Shown here piece after piece: positions 1 to 64,000 of a stretch of DNA of 64,000 nt; positions within the stretch are counted from its first letter, which is position 1, and each line of letters opens with the position of its first letter. The notes under the pieces were generated by a model. It ran no database searches and had not been told where the DNA came from. It saw nothing but the letters and a program-made list of their open reading frames with translations. The DNA is taken from IMG/VR virus record IMGVR_UViG_2609460060_000003, positions 1 through 64,000 of that record; one strand, given 5' to 3'. This DNA comes from a virus. Lineage: Duplodnaviria; Heunggongvirae; Uroviricota; Caudoviricetes. A program made the position numbers and the translations under genes.

Positions 1-1
1 A

Positions 2-2057
<2,056 letters not shown>

Positions 2058-2070
2058 CTACCAAAAATAA

Positions 2071-2088
2071 CCCCGGCAGCTGCCGGGG
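2071..2088. terminator. Bidirectional intrinsic terminator between convergent pro and lysis genes
   Basis: Perfect palindrome CCCCGGCAGCTGCCGGGG with an A-run upstream and T-rich tract downstream. Confidence 0.6.
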
Positions 2089-2104
2089 TTCTCGTTAACT
2101 ATTA

Positions 2105-2362
2105 TCACCTTCGCCTGCGTGCCATATATTTGCGCACCGCGCGGCCTGGACAATCTGAAGCTGTTTCTTTCTGCTGCATCAATCTCGCAGCCATGCTCAA
2201 AAATGTCAGGCACAGCCGAAGCCCGGCATACAATAGCGGTTCCAGTGGCCACGTCTCATTGAGCACATATACCGCCATGAAAATCGAGTCAAAAACTATC
2301 GCCGCCAGCGATAACTTCATTGTCGAAAGTCGGCGGAGCTGCCGGAGTTTATTCATTGACAA
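2105..2362 (-). CDS. Small membrane protein downstream of the endolysin (lysis accessory candidate)
   Basis: 85 aa, one hydrophobic segment (LSLAAIVFDSIFMAVYVL), basic C-terminus; overlaps the lyz stop by 14 nt. Confidence 0.35.
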   Translation of the reverse strand: MSMNKLRQLRRLSTMKLSLAAIVFDSIFMAVYVLNETWPLEPLLYAGLRLCLTFLSMAARLMQQKETASDCPGRAVRKYMARRRR

Positions 2363-2906
2363 GCCCCGTCAGGCAAAGCTGGCGTTCTTTTTCACGGCGA
2401 ATCTTTAAACCTCGCAGGGGCACGCCGTTACTGTTCACGAAATCAGGGAGATGGTTACACATATTCACCCATTCCCCTTTCTGCGCCCACTTGTGGATGG
2501 ACGTTTCTACTCGCATGCCTCGCGCTTTGCTGTAGTAGGTCCGTAAGCTATTGCATCCCATATTGAATGCCGCGCTTGTCATTGCACTGAAGGCATTATC
2601 GGGCATGTCTTTGCCCCGGAAGTGCTGATTAATACAGCGTTCAGCGATCAGGATATTCTTTTCCCAATCAGCGGCGATTTGCTGGTCGGTTTTTCGCACA
2701 CCCGGCGTTACCCCGTGTGTATTACCGATCCCGTCAGTCCATACCCCCGCCGGGCACATGTATGGATCACGTCGGCAACCTTCAGCGTTACCAATCAGCT
2801 CAAGCCCCGCCTGGTTGGTTCGCACATTGCCATTACCCATCACGATGGTAATCATCACCGCGATAGCGCAAATTGCACCGCCTCCTGCGGCTGTTTTTCC
2901 CTTCAT
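2349..2906 (-). CDS. lyz: SAR-type endolysin (lysozyme)
   Basis: Begins MKGKTAAGGGAICAIAVMITIVMG (Gly/Ala-rich signal-anchor-release segment) followed by a lysozyme-like domain; GAGG RBS 7 nt upstream of ATG at 2906; the longer track ORF from 3005 rejected as the start. Confidence 0.85.
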   Translation of the reverse strand: MKGKTAAGGGAICAIAVMITIVMGNGNVRTNQAGLELIGNAEGCRRDPYMCPAGVWTDGIGNTHGVTPGVRKTDQQIAADWEKNILIAERCINQHFRGKDMPDNAFSAMTSAAFNMGCNSLRTYYSKARGMRVETSIHKWAQKGEWVNMCNHLPDFVNSNGVPLRGLKIRREKERQLCLTGLVNE

Positions 2907-3039
2907 AAAGACCTCATAAGCGAATTTTTTACGCTCCAGGACAAACACCCATTCACAGCCAATACCGACTGACTCGATCCCTTTAGAAGGCACAGGATAA
3001 TGCAAATCACTTGTTAGCTACGTTTCAAAGATATACATT

Positions 3040-3056
3040 ATTGCTCTAATTAATTT
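3040..3056. promoter_or_regulatory. C1 repressor operator-like site (ATTGCTCTAATTAATTT) between divergent lyz and ssb
   Basis: One mismatch to the P1 C1 operator consensus ATTGCTCTAATAAATTT. Confidence 0.5.
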
Positions 3057-3075
3057 ATTTTATTAGGTAAGATAA

Positions 3076-3564
3076 GTGGCACAACGCGGTGTAAACAAAG
3101 TCATCCTGATTGGTACCCTGGGGCAAGACCCGGAGATCAGGTATATACCAAATGGCGGAGCGGTCGGAAGACTCAGCATCGCAACGAATGAATCATGGCG
3201 CGACAAGCAAACGGGCCAACAGAAAGAGCAAACAGAATGGCATAAAGTCGTTTTGTTCGGAAAACTTGCTGAAATTGCGAGTGAGTATTTACGAAAAGGT
3301 TCTCAGGTCTACATCGAAGGGAAACTTAAAACCCGTAAGTGGACAGATGACGCCGGTGTAGAACGTTACACGACGGAAATTATCGTCAGCCAGGGCGGCA
3401 CCATGCAAATGATCGGCGCTCGCCGCGACGATTCACAATTCTCAAATGGCTGGGGGCAGTCAAACCAACCTCAAAACCACCAGCAATACAGCGGTGGCAG
3501 TAAACCTCAGAGCAACGCCAATAGCGAACCTCCAATGGACTTTGAAGACGATATTCCATTTTGA
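3076..3564 (+). CDS. ssb: Single-stranded DNA-binding protein
   Basis: GTG start; OB-fold N-terminal region closely resembling E. coli SSB, Gly/Gln-rich linker and acidic tail ending DFEDDIPF. Confidence 0.95.
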
Positions 3565-3797
3565 GAGGGCTGAAAGTTGCTCGATTACTTAAAAATAACT
3601 TTACCTAATTGGTGTAAAAAAATGGGCGCAACAAAGCGCCCCAACAATAGAGTTTCAAATTAATAAAAAGGTAATAAATAACATGAAGTTAAATTGAGAA
3701 GAGGCAATTTTATTGCCTCTTCAAAGGTGGCATGAGGGTGCCACCTATATGCGGGCAGTGACATCACTCCCTTCCCGCATATTCTTACCTACCAAAA

Positions 3798-4910
3798 TTA
3801 GAATTGGTAGGTCATACCAACAGCAACGATGTTGTCGGTTGCAACCTCAGATCTTTTGGTAAATTCACTTTCATCAATCAGGTTGATCTTGTAGTCAACG
3901 AAAGCGGACATATTTTTGTTGAAGTAATAAGTCGCACCCAAGTCGATGTATTCAACCAGATCCTGGCTGCCGAACGCACCAATATTTTCACCGCGAGAGT
4001 GCAGATAAGCGATGGACGGACGCAGGCCGAAATCAAACTGGTATTGAGCAACAGCTTCAAAGTTTTTCGCCTTGTTCGCGATAAAGTCATCACCGAAGAC
4101 AGTCATATTCTGAGTTTCAGAATAAGTTGCAGCCAGGTAAATGTTATTTGCGTCATATTTCAGGCCAGTAGCCCATACTTCAGCAGTTTTACCAGAAGCA
4201 TTCAGAGGATCCTTTTTAGCATAGGATACCTGCCCATCAGTACGATCAGATTTTGCATAGGTTGCACCAACGCCAAATCCTTCATAATCGTAAGTAGCAG
4301 ACAGACCAAAGCCATCACCATTAGATTCAACTACGTCACGGCCTTTCCAGTTGTTCACTTTTGCAGCACTATCATTTTTACCTTGATACTGCAAAGCAAA
4401 GTTCAGACCATCAACCAGGCCGAAGAAATCATTGTTACGGTAGGTGGCTACGCCAGTAGCACGCTGGGTCATAAATACATCGGTCTGAGTCCAGGTATCT
4501 CCACCAAACTCAGGCAGCACGTCAGTCCAAGCGCCAATATCATAAGCTACACCATAGTTGCGACCATAGTCGATTGAACCATAATCAGCAAAACGGAGGC
4601 CAGCAAATGCAAGACGAGTTTTATCTTTATCAGAGCCCTCAGATTCAGTACGGTTACCTTTAAATTCGTACTCCCACTGACCAAAACCGGTTAACTGGTC
4701 ATTAATCTGAGTTTCACCTTTGAATCCCAGACGAGCATAAGTCTTATCTCCGTCATCACTAGCTGAAGAAGAGAAGTAATGTTTTGCGTTAACTTTGCCG
4801 TACAGATCCAGTTTATTACCGTCTTTGTTGTAGATTTCAGCTGCTTGCGCAGACATTGCCATCAGGACAGATGCTGCAACCGCAGAGAGTGCCACTGTGA
4901 TTTTTTTCAT
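3798..4910 (-). CDS. OmpC/OmpF-family general porin (phage-plasmid borne)
   Basis: Signal peptide ending AQA, mature start [17 protein letters not shown], porin motifs (PEFGGD, YDYEGFG), C-terminal ...MTYQF; AAGGG RBS. Confidence 0.9.
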
Positions 4911-5022
4911 TTTTTTTGCCCTTTAGATTGAACTTTTCAGTAGAAAAGAAGTCACTGCGGACAAATGTTTATCTTTTTTGGATTCGTGTTTCAAGTTTTG
5001 CAAATAAAAATCAAGGTATTTT

Positions 5023-5038
5023 TGTGATCAAAATCACA
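5023..5038. promoter_or_regulatory. CRP-like palindrome TGTGA-N6-TCACA in the porin upstream region
   Basis: Exact match to the CRP half-site consensus with 6-bp spacer, about 115 bp upstream of the porin ATG. Confidence 0.3.
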
Positions 5039-5651
5039 AATAATAGCCTTGAAAACCCAATGGACTATTAGAAAAAACTCAATTCACAGAATAAAAATTG
5101 ACAAAATAGATCAAAAAACAATCAAAAATAAGCACAAAAGACAAACAATTAAATTATCACAAAAATAATAACTGTCAAAAATAGATAGCCTGTTAATTAA
5201 CAGGGCTTTAATGGATGTAGACTTGAAATCTACTTAAAAATTAGAATCAAATTAATTACTGCCGATTGGGTATTAAATTGAATCTATATTGTGAGAGTTA
5301 AAGACGATGTGTTTTAGTTATAAATGTTATTCCCTAAAATGGAGCGGTCTCATCGAATCCTGATTAATAACGAGCTAAGCTAATTCATTTTAGTATGTGT
5401 ATATCTTTACCCTCTGAATATGCAATAAAGAAGAGATATTAAACAATATGTAGCTTCAGGATTGACTCTGGAAGAATTAAAAGATCGACTAAAGTGTTCA
5501 ATATGTGGTGAGCGAAACGCAAAAATTAATTTTTTTTGATCTAACATATTAGGTAACGGCTTGCTTCCATAACCTAAAGCAAGCCACTACGCGTTTACTT
5601 TAAGTACACAATTAACATATCAGAACAGATTATTTTTGCACAATCAGGGAG

Positions 5652-5963
5652 TTAATATACGATCTGGTCTACATGATCACCAAAATCATCATCGTCGTCG
5701 TCATCATCGCCACCATCTACTGCTGGCCAATCAACAAACCAGCCAGCGTAAAGATGCAGCGTTCGGAGAACATCACTTGCGGGAGCATCAAGGGTGTTAA
5801 CGAATCCCATATAGCTATTGGGATTTGCCCCAGCTATGGCTTCAGCGATCATGTCCTCGGTAATGTCACCGGAGATAATGCTTAAACGCCCGGAAACTTC
5901 TTCATTATCATCAAATTCGATAATGGCATCTCCGCCTAATGGCGCTGCGATTTTAATCTGCAT
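5652..5963 (-). CDS. Hypothetical acidic protein, distal gene of the dar operon
   Basis: 103 aa with a run of eight Asp near the C-terminus; start overlaps the ddrB stop. Confidence 0.45.
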   Translation of the reverse strand: MQIKIAAPLGGDAIIEFDDNEEVSGRLSIISGDITEDMIAEAIAGANPNSYMGFVNTLDAPASDVLRTLHLYAGWFVDWPAVDGGDDDDDDDDFGDHVDQIVY

Positions 5964-8940
5964 TATTTAGCTCCTTTGCCACACCTAATAACAGTTCCAG
6001 CAATCCGTCACCATTCATCAGTGATGCGGCAGCGGCCTCTTTGTCATGATACAACTGAAGAGCCATAGAGAATACTTCCGTTGCTGACGTTTTGGAAATA
6101 GTCGGTGATTTCTGCCGAATTTTCCCGGTGTTACTTACTGAGGCTGGCGGGTATACCTTCGCCATATAAATATTACTCAATCGAGATCTGAAGCACCATT
6201 CAGGCTTGCCACGCCCACCGATATTAACGAAAGATGGCTTATCCCCTTCAACATTGGCCTTCAGGAATGACCGGGCTTTCTCTAACAAACCAGGGTTACT
6301 GTACTCAAGATGATGACCCAGCTCGTGCCACAGTGCACTTGCATTTTCATCGTTCAAATTGACAGCAACAACACCATTAAGATTTGCATATGCCCTTCCC
6401 TGGTGGTGAACCACCTTTGATAAGGTCGAAATTTTACCGCCGGTCAGGCGATAAATATCAGCAAGTTCCTTGCGCAGGTCTATCCCACCATTCTGTCCAG
6501 CGCGGGCTTCTTCCACTTCTTCCGTGATAAAAGAGTCGGCCCACTCAAGAGCTTTTTCTTCAGATACGGATGAGTTTGCGATCGCACTGTTCATGGCAGA
6601 TAACACTTTCTCGTGGACCGAACCCATTCTTCGCTGATTCATTTGCCAGCGTGTCTGCGGGTTATATGAGAATCGCTTAAGTAGTTGGTCAAGCTGCTCA
6701 AGTTCTTCTTCACTGACATACCTTTTAGCCTCACCAATAATGCCAGGGAGAATATTGCCGTTAGGATTAAACGCTCGCGAAAGGAAGAGTTTCAGCGCCC
6801 CCATGCCCTCCGATGCTTCAATATCACCAATAACCCGGTTAACAATGGCCGCACTCTTCGGATTAGCATCCGCCAACGCTCTGGCTACAATTTGCAGGGA
6901 CGATACGACCTCACGCTGCATATCAGTCCTGATCTCATCAATAAACTCTGGCGTTATGCCGTACTCTTTAAGGATATCCCTGCCTTCCGCCGTTACCCCA
7001 TCGATATCACCGACATGTTTATTAACCCGACTTTGCAATGCCTTAAATGCCTTCAGAATTCCACGGGCATCATCCACTTTACTAACGGCCTTCCTGAATG
7101 CTGGCAAGAAGTCAGAGTTAACCTCATTTTGTTGATCGGCCCACTGAATGGAGGCTTCTTTCATCTCGTCCAGAGTCAGATCACCCAACGCGGTATGGTC
7201 TGTGAATATGAGCGACAACCTCTGAACCATTTCTGCCAATGGTGATGCCGAATGCGCCGCGCTAAGGAATGCTTTCACCCTGGTTGGGCGAATGGAAAAC
7301 CAGTCAATAGCTGGTGGCATATCTCCGTTTTTTATCGCCTGCGCTATCTCATCAAAGCCGTCGCGCCCAAGGGAGGATGCGTGATTTAACAATCCGCGAA
7401 GTAACGAATTGCTGATACCGAATAATCGGCACCATTTTTTTACGTCGGCAACAGGCATTCGGACAAAATGCGCAAGCACTTGTACAAGCTGCTCATCCTG
7501 GGGATCGGTGCGGGATAGCAGCCTGATCAGATGAATAATGTCTTTGATGCCGGATGCCCGATGTAATAGCAAGCTGGTATATGGAGCAACACCGTTGTAA
7601 CTACCGCCGGAAGCTGACTCGAAAAGACCGCCGGATATCCCTTGCATACCTTCGTTTTCCAGTTCCTGAGATACCTGGCGAAGGATATCCTGTAACGACA
7701 CATCACCGCCGCCAAACATATCCCCGAGCGCCTGGCCCTGGTGCTGTAACTCATCATTGATACGTTGCGCCATCAACTTAAAGGCGGTGGCCATACGCTT
7801 CGCGCTACGGTTATTCGCGACGATAAACAACGCGAGTGCTTTCACTTCCGGGGCCGTTTCGCTGAACATATCCCCCTGAGCAATAACATCGGTAATATGT
7901 TGGCCTGACTCCTTCGATTGTCTTACCAGGTCTACCGCATCTTTCAATGCAGCCAGCGCCTTTTTATCGAGGCTATCCGCTGTTTCAATGCTATCAACGA
8001 TAGTTGTCACAGCCTGCTTGTGCGCTTCTCCTGATAAAGCCTGCATCTGGACAAAATCATTGGCCGCCGCATTAAGCGCCGTCAGAACATTACGCATATC
8101 CGGATCAGGTTCTTCTGCAACCATCCTTACCAAGCGCGCATCCTTATATGCCTTGGCAAAGATCGCGTTTTGTATCCGGTCAACAAGTTGCCGTGTTGGT
8201 CGCCCATCTTCAGTTACAAGTCCAGCCGCCTGTGTGGCACCAACTTGCGTCATAAATCCGCGAATAAACGCGTCATTACTGCGGCTAAGCAGATCTCCGC
8301 TTTCTGACGGGTTAAAAAGCGCCATCATCGCCGGTGTTATGCTGTCGGCATCAACAAAAGCCTTTTCACTGGCTGCCATTTCCTGAAGATCAGAAATATT
8401 TGAGTCCTTGGCAAACTGAACGCGGTCAACCTTAGTTAACCGGCGGCGCACCAGTACCGGAGCCGTCATTGATTCAACCTTTTCAGGTCGTATGCCGAAT
8501 TCGGTCGCATGATCAATCAGGTACTCACGATACCGATCCGCATTGCCGTCCTGATAGGCTTTGATGATCCCCATGGTCCGTCCATTACCTGACTCAACGG
8601 CATTATCCTCACCAATTATCGGCGCGCCATGGCTGGATAAACCGGAATCAGTAAGCTGAGCAGGCCGCAAATCTTTGGATATCTGGTTAACCTGAAGAAG
8701 GCTGGATGCGCGGGTCCGGTCGCGCGGCTGAAGTTCCTGGGGATAGTCAGGATTAATTTTCCCATCCAGAGTATTGGATACCAAAAGAGCTGAGGCATCG
8801 ACGATATCAAACGCTGTTTTTACCTCGTCTCCCTTCGCTGTCACCACATACGAAACCCGCCCATAATCGGGCAGGTTCTTTAGCAGCTCGATCAGCGTTT
8901 CTATGCTGGTGGCCATTACCACCTGATCGCTTAAGCTCAT
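5953..8940 (-). CDS. ddrB: Large Dar-operon protein (DdrB-like), contains an HExxH motif
   Basis: 995 aa immediately downstream of ddrA in the lydA-darA operon order; WHELGHHLE motif near the C-terminus. Confidence 0.55.
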   Translation of the reverse strand: MSLSDQVVMATSIETLIELLKNLPDYGRVSYVVTAKGDEVKTAFDIVDASALLVSNTLDGKINPDYPQELQPRDRTRASSLLQVNQISKDLRPAQLTDSGLSSHGAPIIGEDNAVESGNGRTMGIIKAYQDGNADRYREYLIDHATEFGIRPEKVESMTAPVLVRRRLTKVDRVQFAKDSNISDLQEMAASEKAFVDADSITPAMMALFNPSESGDLLSRSNDAFIRGFMTQVGATQAAGLVTEDGRPTRQLVDRIQNAIFAKAYKDARLVRMVAEEPDPDMRNVLTALNAAANDFVQMQALSGEAHKQAVTTIVDSIETADSLDKKALAALKDAVDLVRQSKESGQHITDVIAQGDMFSETAPEVKALALFIVANNRSAKRMATAFKLMAQRINDELQHQGQALGDMFGGGDVSLQDILRQVSQELENEGMQGISGGLFESASGGSYNGVAPYTSLLLHRASGIKDIIHLIRLLSRTDPQDEQLVQVLAHFVRMPVADVKKWCRLFGISNSLLRGLLNHASSLGRDGFDEIAQAIKNGDMPPAIDWFSIRPTRVKAFLSAAHSASPLAEMVQRLSLIFTDHTALGDLTLDEMKEASIQWADQQNEVNSDFLPAFRKAVSKVDDARGILKAFKALQSRVNKHVGDIDGVTAEGRDILKEYGITPEFIDEIRTDMQREVVSSLQIVARALADANPKSAAIVNRVIGDIEASEGMGALKLFLSRAFNPNGNILPGIIGEAKRYVSEEELEQLDQLLKRFSYNPQTRWQMNQRRMGSVHEKVLSAMNSAIANSSVSEEKALEWADSFITEEVEEARAGQNGGIDLRKELADIYRLTGGKISTLSKVVHHQGRAYANLNGVVAVNLNDENASALWHELGHHLEYSNPGLLEKARSFLKANVEGDKPSFVNIGGRGKPEWCFRSRLSNIYMAKVYPPASVSNTGKIRQKSPTISKTSATEVFSMALQLYHDKEAAAASLMNGDGLLELLLGVAKELNNAD

Positions 8941-8952
8941 CCCTGTTACGCC

Positions 8953-9318
8953 TTATGCTGCCTCTTTAATGTTGGCGGCTATCCATGCCGCCGTGTGCTG
9001 TTTAACCTGGTCCAGGTCGATGTATGTGCCAACATATTGACTCAAATCCTGCAAGGTACCGATAAATGCATCGGTGCTCTGATCGACGAATTTATCAGCC
9101 AGGAAATCAGCAACCAGTTTTGGCACACCATCATGTACCGCAGGTTGTTTTTCCTCGCCACTACTGCCGCCGGACACACCGTACCCCATCTGTTGCATGA
9201 TCTGGTCAATTTCATCGCTGATATCCAGCAACTCCATGCCACTAGCGGTAGCCGCTTTGGACATCAGAGCATCCAACTTATCGCTGAGATCCATTAACTC
9301 AATAGCTGATAGTGTCAT
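8953..9318 (-). CDS. ddrA: DdrA-like small protein of the dar operon
   Basis: 121 aa; start overlaps the darA stop; position between darA and ddrB. Confidence 0.5.
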   Translation of the reverse strand: MTLSAIELMDLSDKLDALMSKAATASGMELLDISDEIDQIMQQMGYGVSGGSSGEEKQPAVHDGVPKLVADFLADKFVDQSTDAFIGTLQDLSQYVGTYIDLDQVKQHTAAWIAANIKEAA

Positions 9319-11234
9319 GCCGCTACCCCCGCTTTCTGGATTGCTACCAGCAGATCAGCCAGGTGGCGAGCAGCGCCATTAACCAGCTCTTCGTTTTCCT
9401 CAAAACGCCCGGCAGCCTGAAGGGCTGCAATCGCTTCCCGGACATTACCCCGGGCGTTACGGATCTCCGCCATGTCAGTGCTTTGCATATCCATCACGTT
9501 ATTGAGATATTCAATGGCTTTATTAGCCTCTGCATCTGCTTCGCTAACCGTTTCATCAGGCTGTGCCGGGGCAGGTTCTGGCTGAGTAATCTCACCGACT
9601 TCGGCCTGCAATGCATTGATCATGCTCTGCACCATTTTCTCGGTGCCAGCGCCCCCCGGAAACGCAATATTGGGGAAAGTTTTTTGAAACTGAGTTTTCA
9701 GCATTACGCGGAACTCGTCTGGTGAGCTGGTGGCCAGATCCAGAGCTTTTTGTGCATATTTGCCAAACGGACCATTAGTAAGTGTCTTCGCCAGGAAGTC
9801 GAAAGAATCCTCGCGAGGCAATAACTTCAGGTCGTACTCACTCATTTGCTGATCAGAAAGCGGGGTATCGTAAGTAGCAATGCCGTAGCGTGCATATTCA
9901 TAATACGGGTCACCTTCATCAGGGCGCGGCAGAATTGCTTTGTTACCTTCAGGTATTGCGCCAGGGGCCGCCGGACGCATTTGCAAGGCATATCGATATG
10001 CACCTACAGAGACTTCTGGTTCAGGCGAAGAGCTACCGGTATCCTCCGCTGGTTCAGGTTCGACGTTTTCCGGTTTATGTTCTTCTGGTTGGACCAGATA
10101 TTCCGATACATTACCCGCTTTATAGGCTTTAAACAGCTTGCCGATCGCATCTGCCATGTCCACACCCTGTATGGATTTAGCCTTGATCATGTACACGCTG
10201 CCATCCGAATCGGTTAACTGGATATACCCTTCGCCGTCCTCAATGAATTGCTTCATTGATGCTCCATTACTGAGCGTCACTTCCCCGTTCATATGCATAC
10301 GATTTTTGATACTGGCAAGGCGATCCGTCAGCGCGCGCGAGTGCCCACCAGTCATCCCCGCTGGATCAATGGTATCGCGCCCACCTGTGCGATTGAGCTG
10401 ATCAATCTCCGTCTGCAAACGCTCATTCTCTTCATAAAGAGAATCCGCTTCCGATGCAACAGCGTTAATTTTCTGCTCCAGATCTACCTTCTGCCCTTCT
10501 ACCGCTGCCACCTGATCCGCGAGGTCGCTCATGGCATCCTCTTTCTGGTCACTGTCAGCCTGTAGTTGGGTTATTTCATCAACCAGGGCTTTTTTCTTCT
10601 TCTGCGCACGCTGGAATTTTGCCGAGTTTTTCTCTGCAAGGTTGGCAAGTTTCATGGTGACCTGCGCCAGCGTCATATCACGTCCACTCATCGGAGCAAC
10701 GGTATGAGTAACGTCTTTTTTATTCAGTAAGAACTGGAAAGCAATCAGCGTATCGCTATTGGTGATCCGGTTTTCCGCTGTCGGGCTATGAAACAGAATG
10801 CTGATAGTCTGACCATCACTGAGCGGAATAATGGCTGGCAGGACCGGCAGCCCGTTAACGTTACGTGCCCGGCCAATTTCAGCCCCGCCGATCGCGCGCG
10901 CGCCGTTCTGGGCCACATCCCCCGTTTTATCACTCCCCGCAGAGATTCCGGTACCATTCAGCTTCTGGTTCAATGCCCGGACAAATGCCTGCATGGTCCG
11001 GTGTAACTGCAAACGAGTAGAACTAATCGCCTCCAGTAAATCCGTAGCACACCAGTGGATCGGCGTGTCATAGAAGAACGTAGCCTCGATTTCCTCCAGG
11101 GTGTTGGATTCCGTCATCAGATAGCGGTCCTCACCGGCCATTAATGCGCGATATTCATCATCAGTCACTGGCGGGGGAAGCACGTCAAGCCCAGGCTTGA
11201 TCGTCACCCCTTTATTGATATTGAACTGTTCCAT
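9315..11234 (-). CDS. darA: DarA-like anti-restriction virion protein precursor
   Basis: 639 aa ORF at the expected operon position with the size of P1 DarA; start overlaps the hdf stop (TAACATG). Confidence 0.65.
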   Translation of the reverse strand: MEQFNINKGVTIKPGLDVLPPPVTDDEYRALMAGEDRYLMTESNTLEEIEATFFYDTPIHWCATDLLEAISSTRLQLHRTMQAFVRALNQKLNGTGISAGSDKTGDVAQNGARAIGGAEIGRARNVNGLPVLPAIIPLSDGQTISILFHSPTAENRITNSDTLIAFQFLLNKKDVTHTVAPMSGRDMTLAQVTMKLANLAEKNSAKFQRAQKKKKALVDEITQLQADSDQKEDAMSDLADQVAAVEGQKVDLEQKINAVASEADSLYEENERLQTEIDQLNRTGGRDTIDPAGMTGGHSRALTDRLASIKNRMHMNGEVTLSNGASMKQFIEDGEGYIQLTDSDGSVYMIKAKSIQGVDMADAIGKLFKAYKAGNVSEYLVQPEEHKPENVEPEPAEDTGSSSPEPEVSVGAYRYALQMRPAAPGAIPEGNKAILPRPDEGDPYYEYARYGIATYDTPLSDQQMSEYDLKLLPREDSFDFLAKTLTNGPFGKYAQKALDLATSSPDEFRVMLKTQFQKTFPNIAFPGGAGTEKMVQSMINALQAEVGEITQPEPAPAQPDETVSEADAEANKAIEYLNNVMDMQSTDMAEIRNARGNVREAIAALQAAGRFEENEELVNGAARHLADLLVAIQKAGVAA

Positions 11235-11235
11235 G

Positions 11236-11838
11236 TTAATTTCCTGCTTTCAGTTGCTTAAGACGGCGTTTGAGTTCGCCATTTCGGGCCTTTTCGTTAT
11301 TGAGTCGGCCTGTCTCCTTATCCAGCTTCGCCCGCAAATCAGTGATCTGCTGTTGATTGAAAGACACCGAATTCTGCGCGGACTTATAAGCGGCAACCAC
11401 CTGAGCATTCCGCTGTTTTGCTTCTTGCAGGCGCTGAAAGTTGGATTTAACTGCCGGTTTCTTGTCTACCGGATTGGCAACACGCTTCGCTTTGGCGATC
11501 AGTGATTTCTGGAATTTTGCGGAGTTTTTGCGGGCCGCCTGTCCCATAACGGTACCAAGCGTCTTGATATCCGGCGACTGAGCGTTAGGAATAGCTTTTC
11601 CATTCAGTTTCACAGACGATATATCGCCAGTATCGTTTACCTGTATGGCAAGAATTTGTCCGTCGTTAAGAACCAGCTTTGCGGTTTTAACTTTAACGCC
11701 ATCTTTCGTTGTTGCGCGGTTGCTGGAGTCAACCTCAATTACCGTAACCCCGGTTTTATTGATCGCCGCGATAAGGGATTTCAGCCCCTTTTCATTAACC
11801 TGGTCAAAATCGACCGTTGCATACTTATTTTTCGTCAT
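11236..11838 (-). CDS. hdf: Hdf-like protein (dar operon)
   Basis: Second ATG (11838) has an AGGA RBS at good spacing; located between lydB and darA. Confidence 0.5.
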   Translation of the reverse strand: MTKNKYATVDFDQVNEKGLKSLIAAINKTGVTVIEVDSSNRATTKDGVKVKTAKLVLNDGQILAIQVNDTGDISSVKLNGKAIPNAQSPDIKTLGTVMGQAARKNSAKFQKSLIAKAKRVANPVDKKPAVKSNFQRLQEAKQRNAQVVAAYKSAQNSVSFNQQQITDLRAKLDKETGRLNNEKARNGELKRRLKQLKAGN

Positions 11839-12268
11839 CTGACACATCCTGTGCGAGATTTATTACGTAACTTCTGCGGATTTGCTGAGTAACAGGGAAA
11901 ATCCGATACAACGGGTTAATGAACGAGTCACCATGCGTAACCATGACGTTGAAATGCCACAGCCGTTCTCCTTTACCCATATATTCAGTGGGTATGTACA
12001 ACCATTCACTGTTTTCGCCCTGTTCAGCCGACGTCAGACAACGTTGTTCGCCTTCAATCACTGTCGTTGGCTTCTGAACATCGCGGATCCAATATCTGAC
12101 CGTTGCGCCGCGCAAAAACGGGAATTTAGACCGGTATTTGAACGGCACCCGGATGAAGCCCTGTTTAACTTCCACATCACCAAGTTCTAAATGCGTGATG
12201 TCCTTGCGTTTTAGCAAATAGCGATCGGCTAAGGCTAACGCAAGAACGCATACACCCCAGCCAATCAT
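11825..12268 (-). CDS. lydB: Antiholin-like protein LydB
   Basis: 147 aa; start overlaps the lydA stop (ATGA); position after the holin gene. Confidence 0.55.
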   Translation of the reverse strand: MIGWGVCVLALALADRYLLKRKDITHLELGDVEVKQGFIRVPFKYRSKFPFLRGATVRYWIRDVQKPTTVIEGEQRCLTSAEQGENSEWLYIPTEYMGKGERLWHFNVMVTHGDSFINPLYRIFPVTQQIRRSYVINLAQDVSDDEK

Positions 12269-12594
12269 TTCCCACCTCCCTTTTTCACCAAACTTGTAAG
12301 AACATTCAGAATGCTATCGATATTCACTCGTTTCATCCCTGAAATCACCTCATGACCGTTATTGCTGGCTATCGTTACCATTAAGTACGTAATTGATAAC
12401 TCCCAGCCCTCGTGTTGCCCCAATAGGTACGCCACCGCGCCAGCTGTCACTGCAACAAAGATCTCCGTAACCAATCCCAACAAATTGCCAGACTGGCGAC
12501 CATCTCGGACATCCATCAGGAACGTGCCTATCCCACCAATTACTGAAAGCAGGAGCGCAATAGCAACTGGAGCTAATTCCTGTGTGTCAAGCAC
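12265..12594 (-). CDS. lydA: Holin LydA
   Basis: 109 aa with hydrophobic transmembrane segments and a charged C-terminus; AGGAGG RBS. Confidence 0.7.
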   Translation of the reverse strand: MLDTQELAPVAIALLLSVIGGIGTFLMDVRDGRQSGNLLGLVTEIFVAVTAGAVAYLLGQHEGWELSITYLMVTIASNNGHEVISGMKRVNIDSILNVLTSLVKKGGGK

Positions 12595-12661
12595 AAGTTC
12601 CCTCCTACGTTGTCAGGAGGTAATGGTATGCAAAGTAACTTCTCAACCGGTCATGTTGCTT

Positions 12662-12695
12662 GACATCCTCCACGTCCTTTAGAGCGTGGAGGATG
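12662..12695. other. 12-bp-stem hairpin immediately 5' of the intron-like element
   Basis: ACATCCTCCACG / CGTGGAGGATGT arms with a 10-nt loop; the next base begins GTGCG. Confidence 0.6.
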
Positions 12696-13550
12696 TGTGC
12701 GCCCAGCATGGGCGCGATCTTGGAGGTGAAAGCCCTCCCGCGAGCTGACCACAGCGAGCGAAATGAAGTGCAACTGCGTGAGGGCGACCGGGCGTGGGGA
12801 GGAAGCACGGAATGAACCCGTGAGCCGATGAACGAGAATCGGATATGAGGCGCGATGGAGCAAGGCGAGCAGGCACATCACTGCGAAGCTTTCGTGGTCA
12901 AGTCGAAGTCGCGCAGATCCGACGGTTGTGCGGGGAAGGATCGCGTTCTTACCTGGGGAGTTCTCGCCTCATGCCTGAAAGGGCAACGTCGTAAGACGGA
13001 GCGAGAAGTCAGCAGAGGCCGTAGTAGTCAGGACTCCGACGAAGGGCCGAACGAGAAGGAAAGCCAGAAGATATGACTCTTGACAGGACATTGCGTCAGA
13101 AGCCGAGGAAGCCCGGTACGGACCCGCATGCCGGGTGGTGTGGCAGGGGCGCAGCCCTTGTGCTCCCCCCTATGCCGATCAAGCAGAACATTGTGCTGGG
13201 CCTCTGACGCAGCTCCTTGATGGTCTTGGCATCGTGCTTAAGTGGATTGGTGTCGTCCCTGATAGGATCATGGAGGCAGAATGAAACTCAAAAATCCGGG
13301 ATAGCACGCAAAACAGGCTGCACAAAAAGCGCAGGTTGCGTAGGAGTGAAATCCCGCTCCCAAAAAATGGTGCAGAAGTTGCGGCAGTGGTCATCCGACG
13401 CACTGGAAAATAACAAACCCGCCGTGACCAGAATCGGAGGCCTGAGGGAGTGACCGAAAAACCGGACAACCCAGGCAGCAAATACCCGCTGGATGAGGCA
13501 TGGTTCCGGCAGATAATACCGAAAACCGCCAGACACACTGGATAATCAGT
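12696..13550 (+). mobile_element. Group II intron-like structured RNA segment (no intact reverse-transcriptase ORF; 3' boundary uncertain)
   Basis: Starts GTGCGCCCAGCATGGGCGCG (group II 5' GUGYG signature); GC-rich and GNRA-rich; CCGTAGTAGTCAGGACTCCGACGAAGGGCC resembles a domain II/III region; only short Arg/Pro-rich ORFs on both strands. Confidence 0.45.
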
Positions 13551-13599
13551 AGAAATAATCCATTAAAGTTATTATAATAATTGGTCACATTATTATATT

Positions 13600-14163
13600 A
13601 TGCTGAACAATAGAAATATGACTATTAATGAACTTAAAGACTGTATTCACTATGAAGTAATTGGTAGCGAGCGTCCTTTCTCTTGGCGAAAAGCAATTGT
13701 TCGCGCAATAAAACATAGAAGAGTTCGTTATTTATTTTGGTGGCGCATATCAAAATATCTTTTTGATAAAGGCGGATACAGGCGAAAGGTTGCAGGGAAA
13801 ATAGAACGCTTCATTCTTGACAAATACAATGTAACCGTTCCCTTAACGGTAAATATAGGGAAAGGGTTTGACATATCTTATCTCAATGGCGTTGTTATCG
13901 CTCACAAAGTCACAATCGGTGAAAATTGTTCAATTAAGCCCGGAGTAACTATTGGACTTCGCGGGGAATTTAATGACATGGATATTGTTATAGGAGATAA
14001 TGTGACCATTGGTTGTAATGCCACCATTCTTGGTGGCAAAGTGCGTATAGGAAACAATGTCACAATAGGTGCTCATGCATTGGTATTGCATGATATTCCT
14101 GATGATTCAACATTCATCACTAAATTTCAGTCTGAAGTTATCTGCTCGTCCTCCCGCACATAA
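13600..14163 (+). CDS. Hexapeptide-repeat (left-handed beta-helix) acetyltransferase, WcaB/CysE-like
   Basis: Tandem [LIV]-G-x4 repeats ([16 protein letters not shown]...[33 protein letters not shown]); AT-rich coding sequence; 3' end overlaps convergent tfa by 37 nt. Confidence 0.8.
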
Positions 14164-14744
14164 CCCTGATTCATCAGCTCTGGCCATACGATATCCGGAG
14201 CTGTACTGGTATCAATTCGACTCACTAATACTCTGTATTTTCTCCAGGAGTCCAGTTGTGAATTTTCCTCGTTTGTTGCTATTTCAAGATTAACTGCGTC
14301 CTGCAGAATTGCGATGTTATCTGTTGCCTCCTGGATCAACCTTGCCTTTTTCTCTTCCGCTTCCCGTATCCGAAACAGTTTTTCTGCTTCCTCATCCTTC
14401 ACCCAGGATACGCCGTCCCACTTCTGATACTCCCCTGCTGGCGACAACCAGGTGACATTCTCTGGTAGCGGTCCGGGTTCAGAAATAAACAACGCGTCCC
14501 CCGATGCCACCTCATAGACCGTTTTACCACGATGGTCTTCAACAATATTCCACGATTCATTTTCACTGTTGAAAACTGCCACAAAGCCAGTAGGAATTTC
14601 CGGTGGGGCGATATCTGTAGAATTAGCTGGCAGCCCTGTATGAGGTGGAATATATGCGTCATCTTCACCAATAAACTCATTAGTTCCGGCCAGCAGGTTA
14701 TAAATTTTTACTGTACGTGATTGTTCACTCATTCTGAATGCCAT
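14127..14744 (-). CDS. tfa: Tail fibre assembly protein (lambda Tfa-like)
   Basis: [51 protein letters not shown] is near-identical to the lambda Tfa N-terminus as recalled; start overlaps the tail-fibre stop (TAATG). Confidence 0.9.
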
Positions 14745-17700
14745 TATGCAAGCCTCACAATATAATTAAATGCGATGTTTTTAACGGTGTTTTCCGCGTT
14801 ACCAGCAGCATTAACGGTGATGGTATGTCCATGTGAACCAATCGCAACAGAGTGCGTATGAGCGCCAATACCAACTGTATGTGCATGCGCCCCTGCACTT
14901 GCAGCAGTGCCTGATACTGAGTGGGTGTGTGCACCAGAAGAAGGCACTGTTCCATTCCCCACGACCGTGCCACTTGATGAACCATCAAGCCAGTCGAAAT
15001 TCATACCTCCACTGTTTGGTCTCCTTAATGGAACGGTATGAGTATGTGCGCCAGCACTATTTGCAGTACCAGATACATTGTGGGTATGTGCACCTGTGTT
15101 ATTCGTTGGTTTAGTACCGTAATCAAACGACGATGTGGTTTTCGTCCCCAAATCCGTACTGGATGCGCTGGCGCTGTGGGTGTGCGATTTAATGCCGTCC
15201 TGTTCCTGAGACAATACGGCCCGACCACTGGCAGGTTTGCCCTTAATCGTCCAGCCACGCATATCAGGGATCACGCCTGACGGATAAGCCGCTGCAAGTT
15301 TCGGGTAGGCAGATTTGTCAAAAGCCTGCCCCTGCATCAGGGCATAGCCAGACGGAACGGTATCTGATGGCCACGGGATTGGTGCGCCGACTGGGTAGCT
15401 TTCTGGTGGAAGATTTTTCGAGGTATAAACTTCTGCCCAGTCTTCCTCAAAACCATAACCGTCTCTTGAAGAACGGTAGAACAGACCACCATTTCTGTAA
15501 TGCGCCTTCATCTGCAGGGTCCGGCAACTTCCGAATCCGGTATAGAAGTTAACCAGAATATAGCTGTCGCCAGAGCGGGTGACATTGTAAGCGCCTGATT
15601 CGGCATTCCAGGGAACGCCACCATCCGCATCGGCATATGTATCCGTTGACCCTCTGGCAAAAGCAGCCACATGCGCGGCGGTTAAAGTGATATCAGTAGA
15701 ACCATCAAATGGAACACCGGATATTTTTCTTGCAGTCTGAAGTTTTGTAGCAGTTGCAGCATTACCGTTCAAACTACCATTGATGCCGCCAGTAACATTG
15801 AGTCCATTACCGATCGTAACAGCACCATTGGCATTGTTAATGATAAGCGGCCTTAACCTATTATAGGTTCCTAGGCTGTTACCCGAATCGGTCAACATGA
15901 AATATGTGTTTGAACCATCGTTTCGGATAAAGAATCCGTAGTTTCCGTAGGCAATGCGCAGACCATTCGCCGATTTGGAAATAATCTCGCCAGCAGCAGT
16001 TAATCCGCCAGTTAACGCTCCTCCAGATAGTGGTAAAGCTCCGACATCAGCCGCAGTAGGCTTGTTTTTAGTGTTATACGCTCTGCGCCATCCTGGTGAA
16101 TAGCTCGTCCCGTTAAACACATAGACAAACTCCGCATTAGTGAGTGCGCCAGAGACACCTGTCGTTGTTGCCGTTGTTATACGAATCGTATAATTGTTTG
16201 AGCTACTGCCGTTATTAAATACCTCAATAACTGCGCCAGCCAGTGGAATAATGCCGCATCCTGTTTCGCTGTCTGGTATGGATGCACTATTTGCATACGC
16301 CCAGGCACAACGCGCTATCCATGCTTTTGCATTAAAAGCACCATTATCTCGTAGCAGAGTCACTAATTGCTCTGTTGTTATTGAAGCTCCATTATCACCT
16401 GTTACAAGCCAACCAGTAGGAGATGCCGGGCAACCAATATTTGCTGGTGACAGTGAAATATTCGCAGAACCGTCAAATGAAACCCCATTAATGGTACGCG
16501 CTGTTAGCAATTTGGTAGCCGTAGCTGCATTACCGGTTGTGTTCTGGTTACCAGCAATGTTTACACCCGGCAGATTGATATTGGCGGAGCCATCGAATGA
16601 TACGCCGCCTATTGTGCGTGCTGTTTGCAGTTTTGTTGCAGTTGCAGCATTGCCAGTAGTGCTCTGATTACCTGTTTTATTCACACCTGGCAGGTCGATG
16701 TTTGCGGTACCATTAAATGAAACGCCACCAATGGTTCTTGCCGTTTGTAATTTCGTGGCAGACGCCGCATTTCCTGTTGTGTTCTGGTTGCCCGTTGTAT
16801 TTACGCCCGGTATGGAGTCTTTCGATGTATAGACCTGTGCCCACTCAGACCATGCCGCATCTGTGTTATCTCTTCGGGAGCGAATGAAAACTGGCGCATG
16901 TGCACCGCTCGTACCACTCCAGCCAATAAGCAACTCGCCCTCACCAGCAGCACTCGCACCTTTCATGTGCAATACGTTGCCATACGTGGTCGGGTAGCTA
17001 TTGTTGTACGCCTCGTACATTTGAATGCCAGCAGTGCCTTGAGTAGAGCCGCTTAACGCCGTAACTCGGCCACGAGATACCAATGTATTAATGTTGATAT
17101 CGCCTGAGCCATCAAACTTAACACCGTTGATGTTTCTTGCCGTCGCAAGTTTTGTCGCGGTAGCAGCATTCCCCGTGGTGTTCTGGTTACCTGTTGTATT
17201 TACACCTGGAAGATTGATATTGGCCGAGCCATCAAATGCCACACCGCCAATCGTGCGTGCTGTTTTCAATTTCGTCGCGGTGTCGGCGTTCCCTGTCAGC
17301 GCCCCGGTGATCCCGCCGTTGAAAGTCTGGCGCGCACTCCATGTGTTAGCCGTGCTCAACAGGGGGATCTTTTCACCGCTGGTACCGAGTTCTCTTAAAC
17401 CAAGGTATTGGATAACGGCCAGTGTGCTTGTTTTAGCCAGAATATCGCGACCGACTGACGTTAAATCAGTCTGCGCTACCGTATCCTTACCAGTGAAATA
17501 AGGCAGTTTGTTTGCACCAGTCGCAAGGGCAGCGAGCGCGGTTAAAGTTGCATCCAGAGGCTGTTTGCCTGCCAGCGCATTTGTCATTGTTGTCGCAAAG
17601 TTCGGGTCATTGCCCAGTGCTGCTGCAAGCTCATTCAGAGTATCAAGAGCTTCAGGTGATGAGCCGACCAATGCAGAGATAGCAGCTCTTACATAAGCGG

Positions 17701-18763
17701 TCGTAGCAATCTGCGTGTTATTCGTACCCTGTGCAGCGGTAGGCGCAGTAGGTATTCCCGTTAATGCAGGACTTGCTAAAGGAGCTTTAAGAGCCAGAGC
17801 ATTGTTGATAGTTGTGCTGAAATTCGGGTCGTTATTGATCGCAGCAGCTATTTCTTTAAGCGTATCCAGTGTGCCAGGTGCACCGTTGATAAGTGCCGTT
17901 ATAGCTGCCTTAACAAAGGCTGTATTTGCGATCTGCGTGCTGTTTGTACCTTGCGCTGCCGTCGGCGCGGTTGGCGTTCCTGTCAGACTCGGGCTTTCTA
18001 TTGGCGCTTTGGTATCAGCCAGCTCTTTTACAGACTTAACGGCTTTAGGGGTAGCCGCCATTGTTTCGCTGTCGCTGTTAGTTGCGCTACTGAGCTGAAC
18101 TAATCCCTTTTGTGTTGTGCTTGCATCCTGCGCCGTATACTTGCTTTTAGCCAGATCGTAGGCTTTTTTAACTGCCAGCGAACTCGCAGCAACATCACTT
18201 CTGGTACTGGTTACAGAGTCTGAAATATCAATGCCGATCGTGCGGTTGATACGCTTGGATGTATCAATCATCTCCTGGGTAATGGCAGATACACCAGCAG
18301 GGATATTCACCGTACAAACAAGCAGCTCCCCATCTCCTAACTGATATGAATCGGTATAGGTTCTGGAAACAAATTCAGCCGCATGAATATGTGACGCGGT
18401 ATTCACCTGATAGGTATCTTCTCCAAGGAGGTATCTTCCCTTCAGCACAATTGCATATTTCTTGCCTGCACTAAGTGCAAGAGAAATATCCTTACGTTGC
18501 TGAATAGTTACCTGGTAGAATTCACCAATATCCACCGACGCCGCGCCTGCGGTTTTATCACCATCCACTGAGGTGATTAACAGGTTCATCCCACCGCCAG
18601 GCTTAGGTAAGAAACCGGCATAAAATCCCGGGTCAACAATCCCCCTGAATTTTCGGTTTAGCGCGGCTGACAGATATGGTTCGTGGTATTGCACATCAGC
18701 CACCAGAGCCAACGACTCGGGTGATGGGTAAGTAACCGATGTGACAACTGTAACGTCATTCAT
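14744..18763 (-). CDS. Tail fibre protein (P1 S-like N-terminal part with lambda Stf-like distal part)
   Basis: 1339 aa from ATG 18763 (AAGGA RBS); at least six ~24-aa repeats [28 protein letters not shown]; followed by tfa. The track ORF from 18850 overlaps the upstream gene and is rejected as the start. Confidence 0.85.
17390..17415. other. Relic DNA-invertase crossover site (cix/gix/hix-like) inside the tail fibre gene
   Basis: TTCTCTTAAACC-AA-GGTATTGGATAA: 26 bp, two 12-bp half sites around a central AA, matching the Hin/Gin/Cin recombination-site pattern; no second copy and no invertase gene in the window. Confidence 0.5.
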
Positions 18764-18774
18764 CAAGCATATCC

Positions 18775-19209
18775 TTATGCTGTAGTCGTGTTTATGGCCA
18801 TAACTGCGGTATATGTTTTGCCCACATACAGCGAGTCTTCCTGGACACAAATAATGGCGATTGGCTTGTTCTCGTTATCCAGAACAACCAGAGTGTTGAA
18901 TGGGTAGTTTTTCCCTTCCTGCAACTGGCTTTGATCAAGGTCCATTCGGACAGTTATTATCCCGCCTGAGTAGGTTGGGACGAGGTTGATGGTGCAAAAT
19001 TGACTGGTCAGTTCTGCCAGATCGAAAGCCTTTGGCAGTTCTCCAATCTCATAAGTGCCATCTCCTTTCTTAGTAACCAGTGAACTGGTACCGAAAACGG
19101 CCTTGCTGATTAAAAATCGAGAGCCTTTGTTAATGGACGATTCAGCGCGCCGCTGATAGTAATAGTCCAACAACTGACTCTTATAGAGGTTTGTTGAGAC
19201 GTCAGACAT
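18775..19209 (-). CDS. Tail fibre-associated protein (P1 R-like)
   Basis: 144 aa immediately upstream of the tail fibre gene; stop overlaps its RBS. Confidence 0.45.
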
Positions 19210-19287
19210 GATTTTCCCTAATCAATGTTGTGAAGCCTCATTGTAAGAGAAGTAACTTGTCACCCCGCCCTGCGGACGGGGTGATTG

Positions 19288-20127
19288 TCAGGCGTCGCTA
19301 TCCAGCAACAAATCATCTGCGCGTGTGCGATCAAACGTAGGTGTCGCTTTCACAATAGTGCCACCAGGCGTTGCGGTGATCGGGGCGCTAATCGACGTAA
19401 CTCCAGTAAGCGAAGTTGTATCCGAAGTTTCAAACCAGCAGAATGCTTTTTCGGTATCAGAAATCTCGTTCAAAGTGATCATGTCGGCCTGTTCATTTAC
19501 AACAACCGACAAATAGAGCGTAAGCCCATCAAACACTATATGCAGTGGCAGTAGAGGCTTTACGAACTGATTAAACTTTCTGAGAATTTCTTCTGTAATT
19601 GCGGACTGATCTATCGTGCCAGTAATCCCCATTGTCCGGGCCAGGTCGTTTATGGGAATACTGATCATCCCTCTGGAAGTCAGAAACATCTCGCCGAATG
19701 TGCCGCCGGTAGTCTCCAGTGTGCTTTCTGGTATTAGAACCGTGCCATAGGGATGACGCTCAAGGTCCACCGGTGCATATATCGGATCCCATAAAACAGA
19801 AATACCGTTAAATTCGCGGTAAATTGTCTGGTTTATAGGGCGTTCAGTCCCCTTAAAGTGAATCTCATCAAGACGCTGTTGTAACAACATCGGAACGGAA
19901 GATGAGTTCGACGTTCTGATAGTAAAGAACTGGCCAAGTTCATTTGTCCTGGTCTCCAGATCCTCCTTGCTCATGGAAAAAATAGACTTCCGGTTGGTAA
20001 TTCGCTCCAACCATGGGTCAACAAAGGTATCCATCATTGACTGAACCAAATCAGCCAATGATTTATAAAGTAATGACTTTTGCTTAGCTGATGTAAGCCG
20101 GTTATTAAACCAGGAACGCTGCATCAC
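19288..20127 (-). CDS. Baseplate protein (P1 gp16-like)
   Basis: 279 aa in the tail/baseplate block; stop overlaps the next gene. Confidence 0.4.
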   Translation of the reverse strand: MMQRSWFNNRLTSAKQKSLLYKSLADLVQSMMDTFVDPWLERITNRKSIFSMSKEDLETRTNELGQFFTIRTSNSSSVPMLLQQRLDEIHFKGTERPINQTIYREFNGISVLWDPIYAPVDLERHPYGTVLIPESTLETTGGTFGEMFLTSRGMISIPINDLARTMGITGTIDQSAITEEILRKFNQFVKPLLPLHIVFDGLTLYLSVVVNEQADMITLNEISDTEKAFCWFETSDTTSLTGVTSISAPITATPGGTIVKATPTFDRTRADDLLLDSDA

Positions 20128-21557
20128 TCCTCCTCATACGAAATATTAAAGGTGGAGTTTTCTGTATCCAGATAAACGAAATCGTAAAAGCCGTTGGACT
20201 CATTCCACTCGACAAATTCCAGATAAAAGTCGCGGAAATAACCCAGCGTTTCGATAAATGCCCAAACGTCTTTTTTCTTGATTAGGATGTACTTGCCGAC
20301 ACGGTTCGGATCAAAGAAAGTTGAGTCACGCCCAAATTTTGTTTCCAGTGCCGACTTCAGCTCATCAGTCACGTTCTCAATGGTCAGGCTTGCCGATATC
20401 CGCCCAGTGATGGTGATCTTAAAGGGGAGTTTTCTGACCTCTTTATACGAGAATTTCTTGTTCAACTCATTCGGCACCTTCTTAAAGGCAGCCAGGATCA
20501 TTTCTTCAAGCTCTGACTGGCTTTTGTTTGGATGCCATCCTGAAATAAATATCTTATTGATATTCCGAACATTATAAGCACCATCTAATTTCTCTTGCTG
20601 GCCTTCGCCCCATGCCTTTACCCAGGACAGTCCCGGGATGTTACGCACCAGAAAATACGTATAGTCCCCGCCCCATACGACCTGATCATCATAGGCAAGG
20701 TAATATTGTGCACGGTTACGTGTGATCTCCGTTGTTTCGGCATCGGTACCTGCGGTTATAGGTGTCGTTGTCTTAACTGAAATCAAATTAGCTAAATTAG
20801 CCGCAGAATCGACAGGCGTCAGGTTTTGGCCAGCAACCAGGGTTATATCGCCGTTGGTGCACCATACCTTAAGCGTAATGGTCGAGCCTTCTGGCGGTAT
20901 TTGCCCAATTAGCCCATCACCGAATCGAACCCCCAACTGCTCGGATGGTTTATAAAACTCAACGTAGACCTGGCTTTTACTACCGGCTAACCGGAACATA
21001 GTGCTGGAAGACCACTGCGTGGTCTTACCATCGGTCGTCACGAATACTTCCAGCTTATAGCAGACAGCAGTGAGAGCCTTTGATAACACGACTTCCAGAA
21101 ATTCTTTGGCTGCCGTAACGGTATATGTCACCTCCTGGATTTCCAACTGTGCCACTTCTACCGTACCGGTGCCGTCAACCAACCTGCATACATCCATAGT
21201 CATGTAAGGGTACTGGTCGTCAGATATTAAAGGCATGTTTTTGGGGATTACCGCTGGGGCATCTTCACTTGTGGCGGTGATCTCAATCATCCCCGATGAC
21301 GGTGTTGGCTTGGTACCAACGTAACTATTCGTTTCTGCCGCTGCCAGGATAGAGGAACGCCGCGTCGCGGTCGATATAAAGCCTTCAGCCAGCGCCGCAT
21401 CGGCATACTGAAAGCACCTGTAGACAATCTGGGTAATAAACAATGTCAGCATCGAGACAAATTGAGAGCCGACAAACTTCGACCAGAATGAATCTTTCTC
21501 GACAAGCTCTTCAAACTCTGCACGAATACTGTCTTTAGTCGGTGTTGTTTTACTCAT
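20124..21557 (-). CDS. Baseplate protein (BplA-like)
   Basis: 477 aa, translationally coupled to flanking tail genes. Confidence 0.45.
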   Translation of the reverse strand: MSKTTPTKDSIRAEFEELVEKDSFWSKFVGSQFVSMLTLFITQIVYRCFQYADAALAEGFISTATRRSSILAAAETNSYVGTKPTPSSGMIEITATSEDAPAVIPKNMPLISDDQYPYMTMDVCRLVDGTGTVEVAQLEIQEVTYTVTAAKEFLEVVLSKALTAVCYKLEVFVTTDGKTTQWSSSTMFRLAGSKSQVYVEFYKPSEQLGVRFGDGLIGQIPPEGSTITLKVWCTNGDITLVAGQNLTPVDSAANLANLISVKTTTPITAGTDAETTEITRNRAQYYLAYDDQVVWGGDYTYFLVRNIPGLSWVKAWGEGQQEKLDGAYNVRNINKIFISGWHPNKSQSELEEMILAAFKKVPNELNKKFSYKEVRKLPFKITITGRISASLTIENVTDELKSALETKFGRDSTFFDPNRVGKYILIKKKDVWAFIETLGYFRDFYLEFVEWNESNGFYDFVYLDTENSTFNISYEEE

Positions 21558-21913
21558 AGCACCACGTCCTGTGTGATAGTTATATCCCTGATACGAATGG
21601 ATATTTTCAACTTATCAAAAGCATCTCCCTCGGCTACTGACAAGCCAGAAATCGGTATGTCAGGTAAATCTACCGTCAGTTTTTGCAACAGCATTGCCTC
21701 AACCGCAATTTGAACATGCGACAAGTTGGTCGGTTCGTGTTTAAACTGCGGTAAAACATTGCCCCATGACGGATCTCCGTATACCTCACCCTGATAAGTG
21801 TTTAGCCACTCATATAAACGAGCGCCCCAGGCCTCCTCCTGGGACTCATACGTTTTTACGCCGGATAACTCCAGCGTCAGTAAAGGATCAATTTCATTAT
21901 TGTTGGCCATCAA
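21554..21913 (-). CDS. Small tail morphogenesis protein
   Basis: 119 aa, overlaps both neighbours by 4 nt. Confidence 0.4.
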   Translation of the reverse strand: MMANNNEIDPLLTLELSGVKTYESQEEAWGARLYEWLNTYQGEVYGDPSWGNVLPQFKHEPTNLSHVQIAVEAMLLQKLTVDLPDIPISGLSVAEGDAFDKLKISIRIRDITITQDVVL

Positions 21914-24900
21914 TCAACTCTCGCGTAGTCATTCATCAACGGATCATCAATTGACAGTGGCACCGTGCGCATAACGCCCGGTTGAGGCGTGCTGACCTTT
22001 ACGACAGTTCCCTGGCCTTTCGCCGAGTCTTTAGTGTGCTCTTCAATCCTGGCAAGCAATGAGGTCATCTGCGCAAACAGCCGCTTCGTTTCACCATCAA
22101 GTGAAACGGTATTATCAGCCAACTGCATTGTCGGCTTGGCACCGGAGCCGCCAAGGTCACTAATAACCTGTCCGTCTATCTGCATACGACCGGTTGGTTG
22201 CTGCAAATCGTTGGCGGCAGTCGTCACCTGGGACGTGGAGGCTGGTTCAGGAGAATTATTTGAGCGCATTCCCCGGGCATTAATGAGTTTGTCATACAGT
22301 CCATCAATCCCCATTTGTGCGCCGAGCTGGTCAAAGTAACTTGAGTTGTTGGCCACCGGACGTGCCTCTTCAACTGGCATAGGTGTATCAACATACACAT
22401 TGCCAGCAGCCGTTGCGGTCCCCTTCCCTCGTGCACGTTCTTCGAGCGTTCCCTGAACAACTTCCCGACGCATCCCCCGGCCATTCAGGAATTTGCTGGC
22501 CAGATCGTTCACCCCCGTAAGTTCACCAATCCGGTCTACTAATCCCCCTTTTTCAAACGGGTTTTCGCCAGGGGTAAACGCCAGGCCCGTAGACTGATCA
22601 ACAAAGGCGTTTTCAGGAAGGTTATCCATTCTTGGTGATTGGCCACTTTGTTGCGGTCTTCCTCCTTGTGTTCCTGCTCTAGGTGTATAGATTTCACCAC
22701 CTAAATAGCGAGCACGATGAGTATTGACCTTGATCGCGTACTCACGGTTTTCTTTCGATAAGTCACCTGTGCCTTTTTTCCACTTATTAATAGTGCCAAA
22801 CCCAGCGTTATATGCAGTGATGGCCTCGTTTAAGTCTCCATTGGCTTGCTTCAGATACTTGCTCATGAGAAGAGCCGCAGCTTCTGCCGATTTTTCCGGA
22901 TTAAAAGAATCTTCCCGGGATAATCCAGTTTCCTCACGAGCAACGCGCGTAAACTGGAACATCCCGAGTGCGCCACCACTTAACTTTCCATCTGGTGATC
23001 TTGTAAGCGGAGACTTTGCGTTAGGATCCCCTCCTGATTCAGTTGCAGCAATCGCGTAAAGAGTGCCTTCAGGAAGACCATATTTATTCTCTAGTTCAGC
23101 AAAATACGGAGCTAACTTATCGAGATTTGCCTTACCTTCAGCGCCAAGGCTTCCGACTTTTACATCTAAGTTGCCATTATTGTAGGTATCAGCAGCTTTC
23201 TGAATGTCATTCCCAGTGCCGGTGGTATTACGCGACGATGATGACGAGCTATTTTGTCCAATAGCTGAATCAATTTTCCGCACCGCGCTATTGCCCATTT
23301 CTACGGCATTTGCATTGATAATCTGATTGGCAGTTTCTTTAACTGTTTTATTGCTATCTTTCGCCGTGTCCAGTGCCGCATTTATCACGCGGGTAGCAAT
23401 ATTAGTCTGTTTAGCATCGGATTCAGTTTTAGAATCAGATGTCTCCTGGTGGCTATTAACCGGAGCTTTTAACTCTGGAGTGATTTCTTTTGCATTAGCC
23501 TCGCCGATCGGATTGGGTATTTTTGATACAATCATTGCCGCAGGGGTATTTTTAACGGCATCAACCGCTGCATCTAATGCTTTACCGGGTAAATTTTTAA
23601 CCCCATCCCAAATATTACCAGCCGCCTCTTTAATGTGTTTCCCTGGGTTCTTAATGAAGTCAATTGCACTATCAATTGCATCACTGAAAACCTGTTTCAG
23701 GTTATCGACAGTAAAGAAGTCTTTGATGGCATCCAGCTTTTCAAGCAACTTATTAGATGTATCGCTAAACCATGCTGAAACAGCATCACCAATCTTTGCT
23801 GTGTAATCATCGAACTTGGTAGAAATGGTGTCGCCAAGGTTAGAAATATATGTTTCTAAGTTGGTAACCCCGCTATCAATGGCCTGGGCAATACTTTCCG
23901 TCGAAAATGATTGCAACATATTGCCGATATCCTCAAATCCAAGTGATTTGAGAACATCACCAATAGCACTGCTAATACCAGATACCAGTCCCCCCAAATC
24001 AAGAACATTGGCTAACGTATAAGCGGCTTTTTGCTGGAATGATGGATCTTGTCCTGATTTAAGCCCAAACGCTCGACGTTGCGCTTCTGTATCATTCCAA
24101 CCGGTTACCGCATCATAAATACCTCCAGCCACTGTGCCGACTAGGGGAATTGCGCGTAACGCCCCTTTACCAACTGCCTTTAATCCAAGTTTACCTGCTG
24201 CCCGGGCAGCCAAATCTCCGCCTTCATGGGCGAGAGTCTTCTTGCCCCCACCGCGTAGCATTCCTACGAGTCTCTTTGCCCCCAGAGCGCCAAAAGCGAG
24301 TGCTCCAGCTTTTTTCAGCATGCCACGCCCCATTAACAACGACGCGACGCCACCGGCCCCCTTCCCTAACAGGCTAAATAGTTTAGACAGCAAGCCGCCC
24401 TTCTTTTTCCCGGTGTTTTTGGCTATCTGATCAAGGGCGCTGAGAATCTTGTCATTGCCCTCTTTAATTTCGCTGGTCTGCTCCTGAAGTTCCTGAACCG
24501 TCCGTTTTTGGGTGTTAACCTGAACGACATCGGCACTATTTTGCGATTTACGCCTAAAAAAACCTTTTCTACGGCTGTTATCGTCATTGCCACGAATCAC
24601 ATCGGCAATAGACTTTCTGGCACCATTAAGCGATCCACCAACTTCTTTTGATATCCCGCCAAGCTCCTTCCCTGCTGCCCACAATGGACCAGCAACGGCA
24701 TAACCTAACGCATCAACGGCACGAGTCTCTGAAGGGTTACCTATGCCTTCAGCTACTTTTGACAGTTTTTTTAATAAACCTGATTCAGCATTTAGACGCT
24801 CATCATCCTCTTTGCGCCTGGCCTTTTCAGCACGTTCAGCACGGGCATCTTCCGCTGCGGCCTTACTCCCTGACTTTCCAATAAAACGACCACGCGCATC

Positions 24901-25644
24901 GCGTTGGTTTTGGCTTTTTTGCGCACCGCCTTTTTGATCGAACATTTCGCGAGCGTGTTCGGCTGCTTCGGTCCGTTGTGCCTTTATATCCTCTGGTATA
25001 GCCTTCCTGCGTCGTTTTTTACCCTTTGGTGTAGTTGATTTGGCCTGCTGTTCCTGTTGAGCAATGCCCTCCTGAACTACACGAGAAACGTCCCCTAAAT
25101 TAAGCCGTTTCATTGCGTCAACAATAGGGTCTACTGATGGCGCATTGGCCACAAAGTCTGGCCGGGAATTTTCGATTGTTCGATTTAATGCCGACACACT
25201 GCGAGATACTGGGTCAACCGTTGCAACGCGTTCCCCTTTCAAATCACGAGCGAGTTTAACCGTTTCTAACCGCTGTGCTTTAACATCCTCTGTTATTGCC
25301 TCTCTTCGTCTATTTGGGGGATTGTGCGCTGTTGGTGCAGCCTGCTGTGCACGGTTAGTGACTTTGTCCTCCCGTATACGAGAAACGTCCCCTAAATTAA
25401 GCCGTTTTATTGCGTCAACAATAGGGTCCACTGATGGCGCATTGGTCACAAAGTCAGGACGTGAATTTTCGATTGTGCGATTTAATGCCGACACACTGCG
25501 AGAGACAGGATCAACAGTTGCAACTCGTTCCCCTTTCAAATCTTCAACAGCTTCCCGAATACCTGCAAGCTCTTCCAGCTCTTTCGCGCTGGCGGTTTCA
25601 ACTGTCCTTATAACATCGTCAATATTGGCGTTTTTTCTTTCCAT
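21910..25644 (-). CDS. sit: Tape-measure-like structural protein with lytic transglycosylase domain (Sit-like)
   Basis: 1244 aa; internal duplicated segment (VATVDPVSRSVSALNRTIENSRPDF twice); SLT-like motif ATESGGDPNAKS...GALGMFQF; Gly/Ala-rich segments. Confidence 0.8.
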   Translation of the reverse strand: MERKNANIDDVIRTVETASAKELEELAGIREAVEDLKGERVATVDPVSRSVSALNRTIENSRPDFVTNAPSVDPIVDAIKRLNLGDVSRIREDKVTNRAQQAAPTAHNPPNRRREAITEDVKAQRLETVKLARDLKGERVATVDPVSRSVSALNRTIENSRPDFVANAPSVDPIVDAMKRLNLGDVSRVVQEGIAQQEQQAKSTTPKGKKRRRKAIPEDIKAQRTEAAEHAREMFDQKGGAQKSQNQRDARGRFIGKSGSKAAAEDARAERAEKARRKEDDERLNAESGLLKKLSKVAEGIGNPSETRAVDALGYAVAGPLWAAGKELGGISKEVGGSLNGARKSIADVIRGNDDNSRRKGFFRRKSQNSADVVQVNTQKRTVQELQEQTSEIKEGNDKILSALDQIAKNTGKKKGGLLSKLFSLLGKGAGGVASLLMGRGMLKKAGALAFGALGAKRLVGMLRGGGKKTLAHEGGDLAARAAGKLGLKAVGKGALRAIPLVGTVAGGIYDAVTGWNDTEAQRRAFGLKSGQDPSFQQKAAYTLANVLDLGGLVSGISSAIGDVLKSLGFEDIGNMLQSFSTESIAQAIDSGVTNLETYISNLGDTISTKFDDYTAKIGDAVSAWFSDTSNKLLEKLDAIKDFFTVDNLKQVFSDAIDSAIDFIKNPGKHIKEAAGNIWDGVKNLPGKALDAAVDAVKNTPAAMIVSKIPNPIGEANAKEITPELKAPVNSHQETSDSKTESDAKQTNIATRVINAALDTAKDSNKTVKETANQIINANAVEMGNSAVRKIDSAIGQNSSSSSSRNTTGTGNDIQKAADTYNNGNLDVKVGSLGAEGKANLDKLAPYFAELENKYGLPEGTLYAIAATESGGDPNAKSPLTRSPDGKLSGGALGMFQFTRVAREETGLSREDSFNPEKSAEAAALLMSKYLKQANGDLNEAITAYNAGFGTINKWKKGTGDLSKENREYAIKVNTHRARYLGGEIYTPRAGTQGGRPQQSGQSPRMDNLPENAFVDQSTGLAFTPGENPFEKGGLVDRIGELTGVNDLASKFLNGRGMRREVVQGTLEERARGKGTATAAGNVYVDTPMPVEEARPVANNSSYFDQLGAQMGIDGLYDKLINARGMRSNNSPEPASTSQVTTAANDLQQPTGRMQIDGQVISDLGGSGAKPTMQLADNTVSLDGETKRLFAQMTSLLARIEEHTKDSAKGQGTVVKVSTPQPGVMRTVPLSIDDPLMNDYARVD

Positions 25645-25725
25645 GATCTTATCGCCTACCGTTTCGGTTTAAGTTTTTCTTCCAGTTTCTCCAACAGGAA
25701 AAACGCATAGGATTCAGTAAGCCTT

Positions 25726-26607
25726 TCAGCGTCCTGAATCGGTATACCCCCATACAAAACCAGGTTGGACACTAAGGTCTGATAGCTTTTCAATCCCCAC
25801 CTGTGGAATGAAGTCGGTAGCCCGAAAGGGCACCCACAGACGGGTATATGCACCCTCTGTGGACTCCTTTTTATCCTGATTTGGGCATTTATGCGGCGGG
25901 AGACGAAGACGCATTTCACCTTTATCGATGTAGCACGGTAAACCATGTTCGAGCTTTTCATGAGCCAGTCGGATGTGTGCCGCCAGCTTCATAAATTCAG
26001 TATCAATGGCCATCCGTTTAATCGTTTCATAACGACGCTCAGCCTGATCTTCACGAGTACCGCTAACATCGTTATAAAGCTCACACTGATAAGCGAATTC
26101 CCAAAAACGCAAATCAACGATCGCTTCTTTGAATTCCGCGTCGTCTTCAGGTGGCAATGCTGCACGGCGCATCTCCAGCATTTCCATTGCCCAACCATCA
26201 AGCGGCACGATACGCCATTGATAAGGTACTCCCTCTACAGACACCTCAATATCGTCAATGAAAGGTTCCACTTCCAGGACCTGGATATCTTCAGCCAGAG
26301 CATTCATATCGCAATCGTAATAATGCTCTTTACCGCAATGTTTACAGGTGTAGGTGAATGTCTCGACCGGTGTTTCACGGGAGCCGGTAAATATCCACCA
26401 TAACGCGGTAATCCGGTCCTGCGCCGTCCATGTCAGGGGATCATGTTTCGCGGGTTCAGCAAGCAAGGCTTTTAAATACGCCGTTGTCTGTTGTTCTTGT
26501 TCCTCCGGTGTTATCGAGTTGAAACGCATCGCATCAGCAATATTTGGCTGACGGAACTGGATCAATTCAGTTGGCCGCGATGGTAGCGGGAAAAGAGGTA
26601 AAAGCAT
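25726..26607 (-). CDS. Tail assembly protein upstream of sit; 3' end overlapped by a second ORF in another frame
   Basis: 293 aa ORF; ORF 25656..25961 in the +1 frame ends 12 nt before the sit start. Confidence 0.4.
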   Translation of the reverse strand: MLLPLFPLPSRPTELIQFRQPNIADAMRFNSITPEEQEQQTTAYLKALLAEPAKHDPLTWTAQDRITALWWIFTGSRETPVETFTYTCKHCGKEHYYDCDMNALAEDIQVLEVEPFIDDIEVSVEGVPYQWRIVPLDGWAMEMLEMRRAALPPEDDAEFKEAIVDLRFWEFAYQCELYNDVSGTREDQAERRYETIKRMAIDTEFMKLAAHIRLAHEKLEHGLPCYIDKGEMRLRLPPHKCPNQDKKESTEGAYTRLWVPFRATDFIPQVGIEKLSDLSVQPGFVWGYTDSGR

Positions 26608-26621
26608 CCTTGCTCCTTAAT

Positions 26622-27233
26622 TCAAAGAGAAAAGCTAAAGCCCAGAAGGGAAGCCAAAGAACTTGAGGATTGGTTAAACGTGCTGTGCAATGCGAAGGTC
26701 ATTGGGAATGACTTAAATTCAGTAACCTGATCTCGCGCATAGGTGACATCGCCGGTAGTGACCGGGAATACCGTCATCTCATTTTCCAGTTTGGTTAAGC
26801 CGGAAGACAGCAACCGATAAATACGCACATTGAGCAAATATTTAGACGGTATATTCCCGGTACCGTCCGGATTGATCACCCGACTTTTTGCCGTCTTAAA
26901 CCAGTCCAAAACGAGGCCATCAACGGTATCCCTGACCATCATTGTTATCTGCCCAGGCGAACGCTCCGTTGGTTGAAGGATATTCCCTCCGCCGATTTTA
27001 ATCGTTTCATATTCGATGCTGTAATCGTGGTAGGTAATGTCTTTGGCAAAGAAGTCTGCCCCCTCCAGTCCATCAACTTCGACAGAGAACTGCCATCCTT
27101 GCGCGAACAGCATTTTGTTCATGATGATTGACGTCAGCTTACCAACTTCCCGCTCACCAACGCCGGAGCCAAATAATGTCGTCGTTAATGCCGAAGATAC
27201 ATAAGACTTTACTGAAGCAACATTAAGCCCCAT
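26622..27233 (-). CDS. Tail tube / baseplate structural protein
   Basis: 203 aa in the tail block. Confidence 0.4.
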   Translation of the reverse strand: MGLNVASVKSYVSSALTTTLFGSGVGEREVGKLTSIIMNKMLFAQGWQFSVEVDGLEGADFFAKDITYHDYSIEYETIKIGGGNILQPTERSPGQITMMVRDTVDGLVLDWFKTAKSRVINPDGTGNIPSKYLLNVRIYRLLSSGLTKLENEMTVFPVTTGDVTYARDQVTEFKSFPMTFALHSTFNQSSSSLASLLGFSFSL

Positions 27234-27243
27234 ATCAGCCCCC

Positions 27244-27834
<591 letters not shown>

Positions 27835-27890
27835 TTAACAGATTCTACGAGTTGTCATTTGTGACAGTATGCTCGCAATCGTAGTGATTA

Positions 27891-28430
27891 CTACCACCAA
27901 CTGCTAGCTTTCTTCTCTCTAGCTTTTCCTTCGCTTTGCAGTAAATCTTTACTTCCTGTAGAAATATTTCTATTTGCATCAGCCTCAGACTGAATTACAT
28001 CTGTCTTAGCTGCTCTCTCCTTCAACTCCTGCTCTATAAAATCGTTTTCTCGCTGGACACGAGCCGCTTTTGCTTGCAGTTCGAGTTTCATGCTTTCGAG
28101 TTGCAGCTTGCGAAGCTCATCCTCATAAGCTTGATCTCGCTTCTTGTCATTTGCTAGCTCGGCTTCTCGTTTCGCTCTACGTTCATTTTCTGCAGCAACA
28201 CGCTGTTTTTCGCGTGCAGCAGCGGCAGATGCTGCTTTTTCTCTTCTAATACGTTCAGCTTGTGCTTGTTGGCGAATAAGTTCTTTTCTGGCATCCTCAG
28301 CTTGCTGCTCTTTAGCTCGCCCTTCATTTTCCGCTTGAGCAATAGCAGCAATTTGACTTTGCAACGAGTTAGCCAAGGCAGTGCCTACACTAAACGTAGA
28401 AAAGATTAGAAATAAAATAATTTTATTCAT
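27891..28430 (-). CDS. Secreted Ala/Glu/Arg/Lys-rich alpha-helical protein (TolA domain II-like); candidate superinfection exclusion factor
   Basis: Signal peptide MNKIILFLIFSTFSVGTALA; mature part is charged repetitive coiled coil. Confidence 0.5.
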   Translation of the reverse strand: MNKIILFLIFSTFSVGTALANSLQSQIAAIAQAENEGRAKEQQAEDARKELIRQQAQAERIRREKAASAAAAREKQRVAAENERRAKREAELANDKKRDQAYEDELRKLQLESMKLELQAKAARVQRENDFIEQELKERAAKTDVIQSEADANRNISTGSKDLLQSEGKAREKKASSWW

Positions 28431-28433
28431 AAA

Positions 28434-28955
28434 TTATTTCTTTTCTGGACAAGTAGCATTTGGCTGAATTCGAGTTTCATTATCTTTAGTTGAAATAAGC
28501 ACAGCAAGCCCCGTTGTAAACTGGCATGCTTTACCAACTTGAGTTGAAGTGAACACCTTAGTTCCTTCTTTATAAGTCAGTGAAACACCTTCAACAATTG
28601 TTTTATCACTAACCAAAGAACCAGCCGCTGCACCAAGAGCCGCACCACCAGTACCGCCAGCTACAGCACCCAGTGTCGATGTGCCTTTAACATTATAACC
28701 GGCAACGCCCCCAGCAACAGCTCCCAGTACCGCACCAAATGTCTGTGCCGCTTCTTTATTAGCTTTATTATCAACTTTCACTTTAGCTGGAAGCACAGAG
28801 ATAATATTGACTGTCTTTGTTTCCTGCTTCGAATTCAATTGAGCGGTATCATAAACATCGGCAGCATAATCAGCACCGCTAGATTGACACCCAGAAAGAA
28901 GAATTGCAGATACAACAAGAGCGCATAAAGTATACTTTTTAGACATAAGAATCAT
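28434..28955 (-). CDS. Glycine-zipper outer-membrane lipoprotein (SlyB/Pcp-like)
   Basis: Lipobox LLSGC; GAVLGAVAGGVAGY...GAVAGGTGGAALGAAAG glycine zipper. Confidence 0.6.
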   Translation of the reverse strand: MILMSKKYTLCALVVSAILLSGCQSSGADYAADVYDTAQLNSKQETKTVNIISVLPAKVKVDNKANKEAAQTFGAVLGAVAGGVAGYNVKGTSTLGAVAGGTGGAALGAAAGSLVSDKTIVEGVSLTYKEGTKVFTSTQVGKACQFTTGLAVLISTKDNETRIQPNATCPEKK

Positions 28956-29236
28956 CCCAGAAAAACAAAAACCGGCGAGAAGTTACCACGAGAACGGAAA
29001 GTAAACAAGAATACTCCCATTGACTTATATCAATTAATCAACTTTTTATAAGCTATCCCTAACTTATTGTGTATAGCTGAAAAGTCAGAGACAAGTTCAC
29101 CATCTGCATTATTTCTTAAGTTAATAGTTTATTGCTAACTTAATTTATGCATCGACTATTGATATCCATCTTAAAGTTACAATATCCCTCTGCATTATTT
29201 TTCATCACAAATAATATATCTATTGCACGACACTAA

Positions 29237-29253
29237 TCTGCTCTAATAAATTT
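29237..29253. promoter_or_regulatory. C1 operator-like site upstream of the c4/icd/ant promoter
   Basis: TCTGCTCTAATAAATTT, 15/17 match to the operator consensus. Confidence 0.5.
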
Positions 29254-29291
29254 GTATTTTTAAGTCGCGAATGCTATCTTTTCGCATCATA

Positions 29292-29320
29292 TTGACCTTT
29301 TAATCGTTCAGGCTTATAGT
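29292..29320 (+). promoter_or_regulatory. Sigma-70 promoter of the immI (c4-icd-ant) transcript
   Basis: TTGACC, 17-bp spacer, TATAGT. Confidence 0.6.
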
Positions 29321-29439
29321 TTCGCCGTCGTAGCAAATTCTGCGACCGGGTTTAGCAGCCTGAATGATTGTGCGGACAGCCGCAGATATCCGATATTGCG
29401 GTATTTTTGTGTCCGTAAAACCGCGTTACGCCCAAATTA

Positions 29440-29515
29440 TGGTGGGGCGTGATGGGGAGGCTTCGGCCTGCTGGTTTCACAATCGCCAGTCTGCTAACCC
29501 CGTCACGTCCTGCCA
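29440..29515 (+). ncRNA. c4: c4-type antisense repressor RNA (approximate boundaries)
   Basis: Contains CACAATC and CTGCTAA, complementary to the motif GTTTAGCAGC...GATTGTG that occurs upstream (29350-29372) and again over the icd RBS (29519-29556). Confidence 0.5.
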
Positions 29516-29567
29516 CCTGTTTAGCAGCGGGTAGCAGGTTGTTAAACCTGATTGTGAGGCCGTAACT

Positions 29568-29789
29568 ATGGTTAATGCCAATCCTTGCGCACGCCAAGAA
29601 TTCATCTGGCGTTTCTATTCCTGCAAAAAACACCACTATCACTTCGTCATCGCAGCAACAGAAGACGAAGCACGCTCTCAATTGCCTGATGGCCCCTGCA
29701 TTTTTACTGCCCGTTTTTCAACTAACTCGCGCAATTCACTTAGTTACTGGAACCTCCCCTTCTCTGCCGACGTTCAGGGGGGTTTATGA
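29568..29789 (+). CDS. icd: Icd-like small protein
   Basis: 73 aa; its RBS (GAGG) lies inside the c4 target motif; position matches P1 icd. Confidence 0.55.
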   Translation: MVNANPCARQEFIWRFYSCKKHHYHFVIAATEDEARSQLPDGPCIFTARFSTNSRNSLSYWNLPFSADVQGGL

Positions 29790-29980
29790 AAAAACCTCTC
29801 GTCACCCGTAATGAAATAGCCGAAGCGATCGCCCTGCATACAACCTGTATGCCGACACGGGAGATCCCCGGCGCAATTGCCAACTATTTCATGATAACCA
29901 GGCGTTTTTATACCCGAACAGATAAGGCTGTGATCAACAAGCTACTGATAGCCGAGATCAGGGATTATTTGATTGAATAA
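29786..29980 (+). CDS. Hypothetical protein translationally coupled to icd
   Basis: ATG overlaps the icd stop (ATGA); 64 aa. Confidence 0.35.
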   Translation: MKKPLVTRNEIAEAIALHTTCMPTREIPGAIANYFMITRRFYTRTDKAVINKLLIAEIRDYLIE

Positions 29981-30034
29981 GGACGTCTACGTTACGCAAC
30001 AGTGGCAGCAGAAATAAGAAAGGAGGCACATAGA

Positions 30035-30820
30035 ATGACCGGTAAAAATTTGAATATTGAAAAACCAGCACCTGTTGCTTCAGCTACGCCAGCACCAGCC
30101 GTGAATGTCATCCCCAACATCGGAGACACAATCGACAGCCAAACATTGTTGAAGATGGTCAATGAGGCACGGAAATTATGTAGCGAAAAACCAGTTCGCA
30201 ACAATGATTTCATTGCCAGAGTTAAGGATGAGCTTGAAGGAGAAACCTACGAAATTTTCGTAGGTCAAAAAAACGGCGCAGAAATAGATATTATAACCAT
30301 GACCTACAAACAAGCCCTGCGAGTTGCCGCGCGCGAGTCAAAAGCGGTCCGCCGTTCGCTGATCGACAAACTGGAAGAATTACAGCAGGCAAACTCCCCT
30401 ACCCCATCGATCCCCCAGACATTACCAGAAGCCCTACGCCTGGCTGCCGAGTTAGCAGAACAGAAAATGCAGTTGGAACAACAGCTGGTGGCCGCAGCCC
30501 CTAAAGTCGATTTTGCCGACCGGGTATCAGTGGCCAATGGAATCCTGATCGGGAACTTTGCAAAGGTCGTTGGACTTAAGCAAAACGCCCTTTTCTCATG
30601 GTTGCGCCAGAACGGCATTCTCATGGCTTTTGGTGCGCGCAAAAACGTACCGCGCCAGCAGTACATTAACGCCGGGTATTTCACGGTGAAAGAAGTGGTG
30701 CTGGATGATGAAAATGGCTACCAGATACGGCTGACGCCCCAATTAACGGGTAAAGGCCAGCAGTGGTTAACTCGCAAGCTACTTGATGCTGGTTTGTTAA
30801 AACCAGTAGCAATAGGTTAA
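30035..30820 (+). CDS. Antirepressor (Ant-like, KilAC-type C-terminal domain)
   Basis: ATG 30035 with AGGAGG RBS; the C-terminal ~130 aa are paralogous to the C-terminus of the downstream KilA-like protein. Confidence 0.7.
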   Translation: MTGKNLNIEKPAPVASATPAPAVNVIPNIGDTIDSQTLLKMVNEARKLCSEKPVRNNDFIARVKDELEGETYEIFVGQKNGAEIDIITMTYKQALRVAARESKAVRRSLIDKLEELQQANSPTPSIPQTLPEALRLAAELAEQKMQLEQQLVAAAPKVDFADRVSVANGILIGNFAKVVGLKQNALFSWLRQNGILMAFGARKNVPRQQYINAGYFTVKEVVLDDENGYQIRLTPQLTGKGQQWLTRKLLDAGLLKPVAIG

Positions 30821-30897
30821 CAAAAGAAAAAACCTGCCAGCAAACTGGCAGGTTTCTGAGCAGATCGACCAACCCGATCTGGATCGAGTCAGAAAAA

Positions 30898-30914
30898 TTT
30901 GCTCTAATAAATTT
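30898..30914. promoter_or_regulatory. C1 operator-like site upstream of kilA
   Basis: TTTGCTCTAATAAATTT, 16/17 match. Confidence 0.55.
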
Positions 30915-30983
30915 CGTTTTCTAAGTGCAAAGAATCACCATTTCGAGCTGGTGATTGAAGGTTGATGCAAATTTGGAGAAAAA

Positions 30984-31784
30984 ATGCAACAAACATTCAA
31001 TGCGGATATGAATATATCAAACCTTCATCAAAATGTCGATCCTTCAACCACTCTGCCTGTTATTTGTGGTGTTGAAATTACGACCGACCGCGCTGGCCGT
31101 TACAACCTTAATGCTCTACACAGAGCGAGCGGACTCGGTGCCCATAAAGCGCCAGCTCAATGGCTAAGAACGCTGTCAGCCAAACAGCTCATCGAAGAGC
31201 TTGAAAAAGAAACTATGCAGAATTGCATAGTTTCGTTCGAAGGCCGTGGCGGCGGCACTTTTGCCCATGAATTGCTCGCAGTGGAGTACGCAGGTTGGAT
31301 TTCTCCCGCGTTTCGGCTGAAGGTAAACCAGACATTTATCGACTATCGAGCTGGAAGATTACAACCTGCTATTCCGCAGAGCCTCCCAGAAGCTCTCCGT
31401 TTGGCTGCTGACCTGGCAGAGCAAAAGCAACGGCTGGAGCAAAAAATGCTGATGGATGCACCTAAAGTCGAATTCGCCGAACGCGTTGCTACCGCCAGCG
31501 GGGTTCTAATCGGCAACTATGCCAAAGTGCTCGGCCTGGGCCAAAACTATCTCTTCACCTGGTTGCGTGATAACGGAATTCTGATCGCAACCGGTGAACG
31601 CAGGAACGTCCCCAAACAAGAATACATATCCCGTGGGTATTTCACCCTTAAAGAAACCGTGATCGATACAAGCAATGGAAGCAGGATTTCTTTCACGACT
31701 CGTATAACCGGCAAAGGTCAGCAGTGGCTGATGAAGCGATTGCTTGATGCTGGTGTGCTGGTACCTGTCGCGGCAACGCGCTAA
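30984..31784 (+). CDS. kilA: KilA-like protein (KilA-N domain plus KilAC-type C-terminal domain)
   Basis: 266 aa; N-terminal region with the KilA-N pattern, C-terminal antirepressor-like domain; followed by repL. Confidence 0.7.
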   Translation: MQQTFNADMNISNLHQNVDPSTTLPVICGVEITTDRAGRYNLNALHRASGLGAHKAPAQWLRTLSAKQLIEELEKETMQNCIVSFEGRGGGTFAHELLAVEYAGWISPAFRLKVNQTFIDYRAGRLQPAIPQSLPEALRLAADLAEQKQRLEQKMLMDAPKVEFAERVATASGVLIGNYAKVLGLGQNYLFTWLRDNGILIATGERRNVPKQEYISRGYFTLKETVIDTSNGSRISFTTRITGKGQQWLMKRLLDAGVLVPVAATR

Positions 31785-31813
31785 CAGACGTAGTAAGAAC
31801 CACCAGCATTGTA

Positions 31814-32659
31814 ATGCTGGCTAAAGTCACTTTCCTGAGCTGTATAACGATGAGCGATTTTACTTTTTCTGGCTATGAATTGGCCTGCTTTGTAACACAC
31901 TCCGGTCTATCCCGTAGCGCCGGGCATATCCTGTCGCAATGTGCAAATCTAGCGGCAACAACCAGTGAATACTTCATTCACAAGCCTCACCGCCTGATCG
32001 CGGCAGAAACTGGTTATAGCCAATCAACCGTCGTTCGTGCATTCCGTGAAGCTGTAAACAAAGGAATTCTGTCTGTAGAGATTGTTATCGGCGATCACCG
32101 TGAACGTCGCGCTAACCTGTACCGGTTTACACCATCCTTTTTGGCCTTCGCACAACAAGCCAAAAATGCGCTGATTGAAAGCAAATTAAAGATCTCTTCA
32201 GCGGCAACCAAGGTTAAAGCTGTTCTCGCTAAGACATTGGCTTTATTTAATTTTTTATCCACACCCCCATGTCAAAATGATACCCCCTCCCCCTGTCAGG
32301 ATGACGTGGCAATAAAGAATAAGAAGTCACAAGTTAAAAAAACAAAAAGATCAGTTTCCGGCGGTGCCGGAACGAGCAGACTCAAAAAATTGACTTCATG
32401 GATCGCTGAGGCAAAAGCAAAGGCTGACAATCTGCGGTTATCCAAAAAGCGCGCTCAAAAACATGAGTTCAAGCAGAAAGTAGAGGCGGCAGCGCGGAAA
32501 TATGCTTACCTGAAGAACAAGCGTTCTCCTGATATTGGCGGGGTATCAAACTTCGATAATTTGCCGCATTGCATGACGGTAAACGAAGCTCTTAATGCGG
32601 TTTTAGCCAAAAATAAAGATAACGAACAATGGGGTATACCGGCAGGATTCAGAGGGTGA
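31814..32659 (+). CDS. repL: Lytic replication initiator RepL-like protein
   Basis: 281 aa directly downstream of kilA; start may instead be the internal ATG at 31850. Confidence 0.55.
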   Translation: MLAKVTFLSCITMSDFTFSGYELACFVTHSGLSRSAGHILSQCANLAATTSEYFIHKPHRLIAAETGYSQSTVVRAFREAVNKGILSVEIVIGDHRERRANLYRFTPSFLAFAQQAKNALIESKLKISSAATKVKAVLAKTLALFNFLSTPPCQNDTPSPCQDDVAIKNKKSQVKKTKRSVSGGAGTSRLKKLTSWIAEAKAKADNLRLSKKRAQKHEFKQKVEAAARKYAYLKNKRSPDIGGVSNFDNLPHCMTVNEALNAVLAKNKDNEQWGIPAGFRG

Positions 32660-32709
32660 TAGATTGCTCTAATCTGGAGTCACCTGGCGTTTTCAGTTTG
32701 AGGTCGGAG

Positions 32710-32955
32710 ATGCAATCTGATTTTTTACAGTTAGCGATCGCTTTTGCAGGATATGTTTGTATTGGCTTCTGTGTATACATGTTCAGCCGAAAAATGCTTG
32801 TCGATATCGACCGCAAAGAACAAGCAGAGGAGATCTTAGTATGGATTTTCTTTGGCGCGGTCTGGCCATTAGGGATCATGTTTGCTGCAACATTTCTTCT
32901 GATGTGGATATTCACCCTTCCAGGTGATTTCTATAGAAAAAAAGCCAGACATTGA
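32710..32955 (+). CDS. Small membrane protein
   Basis: ATG 32710 with GGAG RBS; two hydrophobic segments. Confidence 0.4.
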   Translation: MQSDFLQLAIAFAGYVCIGFCVYMFSRKMLVDIDRKEQAEEILVWIFFGAVWPLGIMFAATFLLMWIFTLPGDFYRKKARH

Positions 32956-33078
32956 TACAATCGTTGCGGGTGCTTGAGGCTATCTGCTTCAGGCATTACC
33001 CGAAAAGCAGATAGAAGAAAGCCCCAGATAACATTACGCGTCCTGCAAGACGCTTAACATTAATCTGAGGCAATATCT

Positions 33079-33285
33079 ATGCTTAGCATACGTAGATTAG
33101 CCTCTTACCGACCAAAAGGTCAAGGAGAAGCAGGCTATGAAGCAGCAAAAAGCGATATTAATCGCTCTGATCGTCATCTGTTTAACCGTCATTGTGACGG
33201 CACTGGTAACGAGGAAAGACCTCTGCGAGGTACGAATCCGAACCGGCCAGACGGAGGTCACTGTCTTCACAGCCTACGAATCTGA
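33079..33285 (+). CDS. mok: mok-like overlapping frame of the hok module
   Basis: 68-aa ORF beginning 58 nt upstream of hok and overlapping it in a different frame. Confidence 0.4.
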   Translation: MLSIRRLASYRPKGQGEAGYEAAKSDINRSDRHLFNRHCDGTGNEERPLRGTNPNRPDGGHCLHSLRI

Positions 33286-33292
33286 AAGGTAA
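33137..33292 (+). CDS. hok: Hok/Gef-family type I toxin
   Basis: MKQQKAILIALIVICLTVIVTALVTRKDLCEVRIRTGQTEVTVFTAYESER matches the Hok pattern (TM helix, TRKxLCE, AYES); GGAG RBS; below the track 60-aa cutoff. Confidence 0.85.
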   Translation: MKQQKAILIALIVICLTVIVTALVTRKDLCEVRIRTGQTEVTVFTAYESER

Positions 33293-33364
33293 GAGACCTG
33301 GCGGGGAGAGATCCTCGCCACTCTTCGTGTGTCAGGTATCCTCAATGCACCCTTTCCTCTCCAA

Positions 33365-33392
33365 ATAAAAAAGCTCCCGAAGGAGCTTTAAA
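33365..33392. terminator. Bidirectional intrinsic terminator
   Basis: AAAAAAGCTCC-CGAA-GGAGCTTTAAAAT hairpin with flanking A/T runs between hok (+) and the convergent gene (-). Confidence 0.6.
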
Positions 33393-33408
33393 ATACAAGG
33401 GATGACTC

Positions 33409-33918
33409 TTAATCCCACTCAATCCAGTTGTAGACGATACGAAGTGACGGGCGCACAGCGGCAGTCACATCTTCGGTACTAAAGTCGATTGCATCACTGT
33501 AGATTTTGCAGTCCAACATTTCAATTGTTGTAGCAGCTTTTGTCACAGCGTTAACCCCGGAAGATTTGGATTCAGGGGTAGCAGCCATCGTGATATCAAC
33601 ATAGTCCTTCGCCGCAATGCGATCTTTAATGAACTGAAGAATATCGCCTTCGATAGTCTCCACGCACTGGACCTGGATTTCCCCAGAGTTTCGAATTGGA
33701 CCGTGCTGGTTGAACTTCACACCATTCGGACCATAGTCCTCCACATCCTCGCGGGTCATTTCAGGAATTTGCGACGTGCGAACCAGTACGCTGATATCTT
33801 CATGGCCTGCAAAAGTGAGCTGGAATTCAGAAGATACCAGTCGTTCGCCTTTGGCCGCGTTGGCAGTATAGCGGCCCTTAATAAATTTACGGTTTCCCTT
33901 AGTGTTATTGTGCCCCAT
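33409..33918 (-). CDS. Tail tube-like structural protein
   Basis: 169 aa adjacent to the sheath-like gene block. Confidence 0.35.
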   Translation of the reverse strand: MGHNNTKGNRKFIKGRYTANAAKGERLVSSEFQLTFAGHEDISVLVRTSQIPEMTREDVEDYGPNGVKFNQHGPIRNSGEIQVQCVETIEGDILQFIKDRIAAKDYVDITMAATPESKSSGVNAVTKAATTIEMLDCKIYSDAIDFSTEDVTAAVRPSLRIVYNWIEWD

Positions 33919-33929
33919 ATAAAATCCTT

Positions 33930-34511
33930 TTACTGGAACGCCCGAACAATATCGGAGCTGTTATATATCGAAGAACCGGTCAACTGGAGGTTGACGGTGT
34001 TTTTCAGGAAATGTCCATTGCTGTCCCTGGGCGCATCGAGATCGAAACTTATGTCCTGGATAGCGACATCAATGATGTTGATCCGGCGACCAATGTTTAG
34101 CGTCACACGCTCCGGGATTCGACCACCAATACTGGCATCTTTAAGTTCCGGGCTAATCATCGCTGACAATGCGGCGATAGCTCCTGAAACCTCCGTGAAT
34201 GGGTCAAACAAAGCGATGAAAGTTACTGGCAGCGTGAAAGTCGGCGGTGTTCCCCCCTCCCAAACCATTAAGCTGTTCCAACGGGCCACCGACGTTGTTT
34301 CAGTACCAACCTGCGCAAAACCACTGAAAGCACCAGCAACAGACCCCATGGACATACCGGTAAACGGCGCTTCCCAATTCTGGGCCATGTTCATTGCTGC
34401 CCCCTGGCTGATATATCCGGTAACCTGGTACTGAGAGTTCGTTAAAGTAACTTTCAGAAATGGCGATACACCGTCAGCCTGGCTGTAAACCCCATAAGGT
34501 ATAGGTGCCAT
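33930..34511 (-). CDS. Structural protein (hypothetical)
   Basis: 193 aa in the structural block. Confidence 0.35.
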   Translation of the reverse strand: MAPIPYGVYSQADGVSPFLKVTLTNSQYQVTGYISQGAAMNMAQNWEAPFTGMSMGSVAGAFSGFAQVGTETTSVARWNSLMVWEGGTPPTFTLPVTFIALFDPFTEVSGAIAALSAMISPELKDASIGGRIPERVTLNIGRRINIIDVAIQDISFDLDAPRDSNGHFLKNTVNLQLTGSSIYNSSDIVRAFQ

Positions 34512-34546
34512 TCAAGTTAAAGGCCGGAGTTCTCCGGCCTCCTCCT

Positions 34547-35362
34547 TTAGCCAAGGCGCTTACGGCGCAGTTTCATTGACTTTTTGCGGGCAAGTTTTGC
34601 CGCGCCGGTCTGGGCTTTTCGACGCGCTTTTTTCAGCGCCGATTTTTGAGCCGCAGTCAGACGTTTTTTACGCAGGCGTTTACGGATGAGTTTGATCTCA
34701 CCGTTACGAACAACCTTCTTAAATGCTTCAGTCAGCATTTCATCAGAAGTGCCAGCAACAACAAACGCCGCTTCCAGTTCGTCGCGGTCGTCGCTATCTA
34801 AACCAGCGATAGAGGCACCAACATCAGCAGCAGCGTCGTCGTCTTCATCGTCAGCCAGTGCTTCGATCAGGTCATCATCTACACCGCATGCTGCGAGGAA
34901 GTCAGCAACATTTGCCCATGCTTCGTTATAGGCATCGTCCTGTTCTTCTGTAACTTCGGCGTCGTCGTCATCAGAGATACCAGCGATAGCCTGAACGAAA
35001 CCATCAAGGGAGTCGAAAGTCAGATCACCGCTATCAGCCCAGGCGAAAACGGCGTCGGCCGCATCACTCAACGCATTCTGCATAGCACTTCGATTTGCAG
35101 CTTCCAGAATCATCTGGTGCGCCTGTTCGACGGTCCATTCTTTACCGTCTTTCCCTTCCAGGATTTGCTCAGGAGCCGGGGCAGATGGAACGTTATCGTT
35201 AGTCTGTGCCGCCGGTTCCGGATTATTATTAATAACCGGATCTGTTGGCGGTTCGGCGCTTGCTCGGGCAGACTCCATCAGCTGCACAGGATCAGAGTTC
35301 AAAGCGAAACGGGACAGTCCATTCCCCAAAAATGCCCCGGATTGAAAAAAGTTTTTGCTCAT
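34547..35362 (-). CDS. Highly acidic protein with basic C-terminal tail (virion/internal protein candidate)
   Basis: 271 aa, long Asp/Glu-rich stretches, KR-rich C-terminus. Confidence 0.4.
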   Translation of the reverse strand: MSKNFFQSGAFLGNGLSRFALNSDPVQLMESARASAEPPTDPVINNNPEPAAQTNDNVPSAPAPEQILEGKDGKEWTVEQAHQMILEAANRSAMQNALSDAADAVFAWADSGDLTFDSLDGFVQAIAGISDDDDAEVTEEQDDAYNEAWANVADFLAACGVDDDLIEALADDEDDDAAADVGASIAGLDSDDRDELEAAFVVAGTSDEMLTEAFKKVVRNGEIKLIRKRLRKKRLTAAQKSALKKARRKAQTGAAKLARKKSMKLRRKRLG

Positions 35363-35371
35363 TGTATTCCC

Positions 35372-36961
35372 TTACTTAATAAGCAGCGGTACGCCCTGGA
35401 TACGACGGGCTACGCCAGTCGGGCAGCAGGCCCAGACTACTTCCCATTTATCGAATTCCGCCTGCGTAACTTTCAGCACATACGGTTCTGTACCGTCAGC
35501 ATCAGGATCACGAGGAGCCACCAGAGCGCCGGAGGCGACAAAGCGATCTAAAAGTTTGGTCATCCCTTTAGTCAGGCCAGCCGCAGTAATACCGTCCGGG
35601 CTATGCTTCATCTGTCGGGCTAACTGGACAAAGAAACGGCTGATTGCATTCATCAGGGATGGGACGTGCTGGAAGTGCAGATAGTTATCCTGCGTGCAGC
35701 AAGTTAAAGCATCGTCGATGATCATCTGGCCAGAGGTGCCAACAGATACTTTATTGAGACGGCCCTTGACCATTGCTTCTTCGTCCGGGGTATCTTCCGG
35801 ATACAGCGGTTGAATTGACGCACGAGCAATGACGGCACGTTCTTCACCAGCCGGTGAGTAATGCCAACCGCCGACATCAGAGTTTTTCTTGACGCCATGA
35901 GCTTTCGCCGCATACGCCACGCCAGACAGACCAAAGACCACACGGGATTGGGTCCATTTGTCTTTGCAGGAGAACGGGTAGTGATAGACAGAACAGCTTA
36001 CATAATCGGTACCAAGTAAACCGGTACCCTCAACAGCTGTTAGTGCTTCTGCGTACCTTAATGTCGGTTTGACATCAAAGAAGCCATCAATCAGGCGATC
36101 TGCACAGATTTTACCTAATGCGGTGATAGCCGCATTGTCATAGCAGCCCAGGCCAAGAACAGCGGTGTACATGTACGGCGCATTGTTCAGCACTTTCACC
36201 GCACGCAGGTACGCAGCGGTTGAGATTTTCGACTGATCACCGTTGGTACCACCAGTGAACGCCAACGATTTTTTGTTTGTTACTTTCGCTGTAGAAATCA
36301 GATCTTCATTAACAACCGCGCGCAGATATTTAGAACGAGCTTCCAGAGCCGTAGGCAGATAACACAAGCGGCCCATGTCATCTTTCGCTTCTTCCGCCAA
36401 AGACACAGTGTGTGTCTCCAGGGTCGTTACCACACCAAGCGAAGTCGTCTGGGTCAGTTTTAAGATGAAGCGTTCATTACTCGCGCTGTCCGCTGTTGCC
36501 GTTTCGATGGTTAACTCACGGGTAGGTGAAATACACGGATCACCATCATCAACGTAGATAGCAAAGGCTTCGCCGCTATCAAGTTCAATTTCAGAACCGT
36601 ATGGCAACGCACTGTAAGCCGGTTCGCCTGATTCATCGAACATAATAATCGGGAACTTCGCATCATCCGGAACAGCACGGACAACATAACCAGACGTTTG
36701 CTGAATAGCTTCGTACACATGGCGAATTGGTTCGAACTGTGAGCCGGAAGACGGCTTCAGCGGTTCGCCGAGAACATCTTCGTAATTGGACTCAGTAACC
36801 GCCAGAACAGTAAACGGCTTGCCACGCGCAAATACGCCAATACCAGCCCACAAGCTGCTATTTAATGCAACACCGGTAGATAACGTCGCATCGGCATTGA
36901 TCGGGCTAACCGCGACGCCGGATGCATTACCTAATGACTGTTGAATTGAATATTGAGACAT
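35372..36961 (-). CDS. Tail sheath-like protein
   Basis: 529 aa, size and position consistent with a contractile tail sheath gene. Confidence 0.45.
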   Translation of the reverse strand: MSQYSIQQSLGNASGVAVSPINADATLSTGVALNSSLWAGIGVFARGKPFTVLAVTESNYEDVLGEPLKPSSGSQFEPIRHVYEAIQQTSGYVVRAVPDDAKFPIIMFDESGEPAYSALPYGSEIELDSGEAFAIYVDDGDPCISPTRELTIETATADSASNERFILKLTQTTSLGVVTTLETHTVSLAEEAKDDMGRLCYLPTALEARSKYLRAVVNEDLISTAKVTNKKSLAFTGGTNGDQSKISTAAYLRAVKVLNNAPYMYTAVLGLGCYDNAAITALGKICADRLIDGFFDVKPTLRYAEALTAVEGTGLLGTDYVSCSVYHYPFSCKDKWTQSRVVFGLSGVAYAAKAHGVKKNSDVGGWHYSPAGEERAVIARASIQPLYPEDTPDEEAMVKGRLNKVSVGTSGQMIIDDALTCCTQDNYLHFQHVPSLMNAISRFFVQLARQMKHSPDGITAAGLTKGMTKLLDRFVASGALVAPRDPDADGTEPYVLKVTQAEFDKWEVVWACCPTGVARRIQGVPLLIK

Positions 36962-37021
36962 AACTTTCCCTGTTATGCGCCCCGCACGGGGGCGCTATGT
37001 TAAACGGAGAACTTCCCCTGA

Positions 37022-38749
37022 TTACTCAGAGTCACCGGCATCAATCGTGTCGCCGCTTATGAAGTTAAGCCCGCCTTTTTTGGCCATTGTCAGCGTTACA
37101 CGAGTGAAGTAATCAGCGCCGTTGCGTGGGTGCATATCGTTGATAGCCGAACCCCACAGCGTGGTACGGTTGACCAGCGCCGGAGTGGTCGGATGCTGGA
37201 ACGGGATGGCCGGGACAGCATCACCAGTCACGAAGCCTGCTTTACCCGGATTTTCATCACGGACGTAGCACAGCACATCCATCGAGCTGAACTGAATGTT
37301 CTCTGTCGTTAAGTTCTTACAAATACCAGCAGGTACTTCGTACACTTTCACGTTACCGAACAGGGTACCGATGTAGTGAACATACGGAGTCTGGATATAG
37401 TCTTCGGCTGGCTGGAAGAAATCCTTCGGCAACTGTTTGAAGAAAGATGCTGCATCAGCACCAGCAAACATCCCCATCGCACCAGAAGATTTAACGCGCT
37501 CAATAATGTCGCGATATACAGTCTGGAATTTGCCACGAATGATGGTTGCCCATACATCAAAGGACTGGTTAACCGGCAGAGCGATGTCAAAGGTGTCGGT
37601 CGCAAGAGTACGCCAGATCATGATGCGAAGACGCAGCATATCCTGTTCATGAGACAGGTATTCCTTCAGGGTGCGGAACTGTAGGGAACCCAGGTCCAGA
37701 CCAAATTCACGCTGTGCTTCATACGCCGCCTGTACCGTGTGCTCAGCCGCGATAACGAACTGGCTTGGGAACAGGGTGTATTTCTTCATTTCGTGGTTGA
37801 TCAGCGGGATCAGCTCAGGAGCGGCTTCAATATTGATTTCCGTCTCAATTGCGATCTCAGTGCCTTTATCCGGCGCTTTGGAGAACGACAGGGCAATCTG
37901 ACCAATGTTGTAGTTCAGAGAGCAGGTAACAGTGATTTGCTCACCAGCAGCATTAGTAAACGAGTGAAGTAGGCTGCCGGAACCGTTATCAACAACAGAC
38001 TTAATACGGTTAACGTAGATATTAGTGCGACCTTTTCGGATTGGTACATTCTGGCCTTCGAAGTCTTCCATCTTGAAGGTTGCGGTTTTGCTGGTGCCAT
38101 CGGAGCTTGCCACCAGCACATAGCGGCGGCGTAACTGGCTGTACACACCGACGGATTGCATGTCCAGAACATCACCAGCAGCATAAGAACCAAAAGAGGA
38201 ACCTGCCACGTTAAAGACTTCATAGATGTCGGACTGGTCACGCGTAACCGGAATGAAGGTACACGCATCAGCGGTAGCTGCCCCCAACTGAACAGGCAGG
38301 ATCATCGCGAGGAATAAAGGCAGACGCATAACACCGTCAGAAACGCTCATCATCTCTGCTGCGACGGATTCCAGCATCGCTTTATTAGTGGCATCCATGC
38401 TATTGCGGGTGGACTCAATCAGGCAGTTTTCCAGCGTCTGGTGGCAGGAGGCCAGAATTTCCGGACGCGGCATAGATTTATGTGCTGCGGCGTAGTCAGC
38501 CAGTGCACTTGCCCACGCTGTAGCGATTTGAGCGGTGGCATTATCAGAGATACCCGCAAAAACCGGGTCTTTACGTGCAGCTTCAAGGATAGATGCGGCA
38601 CGCGCGGCATCATCTTTAATGAATTGGTTATCAGTACCGAACTGCGCAGTGCTTGCCCAGCCAAGCACAGCTTTAGAGCGTTTTGCGATATCTGCAATAC
38701 GATTCTGGTATTCGCGTAAGTTACTCAATTTACTCTTCCTTAAACACAA
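37022..38749 (-). CDS. Major capsid protein candidate
   Basis: 575 aa, located next to parS as the P1 major head gene is (recalled). Confidence 0.4.
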   Translation of the reverse strand: MCLRKSKLSNLREYQNRIADIAKRSKAVLGWASTAQFGTDNQFIKDDAARAASILEAARKDPVFAGISDNATAQIATAWASALADYAAAHKSMPRPEILASCHQTLENCLIESTRNSMDATNKAMLESVAAEMMSVSDGVMRLPLFLAMILPVQLGAATADACTFIPVTRDQSDIYEVFNVAGSSFGSYAAGDVLDMQSVGVYSQLRRRYVLVASSDGTSKTATFKMEDFEGQNVPIRKGRTNIYVNRIKSVVDNGSGSLLHSFTNAAGEQITVTCSLNYNIGQIALSFSKAPDKGTEIAIETEINIEAAPELIPLINHEMKKYTLFPSQFVIAAEHTVQAAYEAQREFGLDLGSLQFRTLKEYLSHEQDMLRLRIMIWRTLATDTFDIALPVNQSFDVWATIIRGKFQTVYRDIIERVKSSGAMGMFAGADAASFFKQLPKDFFQPAEDYIQTPYVHYIGTLFGNVKVYEVPAGICKNLTTENIQFSSMDVLCYVRDENPGKAGFVTGDAVPAIPFQHPTTPALVNRTTLWGSAINDMHPRNGADYFTRVTLTMAKKGGLNFISGDTIDAGDSE

Positions 38750-38865
38750 GGCACTTGTGTGAATCCCTTTTCGGAAGAGATTTTATTGAAAGTCACTTGT
38801 TGACTTTCTCGTGACAAGCAATTTTTTTATTTTTTTCGGGAGTAGGGGAGGAAGGTAAAATCCAA

Positions 38866-38950
38866 GGTGAAATCGTGGCGATTTCACCTTGAAATTTTAG
38901 ATGGATTTACTTTAAAAACAGTTGGTTAATAGTGAAATTTGAATGGCGAA
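38866..38950. promoter_or_regulatory. parS: parS partition site
   Basis: Heptamer ATTTCAC/GTGAAAT boxes and hexamer TGGCGA boxes (GTGAAATCGTGGCGATTTCAC ... AGTGAAATTTGAATGGCGA) around an AT-rich spacer, immediately downstream of parB. Confidence 0.65.
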
Positions 38951-38953
38951 AGT

Positions 38954-39955
38954 TTAAGGCTTCGGCTTTTTATCGAGGCTCTTTCTAAGGATATGCCCAA
39001 TCATCCTGTCGAGTTCTTCCTGTAGCTCTTTTGAAAGTCGATTAAACTCATAAGAAAATGCACGGCCTTTCACGCGCTTCCTTGCAAAGCGATCCTTGTC
39101 CTCAAATTTCCATAATTCAGTAACTACGGACTTATCTTTAGAACCTTTATCCGTGAGTAGTGAGGCTTCCTTTGTTATCAAGCGCAGGATTTTATTTTTA
39201 ACTTCATCTTCGGCCATTTCTTCAATGGATAAGATGTCGTTTATTTCCGGGGATATGTTTTGAATAAGCTGATCAAACTCTAAATTCTTGTTCCCCATTT
39301 CGTCGCCAACAGCACAAAGCGTTTTGTAGTCCGAAAAGGTTAATTCCGACTGAACAGGGAAAAGGGCGACTAATTCTTCCGGAGCACTCGCTGCCTGGAG
39401 AGCACGCGTGACCTTCGCCTGAGACAGCCCTTCTTTGGCTGCAATATCCTTCTGACTCATCCCATCATTTTTCATTCGCATCAAACGCAGACCTATTTCT
39501 CGAATGCTGTGCTGCAATGCTGTCTGAACGTCTTTCGCTAAATTTTGCGCTTCCTGAACGCTGATCTCCTGGTCCGTGACTAAAACCCGCAACCCTACGT
39601 TCTCTAAGATGGCAGAAGCTCGACGCCGGGAACCATCCAAAATTTCAATTTTCCCTGTAGCCCGTCTAACACCTATTGCAGGGTAAAATTGCTGATGCTT
39701 AATAGTGCTTCGGATACTTTTTAATGATTTTGGCGTAAGAGATGCCTGGTCACGCCCGTTGTTATGCTGATCAACAAAGGTATCGCTTTCTACCTGGTTC
39801 GGAGGTATTACCTCTTCAATAAATGTGGCCTGGCGACCAGTTGATAACTTGAATACCTGCTCGACTCGATCGCCAGAGGCTGAAGAACTATCAAATCCGC
39901 TTAATATTGAAGGATTAAGGGTTCGCCCAATTGTTGGTCTGTTTTTCTTTGACAT
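38954..39955 (-). CDS. parB: Partition protein ParB
   Basis: 333 aa; ParB-type HTH region; downstream of parA and upstream of parS. Confidence 0.9.
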   Translation of the reverse strand: MSKKNRPTIGRTLNPSILSGFDSSSASGDRVEQVFKLSTGRQATFIEEVIPPNQVESDTFVDQHNNGRDQASLTPKSLKSIRSTIKHQQFYPAIGVRRATGKIEILDGSRRRASAILENVGLRVLVTDQEISVQEAQNLAKDVQTALQHSIREIGLRLMRMKNDGMSQKDIAAKEGLSQAKVTRALQAASAPEELVALFPVQSELTFSDYKTLCAVGDEMGNKNLEFDQLIQNISPEINDILSIEEMAEDEVKNKILRLITKEASLLTDKGSKDKSVVTELWKFEDKDRFARKRVKGRAFSYEFNRLSKELQEELDRMIGHILRKSLDKKPKP

Positions 39956-39971
39956 GGGGGGTTCTTACTCC

Positions 39972-41168
39972 TCAGTTAGATCTGATAAATTCAATACGGT
40001 CAAAAACTGCTTTAGCAAAATCTTCCGCGGCAATTCGCGCGTTCTTCAATGCATCAGCACTACCAACATACGTTGCCGGGTTAGCTGAAATAACAGTGTC
40101 AAAAGACTCGCCGCAACGTTCAAAACCGTCAAGGCGAGGGAGGACGACATCGAGCATATCCCCACCGAACACTTCTTTAGCCAGGCTATGGCAATACTTA
40201 TGATCTGCCTTGTTACTCAACTTGGACATAAAACCAATGTTAGTCGCAAGCTGGCACTCGCAGCCTTCATCCGAAATGAGTTTTACCAACTCAGGAAGGC
40301 GGGCAACGTATTTAAGCGATGAGTGGAAATCGACAGTTGCTGGCGGCAGAGGTGTAAACAGTATATTGGCCGAGGCCAAAGCATTTTTCAGGAAGGCGTC
40401 AAGGTGAGGACCACTATCAACGAGGATAAAGTCATAATCGCTCTTCAGCTTATCAATCACATTTTCTTTCAGGACAGCATGGATGTTCTGACCCGGTAGA
40501 TGCTCATTGCACAGCTCTCTCCAATCGGATGCAATAAAGGCATCGTCAATCGACGCAGGCATAACGTCAACCCCAGGTACAACAGAAGGAACAATAAACT
40601 CCTCTAACAGCTCTTCACGGCTTACATTCTGCAACATAGCCTGTGCAGATGTTGCGTTTACGATACCAATAGAGTGTTTATGGCTTAAAAACATCGTTGC
40701 TGAAGATTGCGGATCAAGGTCAATAACCAGAATCCTTAAATCTTCCATCAGAAGATGAGGGTGAGCACGCATTGCATGCGCCAGAGAAACCGTCGATACA
40801 GTTTTAGACACACCGCCTTTAAGATTGGAGATGAAAATCACATACGCTTCGCTGTAGCGATCCCGGTATTTTGGCACTCCGCGATGTTCATATATGTCAA
40901 TGATGTTCTGAATTGACATCGCATATTTCATTGAAGAGCCAGCAGGGCGTTTATCGAAAACATAACCCTTTTCTTCCATTTCACTTACGGCATAGTCAAC
41001 GTTCGCTCGAGTCAGTAGAGGCAGTTTTGCCAGTGCCGCTTTCGCATAGACCTGGTAAAACTCGTTCGCGTGTAGCTCATCCTTTTGCAACTGTACTTGT
41101 TCAGTCAGAACATTGAGCATTCTGTTTGCTCTTTGAGCAACCTTGTGAAGCTGGCTGGAATCACTCAT
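39972..41168 (-). CDS. parA: Partition ATPase ParA
   Basis: 398 aa; Walker A KGGVSKT; N-terminal DNA-binding extension typical of type Ia ParA. Confidence 0.9.
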   Translation of the reverse strand: MSDSSQLHKVAQRANRMLNVLTEQVQLQKDELHANEFYQVYAKAALAKLPLLTRANVDYAVSEMEEKGYVFDKRPAGSSMKYAMSIQNIIDIYEHRGVPKYRDRYSEAYVIFISNLKGGVSKTVSTVSLAHAMRAHPHLLMEDLRILVIDLDPQSSATMFLSHKHSIGIVNATSAQAMLQNVSREELLEEFIVPSVVPGVDVMPASIDDAFIASDWRELCNEHLPGQNIHAVLKENVIDKLKSDYDFILVDSGPHLDAFLKNALASANILFTPLPPATVDFHSSLKYVARLPELVKLISDEGCECQLATNIGFMSKLSNKADHKYCHSLAKEVFGGDMLDVVLPRLDGFERCGESFDTVISANPATYVGSADALKNARIAAEDFAKAVFDRIEFIRSN

Positions 41169-41307
41169 CGAAAGTCATCCTTTATGCTGTATTTTTGAAT
41201 TTAATTAAAAATGCTGCATAAAATAATAATGTATGCGTAGATGCTTGTACATAGCATTCTCTGCATGTTTGGTTCATTTTGCACGATAGAGAGTTGCAAG
41301 GAGGGCA

Positions 41308-41329
41308 CAAAAAAGCCCCGTTCAGGGGC
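41308..41329 (-). terminator. Intrinsic terminator after the T5orf172-domain gene
   Basis: On the minus strand GCCCCTGAACGGGGC followed by TTTTTT. Confidence 0.6.
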
Positions 41330-41336
41330 ATCAGTG

Positions 41337-42146
41337 TTATTTGTTAAGAGCTGCGAATAATCGTTCGAAATCGATAGTATCTATAGCACGCGTAAGCGCC
41401 GGAAGTTCAGCCTCAAAGCACCCGTTTCGATCGTAAAAGAAGGGACCGAAGAGCGAGGCATGTTGGATTCTACTTCGCCCCAGTCCGGACACACAGTTAA
41501 GCCCATTACCGGCTAAAAGGCTAAAAAACTTCTCTGGATTATCGTGGTAAAGCTGGGAATCAATGGTGGCGGTTAACTCTTCCATAGGGAAGCACACCCG
41601 CCCTGTCTCCCAGGGATATTTAGTCCGAAGCGTAAACATCGCTTTCAGCAATTCACATTGAGCGCGGATCGCGTCAGGTTCATAGCCAGATATGGAGACA
41701 TAAGCCACATCCCTCATTCCTGCGTCATCTTTGAAAGTCACGATAGAAGTAACATCCAGTTCTTTTTCGAAAGAGCGAGCAGCATCTACTGGACGCTGAA
41801 GTAAATCATTCGACTTAATCCGCTCGAGAATCCCTCCCCACATATCATTTAGATATTCGATATGAGCCAAAACCTTATCAAGACACTCTCGTGTAAACCA
41901 TTCAGTATGCCCGCCACCGGCGCTTTTCTCCCACGGCGCATTCCAGGGGAAAAAGGTTGCGTGTAAAGCCCGCTCAAGATTAACTATTGCCAAACGCGTA
42001 CCACGATAGACCCGTGAAAGCGCAAAATCGGGATTCACTTGTAGCCCTTTAAACCGTGCCAATGGACCACATGAAATGCCGATTTTAAAAGTATCTCCGT
42101 TCTCCGGCACCAGAACGTAGAGGTAGTGTTGTTTCTCTTCTTGCAT
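41337..42146 (-). CDS. T5orf172 (GIY-YIG-like) domain protein with C-terminal domain of unknown function
   Basis: N-terminus HYLYVLVPENGDTFKIGIS...LERALHATF...HTEWF matches the T5orf172/MUG113 domain pattern; sits between the incA iterons and the parA promoter; has its own terminator. Confidence 0.6.
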   Translation of the reverse strand: MQEEKQHYLYVLVPENGDTFKIGISCGPLARFKGLQVNPDFALSRVYRGTRLAIVNLERALHATFFPWNAPWEKSAGGGHTEWFTRECLDKVLAHIEYLNDMWGGILERIKSNDLLQRPVDAARSFEKELDVTSIVTFKDDAGMRDVAYVSISGYEPDAIRAQCELLKAMFTLRTKYPWETGRVCFPMEELTATIDSQLYHDNPEKFFSLLAGNGLNCVSGLGRSRIQHASLFGPFFYDRNGCFEAELPALTRAIDTIDFERLFAALNK

Positions 42147-42174
42147 ATCAATACCACTGCTTGATGAGAACCGC

Positions 42175-42440
42175 GCAAATGTTGACTATGCGCGAAAGTT
42201 AATGTGAATAGTTGACTATGCGCGATGTGACTACAGTCAAAAGTTGACTGTAGTCGATTTAACTCCACCAAAAATCGACTATGTAAGATATTGTCGGGAG
42301 AAACGTTGACTATACGCGATGAAATGACCCTAAAAGCCATCTCAATAGCAGCTTGCAGAATATTGACGCCAGCAAAAATCCACCAGCGTCAACGAATGTC
42401 GCCTATAGTCAACTTCTCGCTATCGCATATAGTCAATATT
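42175..42440. repeat. incA-type iteron array (RepA binding sites, copy-number control)
   Basis: About nine copies of GTTGACTATGCGCG-like cores in both orientations. Confidence 0.65.
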
Positions 42441-43323
42441 ATGGATTGCGCTTATGGATCTGGAAGCCGATTTTCCTGCCGTTTTTTATCTCTGAAAATT
42501 TAAGATATTCAATAGCTTCCAAATCTTTCATGGCTTTTCTGATAACGCTATTTTGCACGCTAACGGATGATTTGAGATTAAGCCTCGCTCTAAGGCGCTC
42601 AATGCTGACAGGTGCCGGGTTGGCGGGTAGAGCCTCAAAGAATGTATACAGTACCTTGGCCGTCTCTTTGCGCCCTAGTTTATCCAGCATCTTCAGCTTC
42701 AGGATTCGCTTATAGTCAACATAGTAAAGTTCAGATAGCTGTTTCTGCGGCTGGATCTCGATAACATCAAGCTCGGTATTCAGGCTGCTATATGCCAACA
42801 AGTTGACGTTAATGTTATTGAGATGACCTTTTGCCGCCGGGAAGCGGAATTTGACAACTGTCTGCTGAATGCGTGTCAGAGAGTCATCAATACTTTTACG
42901 GAACGCCTTTGAAAGGCGCTTACGTGGATAGCCGCATCGATCGGCAAACTCGGAGAATGGCAGGGTGATTATGCCGTCATCATCAGGTGCGTAGTCAAAC
43001 AACGCGGAGGTTATGCCCACCCACACCTTAAAATCAGTATCCATATCCAGGCGTGGACCATGAATTTCAATTCCCTCATAGCCTTCCTGCTCAACAATTT
43101 TGAGGCTTGATAGTTCTTCAGTTGCGTTCGTTGTGTTTGTTGTAACTGACGATCCGCGACGTAGCGCCACATTGGTAGATTTTAAGGTTGGCACAAACAC
43201 ACCTAAGCGCAACAAAGCGATGGGTTGTATAGTGCTGTTGTTATTGGGCTTCAGGCTGTGGATTTCTCCTGTATTTCCTGCAACTTCTTCAACGCTAAGG
43301 AAGCCTTTACTTTCTTCCGGCAT
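42439..43323 (-). CDS. repA: Plasmid replication initiator RepA
   Basis: ATG 43323 with GGAG RBS (the track ORF starts at an upstream TTG, 43359); flanked by iteron arrays on both sides. Confidence 0.8.
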   Translation of the reverse strand: MPEESKGFLSVEEVAGNTGEIHSLKPNNNSTIQPIALLRLGVFVPTLKSTNVALRRGSSVTTNTTNATEELSSLKIVEQEGYEGIEIHGPRLDMDTDFKVWVGITSALFDYAPDDDGIITLPFSEFADRCGYPRKRLSKAFRKSIDDSLTRIQQTVVKFRFPAAKGHLNNINVNLLAYSSLNTELDVIEIQPQKQLSELYYVDYKRILKLKMLDKLGRKETAKVLYTFFEALPANPAPVSIERLRARLNLKSSVSVQNSVIRKAMKDLEAIEYLKFSEIKNGRKIGFQIHKRNP

Positions 43324-43359
43324 CACGGTTTCTCCATGTGTGGCGCGGCCTGACGTCAA

Positions 43360-43620
43360 TTTGGATGGCTGTTATCAACAGCTGTGAATATTCAGACTCT
43401 AAAATCGCTTACAGTCAATGTTTCTGTCGCGTATAGTCAACAATAAATCGCGTGCAGTCAACAATAAATCGTGCACAGTCAACATAAAATCGCGTATAGT
43501 CAATGTTGATCCCATTTCAGGCCAGTAATGACGCGGCTTACAGCGATCCGGGATCTTCTTTGGATCTTCCTAGGTTCTCTTTAGGATCTGTTTATTGGAT
43601 CTATGCTGTGGATAAGTTGA
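43360..43620. other. Plasmid replication origin (oriR): DnaA box-like sites, five incC iterons, GATC cluster
   Basis: TTATCAACA near 43386; five AGTCAA-core iterons at ~21-bp period (43402-43505); five GATC within 43545-43601; perfect DnaA box TGTGGATAA at 43608-43616. Confidence 0.7.
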
Positions 43621-43658
43621 ATAAACCGGCCAACAAAGCCGGTTGGAAGGAAGTCATA

Positions 43659-44051
43659 TTATTCTACGCTTTCGATAAGAAGACCATGTTCATAACATTT
43701 AAGCTCATCGCCTTCATACAGGAATTGGTATCCAACACCACCATCTTCATGGACATTAGGGAATAACTCATAACTCACTGAAGAGCAAATCACACCAATG
43801 CAGCGATCAACTCCTTCTCGTTCTTCAGTGCTGAAAAAATCCTCTTCGGTAAGAACATGAGTACATTGCTCATCAGCATAGGTCGGAAATACATGCTCAA
43901 TGCAATCCGGGTGTTTTAAACCAAGCTGATCGGCAAGCTCGAAAGCACGACGGTATTGTTCAGATCCTGGCTTGCCAACAGTGATTTGCTCAATTTTGTA
44001 GATTGAAGTCGCTTTGTTGATAGTTTGCTTTACTGTTACTTTATCAGACAT
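43659..44051 (-). CDS. Hypothetical protein
   Basis: 130 aa ORF adjacent to the origin. Confidence 0.35.
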   Translation of the reverse strand: MSDKVTVKQTINKATSIYKIEQITVGKPGSEQYRRAFELADQLGLKHPDCIEHVFPTYADEQCTHVLTEEDFFSTEEREGVDRCIGVICSSVSYELFPNVHEDGGVGYQFLYEGDELKCYEHGLLIESVE

Positions 44052-44062
44052 AAAAATCCCTT

Positions 44063-44314
44063 TTAGTTACCGCTAATAGCTCGGTTGTAATCATTAACGT
44101 TGCGATTCTTCCTGTTAATCCCCATCAGCATCGTTTCTGTATCGAGGATATACGCTGGCAGATCATCAAAATATTCACTGCTAAACTCTGGCATCCTGCA
44201 CATAAATGCACTTTTGGGGGCAGGGTGGTTAACCTTTGTCGGCGTCGGCGTTAAATTCGCTGATCGACTCCCGGAGCAACCGCTGAGTGTCAGCAGGAAT
44301 ACGCTGGCGAACAT
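44063..44314 (-). CDS. Outer-membrane lipoprotein, o-spanin (Rz1-like) candidate
   Basis: Internal start MFASVFLLTLSGC (lipobox), Pro-rich mature region; begins inside the upstream i-spanin-like gene in another frame and extends past it. Confidence 0.45.
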   Translation of the reverse strand: MFASVFLLTLSGCSGSRSANLTPTPTKVNHPAPKSAFMCRMPEFSSEYFDDLPAYILDTETMLMGINRKNRNVNDYNRAISGN

Positions 44315-44678
44315 TACCCGCCGCAACCAGTTGTTTCTGAACTTCAGCTTTTCGTTCCATTTGCCTGTCAGCATACTTGGCTTGTTCTGATTCATTTTTC
44401 ACTTCCTGGCTGTGAAAATGTTGCTCTGCTTTGTTCATCGTCTCAATGGTCTGGTTAAGATCCATTATTGACTTATCACGTTCCTTAACAGCCTGATCAA
44501 GACTGCCAATTTTCTCCATGGCTTGCTTTAGCTGATGACGTTCCCATGCAAACCCAGCACCAACAAGTGCGCAAATCAGAACAAGAACACCAGTAGCAGC
44601 AAGTTTCTCCTTCAAAGACAAAGCTGTTTTTAACGTAGAAAAGAATGACATGTCTTCCTCCTGAAGAAAAATTATCAA
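44229..44678 (-). CDS. i-spanin (Rz-like) candidate
   Basis: N-terminal TM helix (ATGVLVLICALVGAGFAW) followed by a charged coiled coil; overlapped by the lipoprotein gene. Confidence 0.45.
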   Translation of the reverse strand: MIIFLQEEDMSFFSTLKTALSLKEKLAATGVLVLICALVGAGFAWERHQLKQAMEKIGSLDQAVKERDKSIMDLNQTIETMNKAEQHFHSQEVKNESEQAKYADRQMERKAEVQKQLVAAGNVRQRIPADTQRLLRESISEFNADADKG

Positions 44679-44690
44679 TGAAGTCCTTTG

Positions 44691-45536
44691 TTACTGTGCC
44701 GCTTTGTTTAATTCATCAAGAACAGAATCAGGAACCAAAGCGGCGACTGCGCTGGATGTGCTGGTCTTATTTGCTGATGCTTCCGCAAGCGCGGTACCGA
44801 TAGCATGGTTATAAGCAGTTATGGCTACGTTGGCGCTTTCCTTCGCTCGTTCATACTGCTGTTGTAACGCAGTTGTGGGCGCTGTTGTCTGGTTGAAAAC
44901 AACCCCAAACTGTTCAGTTGCTACTTTCAGAGATTCAATTTGCTCTTCTGTTAGTGCTGGTGGGGGAGTGGCAGTGCCGCCGCCTGAACCAGAGCCTGAC
45001 GAGCTTCCTGAGCCAGTGTTAAGGGTCTGGTTAATCTCCCCCATAGCAGCGACTAAACTTGATGTATTAAGCGCGTTAACAGCGTCCTCAAGCGATTTAG
45101 TAATATTCACATCACCAATGGCAATAGAGATCGGCAGTTCTGAAACTTCTCGCTCATTAGCACGGCAGTAAACATCCCAACCAATATCGAGTTGAAGCAG
45201 CATTGACAGATCTGCATAACCAGCCAACAGGTCCGCGTGCTTAGTTGCCAGTTCTCCAATGTTCGTTAAGCCGGTTGTGGTTGTTCTGATCGTTGAAACA
45301 TAGCTGGTAATAGTGTCGGGATAGACAATTGTATCCAGAATTAATCCGGTCAATTCTTCTGCAAGCAGTTTTGCTGTGTTAGCACTGTTTCGTGCCGATG
45401 TTATGGCACCAGGTGTTTTCATCCCACCGGCGGCGGCCAATTTTTTATATGCGGATAACTGGTAGTCTTTTTCCAGCATGATATCTCCTAACTTACCTGA
45501 ACCAGGCCGTCTCCGGCTGCAACGGTAGAGCCGCAT
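44691..45536 (-). CDS. Hypothetical protein with Gly/Ser-rich linker
   Basis: 281 aa; GSGSSSGSGSGGG linker. Confidence 0.35.
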   Translation of the reverse strand: MRLYRCSRRRPGSGKLGDIMLEKDYQLSAYKKLAAAGGMKTPGAITSARNSANTAKLLAEELTGLILDTIVYPDTITSYVSTIRTTTTGLTNIGELATKHADLLAGYADLSMLLQLDIGWDVYCRANEREVSELPISIAIGDVNITKSLEDAVNALNTSSLVAAMGEINQTLNTGSGSSSGSGSGGGTATPPPALTEEQIESLKVATEQFGVVFNQTTAPTTALQQQYERAKESANVAITAYNHAIGTALAEASANKTSTSSAVAALVPDSVLDELNKAAQ

Positions 45537-45772
45537 GAAACAGGATCACCAACGCATACGATCCCTTTCCCGTTGACGGTAAACCATGCCCTGGTTGATA
45601 TAGCTTGCCCGCCGTGCGTGCTGTTCCCATCGGTATGCTGTGCATATTGCTTACCATCAACTAACACTTCGACTCCGTTGACTTTAAGTAGTGGTTCACT
45701 CTCTACAGGAGGCCTGGATGGGAATCCTCCGTGCCCCGAACAAATGCTGTCTTTTGTTGCAATATTTGCCAC
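45488..45772 (-). CDS. PAAR-motif protein (spike tip)
   Basis: 94 aa with CSGHGG and GDPVSCG motifs typical of PAAR domains. Confidence 0.55.
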   Translation of the reverse strand: MANIATKDSICSGHGGFPSRPPVESEPLLKVNGVEVLVDGKQYAQHTDGNSTHGGQAISTRAWFTVNGKGIVCVGDPVSCGSTVAAGDGLVQVS

Positions 45773-45853
45773 GTTATCACCAATGATTTGCTCTGATTTT
45801 TATTATTTTAACTTAGGTTGTTTGTGGTCTACATGGCGTTTACTTATTACAAA

Positions 45854-45870
45854 ATTGCTCTAATAAATAT
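45854..45870. promoter_or_regulatory. C1 operator-like site upstream of the hrdC-dmt operon
   Basis: ATTGCTCTAATAAATAT, 16/17 match. Confidence 0.55.
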
Positions 45871-45941
45871 TGTTTTTTATGTCGTGTTTTCGGTACCATT
45901 CAGCCATCGCCCTTCAATGGGCATTTGTTTGGAGTCGTCAG

Positions 45942-46226
45942 ATGCAGATGGAGCTAATAAGCCGCAAGGAGTTCGATAGCCGTGTAACCAGCGGTGAACT
46001 CGACAACTTGCAGGCTATCAAGGTGAAAGAAGGCTTTTGCCTCATTGGGAATCAGAGCGGAACAAATCGCGTTTTTATGCTTCGCCGTACGGATTTGAAG
46101 CCATTTGTCTGGAAGAACGAAATTGGTCCCAGCTCATACGCTCAAACGAGGGGGTGCCACAACCTGGCCTTTTTCTACAAAGACGAGCTTTCTGTGGTTG
46201 ATATTCAAGGGTTACAACATGTTTAA
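45942..46226 (+). CDS. Hypothetical protein, first gene of the operator-controlled operon
   Basis: Internal ATG 45942 chosen; stop overlaps the hrdC start. Confidence 0.4.
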
Positions 46227-47124
46227 GCACTGGAAAAACATTACTATTTATAAACTTTCTCGTGAGGCGGATCTGACCGACTTAGAAGATAAAAAGAAAA
46301 TGATCCTTTTCACGCCATGCGGTAGTCAGGATATGGCCAAGTTCGGTTTTGTATCGCCATTTGGTGATAATTCCGAAGTTATCGCTATGCATGGAAATGG
46401 TTTTATCCTTGTTGAAGCAAAGCGCGAAACAAAAATTCTTCCCCCGCCGGTTATCCAGCGAGCTATTCAAGAAAAAATTGAAAAACTTGAGCAAGAACAA
46501 GCGCGTAAACTGAAGAAAACAGAGAAGGACTCCCTGAAAGACGAAGTTCTACATTCTCTTCTGCCACGGGCTTTTTCAAAGTTTTCTGTTATCCAGGCGA
46601 TCTACGACGGTTCAACTAAACGTATCTATATCAATGCCAGCGCGCGGCAGGCAGAGGATATGCTCGCGCTTATGCGTAAGTCTCTGGGGTCTCTTCCTGT
46701 TGTTCCCCTGAGTGTTGAAAATCCCATTGAATTAACGCTGACCGACTGGGTACGTGATGGTAGTGCTCCACAGGGATTTCAAATGGGGGATGCGGCAGAA
46801 CTTAAGGCAGTGCTTGAGGATGGCGGTATTGCCCGAGTGAAAAAGCAGGATTTGGGAAGCGATGAAATTTCCACACACTTGGAAGCAGGCAAGCTCGTCA
46901 CTAAGTTGGCACTCGACTGGCAGAACCGCATTAAATTTACACTGGACCATAACTTCAGCCTTACCAGCGTCAAATTTGCGGATGAATTGCTTGAGCAGAA
47001 CTCTGATATTGATAGTGAAGATGTTGCGCAGCGACTGGACGCAGATTTCTTCCTGTTGACCAGTGAAATTTCGTGCCTGGTTGATGCTCTGGTAAATGCC
47101 CTTGGTGGAGAGGCTAAGCAGTGA
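46219..47124 (+). CDS. hrdC: RdgC-family recombination-associated protein homologue
   Basis: Strong similarity to E. coli RdgC as recalled ([54 protein letters not shown]); ATG 46219. Confidence 0.85.
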
Positions 47125-49709
47125 AAGAGCTGTGCTATGGATCTGTTTGCAGTGGAATTGAAGCCGCGAGTATTGCCTGGGAACCGTTGGGTATGCGTCC
47201 GGCGTGGTTTGCTGAAATCGAGCCTTTTCCATCTGCCGTTCTTGCGCACCGCTGGCCCCATGTCGCCAACCTTGGCGACATGACAAAACTTGCCAAAAAA
47301 GTCCTGGCTGGGGAAATCGAATCCCCTGATGTGCTCGTCGGGGGAACACCTTGTCAGGCATTCAGTATCGCTGGATTACGTGGTGGGCTTGATGATGAGC
47401 GTGGCGCGCTAACTTTAAAGTATGTGGAGCTTGCAAATGCAATTGACGACAAACGGGCTGAGTCATTTCTCAAACCAGCCGTTATCGTCTGGGAAAATGT
47501 CCCAGGAGTCTTGTCATCGGCAGATAACGCCTTCGGATGTTTCCTTGCCGGATTGGCTGGAGAAGATGCGCCATTTGAACCAGGTGATCGACCTGAATCA
47601 GGAAAAAGTAACGCGTTCTGGCGGTGGGATGGCAAAACCGGTTGCCATGCTCCAAAGTGGCCGCAGTGTGGTTGTATTTATGGACCGCAGCGAAAGGTGG
47701 CCTGGAGAATCCTTGATGCCCAATACTTCGGAGTGGCACAACGACGCCGACGCGTGTTTGTTGTCGCAAGTGCTCGAACAGACCTCGATCCCGCAACGGT
47801 ACTTTTTGAGTTCGAAGGCGTGCGCCGGGATATTGCGCCGAGCAGAGGCGAGGGGAAGGAAGTTGCCGGAAATGTTGGAAATGGCATTAAAAGCGGGAGC
47901 CATTGGGATAACCCTGTAAATCCGCACCCGACACTTAACCAGTCACACAATACTGGCGGGATCGGCGCAAGTAACCAGGAGATTTTTGCGCAGCGCGGAA
48001 GTGGGCTTGTTGGTGCTTATCGAATGGTTGCATTTGGCGAATATGCTGATGATGAGACTGCTTCTACTGTCAAGGCCAGAGATTTTAAAGATGCAACCGA
48101 TTTAGCAGTTTTCAGTAGTACTGGTGCTGGTATTTGGCGTGAAGGTGCAGGCACTCTTCGTGCCAGATCACAAGAAAGTCACGAACATCTGGCAGTGATG
48201 GCTATTCATGGAACACAAGATCCTGATGTTAATTGTGAATTGGCACATACTATTGGTCGTAACCATGGTCAAGAAAATGCAGTCGTAGCTTTTTCCTGCA
48301 AAGATTATGGACAAGATGTTTCTATTGAATGTTCTCCGACTTTACGATCTGGTAATGCTGTTAATAGCAATCCAAATGCAGGATGCCCACCAGCTGTTGC
48401 GTATTCGCTACAACATGCACAAATTGGGCGAAAAGATGATGCTGGACCGCAGGGTAAAGGGTGGCAAAAAGAGATAAGTTTTACTCTTGATTCCCGCGCT
48501 ACAGCTGACGCCGTTGCGTTATCTTTTGGGGGGCAGAAAAGTATTGAAAAAGGCAATTTAGGTGAGAATGGTTACTTACCTCATATGATGAGTGTTCGCC
48601 GTCTTACCCCTGTTGAATGTGAAAGGCTGCAAGGTTTTCCTGATGGGCATACGTTGATCCCTACGGAAAAGCGTAAAAAAGTTTCTTCAGATGAACTGGC
48701 ATACCTTCGCAATAACTATCCTGATTTAAGTGAAGAAGAGGCCGCGATGCTTGCAGCTGACGGACCGCGTTACAAAGCGATCGGCAATAGTATGGCGATA
48801 CCAGTAATGCGCTGGATTGGCGATCGGATTGCCAAGGCTGCATGTCGGCAGAAGGAAGGGAGTGAAACAAAAGAGCGAAAAGTTAAACCAGCGGCAGAAT
48901 TCGAACGGTCCATATTCAAATGGGCTGGTGGAAAATTTGGTGTTCTGGAACAAATCTTTCGCTATTTGCCAGAAGGGAAGCGCCTGATTGAACCTTTCGT
49001 TGGTGGCGGAGCTGTCTTCATGAATGCCGGATACCAGGAAAATCTGCTAAATGATGTGAATGCTGACCTGATTAACTTTTACAAGACTTTGCAACGTGAG
49101 GAACGTTCACTTATCACTCTGGCGCATCGGTTTTTCCAGGACTACAACACACAGGAAGGATACCTGGCAGTACGGAGTGCGTTTAACAAACAAGTCTATG
49201 ATGATTTACATCGCGCAGCGGCGTTTTTGTTCCTGAACCGACATTGTTTTAACGGATTGACGCGTTACAACCAGGCCGGTGAGTTCAATGTCGGTTATGG
49301 GAAGTATAAAACTCCGTATTTCCCATTACAGGAGATGGAAGCCTTCCTCGGTGCGGAAGGGCGGTCTGAGTTTGTATGCGGTGATTTTGCAGCGGTGATT
49401 GAAGCTGCCGGAGAAGGTGATGTCATCTTTTGCGATCCGCCGTATGAACCGCTTCCAAATACAGAGGGATTCACGAACTATTCCGGTCATGACTTTAAGT
49501 TTGAAGAGCAAAAACGCCTGGTGTCTCTGTTGACGGATGCTCATCGTCGAGGTGCAAAGGTTCTCATTACTAACAGTGGCGCGCCAAACATCAGAGAGCT
49601 TTATCATGACAGTGGCTTCAGAGTGGAACATCTTTTTGCCAGACGTTCTGTGTCTTGTAAGGGGGACACTCGAGGTGTAGCTCATGACGTTTTGGGTATA
49701 TTGCTCTAA
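47121..49709 (+). CDS. dmt: Bifunctional DNA methyltransferase (C5-cytosine MTase-like N-terminal domain with PCQ motif; Dam-like N6-adenine MTase C-terminal domain with DPPY motif)
   Basis: [12 protein letters not shown] (m5C motif IV) in the N-terminal part; WAGGKFGVL...DPPYEPL in the C-terminal part. Confidence 0.85.
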
Positions 49710-49729
49710 TAAATTTATTAGTGTAATAT
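49700..49729 (+). promoter_or_regulatory. Perfect C1 operator overlapping a promoter (TTGCTC-N17-TAATAT)
   Basis: ATTGCTCTAATAAATTT exact consensus at 49700-49716, overlapping the dmt stop. Confidence 0.6.
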
Positions 49730-49890
49730 CGCCTCAATGAATCGTGATTTATAGAGCGATTTAGCTGTTAGCCGCGACAGGCGCGGCGGTAAGCATGGCT
49801 GGGCCTAGTCCTCCCAGACAAACCACCGAGTTGCCAGGTTGACCATGCGCCTAAGTGGCAACGCCGAAGTGCGTTACGAGCTTCCAGTTT

Positions 49891-49917
49891 GCCCATCTTC
49901 GGGTGGGCGTTTTTTTC
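49891..49917 (+). terminator. Intrinsic terminator about 180 nt downstream of the operator-promoter
   Basis: GCCCATC-TTCG-GGTGGGC followed by TTTTTTT. Confidence 0.65.
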
Positions 49918-50382
49918 AGGGTTTTCGTCATGGTTAGCGACTTTGCGGCGGTTTAGAAACTGACCATTAAAGTAAATGCAAACGATGATCTGATGATGGT
50001 AGCGGCCTAAGAAACCAGATGCCACGGGGTATGAGTCGTCCCCCGTCAAAAAAATCGACCGCAGAGTGTCCCCGTCTGTGTATTAGGGAACGGGGAGGCA
50101 CAACAGGTAAGGGCGCTGGTGTGATTAACCAGATGAACGAGAAGGGGCCATCTGTTGGTCAGCGTCCTTTCCTGTTGCGTTTTCTTTTCAGCGTAACAGC
50201 GGTGCTTAACAGCACTTTGGGTACAGTTCCACGAATTTACGGGTATATCCCGTCATGCTGAAGGCGCTAATCACGCTGGAAGCCAGGGTTGTGCATCCCC
50301 TGTTACCGAATTGCAGCCAGGGCGCGGTGCGCCGAAAAGCATACGGAGGTGGAAGCCCTCGCCGGAGACGTACCCGGCAAGT

Positions 50383-50457
50383 GATGGTGTAGCTCAGCGG
50401 TAGAGCAGTTGGCTGTTAACCAACTGGTCGGTGGTTCGAATCCACCCACCATCGCCA
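50383..50457 (+). tRNA. tRNA-Asn (anticodon GUU)
   Basis: Cloverleaf folded by hand: acceptor GATGGTG/CACCATC, D-arm GCTC-AGCGGTA-GAGC, anticodon loop CTGTTAA, T-arm GGTGG-TTCGAAT-CCACC, encoded CCA. Confidence 0.85.
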
Positions 50458-50462
50458 CTTTA

Positions 50463-50549
50463 GGGGAGTTAGTCCGTAGGGGTAGCGGGGTAGACTGTAA
50501 ATCTACTGTCATTGCGACTCGGGTGGTTCGACTCCATCACTCCCCACCA
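50463..50549 (+). tRNA. tRNA-Tyr (anticodon GUA), class II with long variable arm
   Basis: Perfect 7-bp acceptor stem GGGGAGT/ACTCCCC, anticodon stem-loop GTAGA-CTGTAAA-TCTAC, variable-arm hairpin, T-loop TTCGACT, encoded CCA. Confidence 0.7.
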
Positions 50550-50553
50550 AATT

Positions 50554-50629
50554 GCCGGTTTAGCTCAGTTGGTAGAGCGCCTGCCTTGTAAGCAGGATGT
50601 CAGCGGTTCGAGTCCGTTAACCGGCACCA
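50554..50629 (+). tRNA. tRNA-Thr (anticodon UGU)
   Basis: Acceptor GCCGGTT/AACCGGC, D-arm GCTC-AGTTGGTA-GAGC, anticodon loop CTTGTAA, T-loop TTCGAGT, encoded CCA. Confidence 0.85.
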
Positions 50630-50720
50630 ACACAACAGGTAAGGGTATTTTGCGACGTCGGAGATCGCCGTGCTTGGCAGAGGGTTCGAATCCCTACGAA
50701 GTACCCTTACCGTTGTGATG
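50630..50720 (+). other. tRNA-like / long-hairpin element (non-canonical; contains a T-arm-like GAGGGTTCGAATCCCT)
   Basis: CACAACAGGTAAGGGTA pairs with TACCCTTACCGTTGTG about 55 nt downstream; no canonical cloverleaf could be folded. Confidence 0.3.
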
Positions 50721-51360
50721 AAGTGCAGCTCTTTGAAGCAACCAGAAGATAAGCATCTGGCTTCACAACATAAACCGCAGGAACGACCAATAAACGGTAG
50801 TCCGTATGGAGAACACCCCGTTGAGGAAGAGGCCTGGCCGGAACCGTAACCGGCACTACAACGTTGAGAACACTGGCGTAACGGGGTCATATCCCAATCT
50901 ACGAATAAATGTTGCGTTGCAGCGTGACAACCAGTGTTCTCAACATTGTGGTGAATGCACAGGCTGATGTGCCGCAACTACAGTAGTGCGCGCTTTGCGG
51001 GGCTTGCTACAACCCTGTGTCGGAGTTCAGCACCGACCATCACAGTTTGATTCTCTGGCATGAGCATAACGCTGAAATAAGTCCAGTCTGGTGCGGCCCG
51101 ATCACCCGCCGTTAGCTCCACGAAACGGAGCACGTAACAGGTAAGAGCATTCTCCTGTAACGGGTTCATATCCCAATCTACAGGTCCACCAGGAATGCTC
51201 TTTCCGTTGCGGTGAATGCGGCTAAGCGCACGCGGAACAGTTAAAACAATCCTCCTTAATGGTTAAACATTCCGGCGTTAATTGTTAACTGGTTAACGTC
51301 ACCGGGAGGCACTCGGCACCGCAATCTAATAAATATGTCACTTTTATTGAGGGATAACCA

Positions 51361-51795
51361 ATGTTCGGTAAATTGTTCGGCAAGAAAGTCGCTTCTGCAA
51401 AAGTAGAGCTGAAAAAAGTTGAGAATCGCGATCTGATGGAGGCCATCATCGGTGGCTGTTTGTTGGTGTCTGCCGCTGATGGTGAAATCGAAAAAGAAGA
51501 AACAGCGAAACTTGATCAGCTTGTCCGCTCTAATCCGCGTCTTAGTCATTTTGGTAACGAAATTACTGCAACAATTACCCGCTTTACCGAGCAACTGGAA
51601 GCTGGCTTCCGTGTTGGTCGCATGAATATCCTTCGCGAAATTGAAGATATCAAAAACGATCCAAAAGAAGCGGAAGAAGTATTCGTTAACATGCTGACAA
51701 TTGCAGAAGCGGACGGTGAAATCGAGCCAGCAGAACACAAAGTACTGGAAGAAGTAGGCCGTCGTTTAGGTCTTCGTGTGGAAGATTATCTGTAA
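51361..51795 (+). CDS. tciA: TerB-domain protein (TciA-like)
   Basis: 144 aa with two AADGEIE repeats typical of TerB. Confidence 0.75.
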   Translation: MFGKLFGKKVASAKVELKKVENRDLMEAIIGGCLLVSAADGEIEKEETAKLDQLVRSNPRLSHFGNEITATITRFTEQLEAGFRVGRMNILREIEDIKNDPKEAEEVFVNMLTIAEADGEIEPAEHKVLEEVGRRLGLRVEDYL

Positions 51796-51959
51796 TGGCA
51801 AGCAAGGCACGTATCGCAATCGCCATTGGTTTTCTCTTGCTGTCCGTGCTGGTGGATTTCACCAGCACAATCCTGTCAGTTTTATCGGACGGGGCGTTGG
51901 TGGCAGTAGCTGTAACATTGGTATGGCCGATATTAAAAACAGCTTCTAAGGATCAGTGA
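51795..51959 (+). CDS. Small membrane peptide (TciB-like), translationally coupled
   Basis: 54 aa, ATG overlaps the tciA stop (TAATG); two hydrophobic segments; below the track cutoff. Confidence 0.4.
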   Translation: MASKARIAIAIGFLLLSVLVDFTSTILSVLSDGALVAVAVTLVWPILKTASKDQ

Positions 51960-52066
51960 TGGGCTTCTGGGATTTTGCTGACAAGCATCCAATTGTTCTC
52001 GTTGTCATTGCTGGCATAGTTGTAGGCGGTATTGCTGGCGTCATAGAAGCACTCAGGAAACAGTAA
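51959..52066 (+). CDS. Small membrane peptide (TciC-like), translationally coupled
   Basis: 35 aa, ATG overlaps the upstream stop (TGATG); single TM segment. Confidence 0.35.
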   Translation: MGFWDFADKHPIVLVVIAGIVVGGIAGVIEALRKQ

Positions 52067-52069
52067 TCC

Positions 52070-64000: not shown

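What the first reader, a model, noticed from the sequence alone, without database searches (positions are those of the whole stretch)
33020..33392. hok/mok type I toxin module inside the phage-plasmid
A 51-aa ORF has the Hok/Gef pattern (TM helix, TRKxLCE, AYES) and is overlapped by a longer mok-like frame starting 58 nt upstream, with a strong terminator hairpin downstream. The antisense Sok RNA would be encoded on the opposite strand around 33020-33140 but I could not define it. P1's classical addiction module is phd/doc, which is not in this window, so this is an additional or alternative post-segregational killing module.
Basis: partly seen in the sequence, partly recalled or inferred. Interest (0 to 1): 0.55.

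Follow-up and report, generated by a model that had tools for sequence, protein, structure and literature searches.

The report
Ordinary hok/mok/sok toxin-antitoxin module
This is an intact copy of the well-known hok/sok "kill the cell that loses me" RNA-controlled toxin module, sitting in a known variable spot of a P1-like phage-plasmid and already annotated as hokD in hundreds of near-identical plasmids, so it is real but ordinary.

Summary
Window 33137-33292 (+) encodes a 51-aa Hok/Gef toxin (Pfam PF01848, E=1.3e-21). The leader 32968-33142 matches Rfam RF01794 at 114 bits (cut-off 59). A 68-codon mok frame starts 58 nt upstream, exactly as in plasmid R1. The full module is larger than reported, 32934-33392. 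It comprises the hok promoter, a 5' tac box that pairs with a 3' fbi box (33340-33352), a 3'-UTR hairpin and a bidirectional terminator hairpin. It runs on the minus strand from about 33087 to 33013, with promoter TTGACC-18-TAATCT (33123-33094). The module lies between repL and bplB, replacing P1's rlfA-rlfB-pmgF, a published variable region. The same sequence (>=99%) occurs in about 360 plasmid records, where RefSeq names the gene hokD. hokD-type loci occur in 4745 of 5426 complete E. coli genomes. Near-identical relatives also carry phd/doc, about 6-10 kb beyond the window end, so hok/sok is an additional module, not a replacement. Novelty: already known. Interest: low.

The parts
32934..32961 (+). 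hok promoter: -35 TAGAAA (32934-32939), 16-nt spacer, extended -10 TGaTACAAT (TACAAT 32956-32961)
   Evidence: Consensus scan, 9 of 12 matches with TG. The -10 aligns with TAGAAT/TATGAT of the other hok loci, 6-7 nt before the conserved mRNA start. Function is inferred.
32968..32979 (+). hok mRNA 5' end and tac box (GGGUGCUUGAGG)
   Evidence: This is position 1 of the Rfam model. It aligns with the R1 hok mRNA start GGCGCUUGAGG. It pairs with 33340-33352 in the MFE fold of the full transcript and in the consensus fold of 9 loci.
32980..33014 (+). 5' leader hairpin (CTATCTGCTT / AAGCAGATAG)
   Evidence: 10-bp stem in the MFE folds. 100% of cells are paired across the 9 loci, and 2 pairs show changes on both sides.
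33013..33087 (-). Sok antisense RNA, about 71-77 nt: 5' tail 33087-33072 complementary to the mok start region, long hairpin 33071-33021, tail GGGGCUUUCUUCU
   Evidence: Maps onto the annotated 71-nt sokW of 933W (L001 1554-1624, equivalent to window 33017-33087) and onto R1 Sok in alignment A1. The fold is -31.5 kcal/mol, z=-5.45, with 0 of 200 shuffles as good. Both ends are inferred by homology and were not measured.
33094..33123 (-). Sok promoter: -35 TTGACC (33123-33118), 18-nt spacer, -10 TAATCT (33099-33094)
   Evidence: Aligns with R1 TTGCGC-17-TATCCT. It also aligns with the sokW -10 TAACCT, whose mutation abolished antitoxin activity (PMC8621323). It scores 8 of 12 to consensus, so the automatic scan did not flag it.
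33067..33285 (+). mok: SD GAGG 33067-33070, ATG 33079, 68 codons, stop TGA 33283-33285; overlaps hok out of frame
   Evidence: ORF list. The start lies 58 nt before the hok ATG, the same distance as in R1. The start codon sits inside the Sok-complementary stretch.
33099..33137 (+). ucb (AGCCUC..., 33099-33109) and dcb (33124-33137, covering the hok SD GGAG 33124-33127) boxes
   Evidence: Nearly invariant block across the 9 loci. They pair with each other in the leader fold and in the consensus fold. tac can pair with ucb at -15.3 kcal/mol.
33137..33292 (+). hok toxin gene, 51 aa
   Evidence: Pfam HOK_GEF 1.3e-21; NCBIfam Hok family 1.7e-13, below the curated cut-off; 46 of 51 residues identical to HokW and 23 of 51 to R1 Hok.
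33299..33320 (+). 3'-UTR hairpin (TGGCGGGGA-GAGA-TCCTCGCCA), probable barrier that sets the 3' end of the processed mRNA
   Evidence: 9-bp stem. 5 of its 9 pairs show changes on both sides among the 9 loci, and 97.5% of cells are paired. The role is inferred.
33340..33352 (+). fbi box (CCUCAAUGCACCC) pairing with the mRNA 5' end
   Evidence: 12 bp with one bulge. The duplex is -21.0 kcal/mol, and 54 of 5000 shuffled 3' UTRs do as well. It is kept in all 8 hokD/hokC-type loci.
33370..33389 (.). bidirectional terminator hairpin shared by hok (+) and the convergent bplB operon (-)
   Evidence: Terminator scan reports it on the minus strand with a T-run. Hairpin energy is -11.0 / -11.4 kcal/mol. 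bplB ends at 33409.

Best explanation
Window 32934-33392 is an intact hok/mok/sok type I toxin-antitoxin module of the hokD/hokW subgroup. It is carried as cargo in the repL-bplB variable region of a P1-like phage-plasmid. It most likely works as the R1 prototype does. A weak constitutive promoter makes a stable hok mRNA whose 5' end (tac) is locked to a 3' box (fbi), so the mRNA is neither translated nor bound by Sok. Slow 3' trimming back to the 3'-UTR hairpin removes fbi, and the leader refolds to expose the mok start site. In plasmid-bearing cells the short-lived antisense Sok RNA (about 33087->33013) pairs with that site, which blocks mok translation and therefore the coupled hok translation, and triggers RNase III cleavage. 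In a cell that has lost the plasmid, Sok decays and the processed mRNA pool is translated. The 51-aa Hok then inserts in the inner membrane and kills the cell. The module therefore adds a second, RNA-based addiction system to the protein-based phd/doc pair of the same replicon. Shown here: the sequence elements, their homology and their predicted pairings. Inferred: transcription, processing, toxicity and the stabilisation phenotype.
For: Hok domain. The leader matches the Rfam covariance model at 114 bits. mok start, spacing and frame are identical to R1. tac-fbi pairing appears in the MFE fold and in the consensus fold. Over five named helices, 95% of cells are paired against 40-46% when partners are slid, and 11 pairs change on both sides against 1-3; 0 of 500 shuffles reach this. 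The Sok hairpin has z=-5.45. The Sok -10 is homologous to the tested sokW -10. The nearest studied relative, hokW-sokW (87% nt identity, Hok 46/51 residues), is a proven toxin/antitoxin pair. The locus has no IS insertion or deletion, unlike many sibling copies. phd/doc sits on the same replicon in near-identical relatives.
Against: Nothing was measured for this copy. The Sok promoter scores only 8 of 12 to consensus and was not flagged by the scan. On the hok strand only UUU follows the terminator hairpin. MFE folds of 3'-truncated mRNA give a local 5' hairpin rather than the expected tac-ucb pairing. The tac-fbi duplex alone is only moderately unusual, with 54 of 5000 shuffles as good. The structure tested was derived from the same nine-sequence alignment. 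About half of related plasmids appear to carry IS-interrupted or deleted versions, so the module is dispensable.
Confidence: 0.85

Rival explanations
1. The molecular module is the same, but its main role is in the lytic cycle. On prophage induction Sok disappears and Hok damages the membrane early, which advances lysis and increases phage release, as reported for hokW-sokW of Stx2 prophage Sp5.
For: In Sp5, induction removed sokW RNA and HokW appeared about 1 h before endolysin. Deleting the locus halved phage release (PMC8621323). The window copy is the same subgroup, 87% nt identity. It sits right behind the C1-controlled lytic replicon repL with a remnant C1 operator core, and it converges on a late tail operon.
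Against: Sp5 is an integrated lambdoid phage, while this element is a plasmid prophage for which loss at cell division is a real risk. No link between P1 induction and this locus has been shown. The Sp5 effect was only two-fold.
Confidence: 0.25
2. The module mainly serves as abortive-infection defence. Shut-off of host transcription by an invading lytic phage stops Sok synthesis, and Hok kills the infected cell.
For: R1 hok/sok on a high-copy plasmid lowered T4 plating efficiency and plaque size, as summarised in PMC8621323. Phage-plasmids often carry defence cargo in variable regions.
Against: The reported effect is weak and depended on high copy number, whereas P1-like plasmids are low-copy. 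Nothing in the locus differs from standard hok/sok.
Confidence: 0.1
3. The copy is a silent passenger or relic, like most chromosomal hok loci of E. coli K-12, carried along by recombination at a hotspot with no current function.
For: hokD-type loci are nearly ubiquitous: 4745 of 5426 genomes. K-12-type strains keep only the 3' half. Sibling P1-like plasmids show IS421 insertions between hok and fbi, and deletions of hok.
Against: Every known element is present and in register in this copy. Both reading frames are open. Helices keep pairing through compensatory changes. The intact form is >=99% identical in hundreds of plasmids.
Confidence: 0.1

Closest known systems
hok/sok (parB) of plasmid R1, the prototype type I post-segregational killing system
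   Same: Same parts in the same order: promoter, tac, leader hairpin, Sok target hairpin, mok SD and ATG, ucb/dcb, hok, 3' hairpin, fbi, terminator. The mok ATG lies 58 nt before the hok ATG and out of frame in both. The Sok promoter is at the same place.
   Different: Hok is only 23 of 51 residues identical, and the leader 33-72% depending on segment. The Sok hairpin is 13 nt longer in the aligned stretch (the Rfam model shows a 16-nt loop insertion). The -10 is TAATCT with an 18-nt spacer, against TATCCT with 17 nt in R1. The carrier is a phage-plasmid, not a conjugative plasmid.
hokW-sokW of Stx2 phages Sp5 / 933W (PMC8621323; AF125520)
   Same: Same subgroup: 87% nt identity over 388 nt, Hok 46 of 51 residues, Sok hairpin 96% identical. 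Toxicity, Sok antitoxin activity and the Sok -10 were tested there.
   Different: In 933W a 1-nt difference puts mokW in frame with hokW, giving an N-terminally extended Hok; here mok is out of frame. The Sok 5' tail / mok start stretch is only 64% identical. That host element is an integrated lambdoid prophage.
hokD (relF) and other chromosomal hok loci of E. coli
   Same: RefSeq names this very protein HokD. Chromosomal prophage copies are 87-90% identical over the whole module.
   Different: K-12-type strains match only query positions 184-413, that is hok to fbi without promoter, tac, mok start or Sok. The window copy is complete.
phd/doc of phage P1 (type II addiction module)
   Same: Same expected biological outcome, killing or arrest of cells cured of the plasmid prophage. 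It is present on the same replicon in near-identical relatives.
   Different: It is a protein antitoxin and Fic-family toxin pair, unrelated in sequence and mechanism. It is not in this window.

Membership tests
hok/sok type I toxin-antitoxin family | Small Hok/Gef membrane toxin (Pfam PF01848) | tested here: met
   E=1.3e-21, 76.3 bits against a cut-off of 22, residues 7-47 on profile positions 2-42 of 42; PHROG 251 at 1.9e-31.
hok/sok type I toxin-antitoxin family | Conserved structured hok mRNA leader / Sok region (Rfam RF01794) | tested here: met
   114.3 bits against a gathering score of 59, E=3e-25, full model 1-157 at 32968-33142. The model lies on the hok mRNA strand, so it proves leader homology rather than antisense transcription.
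hok/sok type I toxin-antitoxin family | Overlapping mok frame with its own SD, whose start region is the antisense target | tested here: met
   ORF 33079-33285, GAGG 8 nt upstream, start codon inside the Sok-complementary stretch, and the same 58-nt offset as R1.
hok/sok type I toxin-antitoxin family | cis-encoded antisense RNA gene with its own promoter and a terminal hairpin | tested here: met
   Met at sequence level only. It is homologous to R1 Sok and to the annotated sokW. The hairpin has z=-5.45. The promoter is TTGACC-18-TAATCT, and its -10 aligns with the tested sokW -10.
hok/sok type I toxin-antitoxin family | Long-range 5'-3' end pairing (tac-fbi) that keeps the full-length mRNA inert | tested here: met
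   12 bp, 32968-32979 with 33340-33352, in the MFE fold. It is kept in all 8 hokD/hokC-type loci. Duplex -21.0 kcal/mol, with 54 of 5000 shuffles as good.
hok/sok type I toxin-antitoxin family | ucb-dcb pairing and the tac-ucb switch after 3' processing | tested here: inconclusive
   ucb-dcb is predicted in the consensus and leader folds, but its columns are nearly invariant. tac-ucb complementarity exists at -15.3 kcal/mol. MFE folds of truncated RNA prefer another local hairpin.
hok/sok type I toxin-antitoxin family | Unstable Sok, stable hok mRNA, Hok toxicity and post-segregational killing | not testable with these tools
   Needs Northern blots, rifampicin chase, induction and plasmid-loss assays. 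Toxicity and antitoxin activity have been shown only for the relative hokW-sokW.
hokD/hokW subgroup | High nucleotide identity over the whole module and the extended Sok hairpin | tested here: met
   87-90% identity to 933W, Rac and chromosomal hokD loci. The hairpin segment is 94-98% identical, and the extension is shared by all of them but not by R1 or hokC.
phd/doc type II module | Phd antitoxin and Doc (Fic) toxin genes | tested here: not met
   tblastn of the window with Phd and Doc (sequences from memory) found nothing better than E=0.2. The genes lie outside the window in relatives.

The most novel reading that the evidence does not exclude
In P1-like phage-plasmids the hok/sok cargo next to the lytic replicon may be wired to the lysis-lysogeny switch, so that induction triggers Hok and helps phage release, as in Sp5, on top of plasmid addiction. 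The frequent sibling alleles that keep only the hok promoter, leader and Sok-coding stretch but lack hok may act as Sok-only 'anti-addiction' genes in competition between incompatible P1-like plasmids.
Probability: 0.12. Interest if true: 0.45.

Novelty: already known. Interest (0 to 1): 0.13.

Why it matters
It matters little beyond correct annotation. It shows that many natural P1-like phage-plasmids carry two unrelated addiction systems, RNA-based hok/sok and protein-based phd/doc. This helps explain their stable carriage, including carriage of resistance genes. It also supplies coordinates for the Sok RNA and the regulatory boxes, which database records omit because they annotate only the hok CDS. 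The turnover seen at this site (intact, IS421-split and hok-deleted forms) could be a small natural experiment on how toxin-antitoxin modules decay.

Tried and rejected
1. The automatic promoter scan on the minus strand found no Sok promoter. I kept the homology-based site because the R1 and sokW promoters are equally far from consensus.

2. MFE folding of 3'-truncated mRNAs ending at 33330, 33339 and 33345 did not reproduce the textbook tac-ucb pairing. I therefore left that step as inferred.

3. tblastn for Phd, Doc and a second Hok in the window found only the one Hok.

4. The colinearity check of the window against NZ_LR882977 by local BLAST failed twice because those loci were not exported to the script machine. 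I used hit coordinates in phi456 and LR882977 instead.

6. Literature searches for hok in P1-like phage-plasmids found no paper that discusses this module. One paper lists a plasmid carrying it with only 'P1 addiction system'. Another names rlfA-rlfB-pmgF as variable region 5 without mentioning hok.

7. I considered whether the 'sok' Rfam hit on the plus strand meant that Sok is encoded on the plus strand. I rejected this because the model spans the hok leader up to the hok AUG.

Full report
**What is in the sequence**

The region 32934-33392 holds a complete hok/mok/sok locus.
- The 51-aa ORF at 33137-33292 reads MKQQKAILIALIVICLTVIVTALVTRKDLCEVRIRTGQTEVTVFTAYESER.
- It matches Pfam HOK_GEF at E=1.3e-21, 76.3 bits against a cut-off of 22. 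It matches PHROG 251 'MokW-like host killing' at 1.9e-31. It matches the NCBIfam Hok subfamily at 1.7e-13, which is below that model's strict cut-off.
- A 68-codon frame (33079-33285) starts 58 nt upstream and out of frame with hok. GAGG lies 8 nt before its ATG.
- Rfam RF01794 ('sok') matches 32968-33142 on the plus strand over the whole 157-position model, at 114.3 bits against a gathering score of 59, E=3e-25.
- That model lies on the hok mRNA strand and ends at the hok AUG. It therefore establishes homology of the leader, not the existence of an antisense transcript.

**RNA anatomy**

- A sigma-70-like promoter, TAGAAA-16-TGaTACAAT, ends at 32961. That is 7 nt before GGGUGCUUGAGG, which aligns with the R1 hok mRNA start.
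- The MFE fold of 32968-33392 (-165.1 kcal/mol) pairs the extreme 5' end 32968-32979 with 33340-33352. This is 12 bp with one bulge, the tac-fbi lock.
- The same pairing is in the RNAalifold consensus of nine loci.
- The duplex is -21.0 kcal/mol, and 54 of 5000 shuffled 3' UTRs reach that value. On its own it is only moderately unusual, but it is at the same place in all eight hokD/hokC-type relatives.
- The apparent breaks in the R1 row come from misalignment of its divergent fbi box.
- I counted pairs over five named helices: tac-fbi, the 5' hairpin, the Sok-target hairpin, ucb-dcb and the 3'-UTR hairpin. 95% of cells are paired, against 40-46% when partners are slid by 1-3 columns. 11 pairs change on both sides, against 1-3. 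0 of 500 shuffles reach these values.
- The caveat is that this structure was derived from the same nine-sequence alignment.
- The 3'-UTR hairpin 33299-33320 carries most of the compensatory changes, in 5 of its 9 pairs.
- The hairpin 33370-33389 is real. It is a classic terminator only for the convergent bplB operon on the minus strand. On the hok strand only UUU follows it, much as in R1.

**Defining Sok**

The R1 hok/sok sequence I recalled matched real plasmids at 100% over 433 nt. I used the database copy (L007). Three lines of evidence place Sok:
- Alignment A1 puts R1 Sok opposite window 33011-33087.
- The 71-nt sokW annotated in phage 933W maps to 33017-33087.
- The minus strand there folds into a long hairpin (33071-33021) followed by GGGGCUUUCUUCU. 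The fold is -31.5 kcal/mol, z=-5.45, with 0 of 200 shuffles as good.

The promoter is TTGACC (33123-33118), an 18-nt spacer, then TAATCT (33099-33094). It aligns with R1 TTGCGC-17-TATCCT. In the hokW-sokW study, the 'promoter-less' mutant that lost antitoxin activity changed TAGGTTA to CCGGCTC (primer YO-421). This defines the sokW -10 as TAACCT, the exact counterpart of TAATCT here. The site scores 8 of 12 to consensus, which is why the scan did not list it.

**Context**

- The window is a P1-like phage-plasmid. It has the C4 antisense RNA and its targets at 29.3-29.5 kb, repL at 31814-32659 and bplB at 33409-33918 on the minus strand.
- In reference P1 the repL-bplB interval holds operator Orlf, then rlfA, rlfB and pmgF.
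- Homology with P1 stops at window position 32673, inside that operator.
- In this window the interval instead holds an 81-aa predicted membrane ORF of unknown function (32710-32955, PHROG 3772) followed by hok/sok.
- A survey of P1-like phage-plasmids lists rlfA-rlfB-pmgF as variable region 5, and lists phd and doc among 21 extremely conserved genes (PMC9603915).

**How common it is**

- The 461-nt locus is >=99% identical in 359 plasmid records, nearly all non-mobilizable E. coli plasmids of about 90-100 kb. RefSeq annotates the CDS as hokD.
- It is also in P1-like phages phi456 and vB_EcoM-Ro157c2YLVW and in three 'P1' isolates, one of which is annotated MokW.
- It is 87-90% identical to hokW-sokW of 933W/Sp5, to Rac hok and to chromosomal prophage hokD loci.
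- 4745 of 5426 complete E. coli genomes have a hokD-type match.
- K-12-type strains match only from hok to fbi.

**phd/doc**

- No phd/doc is in the window (with query sequences from memory).
- Plasmid NZ_LR882977 has a 100% identical hok locus at 9295-9450 and phd/doc at 69489-70090. Its paper lists only 'P1 addiction system' for it.
- Among phage records with the full module, phi456, MH422554, MH445380 and MH445381 also have phd/doc. Ro157c2YLVW is not in the phd/doc hit list.
- In phi456, which has the window's orientation, phd/doc lies about 37 kb downstream of hok, roughly 6 kb past the window's end.
- So hok/sok is an additional module, not a replacement.

**Mechanism**

I commit to the R1 paradigm, which is established knowledge of the family. 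The full-length mRNA is inert, and slow 3' processing removes fbi. The leader then refolds, and hok translation is coupled to mok translation. Sok binds the mok start region, and RNase III cleaves the duplex. Sok decays in plasmid-free cells, and Hok kills by membrane damage.

For the nearest relative, hokW-sokW, several points were shown experimentally: toxicity, Sok-dependent rescue, partial dependence on RNase III and Hfq, and inner-membrane location. A role in phage release after induction was also reported (PMC8621323). For this copy only the sequence-level features are shown. Expression, processing and phenotype are inferred. MFE folds of truncated RNA did not reproduce the tac-ucb switch, so that step stays unverified, although tac-ucb complementarity is present at -15.3 kcal/mol.

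**Differences from relatives**

- Hok is 46 of 51 residues identical to HokW and 23 of 51 to R1 Hok.
- mok is out of frame here, as in R1, whereas a 1-nt difference makes mokW an in-frame extension of hokW.
- The Sok hairpin of the hokD/hokW group, including this copy, is 13 nt longer than in R1 in alignment A1. The Rfam alignment shows a 16-nt loop insertion.
- Among hokD-type loci the Sok 5' tail / mok start stretch (33072-33093) is the most variable leader segment, at 41-86% identity against 94-98% for the hairpin. This would fit a specificity role where several hok loci share a cell. That reading is an inference.

**Verdict**

The finding is real and correctly interpreted, but it is a textbook system. 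The exact sequence is already in hundreds of annotated records. Novelty: already known. Interest: low.

Noticed in passing
window-equivalent 33304-33314; locus L014 (NZ_LR130553.1) 1845-3240: Many plasmids carry this same hok allele with an IS421 (IS4 family) inserted in the loop of the 3'-UTR hairpin, with an 11-bp target duplication GGGAGAGATCC. The insertion separates hok from fbi and the terminator. About 30% of rows in an evenly spaced sample of 630 matching plasmids show this form. From memory, IS elements also sit next to the K-12 hokA, hokC and hokE loci.
   Followed up: partly
locus L004 (NZ_CP103764.1) 2440-3460; window-equivalent 33101-33366: A sibling P1-like variant keeps the 81-aa ORF, hok promoter, tac, Sok-coding stretch and Sok -10, but the segment from ucb to fbi, including hok, is replaced. 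The replacement is about 760 bp with a 198-aa minus-strand gene of unknown function (PHROG 7522). This form makes up about 13% of the sampled rows. Other plasmids keep only the 3' end (33304-33395). Whether the hok-less form still makes Sok is untested.
   Followed up: partly
window 32660-32680: Directly after the repL stop codon lies ATTGCTCTAAT, the left part of P1's C1 operator Orlf/Op55. Homology with reference P1 ends inside the operator, so the recombination junction of this variable region cuts the operator.
   Followed up: partly
window 32710-32955 (+): An 81-aa ORF with two hydrophobic stretches (108 aa from an upstream ATG that overlaps the repL end) has no Pfam or NCBIfam match and hits PHROG 3772 of unknown function. 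Its stop codon overlaps the extended -10 of the hok promoter. It travels with hok/sok in the P1-like plasmids.
   Followed up: partly
window 33079-33137 and alignment A1 columns 198-258: A single-nucleotide indel at window position 33120 decides the mok frame. With it, mok is out of frame with hok (window, Rac, MS6198; the same arrangement as R1). Without it, mok is an in-frame N-terminal extension of Hok (933W, O111, SC467, PhiR12_3).
   Followed up: partly
window 12778-13047 (+): Rfam finds group II intron domains D1-D4 (96.9 and 46.8 bits), but no reverse-transcriptase-sized ORF follows. The next ORF (13600-14163, 187 aa) is annotated serine acetyltransferase in identical plasmids. The intron part also matches Sinorhizobium plasmids, so this looks like an intron fragment in the tail-fibre/holin region.
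   Followed up: partly
window 50383-52145 (+): There are four tRNA genes: Asn-GTT, Tyr-GTA, Thr-TGT and Met/Ile-CAT. From memory, reference P1 is described with three, so the Tyr gene at 50463-50549 may be extra.
   Followed up: no
window 29314-29520 (+): The P1 immunity C4 antisense RNA (69.6 bits) and its a1/b1 target (54.6 bits) are present upstream of icd-ant-kilA-repL. This confirms the P1-like immI region.
   Followed up: no

What the first reader, a model, noticed from the sequence alone, without database searches (positions are those of the whole stretch)
41308..42175. T5orf172-domain gene inserted between the incA iterons and the parA promoter
A 269-aa protein with a clear N-terminal T5orf172/GIY-YIG-like domain and an uncharacterised C-terminal domain sits, with its own terminator, between the copy-control iterons and parA. 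In P1 as recalled, incA is followed directly by parA. T5orf172 domains recur in phage-encoded and anti-phage single-gene systems; the position inside the maintenance module suggests cargo with a defence, anti-defence or addiction role.
Basis: partly seen in the sequence, partly recalled or inferred. Interest (0 to 1): 0.7.

Follow-up and report, generated by a model that had tools for sequence, protein, structure and literature searches.

The report
Nuclease gene riding an alternative P1 replicon
A real but uncharacterised nuclease-like gene sits between the replication and partition genes of this P1-like phage-plasmid; it is not a fresh insertion but a constant, dispensable, fast-evolving passenger of the common 'p0111' replication cassette, and it may help that cassette compete with the classical P1 replicon.

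Summary
Window 41337-42146 (minus strand) encodes a 269-aa protein with an N-terminal T5orf172 domain (above Pfam's cut-off) and a C-terminal half with no detectable relatives. A terminator follows it. It lies between incA-like iterons and the P1 par promoter.

"Inserted into P1's maintenance module" is misleading. The whole replicon here is the known p0111 type, as in RCS47, SJ46 and JL22. RepA is only 42% identical to P1 RepA and the iterons differ. P1 homology stops 16 bp upstream of the Ppar -35, just beyond the gene's terminator.

The gene accompanies this replicon in about 400 PLSDB plasmids, with no empty site, and occurs in 412 of 5,426 complete E. coli genomes. A lineage about 72% identical in DNA has the same order: Rep (84% identical), iterons, homologue (44%), ParA (89%).

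It is dispensable: nonsense and frameshift alleles occur on full-size plasmids. Constraint is weak (pN/pS 0.38, against 0.00-0.05 for repA, parA and parB), yet the GIY-YIG-like motif residues never vary.

Best reading: a free-standing, homing-endonuclease-like nuclease at a module-exchange boundary, acting in competition between elements. This is inferred, not shown. No match to known defence systems. The gene is noted in the literature as unknown. A new member of a known kind; moderate interest.

The parts
41337..42146 (-). T5orf172-domain gene, 269 aa, stop codon included
   Evidence: ORF list. Pfam PF10544 26.2 bits against a cut-off of 20. Full-length match to phrog_2876, function unknown. 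Annotated 'GIY-YIG nuclease family protein' in RefSeq records.
41832..42146 (-). N-terminal T5orf172 (GIY-YIG superfamily) domain, aa 1-105
   Evidence: Pfam match at aa 8-85. 65% identical to the L003 homologue. Y8, Y10, K21, I22, G23, R31, H62, E82, W83 and F84 are invariant in both lineages and in 9 alleles. Still alignable at the DNA level with L003.
41340..41831 (-). Orphan C-terminal domain, aa 106-269, possibly containing a winged helix at about aa 157-231
41305..41329 (-). Intrinsic-terminator-like hairpin (41329-41315) plus T run, ending the rep-side transcription unit before Ppar
   Evidence: Terminator scan. RNA fold -11.9 kcal/mol, z=-2.4. A hairpin also follows the stop codon in L003.
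41223..41267 (-). P1-type par promoter Ppar (-35 at 41251-41246, -10 at 41228-41223), and the end of P1 homology at 41267/41268
   Evidence: Alignment to P1 and P1's annotation. Promoter scan. 100% identity to P1 over 41169-41267.
42181..42437 (.). incA-like iteron array of the p0111-type replicon: six copies of TCGCGTATAGTCAAC-like repeats, four in one orientation and two in the other. The nearest copy ends 34 nt upstream of the gene's ATG.
   Evidence: The same layout is seen in L003 and in CP042620.1.
42439..43323 (-). repA of the p0111 type (294 aa from the ATG; the longest ORF runs to 43359)
   Evidence: Rep3_N and Rep3_C Pfam domains. 42% identical to P1 RepA. RefSeq annotation in RCS47.
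43405..43504 (.). Five origin iterons at 21-bp spacing (equivalent to oriR/incC)
41268..43640 (.). The whole alternative replicon cassette that replaces P1's oriR-repA-incA. The T5orf172 gene is its par-proximal terminal gene.
   Evidence: Alignments to P1. The flanks are 99-100% identical to P1 while the interior is unalignable. Equivalent boundaries in L003 against JK004.
38954..41168 (-). P1-type parA (39972-41168) and parB (38954-39955), downstream neighbours outside the cassette
   Evidence: Pfam. Identity to P1: parA 99.2% nt (99.7% aa), parB 99.7% nt.

Best explanation
The gene encodes a free-standing nuclease of the T5orf172 (GIY-YIG superfamily) kind. It belongs to the p0111-type replicon cassette of P1-like phage-plasmids and sits at that cassette's par-proximal edge.

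Shown: it always travels with this repA and iteron set. It is not needed for plasmid replication or maintenance. Its catalytic-type motif residues are conserved, while the rest of the protein, above all the C-terminal half, evolves much faster than the neighbouring genes. It lies exactly where homology between IncY-type and p0111-type genomes breaks.

Inferred: the N-terminal domain cuts DNA. The C-terminal domain, possibly a winged helix, supplies target recognition that shifts quickly. The protein acts in competition between related elements, like a homing endonuclease or marker-exclusion nuclease. On this view it cuts a P1-like genome that lacks it (IncY type) near the incA/Ppar junction. 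Repair from the p0111-type genome, using the near-identical flanks, would then copy the gene together with the adjacent replicon. Alternatively, the rival genome would simply be destroyed.

Expression is probably low. Transcription may read through from the RepA-controlled promoter across the iterons, since no separate promoter was found and the Shine-Dalgarno sequence is weak.
For: Domain: Pfam T5orf172 above cut-off in both lineages. The closest outside relatives are phage 'endonuclease' families (phrog_681 E=1.6e-9; Vibrio phage T5orf172 proteins). The residues I align by eye with GIY-YIG Tyr, Arg and Glu (Y10, R31, E82) are invariant across 44% divergence and in 9 alleles. T5orf172 nuclease activity that depends on this Glu was shown for Odn (PMC8263062).

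Architecture: a nuclease domain plus a second domain at the other end of the protein, as described for homing endonuclease genes (HEGs) (PMC10448857).

Boundary position: P1 homology ends at 41267/41268, 48 bp beyond the terminator hairpin. The same holds in L003 against JK004. The flanks are as similar to IncY P1 (99-100%) as to other p0111 plasmids, so the two types recombine freely around a sharply bounded cassette. [quoted passage not shown]

Dispensable and decaying alleles: S112* (clusters of 151 and 43 member sequences, at least 22 contigs), Q228* in an SJ46-identical Salmonella plasmid (p14146), and frameshifts on 93-97 kb contigs.

Weak constraint: pN/pS is 0.38, against 0.02 for repA, 0.00 for parA and 0.05 for parB. 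There are 9 distinct proteins in 9 sequences, while ParA is identical in all 7 full-length sequences compared.

Domain-specific divergence: N-domain 65% and C-domain 32% identity, against Rep 84% and ParA 89%.

Long-term retention of an intact frame in two lineages argues for function.
Against: No nuclease activity, target or homing has been shown for this protein. Within the p0111 type there is no presence/absence polymorphism (0 empty sites in 545 records), unlike typical sporadic HEGs. The incA/Ppar junction is a module boundary even without the gene, since P1 and P7 share the replicon but differ in par. The position could therefore be a consequence of the boundary and not its cause. DNA binding by the C-terminal domain is not established: the AF2 models are poor (pLDDT 50-54) and the fold matches are weak. 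The Zn-finger DNA-binding domains usual in phage T5orf172 HEGs are absent, and the domain order is reversed relative to Odn. Homing would have to convert about 2.4 kb of heterologous replicon, a long tract. pN/pS of 0.38 together with stop alleles also fits simple relaxation of a gene that is losing its function.
Confidence: 0.45

Rival explanations
1. Defence or exclusion cargo. A single-gene nuclease expressed from the plasmid prophage cuts unrelated incoming phages or plasmids and so protects the lysogen.
For: It has a nuclease-type domain, is dispensable, and is polymorphic with a rapidly evolving second domain. It lies in the region expected to be expressed during lysogeny, with no C1 operator nearby. 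Nucleases are common in conflicts between elements (PMC8263062).
Against: No match to any of 5,027 PADLOC defence models. The gene is not in a variable cargo hotspot: it is fixed to one replicon type at one position. It has no detectable relatives in other defence contexts; the family is confined to P1-like elements.
Confidence: 0.2
2. A domesticated DNA-binding accessory of the replicon, similar to CapR. The protein no longer acts mainly as a nuclease. Instead it modulates rep or par expression, copy number, or handcuffing at the adjacent iterons or at Ppar.
For: It is strictly linked to the p0111 repA and iterons. The nearest iteron ends 29-34 nt before the ATG in both lineages, and the gene is probably co-transcribed with repA. 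There is a precedent for a T5orf172 protein domesticated as a repressor (PMC10448857).
Against: Truncated alleles persist on full-size plasmids. A related Rep with the same iteron layout works without the gene in CP042620.1. The iterons and Ppar are conserved between lineages while the C-terminal domain is only 32% identical. The catalytic-type residues are retained.
Confidence: 0.12
3. An origin-directed nuclease similar to Odn. The C-terminal domain mimics a replication initiator's DNA-binding domain and directs cutting to the iterons or origin of a rival replicon, for example IncY P1.
Against: Profile-profile comparison of the C-terminal domain with P1 and p0111 RepA finds nothing (probability 0.2%). 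The structural hits come from models with pLDDT about 50 and sit among many generic winged-helix hits. IncY iterons are nearly the same in P1 and JK004, yet the C-terminal domain diverged to 32%.
Confidence: 0.08
4. A functionless relic. A once-active selfish nuclease gene is now fixed by hitch-hiking with the successful p0111 replicon and is slowly decaying.
For: pN/pS is 0.38 with 9 of 9 proteins distinct. Premature stops occur in 2 of 9 sampled alleles, one of which was chosen because it is truncated. Truncated protein clusters are common, and the gene is disrupted by rearrangement in pTB422.
Against: pN/pS is still well below 1. The motif residues are invariant. An intact 270-aa frame is kept in a lineage where the DNA of the C-terminal half is no longer alignable.
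Confidence: 0.1

Closest known systems
Free-standing T5orf172 / GIY-YIG homing endonuclease genes of phages (ICP1 T5orf172 HEGs; T4 Seg proteins; I-TevI architecture)
   Same: A T5orf172 catalytic-type domain with conserved Arg and Glu. Two-domain layout with the nuclease at one end, in the N-terminal-nuclease order of I-TevI. A stand-alone gene between essential genes. Located exactly at a break in homology between related genomes. Degenerate alleles in the population (PMC10448857).
   Different: The C-terminal domain is an orphan with none of the usual Zn-finger (CapR/DUF723), AP2 or HTH profiles. There is no empty-site polymorphism within its replicon type. It resides in the plasmid-maintenance module of a temperate phage-plasmid. 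Homing and cleavage are untested.
Odn (ICP1 Gp88), the origin-directed T5orf172 nuclease
   Same: A T5orf172 nuclease in a contest that revolves around replicon identity. Replicon-module swapping is seen in the opposing elements.
   Different: Odn's DNA-binding domain is recognisably homologous to a RepA_N domain and lies N-terminal to the nuclease. Here there is no sequence similarity to any Rep and the domain order is reversed.
The p0111-type replicon of P1-like phage-plasmids (RCS47, SJ46, JL22; PlasmidFinder 'p0111')
   Same: The window carries this replicon. Its repA region is 98-100% identical to these records, and the gene corresponds to RCS47 FDJ53_gp090 and apparently to JL22 'gp57', the one unknown gene that paper reports alongside repA'.
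   Different: Nothing differs. The literature only records it as an unknown gene that replaces IncY repA together with repA' (PMC9603915).
The P1/P7 IncY replicon (oriR-repA-incA followed by par)
   Same: The same architecture: five origin iterons, repA, a downstream iteron array in two orientations, then Ppar-parA-parB. The initiator is homologous (42% identical).
   Different: Different iteron sequence and therefore different specificity. IncY has no gene between incA and Ppar.

Membership tests
T5orf172 domain family (Pfam PF10544, GIY-YIG clan) | Profile match above the curated gathering score | tested here: met
   26.2 bits against a cut-off of 20, aa 8-85, profile positions 2-87 of 101. 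The L003 homologue scores 28 bits.
T5orf172 domain family (Pfam PF10544, GIY-YIG clan) | Conserved core motif residues (Tyr of the first strand, K/Y-I-G, catalytic Arg and Glu) | tested here: met
   Y8/Y10, K21-I22-G23, R31 and E82-W83-F84 are invariant between lineages 44% identical and in 9 alleles. The mapping to I-TevI R27/E75 and Odn E180 is by eye and is an inference.
T5orf172 domain family (Pfam PF10544, GIY-YIG clan) | Endonuclease activity | not testable with these tools
   Needs purified protein. Activity has been shown only for other members, such as Odn (PMC8263062).
Free-standing homing endonuclease gene (HEG) | A nuclease domain joined to a sequence-specific DNA-binding domain | tested here: inconclusive
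Free-standing homing endonuclease gene (HEG) | Presence or absence among otherwise collinear close relatives | tested here: inconclusive
   The gene is absent from IncY-type P1, P7 and JK004, whose flanks are 99-100% identical. But its presence is tied to a whole replicon swap, and no empty site exists within the p0111 type (0 of 545 records).
Free-standing homing endonuclease gene (HEG) | Location next to essential genes, at the boundary of a recombination or homology tract | tested here: met
   Homology to P1 ends at 41267/41268, just beyond the terminator. The boundary is equivalent in L003 against JK004.
Free-standing homing endonuclease gene (HEG) | Degenerate alleles (frameshifts, premature stops) in the population | tested here: met
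   S112*, Q228* and several N-domain frameshift clusters on full-size contigs.
Free-standing homing endonuclease gene (HEG) | Cleavage of the HEG-less allele and biased inheritance (homing or marker exclusion) | not testable with these tools
   Requires in vitro cleavage assays and genetic crosses.
Odn-like origin-directed nuclease | A DNA-binding domain homologous to a replication initiator's DNA-binding domain | tested here: not met
Known anti-phage defence systems (PADLOC-DB v2) | Match to a defence-system protein model | tested here: not met
   0 families at E up to 1.
   The iterons here have the core TCGCGTATAGTCAAC, unlike P1's ATGTGTGCTGGAGGG core, and RepA is 42% identical. The array is incA-like in position and layout only.

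The most novel reading that the evidence does not exclude
The nuclease is a 'replicon drive'. When a p0111-type and an IncY-type P1-like genome meet in one cell, it cuts the IncY genome near the incA/Ppar junction. Repair across the near-identical par and upfA flanks then replaces the whole IncY replicon (origin, repA, incA) with the p0111 cassette plus the nuclease gene. This would be homing that carries an entire plasmid replication system as its co-converted cargo. It would explain the sharp, recurrent cassette boundaries and the IncY/p0111 dimorphism seen in two lineages of P1-like elements.
Probability: 0.2. Interest if true: 0.7.

Novelty: new member of a known kind. Interest (0 to 1): 0.4.

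Why it matters
P1-like phage-plasmids are widespread carriers of resistance and virulence genes. The p0111-type replicon with this gene is present in 412 of 5,426 complete E. coli genomes. Even so, the one non-replication gene of the cassette has never been studied.

If it is an active, targeted nuclease, it could determine which P1-like elements can coexist. It could also drive replacement of one replicon type by the other, and so explain a dimorphism that typing schemes (IncY against p0111) use without understanding.

It also offers a small, genetically tractable T5orf172 protein whose second domain has no detectable relatives. That would be useful for learning how this nuclease family acquires target specificity.

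If it proves inert, it is simply a hitch-hiking relic, and the finding is ordinary.

Tried and rejected
1. Recent insertion into a P1 replicon. Rejected: the whole replicon differs from P1, and the gene is fixed in it.
2. Essential replication function. Rejected: truncated alleles persist on full-size plasmids, and a related Rep with the same iterons works without the gene in CP042620.1.
3. C-terminal domain derived from a Rep protein. hhalign found nothing.
4. C-terminal domain as an internal duplicate of the N-terminal domain. BLASTP and hhalign found nothing except the six residues shared by the overlapping fragments.
5. Sequence homologues of the C-terminal domain. A full HMMER scan of 1.84 billion representatives returned only its own family. 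Word-indexed searches of 5.8 billion proteins returned one distant homologue. PDB sequence search, Pfam, NCBIfam and PADLOC returned nothing.
7. The 168-aa cluster P0003 as evidence of pseudogenes. Rejected: the contig starts inside the gene, so it is an assembly edge.
8. An own promoter. No sigma-70-like site on the coding strand between repA and the ATG.
9. C1 operators or Rfam elements near the gene. None.
10. Paralogues in the window. None.
11. Published functional data. None found; the only mention is as an unknown gene.

Full report
**What is there.** The minus-strand ORF at 41337-42146 encodes 269 aa.
- Its N-terminal part (aa 8-85) matches Pfam T5orf172 (PF10544) at 26.2 bits, above the curated cut-off of 20. 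There are sub-threshold hits to the related MUG113 and URI-fold families.
- The whole protein matches phrog_2876, of unknown function. The N-domain matches phrog_681, 'endonuclease', at E=1.6e-9.
- PADLOC and NCBIfam give nothing.
- Eight nucleotides after the stop codon lies a GC hairpin (41329-41315) followed by a T run. It was picked up by the terminator scan and folds at -11.9 kcal/mol.
- Downstream are P1-type parA and parB.
- Upstream is a Rep_3-type repA flanked by iterons with the core TCGCGTATAGTCAAC. Five lie at 21-bp spacing upstream of repA (43405-43504). Six lie in both orientations between the repA stop and the gene's ATG (42181-42437).

**The context is not P1's own replicon.** RepA here is only 42% identical to P1 RepA, and the iterons are unrelated in sequence to P1's.
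- Alignment with P1 (NC_005856) is perfect through parA and the par operator and promoter. It stops abruptly at window 41267, 16 bp upstream of the Ppar -35.
- Similarity returns only gradually in the GATC-rich part of the origin, and fully from about 43640, before upfA.
- So a block of about 2.4 kb (41268-43640) replaces P1's oriR-repA-incA, and the T5orf172 gene is the terminal gene of that block.
- This is the known 'p0111' replicon of P1-like phage-plasmids. The region is about 98% identical to RCS47, SJ46, JL22, phi456 and others.
[quoted passage not shown] It reports 24 of 55 P1-like elements as p0111 and 31 of 55 as IncY (PMC9603915).

**Fixed passenger, not variable cargo.**
- In PLSDB, 401 records carry the gene and 399 carry this repA.
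- I built a synthetic 'empty-site' query that fuses the iteron side directly to the Ppar side, designed so that the two halves are joined only if the gene is absent. It found 0 such records among 545 matching plasmids.
- 412 of 5,426 complete E. coli genomes carry the gene, almost always on plasmids.
- Outside this group, tblastn of all plasmids and phages finds only remote N-domain matches, in Cupriavidus and in Vibrio phages.
- Two searches of billions of proteins found a single distant homologue, P0004, at 44% identity.
- That homologue lies on a 95.7-kb P1-like contig (L003) in the same order: Rep, iterons, homologue, ParA, ParB.
- In L003, Rep is 84% and ParA 89% identical to the window's proteins, and the iteron sequence and layout are the same.
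- L003's closest phage relative by ParA, Cronobacter phage JK004, has an IncY-type replicon instead: RepA 85% identical to P1's, P1-like iterons, and no gene before parA.
- L003 and JK004 lose homology at the origin and regain it about 100 bp after the T5orf172 stop codon, just before parA.
- The IncY/p0111 dimorphism, with the nuclease gene on the p0111 side and the same cassette edges, therefore exists in two lineages about 72% identical in DNA.
- P7 shows that the incA/Ppar junction is a module boundary in any case: it has the same replicon as P1 but a different par.

**Dispensable and weakly constrained, but not dead.**
- Truncated alleles are common. A nonsense codon at position 112 accounts for clusters of 151 and 43 member sequences on at least 22 contigs.
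- Several frameshifts in the N-domain occur on 93-97 kb contigs. Q228* is found in the SJ46-identical Salmonella plasmid p14146.
- A related Rep (85% identical) with the same iteron layout functions in CP042620.1 with no such gene beside it.
- Rearrangements and IS elements hit this spot. IS1294 lies between the gene and parA in pMCR_SCKP-LL83, and the gene is truncated next to an arsenic-resistance region in pTB422.
- Among nine alleles, pN/pS is 0.38 for this gene, against 0.02 for repA, 0.00 for parA, 0.05 for parB and 0.14 for upfA. All nine proteins differ, while ParA is identical in all seven full-length sequences compared.
- Yet the residues I map by eye onto the GIY-YIG core are invariant in all alleles and in the 44% homologue: Y8/Y10, K21-I22-G23, R31 and E82-W83-F84.
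- Between the two lineages the N-domain is 65% identical and the C-domain 32%. At the DNA level the N-domain still aligns but the C-domain does not.

**What the C-terminal domain is.** It remains unknown.
- It has no Pfam, NCBIfam or PDB-sequence match.
- It has no relatives in 1.84 billion representatives beyond its own family.
- It shows no similarity to RepA proteins or to the protein's own N-domain.
- With only two divergent sequences, AF2 models are poor, at pLDDT 54 and 50.
- The best-modelled stretch (aa about 157-231) has the helix-strand-helix-helix-strand-strand order of a winged helix.
- I treat 'probably a winged-helix DNA-binding domain' as a hint only.

**Mechanism.** The best precedents are the T5orf172 genes studied in vibriophage ICP1.
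- They are free-standing homing-endonuclease-like genes. They sit beside essential genes and at the edges of exchanged segments, vary by frameshifts, and combine a nuclease domain with exchangeable DNA-binding domains (PMC10448857).
- One of them, Odn, is an active nuclease. It depends on the conserved Glu and cuts a rival element's origin iterons (PMC8263062).
- The gene here shares several of these traits: the domain, the two-part layout, the boundary position, the decaying alleles and the fast-changing second domain.
- The flanks of the cassette are as similar to IncY-type P1 (99-100%) as to other p0111 plasmids. The two types therefore recombine around a sharply bounded block.
- I infer a sequence-specific endonuclease used in competition between related P1-like elements. 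It would act either by homing-like conversion of the IncY allele, carrying the replicon along, or by destroying a co-resident rival.
- The spacer upstream of Ppar, where such a target would lie, is not conserved between lineages. That would fit the rapid change of the C-domain. By contrast, the iterons of both replicon types are conserved, which argues against iteron targeting.
- No separate promoter was found on the coding strand, and the nearest iteron ends 29-34 nt before the ATG in both lineages. The gene may therefore be read through from the RepA-regulated promoter. This is an inference.

**Limits and rivals.** Nothing here shows activity, target or homing.
- The absence of empty sites within the p0111 type is atypical for a sporadic HEG.
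- The boundary exists without the gene in the P1/P7 comparison.
- Relaxed constraint also fits a hitch-hiking relic.
- The rivals are a defence or exclusion nuclease against unrelated invaders, a domesticated regulator of the replicon, an Odn-like origin-directed nuclease, and a relic. They are scored in the Rival explanations section of this report.

**Verdict.**
- The 'inserted cargo' reading is only partly supported.
- The gene is already annotated ('GIY-YIG nuclease family protein', 'T5orf172 domain-containing protein') and noted in the literature as unknown.
- I class it as a new member of a known kind: a free-standing T5orf172 nuclease gene with an orphan second domain.
- It is of moderate interest because it is very common, unstudied, and yields a directly testable idea about replicon dimorphism in P1-like phage-plasmids.

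Noticed in passing
window 42706-42720 (inside repA); also L003 7612-7626 and L002 4330-4344: A well-matched iteron copy (TCGCTTATAGTCAAC, one mismatch) lies inside the repA coding sequence, at the equivalent place in all three lineages of this replicon type. It may be an internal RepA-binding site with a regulatory role.
   Followed up: no
L002/L008 (CP042620.1, pNCYU-26-73-5): A P1/D6-like 93.7-kb plasmid carries a Rep 85% identical to the window's, with the same iteron layout, but without the T5orf172 gene and without P1-type parAB next to it. A small ParA-like ATPase lies elsewhere. The record looks error-rich, with only 80 annotated features.
   Followed up: partly
L013 (MF510496.1, Klebsiella pMCR_SCKP-LL83) and L018 (NZ_CP034789.1, pTB422): The junction beside the gene attracts rearrangements. 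IS1294 is inserted between the T5orf172 terminator and parA in the mcr plasmid. In the 159-kb hybrid pTB422 the gene is cut to its C-terminal 173 codons, next to an arsenic-resistance region, and the p0111 repA is gone.
   Followed up: partly
window 43659-44051 (upfA): upfA, just outside the cassette, is unusually polymorphic among p0111-type plasmids. Synonymous diversity is 0.166, against 0.03-0.08 for its neighbours, and one E. albertii plasmid is only 87.8% identical. This suggests a second recombination or variation hotspot at the other cassette edge.
   Followed up: no
window 3040, 29237, 30898, 45854, 49700/49711, 59665, 63290, 63339: Nine matches to the P1 C1-operator consensus (recalled from memory), against 0.24 expected by chance, including an overlapping pair at 49700-49727. 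None is near the rep/par module. This confirms a P1-type immunity circuit in this element.
   Followed up: no
PLSDB typing of L012-L017: Typing of this replicon is inconsistent. MOB-suite (as given by PLSDB) calls it 'IncHI1B', some GenBank records call it 'RepFIB', and PlasmidFinder-based papers call it 'p0111'.
   Followed up: no
window 42234-42257: Two iteron cores meet head to head, forming a short palindrome (CAGTCAAC TTTT GACTG) in the middle of the incA-like array. Its significance is unknown.
   Followed up: no

Follow-up and report, generated by a model that had tools for sequence, protein, structure and literature searches.

A predicted RNA unit of DicF-precursor type behind the C1-repressed ban promoter of a P1-like phage

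The ban promoter and its operator

The stretch of DNA analysed here (the window; 64,000 nucleotides, positions 1 to 64,000 of the IMG/VR virus record IMGVR_UViG_2609460060_000003) belongs to a P1-like phage and is ~98 % identical to P1 in the region of interest, as judged by sequence comparison. Between the end of dmt and the downstream tRNA, tci, and ban genes lie overlapping operator and promoter sequences, a structured RNA domain, a short trailer, an intrinsic terminator, and a tmRNA-tag-like module (Table 1). At the matching positions, the P1 GenBank record NC_005856 carries the annotations Obanab (Op72ab), P1ban/P2ban, and "dicF-like region". We identify the site as the ban-operon promoter, repressed by C1, of a P1-family phage; since operator, promoter, and the "dicF-like" label are already in the P1 record, the original observation made in the earlier note is mostly known. 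The P1 reference record differs from the window in a terminator T run that is one T shorter and in having one tRNA fewer downstream.

Table 1. Features of the ban leader region (window positions).
Feature	Position	Strand	Remarks
P2ban (predicted in the P1 record)	-35 49684-49689, -10 49710-49715		
C1 operator Op72a (Obana)	49700-49716	+	perfect match to the 17-mer ATTGCTCTAATAAATTT, 0 mismatches; P1 record L001 3801-3817
Sigma-70 promoter P1ban	49701-49729	+	-35 TTGCTC 49701-49706, 17-base spacer, -10 TAATAT 49724-49729
C1 operator Op72b (Obanb)	49711-49727	-	2 mismatches, inverted; P1 record L001 3812-3828
Conserved structured 5' domain	49766-49873	+	four-way junction and pseudoknot; blastn, covariation, covariance model
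Domain hairpin	49771-49776/49782-49787	+	
Domain pseudoknot	49793-49798/49843-49848	+	GCAUGG with CCAUGC
Variable hairpin of the domain	49799-49803/49813-49817	+	
9-bp hairpin of the domain	49828-49836/49856-49864	+	
Short 3' trailer	49865-49889	+	GAAGUGCGUUACGAGCUUCCAGUU; 3' module clusters; restricted to P1-type copies
Intrinsic terminator	49890-49916	+	7-bp G+C-rich stem with UUCG loop, GCCCATC-TTCG-GGTGGGC (49891-49908), then G, then seven T (49910-49916)
tmRNA-tag-like module	49920-50096	+	adjacent, presumed read-through product

It had been claimed earlier that a perfect C1 operator overlaps a promoter at the dmt stop. The operator is present without mismatch, in agreement with the P1 record, and the dmt stop codon TAA (49707-49709) sits within it; what had been overlooked is the second, inverted half, which overlaps the first to give the divalent operator Op72ab, as in the P1 record. 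Nine sites in the window match ATTGCTCTAATAAATTT with up to three mismatches, as compared to 0.24 expected, and none of 100 shuffles reached this number, which argues for a genuine operator. The proposed promoter hexamers are likewise in place and equal the -35 and -10 elements that the P1 record annotates as P1ban, together with Op72ab, which overlaps both of them. P1ban was missing from a generic promoter scan because only 8 of its 12 consensus positions fit. Previous rt-qPCR experiments placed ban under C1 control with induction upon lytic induction, albeit more weakly than ssb, dmt, kilA, and ref, all of which are C1-controlled (PMC4713147).

Judging from the position of the -10 element, transcription would start near 49736 and, given this start, the RNA up to the terminator would be ~181 nt long. 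Transcripts from Pdmt further upstream could also cross the region, so that the RNA 5' end need not be 49736. The description of the interval as having only a 4-codon ORF was approximately right: the lone ATG ORF (49738-49755, MNRDL*) comprises five sense codons, yet there are also TTG/GTG ORFs on both strands, namely several of 24-33 aa on the plus strand and a TTG ORF of 93 aa on the minus strand (49768-50049).

A covarying domain shared with the DicF precursor

While the ~180 nt behind the promoter had initially been read as a plain leader, they in fact contain a conserved, covarying structured RNA, the one flagged "dicF-like" in P1. Over 30 diverse copies, 93.8 % of the cells are paired and both partners have changed in 12 pairs; none of 500 shuffles reached these values and slid controls paired in just 33-55 % of the cells. 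The core of the pseudoknot and the loop of the 9-bp hairpin were fixed in the patterns used to gather the sequences, so that both are invariant by construction. In the copy from Izhakiella, three compensatory changes fall into the 9-bp hairpin. P1-type and P7-type copies differ by a C-G versus a U-A pair in the pseudoknot and by a U-A versus a G-C pair in a hairpin, and these compensatory changes point to selection on the RNA fold inside the P1 lineage. The only pseudoknot variants among P1-type copies are GCAUGG/CCAUGC, GUAUGG/CCAUAC, and GUAUGG/CCAUGC. In lambdoid copies, the four-helix junction is closed by GUUGUGG/CCACAAC; a closing stem is likely in P1-type copies, too, with two P1-type variants of it each breaking a pair and lending it no support. 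Indels among the copies lie in the hairpin loop, such as an insertion of 26 nt in one of them (L152).

A covariance model of the domain (R1) matched the window at 49756-49889 with 102 bits and scored 131 bits in Salmonella phage F1055. Single-sequence MFE folds (z ~ -1.7) did not recover the comparative structure. An Rfam scan yielded no family matching the domain, and literature searches combining P1 with dicF or the ban operon, and DicF with pseudoknot, returned no description of it.

DicF is among the bacterial small RNAs that have been known longest. By blastn, the segment 49772-49866 matches the dicBF locus; it is ~77 % identical to one present in 4242 of 5426 E. coli genomes, where it lies in lambdoid prophages, and ~490 P1-like E. 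coli plasmids keep the domain with 80-100 % identity. In the lambdoid prophages, the domain forms the 5' portion of the DicF precursor (190 nt), and in Qin the homologous segment stops 24 nt upstream of DicF. From the literature on DicF processing in Qin, DicF is known as 190-nt and 53-nt species (PMC10448788); by arithmetic, the 5' end of the former lies no more than ~6 nt from the start of the domain's closing stem. Moreover, both terminated and read-through transcripts have been reported for the homologous DicF terminator (PMC10448788).

The dicBF operon of Qin-type prophages, with DicF (RF00039; PMC10448788, PMC5069750) and its precursor, shares its layout with the P1 leader: the domain, in which the differences between the two include compensatory changes, a short linker, and a terminator-ended module are followed by distal genes that read-through would reach. 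In contrast to the Qin type, the P1 domain begins ~30 nt past its own repressor-controlled promoter and lacks the flanking RNase III duplex sequences, and its 3' module is unrelated in sequence to that of the DicF precursor. The Rfam DicF model (gathering threshold 48 bits) matched neither 49600-50450 nor 49736-49925 at E up to 10, whereas it reached 76.7 bits on both Qin and mEp460 and 58.9 bits on a further locus (L028). The "dicF-like" box of the P1 record (68791-68892, window ~49824-49925) covers the 3' half of the domain and the terminator only and is silent on structure. Upstream of the lambdoid copies, a boxA-like reading of TGCTCTTT was considered and rejected; the element is better explained as an arm of a flanking duplex whose partner, AGAGCA, lies behind the module. 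In the Qin type, the corresponding sequences are GUGCGCU and AGCGCAC, as identified by eye.

The strong terminator that had been placed ~180 nt past the promoter was found both by a terminator scan and by folding (-12.8 kcal/mol), with its seven-T run; the stem comprises eight pairs when the outer G-U is counted. It is kept in P1, P7, and D6. The P1-type trailer in front of it occupies the position of the DicF seed region. A trans-pairing seed is not evident in the P1 RNA, because the short trailer has part of its bases sequestered and the terminator hairpin is capped by a closed UUCG loop. Behind the domain, at least 16 types of 3' modules occur, and all of the 16 clusters that hold the collected copies have a hairpin followed by a T run. 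The module borders are mosaic: D6 shares no more than the terminator and what comes after it, and another copy (L236) combines P1-type with lambdoid parts.

A probable terminated RNA with partial read-through and its alternatives

Our main reading, to which we assign a probability of about 0.6, is that the ban promoter directs a C1-repressed, terminated RNA of ~181 nt and of DicF-precursor type, with partial read-through to the downstream RNAs, the tRNAs, the tci genes, and ban. In the lysogen, C1 bound to Op72ab (49700-49727) would cover the -35 and -10 hexamers. Infection or induction would lift the repression, so that RNA polymerase would start near 49736 and first make the conserved unit, which is laid out like the 190-nt DicF precursor with the pseudoknotted 5' domain, a lineage-specific trailer, and the terminator. 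Most transcripts probably end there and would give a stable structured RNA. A read-through fraction would continue into the tmRNA-tag-like module, more hairpins, three tRNA genes, tciABC, tRNA-Ile, and ban, and the terminator would in this way apportion transcription from the promoter to the small RNA and to the operon. We infer the accumulation of the 181-nt RNA, the partial read-through, and any trans-acting role. The two possibilities raised in the earlier note fare differently: a repressor-controlled small RNA is supported by the homology to the DicF precursor unit, and an attenuator gating the tRNA/tci/ban genes is plausible only in the form of passive partial termination.

That one and the same domain precedes both DicF and the ban operon of P1-type phage-plasmids, in the latter case together with a different 3' module, is new. 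The stability of the 190-nt DicF species and the passage of P1 transcription beyond a strong terminator to ban thereby become one question of the domain helices.

An unlikely alternative is that the leader is nothing but a passive attenuator or insulator and that the domain is a functionless relic recombined from a lambdoid prophage. It would fit with the position of a strong terminator between promoter and operon, with the lower induction of ban relative to other C1-controlled genes (PMC4713147), and with the mosaic module borders in D6 and L236. Against this, the domain is retained at 80-100 % identity in ~490 P1-like E. coli plasmids, and the compensatory changes between P1-type and P7-type copies indicate that the RNA fold is under selection.

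We regard it as rather improbable that the domain acts in cis as an antiterminator, either by modifying RNA polymerase as a nascent RNA in the style of HK022 put or by tuning the adjacent terminator, such that dicB or ban can be expressed. In favor of such a role, the domain always lies directly upstream of an intrinsic terminator in operons that need distal expression, a variable terminator module behind a conserved domain is reminiscent of an expression platform behind its aptamer, and a mechanism that needs only RNA could be carried over between lambdoid phages and P1. Nevertheless, homology to put was rejected, as a search with R1 gave no match in HK022 or at the annotated putL-like RNA of HK639 (34187-34312). 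The put RNA is a V-shaped pair of stem-loops of ~70 nt without a pseudoknot (PMC9378689), and the putL-like RNA of HK639 has 126 nt and is unrelated in sequence to the P1 domain; what is left is a possible functional analogy only, in that a structured nascent RNA of an early phage operon lies upstream of terminators. A riboswitch-style antiterminator could also be rejected: the complementarity between domain and terminator arm was no better than in shuffles across the 16 module types (duplex z of -1.8 to +1.6, without a trend; three of the types were mis-parsed at early T runs). Furthermore, the domain persists together with DicF in the stable 190-nt species (PMC10448788).

A true DicF orthologue, that is, a P1 RNA that pairs with ftsZ mRNA and blocks cell division, is very improbable, despite the "dicF-like region" label in the P1 record, a genomic layout that parallels dicF, and tci genes in the same operon that are annotated by homology as tellurite/colicin resistance or cell-division inhibition. 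The ftsZ-pairing region resides in the 3' part of DicF (PMC5069750), where P1 has a closed UUCG hairpin, and RF00039, which identifies Qin, has no match in the P1 leader. When duplex energies with the region around the ftsZ start were compared with those of shuffles, the P1 module did no better than the latter (fractions 0.93 and 0.76), but in this crude comparison the DicF positive control did not reach significance either (0.18). Finally, it is scarcely credible that the interval encodes a protein, for example through the 93-aa minus-strand ORF: although ORFs are present on both strands and the records of phages JL22 and SJ46 both place a "hypothetical protein" where the match lies, a Pfam search with the three longest ORFs overlapping the interval found no family, the P1 and P7 reference records have no gene here, substitutions are compensatory for RNA helices, and indels, including the 26-nt insertion, fall into a hairpin loop.

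tRNA likeness and the tmRNA-tag-like module

Small RNAs derived from the 3' external transcribed spacers (3'ETS) of tRNAs, such as 3'ETS-leuZ in E. coli, are trailers with an intrinsic terminator at their end; RNase E sets them free and Hfq binds them. By analogy, DicF fits this scheme of a structured tRNA-type element followed by a terminator-ended trailer. Our preferred guess for the role of the conserved domain is a tRNA-derived folding and processing platform, from which the terminator-ended downstream piece might be freed or on which it might be stabilised as a small RNA, as in the case of the tRNA 3' trailer sRNAs. The topology of the domain suggests such a kinship, as does a shared stem: the tRNA-like gene of one phage array (L202) has GUUGUGG/CCACAAC, which closes the lambdoid domain, as its acceptor stem, and this gene likewise is not called by tRNA searches. 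The domain is not itself recognised as a tRNA, since the Rfam tRNA model (RF00005) gave nothing at E up to 10 and ARAGORN found only the four downstream tRNAs; it differs from a tRNA in its 19-nt loop, the pseudoknot, and the long junctions.

Going further, we tentatively propose that the domain represents an undescribed class of tRNA-derived phage RNA, a portable platform for interchangeable terminator-ended sRNA modules of which DicF would be one, and that the ban leader (49736-50382) as a whole consists of an array of RNAs of this kind; as it stands, this is a possibility rather than an expectation. As such a platform, the domain might set the processing or stability of the modules or the terminator read-through. 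If this were true, the tmRNA-tag-like module of the array could redirect or exploit ribosome rescue during early lytic growth.

The latter module contains a 10-codon frame without a start codon (GCA..TAA, 49978-50010, ANDDLMMVAA*), followed by pseudoknot-like hairpins. A tRNA-like domain was sought for it and rejected: ARAGORN made a tmRNA call only when its thresholds were set to 80 %, at which point it also called a decoy on the opposite strand, the acceptor pairing as proposed is not conserved in other phages, and an RF00023 match in Bp4 is merely the T-arm of a neighbouring tRNA. If the module is functional, phages would interfere with trans-translation or use it. tmRNA-tag-like modules of this kind occur in hundreds of unrelated phages.

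The ban locus and its repressor-controlled leader

Over 49400-50700, the window shares about 98% identity with phage P1 and its relatives. At the matching positions, the P1 reference record carries the end of dmt, the divalent C1 operator Obanab (formerly Op72a and Op72b) and the promoters P1ban and P2ban, and the same operator pair is annotated in the P7 record; the locus is thus annotated, and the operator-promoter part of the earlier note is already known. The perfect operator overlapping the dmt stop, the promoter hexamers and the terminator that it had described are all present on reading the sequence, although the inverted partner of the operator had been overlooked. The operator match is not due to chance, because nine operator-like sites with up to three mismatches occur in the window as compared to 0.24 expected, a number that no shuffle gave. 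The terminator was also found by a consensus scan (hairpin fold of −12.8 kcal/mol). As for the claim that the interval holds only a 4-codon ORF, the sole ATG ORF is indeed tiny, but it has five sense codons, and there are longer TTG/GTG ORFs on both strands, for which a Pfam search returned no match.

Features of the ban leader region (window positions)
Feature	Position	Strand	Basis
Long ORF with TAA stop inside the operator 17-mer	47121-49709	+	
C1 operator 17-mer, ATTGCTCTAATAAATTT	49700-49716	+	sequence reading of 49400-50600
Second operator, inverted, 2 mismatches	49711-49727		
Promoter −35, TTGCTC (17-base spacer)	49701-49706		
Promoter −10, TAATAT	49724-49729		
Terminator hairpin, GCCCATC-TTCG-GGTGGGC (G and seven T come after it)	49891-49908		

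The observation is confirmed and its interpretation partly right: the reading of an RNA under repressor control that stops at a terminator stands, but what was missed is that the leader is a conserved covarying RNA domain shared with the precursor of DicF and joined to a different 3' module.

A structured 5' domain in front of DicF and other 3' modules

When 49730-49925 was compared by blastn with complete E. coli genomes, about 490 full-length matches were returned, in keeping with P1-like plasmids (505 places on plasmids). A further match, with about 77% identity, covered 49772-49866 and occurred in 4242 of 5426 genomes, chiefly on chromosomes. A K-12 derivative and phage mEp460 carry this conserved segment within the dicBF operon, with ydfC on one side and dicB on the other. 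Because the match stops 24 nt upstream of DicF, which the Rfam model places there at 3122-3173 of locus L004 (76.7 bits), the likeness of P1 is to the sequence in front of DicF and not to the 53-nt DicF itself; the 'dicF-like region' of the P1 record (68791-68892) corresponds to about 49824-49925 in the window. DicF occurs in 53-nt and 190-nt forms, with 5' ends generated by RNase E (short) and RNase III (long), and both terminated and read-through transcripts of ydfABC-dicF have been detected (PMC10448788; PMC5069750). If 190 nt are counted back from the 3' end of DicF, the long form begins about 6 nt or less from the first helix of the segment, and by this arithmetic the 190-nt DicF consists of the conserved segment followed by DicF. 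The inferred P1 RNA (about 49736-49916, 181 nt) has the same layout.

An Rfam search of the window returned no DicF, also when a 190-nt stretch was scanned with E values up to 10 allowed, and the P1 3' module, GAAGUGCGUUACGAGCUUCCAGUU followed by the UUCG-capped hairpin, lacks the open hairpin loop of DicF. The pairing with ftsZ resides in the DicF 3' part (PMC5069750). The P1 RNA is accordingly not classed as DicF but as another 3' module joined to the same 5' domain. A crude duplex test of the P1 module against the ftsZ start region gave no signal, with the DicF control being weak too. All copies of the domain have a short 3' module behind them, with a hairpin and a T run at its end, but the modules differ (16 clusters, 39 to 133 nt); Rfam recognised only the Qin/mEp460 type and that of locus L028 as DicF, and no family among the remaining types. 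By eye, the lambdoid unit is bracketed by complementary flanks (GUGCGCU/AGCGCAC in the Qin type, UGCUCU/AGAGCA in others), in agreement with the RNase III cleavage reported on either side, whereas the P1 unit is devoid of such flanks and starts about 30 nt after its own promoter.

Pattern scans retrieved copies of the domain from 120 viral contigs and from 17 stretches of a one-genome-per-species collection (Escherichia, Shigella, Citrobacter, Trabulsiella, Erwinia, and Izhakiella), amounting to 73 distinct versions; three matches in gut MAGs from other phyla are likely contaminants. Of the five proposed helices, GUUGUGG/CCACAAC is the closing stem and CCGCG/CGCGG a hairpin; two more are a variable hairpin and a 9-bp hairpin whose loop has 19 nt, and the fifth is a pseudoknot of [U/C]AUGG with CCAU[A/G] in that loop. 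In an alignment of 30 representatives, 93.8% of the cells were standard pairs as compared to 33-55% with the 3' partners slid, and 12 pairs had changed on both sides versus 6.1 ± 1.3 in shuffles, with none of 500 shuffles matching the observed pairing values; Izhakiella carries GGGUAACCA/UGGUUACCC in place of GGGUUGUCA/UGACAACCC. The search patterns specified the core of the pseudoknot and most of the loop of 19 nt, so that invariance at these places carries no evidential weight, while the sole free pseudoknot pair is U-A, C-G or U-G. The P1-type copies (14 distinct versions) combine GCAUGG/CCAUGC, GUAUGG/CCAUAC or GUAUGG/CCAUGC, the mismatched fourth combination never being seen, and the variable hairpin changes from U-A in P1 to G-C in P7. 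Their closing stem is unsupported, as the two variants seen each break a pair. With the domain covariance model, 49756-49889 scored 102 bits and a match in Salmonella phage F1055 scored 131 bits.

In a P7-type copy (L152, 4655-4814), 26 nt are inserted in the variable hairpin's loop, showing that this loop tolerates large insertions. Two weak model matches in phage D6 (L147, 2181-2301 and 4976-5111) have only the outer stem and flanks in common (UGUUGYGGUAAU ... GGAGGCACCNCCGCYRCAAC) and differ in their interiors, which suggests a possible wider family of elements built on one closing stem.

Candidate mechanisms

The preferred reading starts from the architecture of the lambdoid copies, in which four helices form a cloverleaf-like junction and the last hairpin adjoins the 3' strand of the closing stem. 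In a phage array (L202), GUUGUGG/CCACAAC also serves as acceptor stem in a tRNA-like gene whose D and T arms are canonical; tRNA models gave no match on the domain. Small RNAs can arise from tRNA 3' trailers, as exemplified by E. coli 3'ETS-leuZ, and by analogy DicF would be a small RNA of this class, derived from the trailer behind a tRNA-like element. A function like that of put RNA may be conceived by analogy, without homology: put RNA has two stem-loops and no pseudoknot (PMC9378689), and the domain model found nothing in HK022 or at the annotated 126-nt putL-like RNA of HK639. As for riboswitch-type attenuation, complementarity between the terminator 5' arm and the domain did not exceed that of shuffled arms across the 16 module types, which argues against a conserved antiterminator.

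At the ban locus, C1 bound to the divalent operator would repress Pban; derepression would yield a structured RNA of about 181 nt that is mostly terminated, and read-through past the terminator would supply the rest of the ban operon. ban is C1-controlled and induced in lytic induction, to a lesser extent than ref, ssb, dmt, and kilA (rt-qPCR; PMC4713147). This account is consistent with how strong the terminator is, with the presence of two kinds of transcript at the homologous DicF terminator and with the weaker induction of ban.

The tag-like module and other RNAs of the window

The interest of the locus lies chiefly in the uncharacterised domain and in the neighbouring tag-like module. The block from the terminator on is common to phage D6, whose upstream sequence differs. 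The tmRNA-tag-like module occupies 49920-50096, immediately behind the terminator. At 49920-50010, it weakly matches the Rfam permuted-tmRNA model (E 0.009) and contains a frame without a start codon (49978-50010, GCA AAC GAT GAT CTG ATG ATG GTA GCG GCC TAA, ANDDLMMVAA*); UAAAU stands before this frame and pseudoknot-like hairpins come after it. By blastn, the stretch is 70-88% identical in 293 phage records of unrelated groups, including large Ackermannviridae-type, N4/G7C-like, and T1-like phages, and many matches stop at the TAA. The frame has ten codons in all 130 fetched copies, encoding 18 peptide variants, nearly all of which fit AN[DE]x...xA and have AA or VA as their last residues (AP in one), for example, ANDDVVLMAA, ANEEMYLAVA, ANDEQFLAVA, and ANDNEFKVAA. 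The downstream pseudoknot covaries (GUCG/CGAC versus CCGA/UCGG). In four diverse phages, the permuted-tmRNA model gave E values of 0.0008 to 0.07, all under the gathering score; no tRNA-like domain was found for the module, and ARAGORN called a tmRNA only at 80% thresholds, along with a decoy on the opposite strand.

In T1-like contigs, tag modules stand in arrays upstream of tRNA genes, bounded by inverted repeats, TGCTCTTTCCGTTGTGG and CCACAACAGGTAAGAGCA, that alternate. One such pair is the long hairpin of P1 at 50092-50188 (CACAACAGGUAAGGGCGCUGG...UCAGCGUCCUUUCCUGUUGCG), with a compensatory change relative to D6. What lies between the related repeats varies in T1-like and further phage contigs (L156, L157, L158, L168, and others), where tRNA-like genes as well as the tag module are among the inserts of arrays upstream of tRNA genes. 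Between tRNA-Asn and tRNA-Thr lies an extra 87-nt tRNA (50463-50549). It has a long variable arm and the anticodon GTA and was called as Tyr; the P1 and P7 reference records lack this tRNA, and phage vB_EcoM-Ro157c2YLVW has it. ARAGORN calls tRNA-Ile (52070-52145) as Met-CAT. Between this tRNA and ban, non-coding positions 52348-52358 read TTTTCTGGTGA, exactly as the DicF region does over its opening 11 bases, a match that could be by chance (roughly 0.03 expected per window).

Elsewhere in the window, Rfam matches to group II intron domains D1-D4 at 12778-13047 (96.9 and 46.8 bits) point to a probable insertion of such an intron in this P1-like genome. Rfam also placed c4-a1b1 targets with C4 antisense RNA and the sok antitoxin RNA at 29314-29520 and 32968-33142, all above gathering scores, and the c4/C4 and sok families were matched in related phage loci too.
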